From positions 1 through 6,506 of the forward strand of contig NW_021829386.1 of NCBI RefSeq assembly GCF_006345805.1: a stretch of 6,506 bases of DNA, given 5' to 3'. The stretch is from Octopus sinensis (lineage: Eukaryota). How positions within the stretch are numbered: the first letter of the stretch is position 1; every line of letters starts with the position of its first letter. Under the pieces are notes generated by a model. It was not told the origin of the DNA. It did no database searches and worked only from the letters and a program-made list of their open reading frames with translations. Shown one piece after another: positions 1 to 6,506 of the stretch. Both the position numbers and the translations under genes were made by a program.

Positions 1-63
1 TTAATCAACTAACCCCTCTCCCAAATTCCTGAGTTTGTGCCTATGTTACAAACCATCATTATT
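1..63 (+). mobile_element. 3' end of a SINE-like repeat, truncated by the window edge
   Basis: TAATCAACTAACCCCTCTCCCAAATTCCTGAGTTTGTGCCTATGTTACAAACC followed by an (ATT)n-like tail. It resembles, from memory, the 3' tail of abundant octopus tRNA-derived SINEs and loosely resembles 130-190 in this window. Confidence 0.5.
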
Positions 64-71
64 AGTATTTA

Positions 72-190
72 TAAAGGGAGATGGATTGGCACAAACGGTA
101 GTGCATTGGTCTAGTCAAGTACTAGGTTTGATTTATAGACTGTTCCTTTTTCCCATGTGGTCCTGTACTCGTGCTAGAAATAGTTATTAT
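72..190 (+). mobile_element. degenerate, probably internally deleted SINE-like copy
   Basis: The start has an A-box-like TGGCACAAACGGTAG. The end (AGTACTAGGTTTGATTTATAGACT...GTGCTAGAAATAGTTATTAT) parallels the tail at 1-63. Family assignment is from memory only. Confidence 0.35.
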
Positions 191-246
191 AAATGTTTAT
201 AAAAGTTTACAATATAAAATTTGACAACAATTAATAAATATTATAT

Positions 247-249
<3 letters not shown>

Positions 250-296
<47 letters not shown>
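250..296. repeat. (TA)n microsatellite
   Basis: Pure TA dinucleotide run. Confidence 0.98.
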
Positions 297-299
<3 letters not shown>

Positions 300-622
300 T
301 TATAAAAACAGATACATGTATATATTTGGAAAGCTTCGTAATGTAATATTTTGTATACTCGATAAAATAATTCTCATACTCTGGTTTCGATTCTCGAAGT
401 AAACCATTTCATTCAAGTCGTGAATATTGTAATACAACCTCCTAAGTTCATTTTCCACTTTGCAGTGTAAAACAAATATGTCGTTGTTCTGTTAGAAACC
501 CAATTGTCGTGTATATATTTTCATATGCCGACGAAAGGACATACAGAAATAAGTACAAAAAAATAATTTTTAATGTGTGAGATTGCGTGATGTTTGTGTT
601 GAAAGGGAAAAGAGAACTATAC

Positions 623-637
623 ATATATATATATATA
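623..637. repeat. short (TA)n microsatellite
   Basis: ATATATATATATATA. Confidence 0.85.
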
Positions 638-781
638 GGTTCATTGATATACGTTTGTATCTATTCAATATAGAGTTTGTTATAGGTTGGGAGTGTAAAG
701 TTCATTGATTCCTTTATATATAAGTTTTTCCATATTTTCGATTTTGTTAATTTTACATGTCTATATGTGTTTGCGCTAATA

Positions 782-793
782 TATGTATGCATG

Positions 794-822
<29 letters not shown>
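782..822. repeat. (TATG)n microsatellite, left part of an interrupted array
   Basis: About 10 TATG units ending at the 3' end of the LINE fragment. Confidence 0.95.
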
Positions 823-825
<3 letters not shown>

Positions 826-1111
826 CGAGCAGATTTGTATCTTTTATTTTATATATGTATTCTCATGCATACAGTTGCATATCTAGACATGCTCATATAT
901 ACTTAAATGATAAACTTCTAGAAAGTTTTACAGATTTTTACAGTTCTAGTGATGGATTGGATCAGCTTTCTCCTTTCTGGTTTTGAGAAGTCTAATCTCT
1001 CCAGATTGATATTTAGGCAGTGTGTTATATATCCCAGAACCCCAATAATTACAGGCATAAACCTGAACTTGTAACCTGGATAGGGTAACTGCAGATCTCT
1101 CAATAGCTCAT
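823..1111 (-). mobile_element. 5'-truncated non-LTR retrotransposon 3' end (RLE type, R4/Dong-like) inserted in (CATA)n
   Basis: About 290 bp of complex sequence with TATG arrays on both sides. The minus strand gives a protein C-terminus, then a short 3' UTR with AATAAA (843-848), then (CATA)n. Confidence 0.7.
903..1109 (-). pseudogene. C-terminal fragment of a LINE ORF (end of the restriction-like endonuclease domain)
   Basis: ELLRDLQLPYPGYKFRFMPVIIGVLGYITHCLNINLERLDFSKPERRKLIQSITRTVKICKTF*KFII*. PVIIGxLG followed by an IQ..xTVKI..F helix fits the C-terminus of R4/Dong/NeSL-type ORFs. There is no ATG start. TAG at 918-920 may be a premature stop before TAA at 903-905. Confidence 0.65.
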
Positions 1112-1112
1112 T

Positions 1113-1388
1113 TATGTATGTATGTATGTATGTATGTATGTATGTCTGTATGTATGTATGTGAGTATGTATGTATGTATGTATATGTATGTTGTATTTAT
1201 GTATTATGTATGTAGGTATGTATGTATGTATGTATATGTATATGTAGTATGTATGTATGTATGTATGTATGTATGTTGTATGTTGTATGTATGTATGTAT
1301 GTATGTATGTTGTAGTATGTATGTATGTATGTTGTATTATATGTATGTATGTATGTAATATGTATGTATTATTATGTATGTATGTATG

Positions 1389-1419
<31 letters not shown>

Positions 1420-1628
1420 TGTATGTATGTATGTATGTATGTATGTATGTATTATGTATGTATGTATGTATGTAGTATGTATGTATGTATGTATGTATGT
1501 ATGTATGTTGTATGTATGTATGTATGTATGTATGTATGTATGTATGTATGTATATGTATGTATGTATGTATTTATGTGTATGTTATGTATGTATATGTTG
1601 TATGTATGTATGTATGTATGTATGTATG

Positions 1629-1660
<32 letters not shown>

Positions 1661-2020
1661 TTATGTATGTATGTGTGTATGTATGTATGTATGTATGTAT
1701 GTATGTATGTATGTATGTATGTATGTATGTATGTATGTATGTATGTATGTATGTATGTATGTATGTATGTATGTATGTATGTATGTATGTATGTGTATGT
1801 ATGTATGTATGTATGTATGTATGTATATGTATGGATTATGATTGATGTATGTATGTATGTATTAGTATGTATGTATGTATGTATGTATGTATGTATGTAT
1901 GTATGTATGTATGTATGTATGTATGTATGTATGTATGTATGTATGTAGTATGTATGTATGTATGTATGTCTGTATGTATGTATGTATGTATGTATGTATT
2001 AGTATTATGTAGTGTATGTG
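1113..2020. repeat. long imperfect (TATG)n microsatellite, about 900 bp
   Basis: Continuous TATG units with scattered 1-2 nt indels. It is the source of all MYVC-repeat ORFs at 1118-2049. Confidence 0.98.
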
Positions 2021-2120
2021 TTCACAAACACCCCGAAATAAAAATTTGATTGTGATTTCGAAAATTCAGGTTGTTCATCATCACAATGCTTCAGTCTTCT
2101 TTCAATAAGGAGAAGAAAGT

Positions 2121-2240
2121 TGGCCTGCTCACCTACCAGCGGGGTGGCGTCATTCGAAGGCTACAATGCTGCAAAGCATTGTGACCAGCGATGTATAACA
2201 ACATCTAATATTCTAGTCGGTCATATGATCATGTGATATG
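2121..2240 (+). mobile_element. 3' portion of a structured SINE-like interspersed repeat
   Basis: GC-richer island with hairpins (CCTGCT/AGCGGG; ACAATGCT-GCAA-AGCATTGT; GATGT/ACATC), ending in TGATCATGTGATA before CA/TA repeats. It resembles a common octopus repeat from memory. Confidence 0.45.
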
Positions 2241-2325
2241 TACATTTTCACACACACACCTCATATACACACATACATATATGCATGCACGCGTAAACAT
2301 GCATACATATACTGTATGTATATGT

Positions 2326-2369
<44 letters not shown>

Positions 2370-2377
2370 TTCATATG

Positions 2378-2410
<33 letters not shown>
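2241..2410. repeat. compound (CA)n/(TA)n microsatellite
   Basis: Alternating CA and TA runs; purest TA at about 2328-2357 and 2383-2410. Confidence 0.92.
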
Positions 2411-2415
<5 letters not shown>

Positions 2416-2549
2416 TTTTCAGAATGGGAAAAAAACCAGGGTGCGAGGATTTTAGAACATTTATTAATAGACGGTCTTTACAGCTGTTTCCAGGATATTT
2501 ATTATATCCTTTCATCGAAGACGGTGTGAGAAGATAGTTAATTTAAATA
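2411..2549 (-). mobile_element. hammerhead-bearing repeat, copy 1 (Penelope-like terminal repeat or retrozyme-like)
   Basis: Direct repeat of 4762-4901 (shared GATTTTAGAACATTTATT..TTACAGCTGTTTCCAGGA..TTTATTATATCCTTTCAT..AGACGG.GTGAGAAGAT.GTTAA). Its minus-strand 3' end runs into (TA)n. It may extend further right. Confidence 0.7.
2474..2522 (-). ncRNA. type I hammerhead ribozyme motif (variant core)
   Basis: Minus strand: GUCU-UCGAUGA-A-AGGAUAU(AAUAA)AUAUCCU-G-GAAA-CAGCUG-UA/-A-AGAC. Stem I GUCU/AGAC, perfect 7-bp stem II, palindromic ACAGCUGU stem III. Predicted cleavage after GUA (2479/2478). Confidence 0.8.
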
Positions 2550-2793
2550 GGATATGAAACAGAGAGTGAAGTGGAGGAATGAAAATAGATGAGAGCTATG
2601 CAGGGATATTGCATTTGTAGATCCATTATTTAGGCAGAATGGTATACATATAAGATTCCAATAACTTGTGAGTAAATTCCAATAGTATTTAAAATTGGTC
2701 ATTCTAAGTATAGAGTTTATACACAGTGTTATTGAATCGAGGGTTTTATTTAAAGTGACATAAAAGTAAGGAATTTATTTGTAAGGTCAAATC

Positions 2794-2915
2794 GAAAACA
2801 GGAAGAGAGGAATAAAGAAATAAGAAAAAAAAAGAAAACAGGAAGAGAGGACTAAAGAAAAGAGAGAAAAAAGGAAAAAAGAAAACAAGGAGAGAGATAA
2901 TAAAGAGATGAAGAC
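2794..2915. repeat. purine-rich degenerate tandem repeat, 3 units of about 35-47 bp
   Basis: GAAAACAGGAAGAGAGGA(A/C)TAAAGAAA at 2794 and 2834, with a diverged third unit at 2881. Confidence 0.75.
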
Positions 2916-3053
2916 ATGGAAAGTGTACCAGTTAGTGGTCATTCAAGATAACTTGAAAGTAGGAATGGGGAGATGAGAGAAAGATATTAGGGTGTAAAAA
3001 GATGATAGAGTAAAGAGTAAAGGAGTATTAGGTAGAATGAATGGGGGATGATA

Positions 3054-3235
3054 GAGTATACTCTGTAAAGTGGTTGGTGTAATGAAGGGCATCGAGCCGT
3101 AGAGACCGAGCAAAACCAGACGCCTGGAGCCTGGTGCAACTCTGTGGCTTACCAGCTCCAGCCAAACCTTCCGATTCGTGCCAGCATGGAAAACCGACAA
3201 TGAGAAGGAGGAGGGGGAGGTGATGGAGGAAGATA
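3054..3235 (+). mobile_element. 5'-truncated SINE fragment (Ceph-SINE/RTE-tail-like)
   Basis: GC-richer block GAGTATACTCTGTAAAGTGGTTGG...GAAGGGCATC...GCCAGCATGGAAAA with a degenerate (GAN)n triplet tail. It resembles, from memory, an abundant octopus SINE 3' region. Confidence 0.6.
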
Positions 3236-3411
3236 TACACACGTATATATATACGTACATATAGACAAACATACACATATACACACATATAGACATACAC
3301 GTACACATACACGTACACACAGACGCGTGCACTCACGCACACACACATTCAACACACATACACACACCACACACAACACACCACACACACACACACACAC
3401 AACACACACAT

Positions 3412-3445
<34 letters not shown>

Positions 3446-3469
3446 AATATATATATATATATATACATA
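3236..3469. repeat. compound (CA)n then (TA)n microsatellite
   Basis: Imperfect CA repeats to 3410, then TA from 3411 to 3469. Confidence 0.95.
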
Positions 3470-3661
3470 TAGGGAGAGAATTCACAAAAAAAAACAAAAG
3501 ACGAAGACAGGTGGCGTAGACAACAAACAGATGTATTAGTATAACGCTCGGGAAGTGAAAAGTCTTTAACGTTTCGAGCCTACGCTCTTCCACAGAAAGG
3601 AACACAGAAAGAAACAAGGAGAGAAAATAAGAATGTGTAGTGGCTAGCAATCTATCATGGC

Positions 3662-3663
<2 letters not shown>
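3470..3663 (-). mobile_element. about 195 bp hammerhead-bearing element embedded in (TA)n
   Basis: Complex sequence sharply bounded by (TA)n on both sides and carrying a central hammerhead motif. It is a different family from the 2411/4762 repeats. Confidence 0.65.
3564..3599 (-). ncRNA. minimal type I hammerhead ribozyme motif (A6->U core variant)
   Basis: Minus strand: CUUU-CUGUGGA-A-GAGC(GUAG)GCUC-GAAA-CG-UU/-AAAG. Stem I CUUU/AAAG, 4-bp stem II, palindromic AACGUU stem III. Predicted cleavage at 3568/3567. Confidence 0.7.
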
Positions 3664-3719
<56 letters not shown>

Positions 3720-3726
3720 CCTTATA

Positions 3727-3767
<41 letters not shown>
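3664..3767. repeat. (TA)n microsatellite
   Basis: Two TA runs separated by a short GTATCCT interruption. Confidence 0.97.
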
Positions 3768-4069
3768 GTTGATCCTTGTGCTGATACAGTCATTCATATA
3801 GACGGGGAGATAAATTAATAAAACTAATGGGCAACTAAAAAGGCAACGACATGAGATAACAGGCTAGGGATAGAATAACAGAAGAAAAAATGAGAAGAGA
3901 CGTAGATTGTAAGAAAGGCAGAACAGTGTGTGGTAGAAAAGATGCATTGGTGTTAAGAAGGTTGAAGTTATGCAGTTTGTTACGCAATGAATGTCTTTAC
4001 AATTTACAATGTAGTTGACCCTGTTTAGCCTCTTTGACGTGGATTTTCACGTTTACTATAGTTTCGCAT

Positions 4070-4124
4070 TTTGCTTTCTTTCGCCCCTTCTACCTCCTTC
4101 CTTTTTCTCTATTCTTGTTTCTCT

Positions 4125-4162
<38 letters not shown>

Positions 4163-4405
4163 CCTCTCTCTCTCTCTTTCTCTCTTCCTCTCTCTCTATC
4201 AGCGGTCTCTCTGCCTTTCCCTCGTTTATTCTTGATCTTTTTATATCTTCCTCGTTCTTTTCTTTTGCTTTTCACTTTTCCTCTCCCTGTCTTTCTCTCA
4301 TTGTTTCCCTTTCTCCTCCTCTCTCACTTCCACTCTTACATTACTACCAACATTACACTGTCTATCTCCCTCTTACTCTCCCCCCCCTCTCTCTCTCTCT
4401 CTCCT
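4070..4405. repeat. polypyrimidine tract with (CT)n microsatellites
   Basis: (CT)n at about 4120-4197 and 4387-4403 within a C/T-rich stretch. Confidence 0.92.
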
Positions 4406-4454
4406 TTGTATGCCATTCTTATATCCTGATATCTACATACTCATTGCTCTAGTC

Positions 4455-4629
4455 CAGGGGTCCTCAAATTTTTAGACCATTGAGGCTTCATGGACTCCTA
4501 GACTCCACGTCGACCCCCAGGCATGTACAAGAAAATAAATAAATAATAATAATAATTAAATAGATGTGCATTTATCAAGCTCTTGAATAGTCCCATCGTA
4601 CCCCAGAGTCTCCACTTCGGAGATCCCAG
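4455..4629. mobile_element. old hAT (Charlie-like) MITE, about 175 bp
   Basis: Left TIR CAGGGGTCCTCAAA (4455-4468). Degenerate right TIR TTCGGAGATCCCAG (4616-4629; 9/14 match to the reverse complement). The flanking 8-mers CTCTAGTC and TTCTTGTC (6/8) fit an 8-bp TSD with a TCTAG core. Confidence 0.55.
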
Positions 4630-4761
4630 TTCTTGTCCACTCAGCTGACATAAATTGTATGTATGTCTCCATACCTGTATCATCCAATAAATATTTCCTT
4701 GTTTCCAAAGGCATTTAGGTCTACCTCTTTTATCATCACACACAGCTTGTTTATATATATA

Positions 4762-4901
4762 AATTTTTTTTTCGTAATGAGATAAAAAAAAAGGTTGTGT
4801 AGATTTTAGAACATTTATTGATAGAAAGTCTTACAGCTGTTTCCAGGACGTTTATTATATCCTTTCATTGGAGACGGCGTGAGAAGATGGTTAAGAAATA
4901 G
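4762..4901 (-). mobile_element. hammerhead-bearing repeat, copy 2
   Basis: Direct repeat of 2411-2549, preceded by a short (TA)n at 4752-4761. It may extend to the (TA)n at about 5028. Confidence 0.7.
4828..4875 (-). ncRNA. type I hammerhead ribozyme motif (G5->A, probably inactive)
   Basis: Minus strand: GUCU-CCAAUGA-A-AGGAUAU(AAUAA)ACGUCCU-G-GAAA-CAGCUG-UA/-AGAC. Predicted cleavage at 4832/4831. Confidence 0.78.
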
Positions 4902-5027
4902 CTACATTTATATACACACGCTGACATACGACCAAAGTTGAACCCCTTATTCGCATAATCACCGAACCTGGAACTTAACTATGGTCTATCTATAGCACTT
5001 ATTCAGCATTACATGACCCTCTCATAC

Positions 5028-5037
5028 CTATATATAT

Positions 5038-5103
<66 letters not shown>

Positions 5104-5130
5104 AATATGTATATATATAATATGTATAGT

Positions 5131-5172
<42 letters not shown>

Positions 5173-5347
5173 TACACATACGTACATACATACATACATA
5201 CATAAATACATACATGCATACGTACAACATACATACGTACATACATACGTATACGTACGATACGTACGTACATACATACATACATACAACATACATACAT
5301 ACATACATACATACATACATACATACGTACACACTTACATACATACA
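5028..5347. repeat. compound (TA)n then (CATA)n microsatellite
   Basis: TA runs from 5028 to 5163, then imperfect CATA units in the opposite orientation to 1113-2020. Confidence 0.95.
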
Positions 5348-5689
5348 GTACACAGACTACACGCATGAAAATTGTTCATAATTTACACACACGGTTTATA
5401 TATCTATATACCCTACACAATCGACGTATATACATACTGTGCGTGTGTCTTGTATTGTCTTGATAAAAGTACGCCAACGAGCATATATCACCTATGAGAA
5501 TTACATTTAAATATTTCTAAACGCATATGCCTGCACACTTATGAACATATAAATACACATATACAACCATACACATACATGGAAAGACACATATAGAATC
5601 ATATACGCATATTTTTACTTAGACGAAGGTTATCATCATCAGCTTAGTGTTGTTTTCTATCGTTCACAAGCCTCTTTAAATAAATATGC

Positions 5690-5848
5690 AGATATATATG
5701 CATATATAACTACACACACACATGCATACACATGCACATACACATATATACATACGTGCATCTGTAAATATATAAATACACATACACACTCACACACACG
5801 CACACACACATATATATGTATGTATGTGTATACCTATATATATGTAAG

Positions 5849-5917
<69 letters not shown>

Positions 5918-5950
5918 TATTATATATATACATACACGTCATATATACAA
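5690..5950. repeat. compound (CA)n/(TA)n microsatellite
   Basis: Mixed CA/CATA repeats; pure TA at about 5855-5914. Confidence 0.92.
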
Positions 5951-5960
5951 CACACAGATA

Positions 5961-6038
5961 CATACAGAACTCTATACAAATCCACGCACACACATACTCG
6001 CACGCACATGCATACAAAATTCTATATAAATCCACGCA
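5961..6038. repeat. short tandem duplication with 50-bp spacing
   Basis: CATACAGAACTCTATACAAATCCACGCA (5961-5988) versus CATACAAAATTCTATATAAATCCACGCA (6011-6038), 25/28 identical. Confidence 0.75.
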
Positions 6039-6065
6039 AATACGCACAAATATTCATGTAAAGAT

Positions 6066-6108
6066 GCACACACAAAAATCACGCACACAGACACACACAT
6101 AGACACAC

Positions 6109-6149
<41 letters not shown>

Positions 6150-6165
6150 AAAAACACACACACAT
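6066..6165. repeat. (CA)n microsatellite
   Basis: Imperfect CA repeats, purest at 6110-6147. Confidence 0.93.
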
Positions 6166-6506
6166 TGACAGTTATATTACATTCACACAACCAGCCTCCA
6201 TCACAAAACAGTAACGACGCAAAAAAAAGATGGCGGTGACGGAGAGAGGAAGTTGGTGAAGCAGTAACTGCCCGCAGAAAACCCTAATCGCATTTTTCTT
6301 GAACAATTTAAGAACTAATTCAAACAGGAAATTAAAATGTGGCGAAAGAAAAGGCCGGGCATGGCAAGAAGGTTAGAGAGGATGTATGGAGAATAAAACT
6401 GAAAAACATGGAGGCCACCGGGTGATGAAAGACGAAAATGAAAGAGAGAAAAAGAGTAATAGATGAGAGTGTAGAAGTAATAAAAGGATGGAAAACAGAG
6501 AGGAAG

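Follow-up and report, generated by a model that had tools for sequence, protein, structure and literature searches.

The window, a stretch of 6,506 nt from Octopus sinensis (contig NW_021829386.1), is microsatellite-rich DNA of animal type and has no convincing gene. Among its 80 listed stop-to-stop frames, the 23 that lie outside or cross non-repeat DNA were scanned against Pfam. No match reached the cut-off (two fell far below it), and in these frames no RT or GIY-YIG gene is linked to the repeat described here. This repeat is a cassette of 192 bp (195 bp in the original prediction), which is enclosed by (TA)n arrays and carries a minimal hammerhead motif on the minus strand (Table 1). It occurs once in the window, and the contigs of the sequencing runs used below are too short to span it as a whole.

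Table 1. Features of the cassette, its borders and its hammerhead motif (positions in the window)
Feature	Position	Strand	Remark
Copy of a high-copy repeat family, read as a 3' terminal repeat (pLTR) fragment of a Penelope-like element (PLE)	3472..3663	-	PLE identity putative
Ends of the cassette, minus-strand sense	3' end ~3474-3476; 5' end 3663	-	3' end abuts (TA)n; 5' end a probable truncation
(TA)n array at the 3' end of the element	3412..3471	.	same junction type as the loose-end consensus in all three DNA-type runs
(TA)n array at the 5' side	3664..3767	.	specific to some copies
Minimal type I hammerhead motif, 36 nt	3564..3599	-	consensus of the compared PMC4209133 supplement rows except at position 6
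Stem I, 5' arm	3596..3599	-	pairs with 3564-3567; no variant in the stem among the 40 of 133 listed
Core box CUGUGGA	3589..3595	-	C3 = 3595, U4, G5, position 6 = 3592 (U), N7 = 3591, G8, A9 = 3589
Extra unpaired A	3588	-	a typical trait of minimal hammerheads in PLEs
Stem II, GAGC/GCUC, 4 bp	3576..3587	-	3587-3584 with 3579-3576; 4-nt loop GUAG
GAAA box	3575-3572	-	
Zero-loop palindrome ACGU	3572-3569	-	would pair as stem III with a further copy only
Position 17 (U)	3568	-	GUU cleavage triplet
Predicted cut	between 3568 and 3567	-	from hammerhead numbering
Stem I, 3' arm	3564..3567	-	

Several other features of the window were observed. A second repeat family with a hammerhead is represented on the minus strand by two decayed copies, at 2411-2545 and ~4757-4895, with a mean column identity of 88%. 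Each has its 3' end on (TA)n, a layout that is the same as that of the cassette. The copy at ~4757-4895 passes the descriptor at two core mismatches, a laxity at which 2 of 150 shuffles also match, and it has an 8-nt stem III palindrome. The cores of the two copies would fit a shared ancestor with a U4C change, followed by CpG decay. A (TATG)n array of 907 bp and 235 copies occupies 1113-2019, and its scattered indels may be sequencing noise. A short GC-richer stretch at ~4455-4660 gives the impression of what may be a small DNA-transposon remnant. A further GC-richer stretch (~3065-3205, plus strand) resembles the 3' terminus of an RTE-type SINE/LINE, an element that is common in octopus DNA.

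The hammerhead motif

The motif is of the PLE kind. It was compared with the published consensus for minimal hammerheads (min-HHR; Cervera & de la Pena 2014, PMC4209133) on the basis of 44 alignment rows of the supplement. It agrees at every defined position except position 6 (A6 to U), including the extra base after A9, the G10.1-C11.1 pair, the palindromic 15.2/16.2 and the U-rich flanks. Stems I and II and the GAAA box are present, as are a palindromic 15.1-16.1 (ACGU) and an NUH cleavage triplet (GUU). The consensus core CUGANGA is not. Since the window has U at position 6, and A6 does not occur among the 40 of 133 family variants listed (see below), the motif is classified as a min-HHR variant and not as a member of the consensus. 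The GUU triplet was originally considered unusual. It is ordinary for PLE hammerheads, given that 12 of the 44 alignment rows end in the same ACGU followed by U17. The original prediction also held that a partner is needed for stem III, and this agrees with a minimal hammerhead that has the ACGU palindrome in place of a real stem III.

A descriptor that tolerates at most one core mismatch finds this motif as its single match in the window. The motif is not reproduced by shuffling, neither in 150 dinucleotide shuffles of the 4106 non-microsatellite bases nor in 5000 shuffles of the cassette (0 matches each). The 36-nt fold that had been proposed, with the strand unstated, is thus borne out by descriptor and shuffles and lies on the minus strand. 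Rfam yields no hammerhead match in the window, even at E-values up to 10. Rfam miRNA matches in the window were rejected as microsatellite artefacts.

The hammerhead shape is not the minimum-energy fold of the motif (-5.9 vs -7.2 kcal/mol). When the whole cassette is folded, the pair probability is 0.0 for stem I and 0.64 for stem II. The cassette does not fold better than its shuffles (z = +1.61), and folding z-scores lend no support. By nearest-neighbour energy, a mispaired dimer (-20.8 kcal/mol) is favoured by 11 kcal/mol over a dimer with a double hammerhead (-9.9 kcal/mol). The single genomic copy of the cassette is most likely inert.

The repeat family and its core

Copies of the repeat were read from public sequencing runs with one organism label each: RNA raw reads from X23 (about 6% of the data) and contigs from X3, X4 and X14. 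At least half of the cassette's words are contained in 15 of the 24 runs listed, under five organism labels; run X20 (an insect metagenome, share 0.14) was left out of the family counts. The alignments to the cassette comprise 2,472 reads from X23 and 20,707, 22,875 and 14,659 contigs from X3, X4 and X14, respectively, which points to a family of thousands of copies. The family motif is absent from prokaryote genomes and from viral contigs (0 matches in each).

Variation was evaluated on the 40 of 133 variants listed, which fall at 36 places. The smallest of them reaches about 12-13% in its best run, and as the variants appear to be ranked by share, this corresponds to a floor of about 12%. 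Within the motif, four places are variable among the variants listed: position 7, position 17, the first base of the stem II loop, and G12. Position 7 is the only one of the 36 places with three other letters (X3: 20/20/24%; X4: 25/18/26%; X14: 34/15/30%; RNA: 34/31/5%). Position 17 is either A or U, with A in 82, 64 and 62% of the DNA depth and in 43% of the RNA reads. GUA is therefore the cleavage triplet in 62-82% of the DNA depth, and GUU is the minority in the family. The palindrome AACGUU had been described correctly for the copy in the window. It is the minority form in the family because position 17 is mainly A, and most copies have the 4-nt ACGU. The first loop base is changed in 5-27%. 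A variant at 3600, just outside stem I, is found in 6-21% and adds a fifth pair.

No variant at position 6 or at any of the 16 stem bases occurs among the 40 of 133 listed in the four runs. One indel in stem II was encountered in 71 of 1961 RNA reads and in none of the DNA contigs. The stems are conserved by invariance: no compensatory change or covariation within the family is seen among the variants listed. Pair counting on alignment A2 is uninformative because the search pattern had fixed stem II. The depth of raw reads is highest over the motif (about 1970 at 3580-3587, compared to about 920 at 3532-3539 and about 450 at 3644-3651), in part because indels at 3557-3560 clip the alignments.

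U6 is the state of the family, within the floor of about 12%, and not a decay of the copy in the window. It had been conjectured that U6 is fixed in the family, and neither of the two findings named as contrary to the prediction, unconserved stem pairing or a consensus with A6, appeared among the variants listed. According to the alternative, the window copy mutated from A6 to U while the family has A6. Such decay does occur: a U6 copy adjoins A6 copies of the same family in two metagenomic loci (L002 and L006; see below), which points to sporadic decay there, and the family evidence consists of 40 of 133 variants. For the cassette, this alternative is largely refuted and very improbable. About 1950 raw reads cover 3592, as do the three contig sets, and no A6 is found among the variants listed, while the neighbouring base and position 17 show large shares of other letters. 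In run X3, only five places have an A6-type change at 2% or more, and four of these are listed at places other than position 6.

The variation within the family is located where hammerheads tolerate change. Three of the four variable motif places listed are among the seven free positions of the motif (P = 0.018), and one of 29 constrained motif places is variable compared to 28 of 152 places outside the motif (one-sided Fisher P = 0.03); both values are modest, post hoc and based on 40 of 133 variants. This bears on a neutral explanation, in which the founder of the family lost A6, the ribozyme was dispensable, and the family multiplied anyway, with the conservation reflecting chance and recent amplification. 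The modest statistics are compatible with it, and Naiad PLEs are described as thriving without canonical hammerheads (PMC8557442). Besides, one of the letters at position 7 creates a CpG, so that part of the variation there may be decay, and G12, at a CpG, is altered in 2-4% of the DNA depth and in 18% of the RNA reads. We consider the neutral explanation unlikely, given the lineage-level changes that the flanks have accumulated at so many more places than the constrained part of the motif, and given that position 7 holds all four letters, at 15-42% each, in three DNA-type runs.

Ends of the family and nature of the carrier

The ends were deduced from 24 of 890 loose ends, to which the following counts are confined. 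In all three contig sets, (TA)n precedes 3476 (82-124 contigs, agreement 0.49-0.57). At the other side, 235 RNA reads continue behind 3665 into sequence that is not TA, 190 RNA reads pass into (TA)n some ten bases behind 3630, and 174 RNA reads follow another sequence behind 3635, probably from one locus. Clean (TA)n borders had been claimed for both sides. The left one looks like the end of the family. The right one does not: reads there continue into different sequence or end sooner, and the border looks like a 5' truncation. We infer a fixed 3' end and a truncated 5' end from the loose ends listed, since the depth also drops at the left end, partly due to a variable A-run. A bias for microsatellites and this fixed-3'/5'-truncated pattern have been described for PLEs (PMC8557442), and the family conforms to it, with a 3' end at microsatellites and several continuations behind 3626-3665 among the loose ends listed.

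The carrier is most likely a PLE terminal repeat, to judge from the ends and the type of hammerhead. The original prediction left the choice between a retrozyme monomer and a solo Penelope terminal repeat, and it is the latter that fits. A retrozyme would consist of head-to-tail tandem units. The window contains no tandem copy, and among the 15 of 29 joints listed in the main table there is no end-to-start joint in DNA or RNA and none with RNA support; joints that run backwards are few, each of them a single contig with different coordinates. A retrozyme is thus unsupported. The carrier could nevertheless be a monomer of a non-LTR retrozyme, or the 3' end of some other element with microsatellite targets, either a retroelement or a SINE. 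The size of 192 bp falls in the 170-400 nt range given for retrozymes (PMC7229834), solo monomers are reported to be common in retrozyme families (bioRxiv 10.64898/2026.07.22.740005), and no PLE ORF is linked to the repeat in the 23 of 80 frames scanned. We regard such a carrier as quite unlikely: apart from the joints, reads continue past 3665, and the hammerheads described for retrozymes are canonical ones with loop contacts, the minimal kind being assigned to the PLE type (PMC7229834).

The RNA reads show no pile-up of read starts or ends at the predicted cut or elsewhere. RNA depth on the cassette is equal in both orientations, and the library type may hide small circles. The RNA reads of the repeat fit read-through rather than a dedicated transcript.

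U6 hammerheads elsewhere

A scan of metagenome contigs with a U6 pattern returned 13 loci, 11 of which are distinct (L001 equals L012, L009 equals L010). As they were selected by this pattern, they come with no A6 denominator. Eleven of the 13 pass the descriptor and have a stem I of 4-6 bp, which was not part of the search pattern, with differing sequences; L001/L012 fail at 16.1. Four loci (L007, L008, L009 and L011) have CUGUAGA in common, and L008, L009 and L011 also share stem II. The inverted partner of the hammerhead in L009, which was not selected by the pattern, has U6 as well. This suggests that the four loci may form a subfamily with U6, of which L004 contains a relative with A6. 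An unrelated minimal hammerhead with the same core as in the window, a 6-bp stem I and a GUC site is encoded on the minus strand of L005 (2454-2506), in AT-rich, eukaryote-looking DNA; by eye, none of the five frames listed for L005 resembles an RT.

The general U6 pattern has no match in viral contigs, and the A6 control has none there either. Its sole match in prokaryote genomes (L014) is without stem I and was read as chance. Two arrangements were also observed in the metagenome contigs. L006 has a tandem array at 45-271, with units of about 97 bp that each have a hammerhead motif (A6-U6-A6), a retrozyme-like layout. In L002 (2792-3100), L004 (692-1019), L009 and L013, hammerhead repeats form inverted pairs, as described for PLE insertions.

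It is conceivable, although we put this forward only tentatively, that U6 has evolved repeatedly in animal PLEs and is under selection as a means of damping the hammerhead core. The ribozyme would be silent alone and switched on by the protein of the element or by Mn2+; U6 would be fixed in the cassette family and would recur in L005 and in the L007-L011 subfamily. If this were true, published hammerhead counts would miss whole high-copy families, as a U6 core is invisible to CUGANGA descriptors.

A proposed mechanism

We consider it about evenly balanced whether the cassette is, in all respects, a short and probably 5'-truncated insertion of a PLE-family terminal repeat into (TA)n, with a minimal hammerhead that has U6 as its family state and that is weakened and probably protein-assisted. 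The mechanism starts from a PLE-type minimal hammerhead whose U6, within the floor of about 12%, is common to lineages that carry different letters at positions 7 and 17 and in the loop. These lineages may have multiplied under selection for the hammerhead core and stems. The protein of the element would bind the RNA near its 3' end. At nicked (TA)n targets it would then start target-primed reverse transcription, from a point some 90 nt downstream of the ribozyme; in most cases this would terminate early and leave solo pieces such as the cassette. In the weakest step, the U6 ribozyme would be slow alone and would cleave only with two copies joined and with help from the protein. We propose that such slow, assisted cleavage would let full-length RNA survive as a template.

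Alternatively, in the same element, the U6 motif may no longer cut, the hammerhead-shaped fold being retained so that the protein of the element can bind or be positioned there. Changes in the CUGA turn led to low activity without rescue in deep mutagenesis (PMC9901934), and no cut ends are found in the RNA reads. Moreover, cleavage by the hammerhead of an Anolis PLE (PAc, see below) is dispensable in vitro, catalytic mutants showing no loss of insertion (PMC11167929). However, no cut ends were seen in RNA-seq for PAc either, although its hammerhead was shown to cleave (PMC11167929), and it is not obvious why a fold used purely for binding should retain C3, G5, G8, A9, A13, A14 and the NUH rule while freeing position 7. 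A fold that no longer cuts is, to our mind, rather doubtful.

The role of the hammerhead in PLEs is described as unclear (PMC8557442). The class of element is ordinary, being a very common kind of animal retroelement. A family with thousands of copies, in which one core base is changed while the rest of the core is kept and only tolerated positions are freed, is a natural test of whether hammerheads must cut. Either A6U cleaves in some setting, in which case the catalytic core is wider than known so far, or the family retains the fold for a role other than cutting.

Comparison with known systems

In the literature searched, neither a natural A6U family nor the hammerhead of this repeat was found in print; the data of Lunse 2017, Figs 5, S6 and S7 of Perreault, and supplement file 1 of Cervera could hold A6U. 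The portions of PMC11014351 consulted contain nothing on position 6, and the repeat annotation of O. vulgaris names Penelope-like families, without the word "ribozyme" (PMC13282606, excerpts).

The only natural position-6 variant found in that literature is the A6C hammerhead of phage Bcep176 (Perreault 2011, PMC3088659; Naghdi 2020, PMC7151607). It is slow but not dead in Mg2+ and performs better in Mn2+. In contrast to the cassette, which belongs to a high-copy animal family known from sequence, it has C instead of U, includes a real stem III, has measured activity and is a single motif in a phage.

Animal non-LTR retrozymes (PMC7229834; bioRxiv 10.64898/2026.07.22.740005) share with the cassette the small size, a type I hammerhead, the non-coding nature and the high copy number. 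They differ in that the cassette family shows no tandem arrays or circular joints among those listed and has a minimal instead of a canonical hammerhead. Short-stem-III hammerheads (Lunse, Weinberg & Breaker 2017, cited in PMC6765202) are, by their title, to which this comparison is confined, PLE-associated small variants that cleave as dimers.

The min-HHRs in the pLTRs of metazoan PLEs (PMC4209133) agree with the cassette in their type I layout and short stem I, in the additional base that follows A9 and in the G10.1-C11.1 pair. They likewise lack stem III but have a palindromic 15.2/16.2, use a GUU or GUA site, and mostly occur as single dispersed copies. The differences are A6 in all 44 rows compared versus U6 in the cassette family, a 4-bp stem II that is at the short end of their range, and the lack of an ORF linked to the cassette in the frames scanned. 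U3-A8 is named as a core covariant in min-HHRs (PMC4209133).

The Poseidon PLE of Anolis carolinensis (PAc; Frangieh 2024, PMC11167929) differs in that its ORF starts inside stem II, whereas the cassette has no ATG downstream in sense. Its hammerhead cleaves only with the PLE protein, a dependence shown for PAc alone. It resembles the cassette in having a hammerhead about 90 nt upstream of the insertion end and AT-rich targets, in addition to the lack of RNA-seq cut ends. By arithmetic from PMC11167929, the distance from the cut to the RT start in PAc is 85-92 nt, which compares, suggestively only, with the 92-94 nt from the predicted cut to the 3' end of the cassette.
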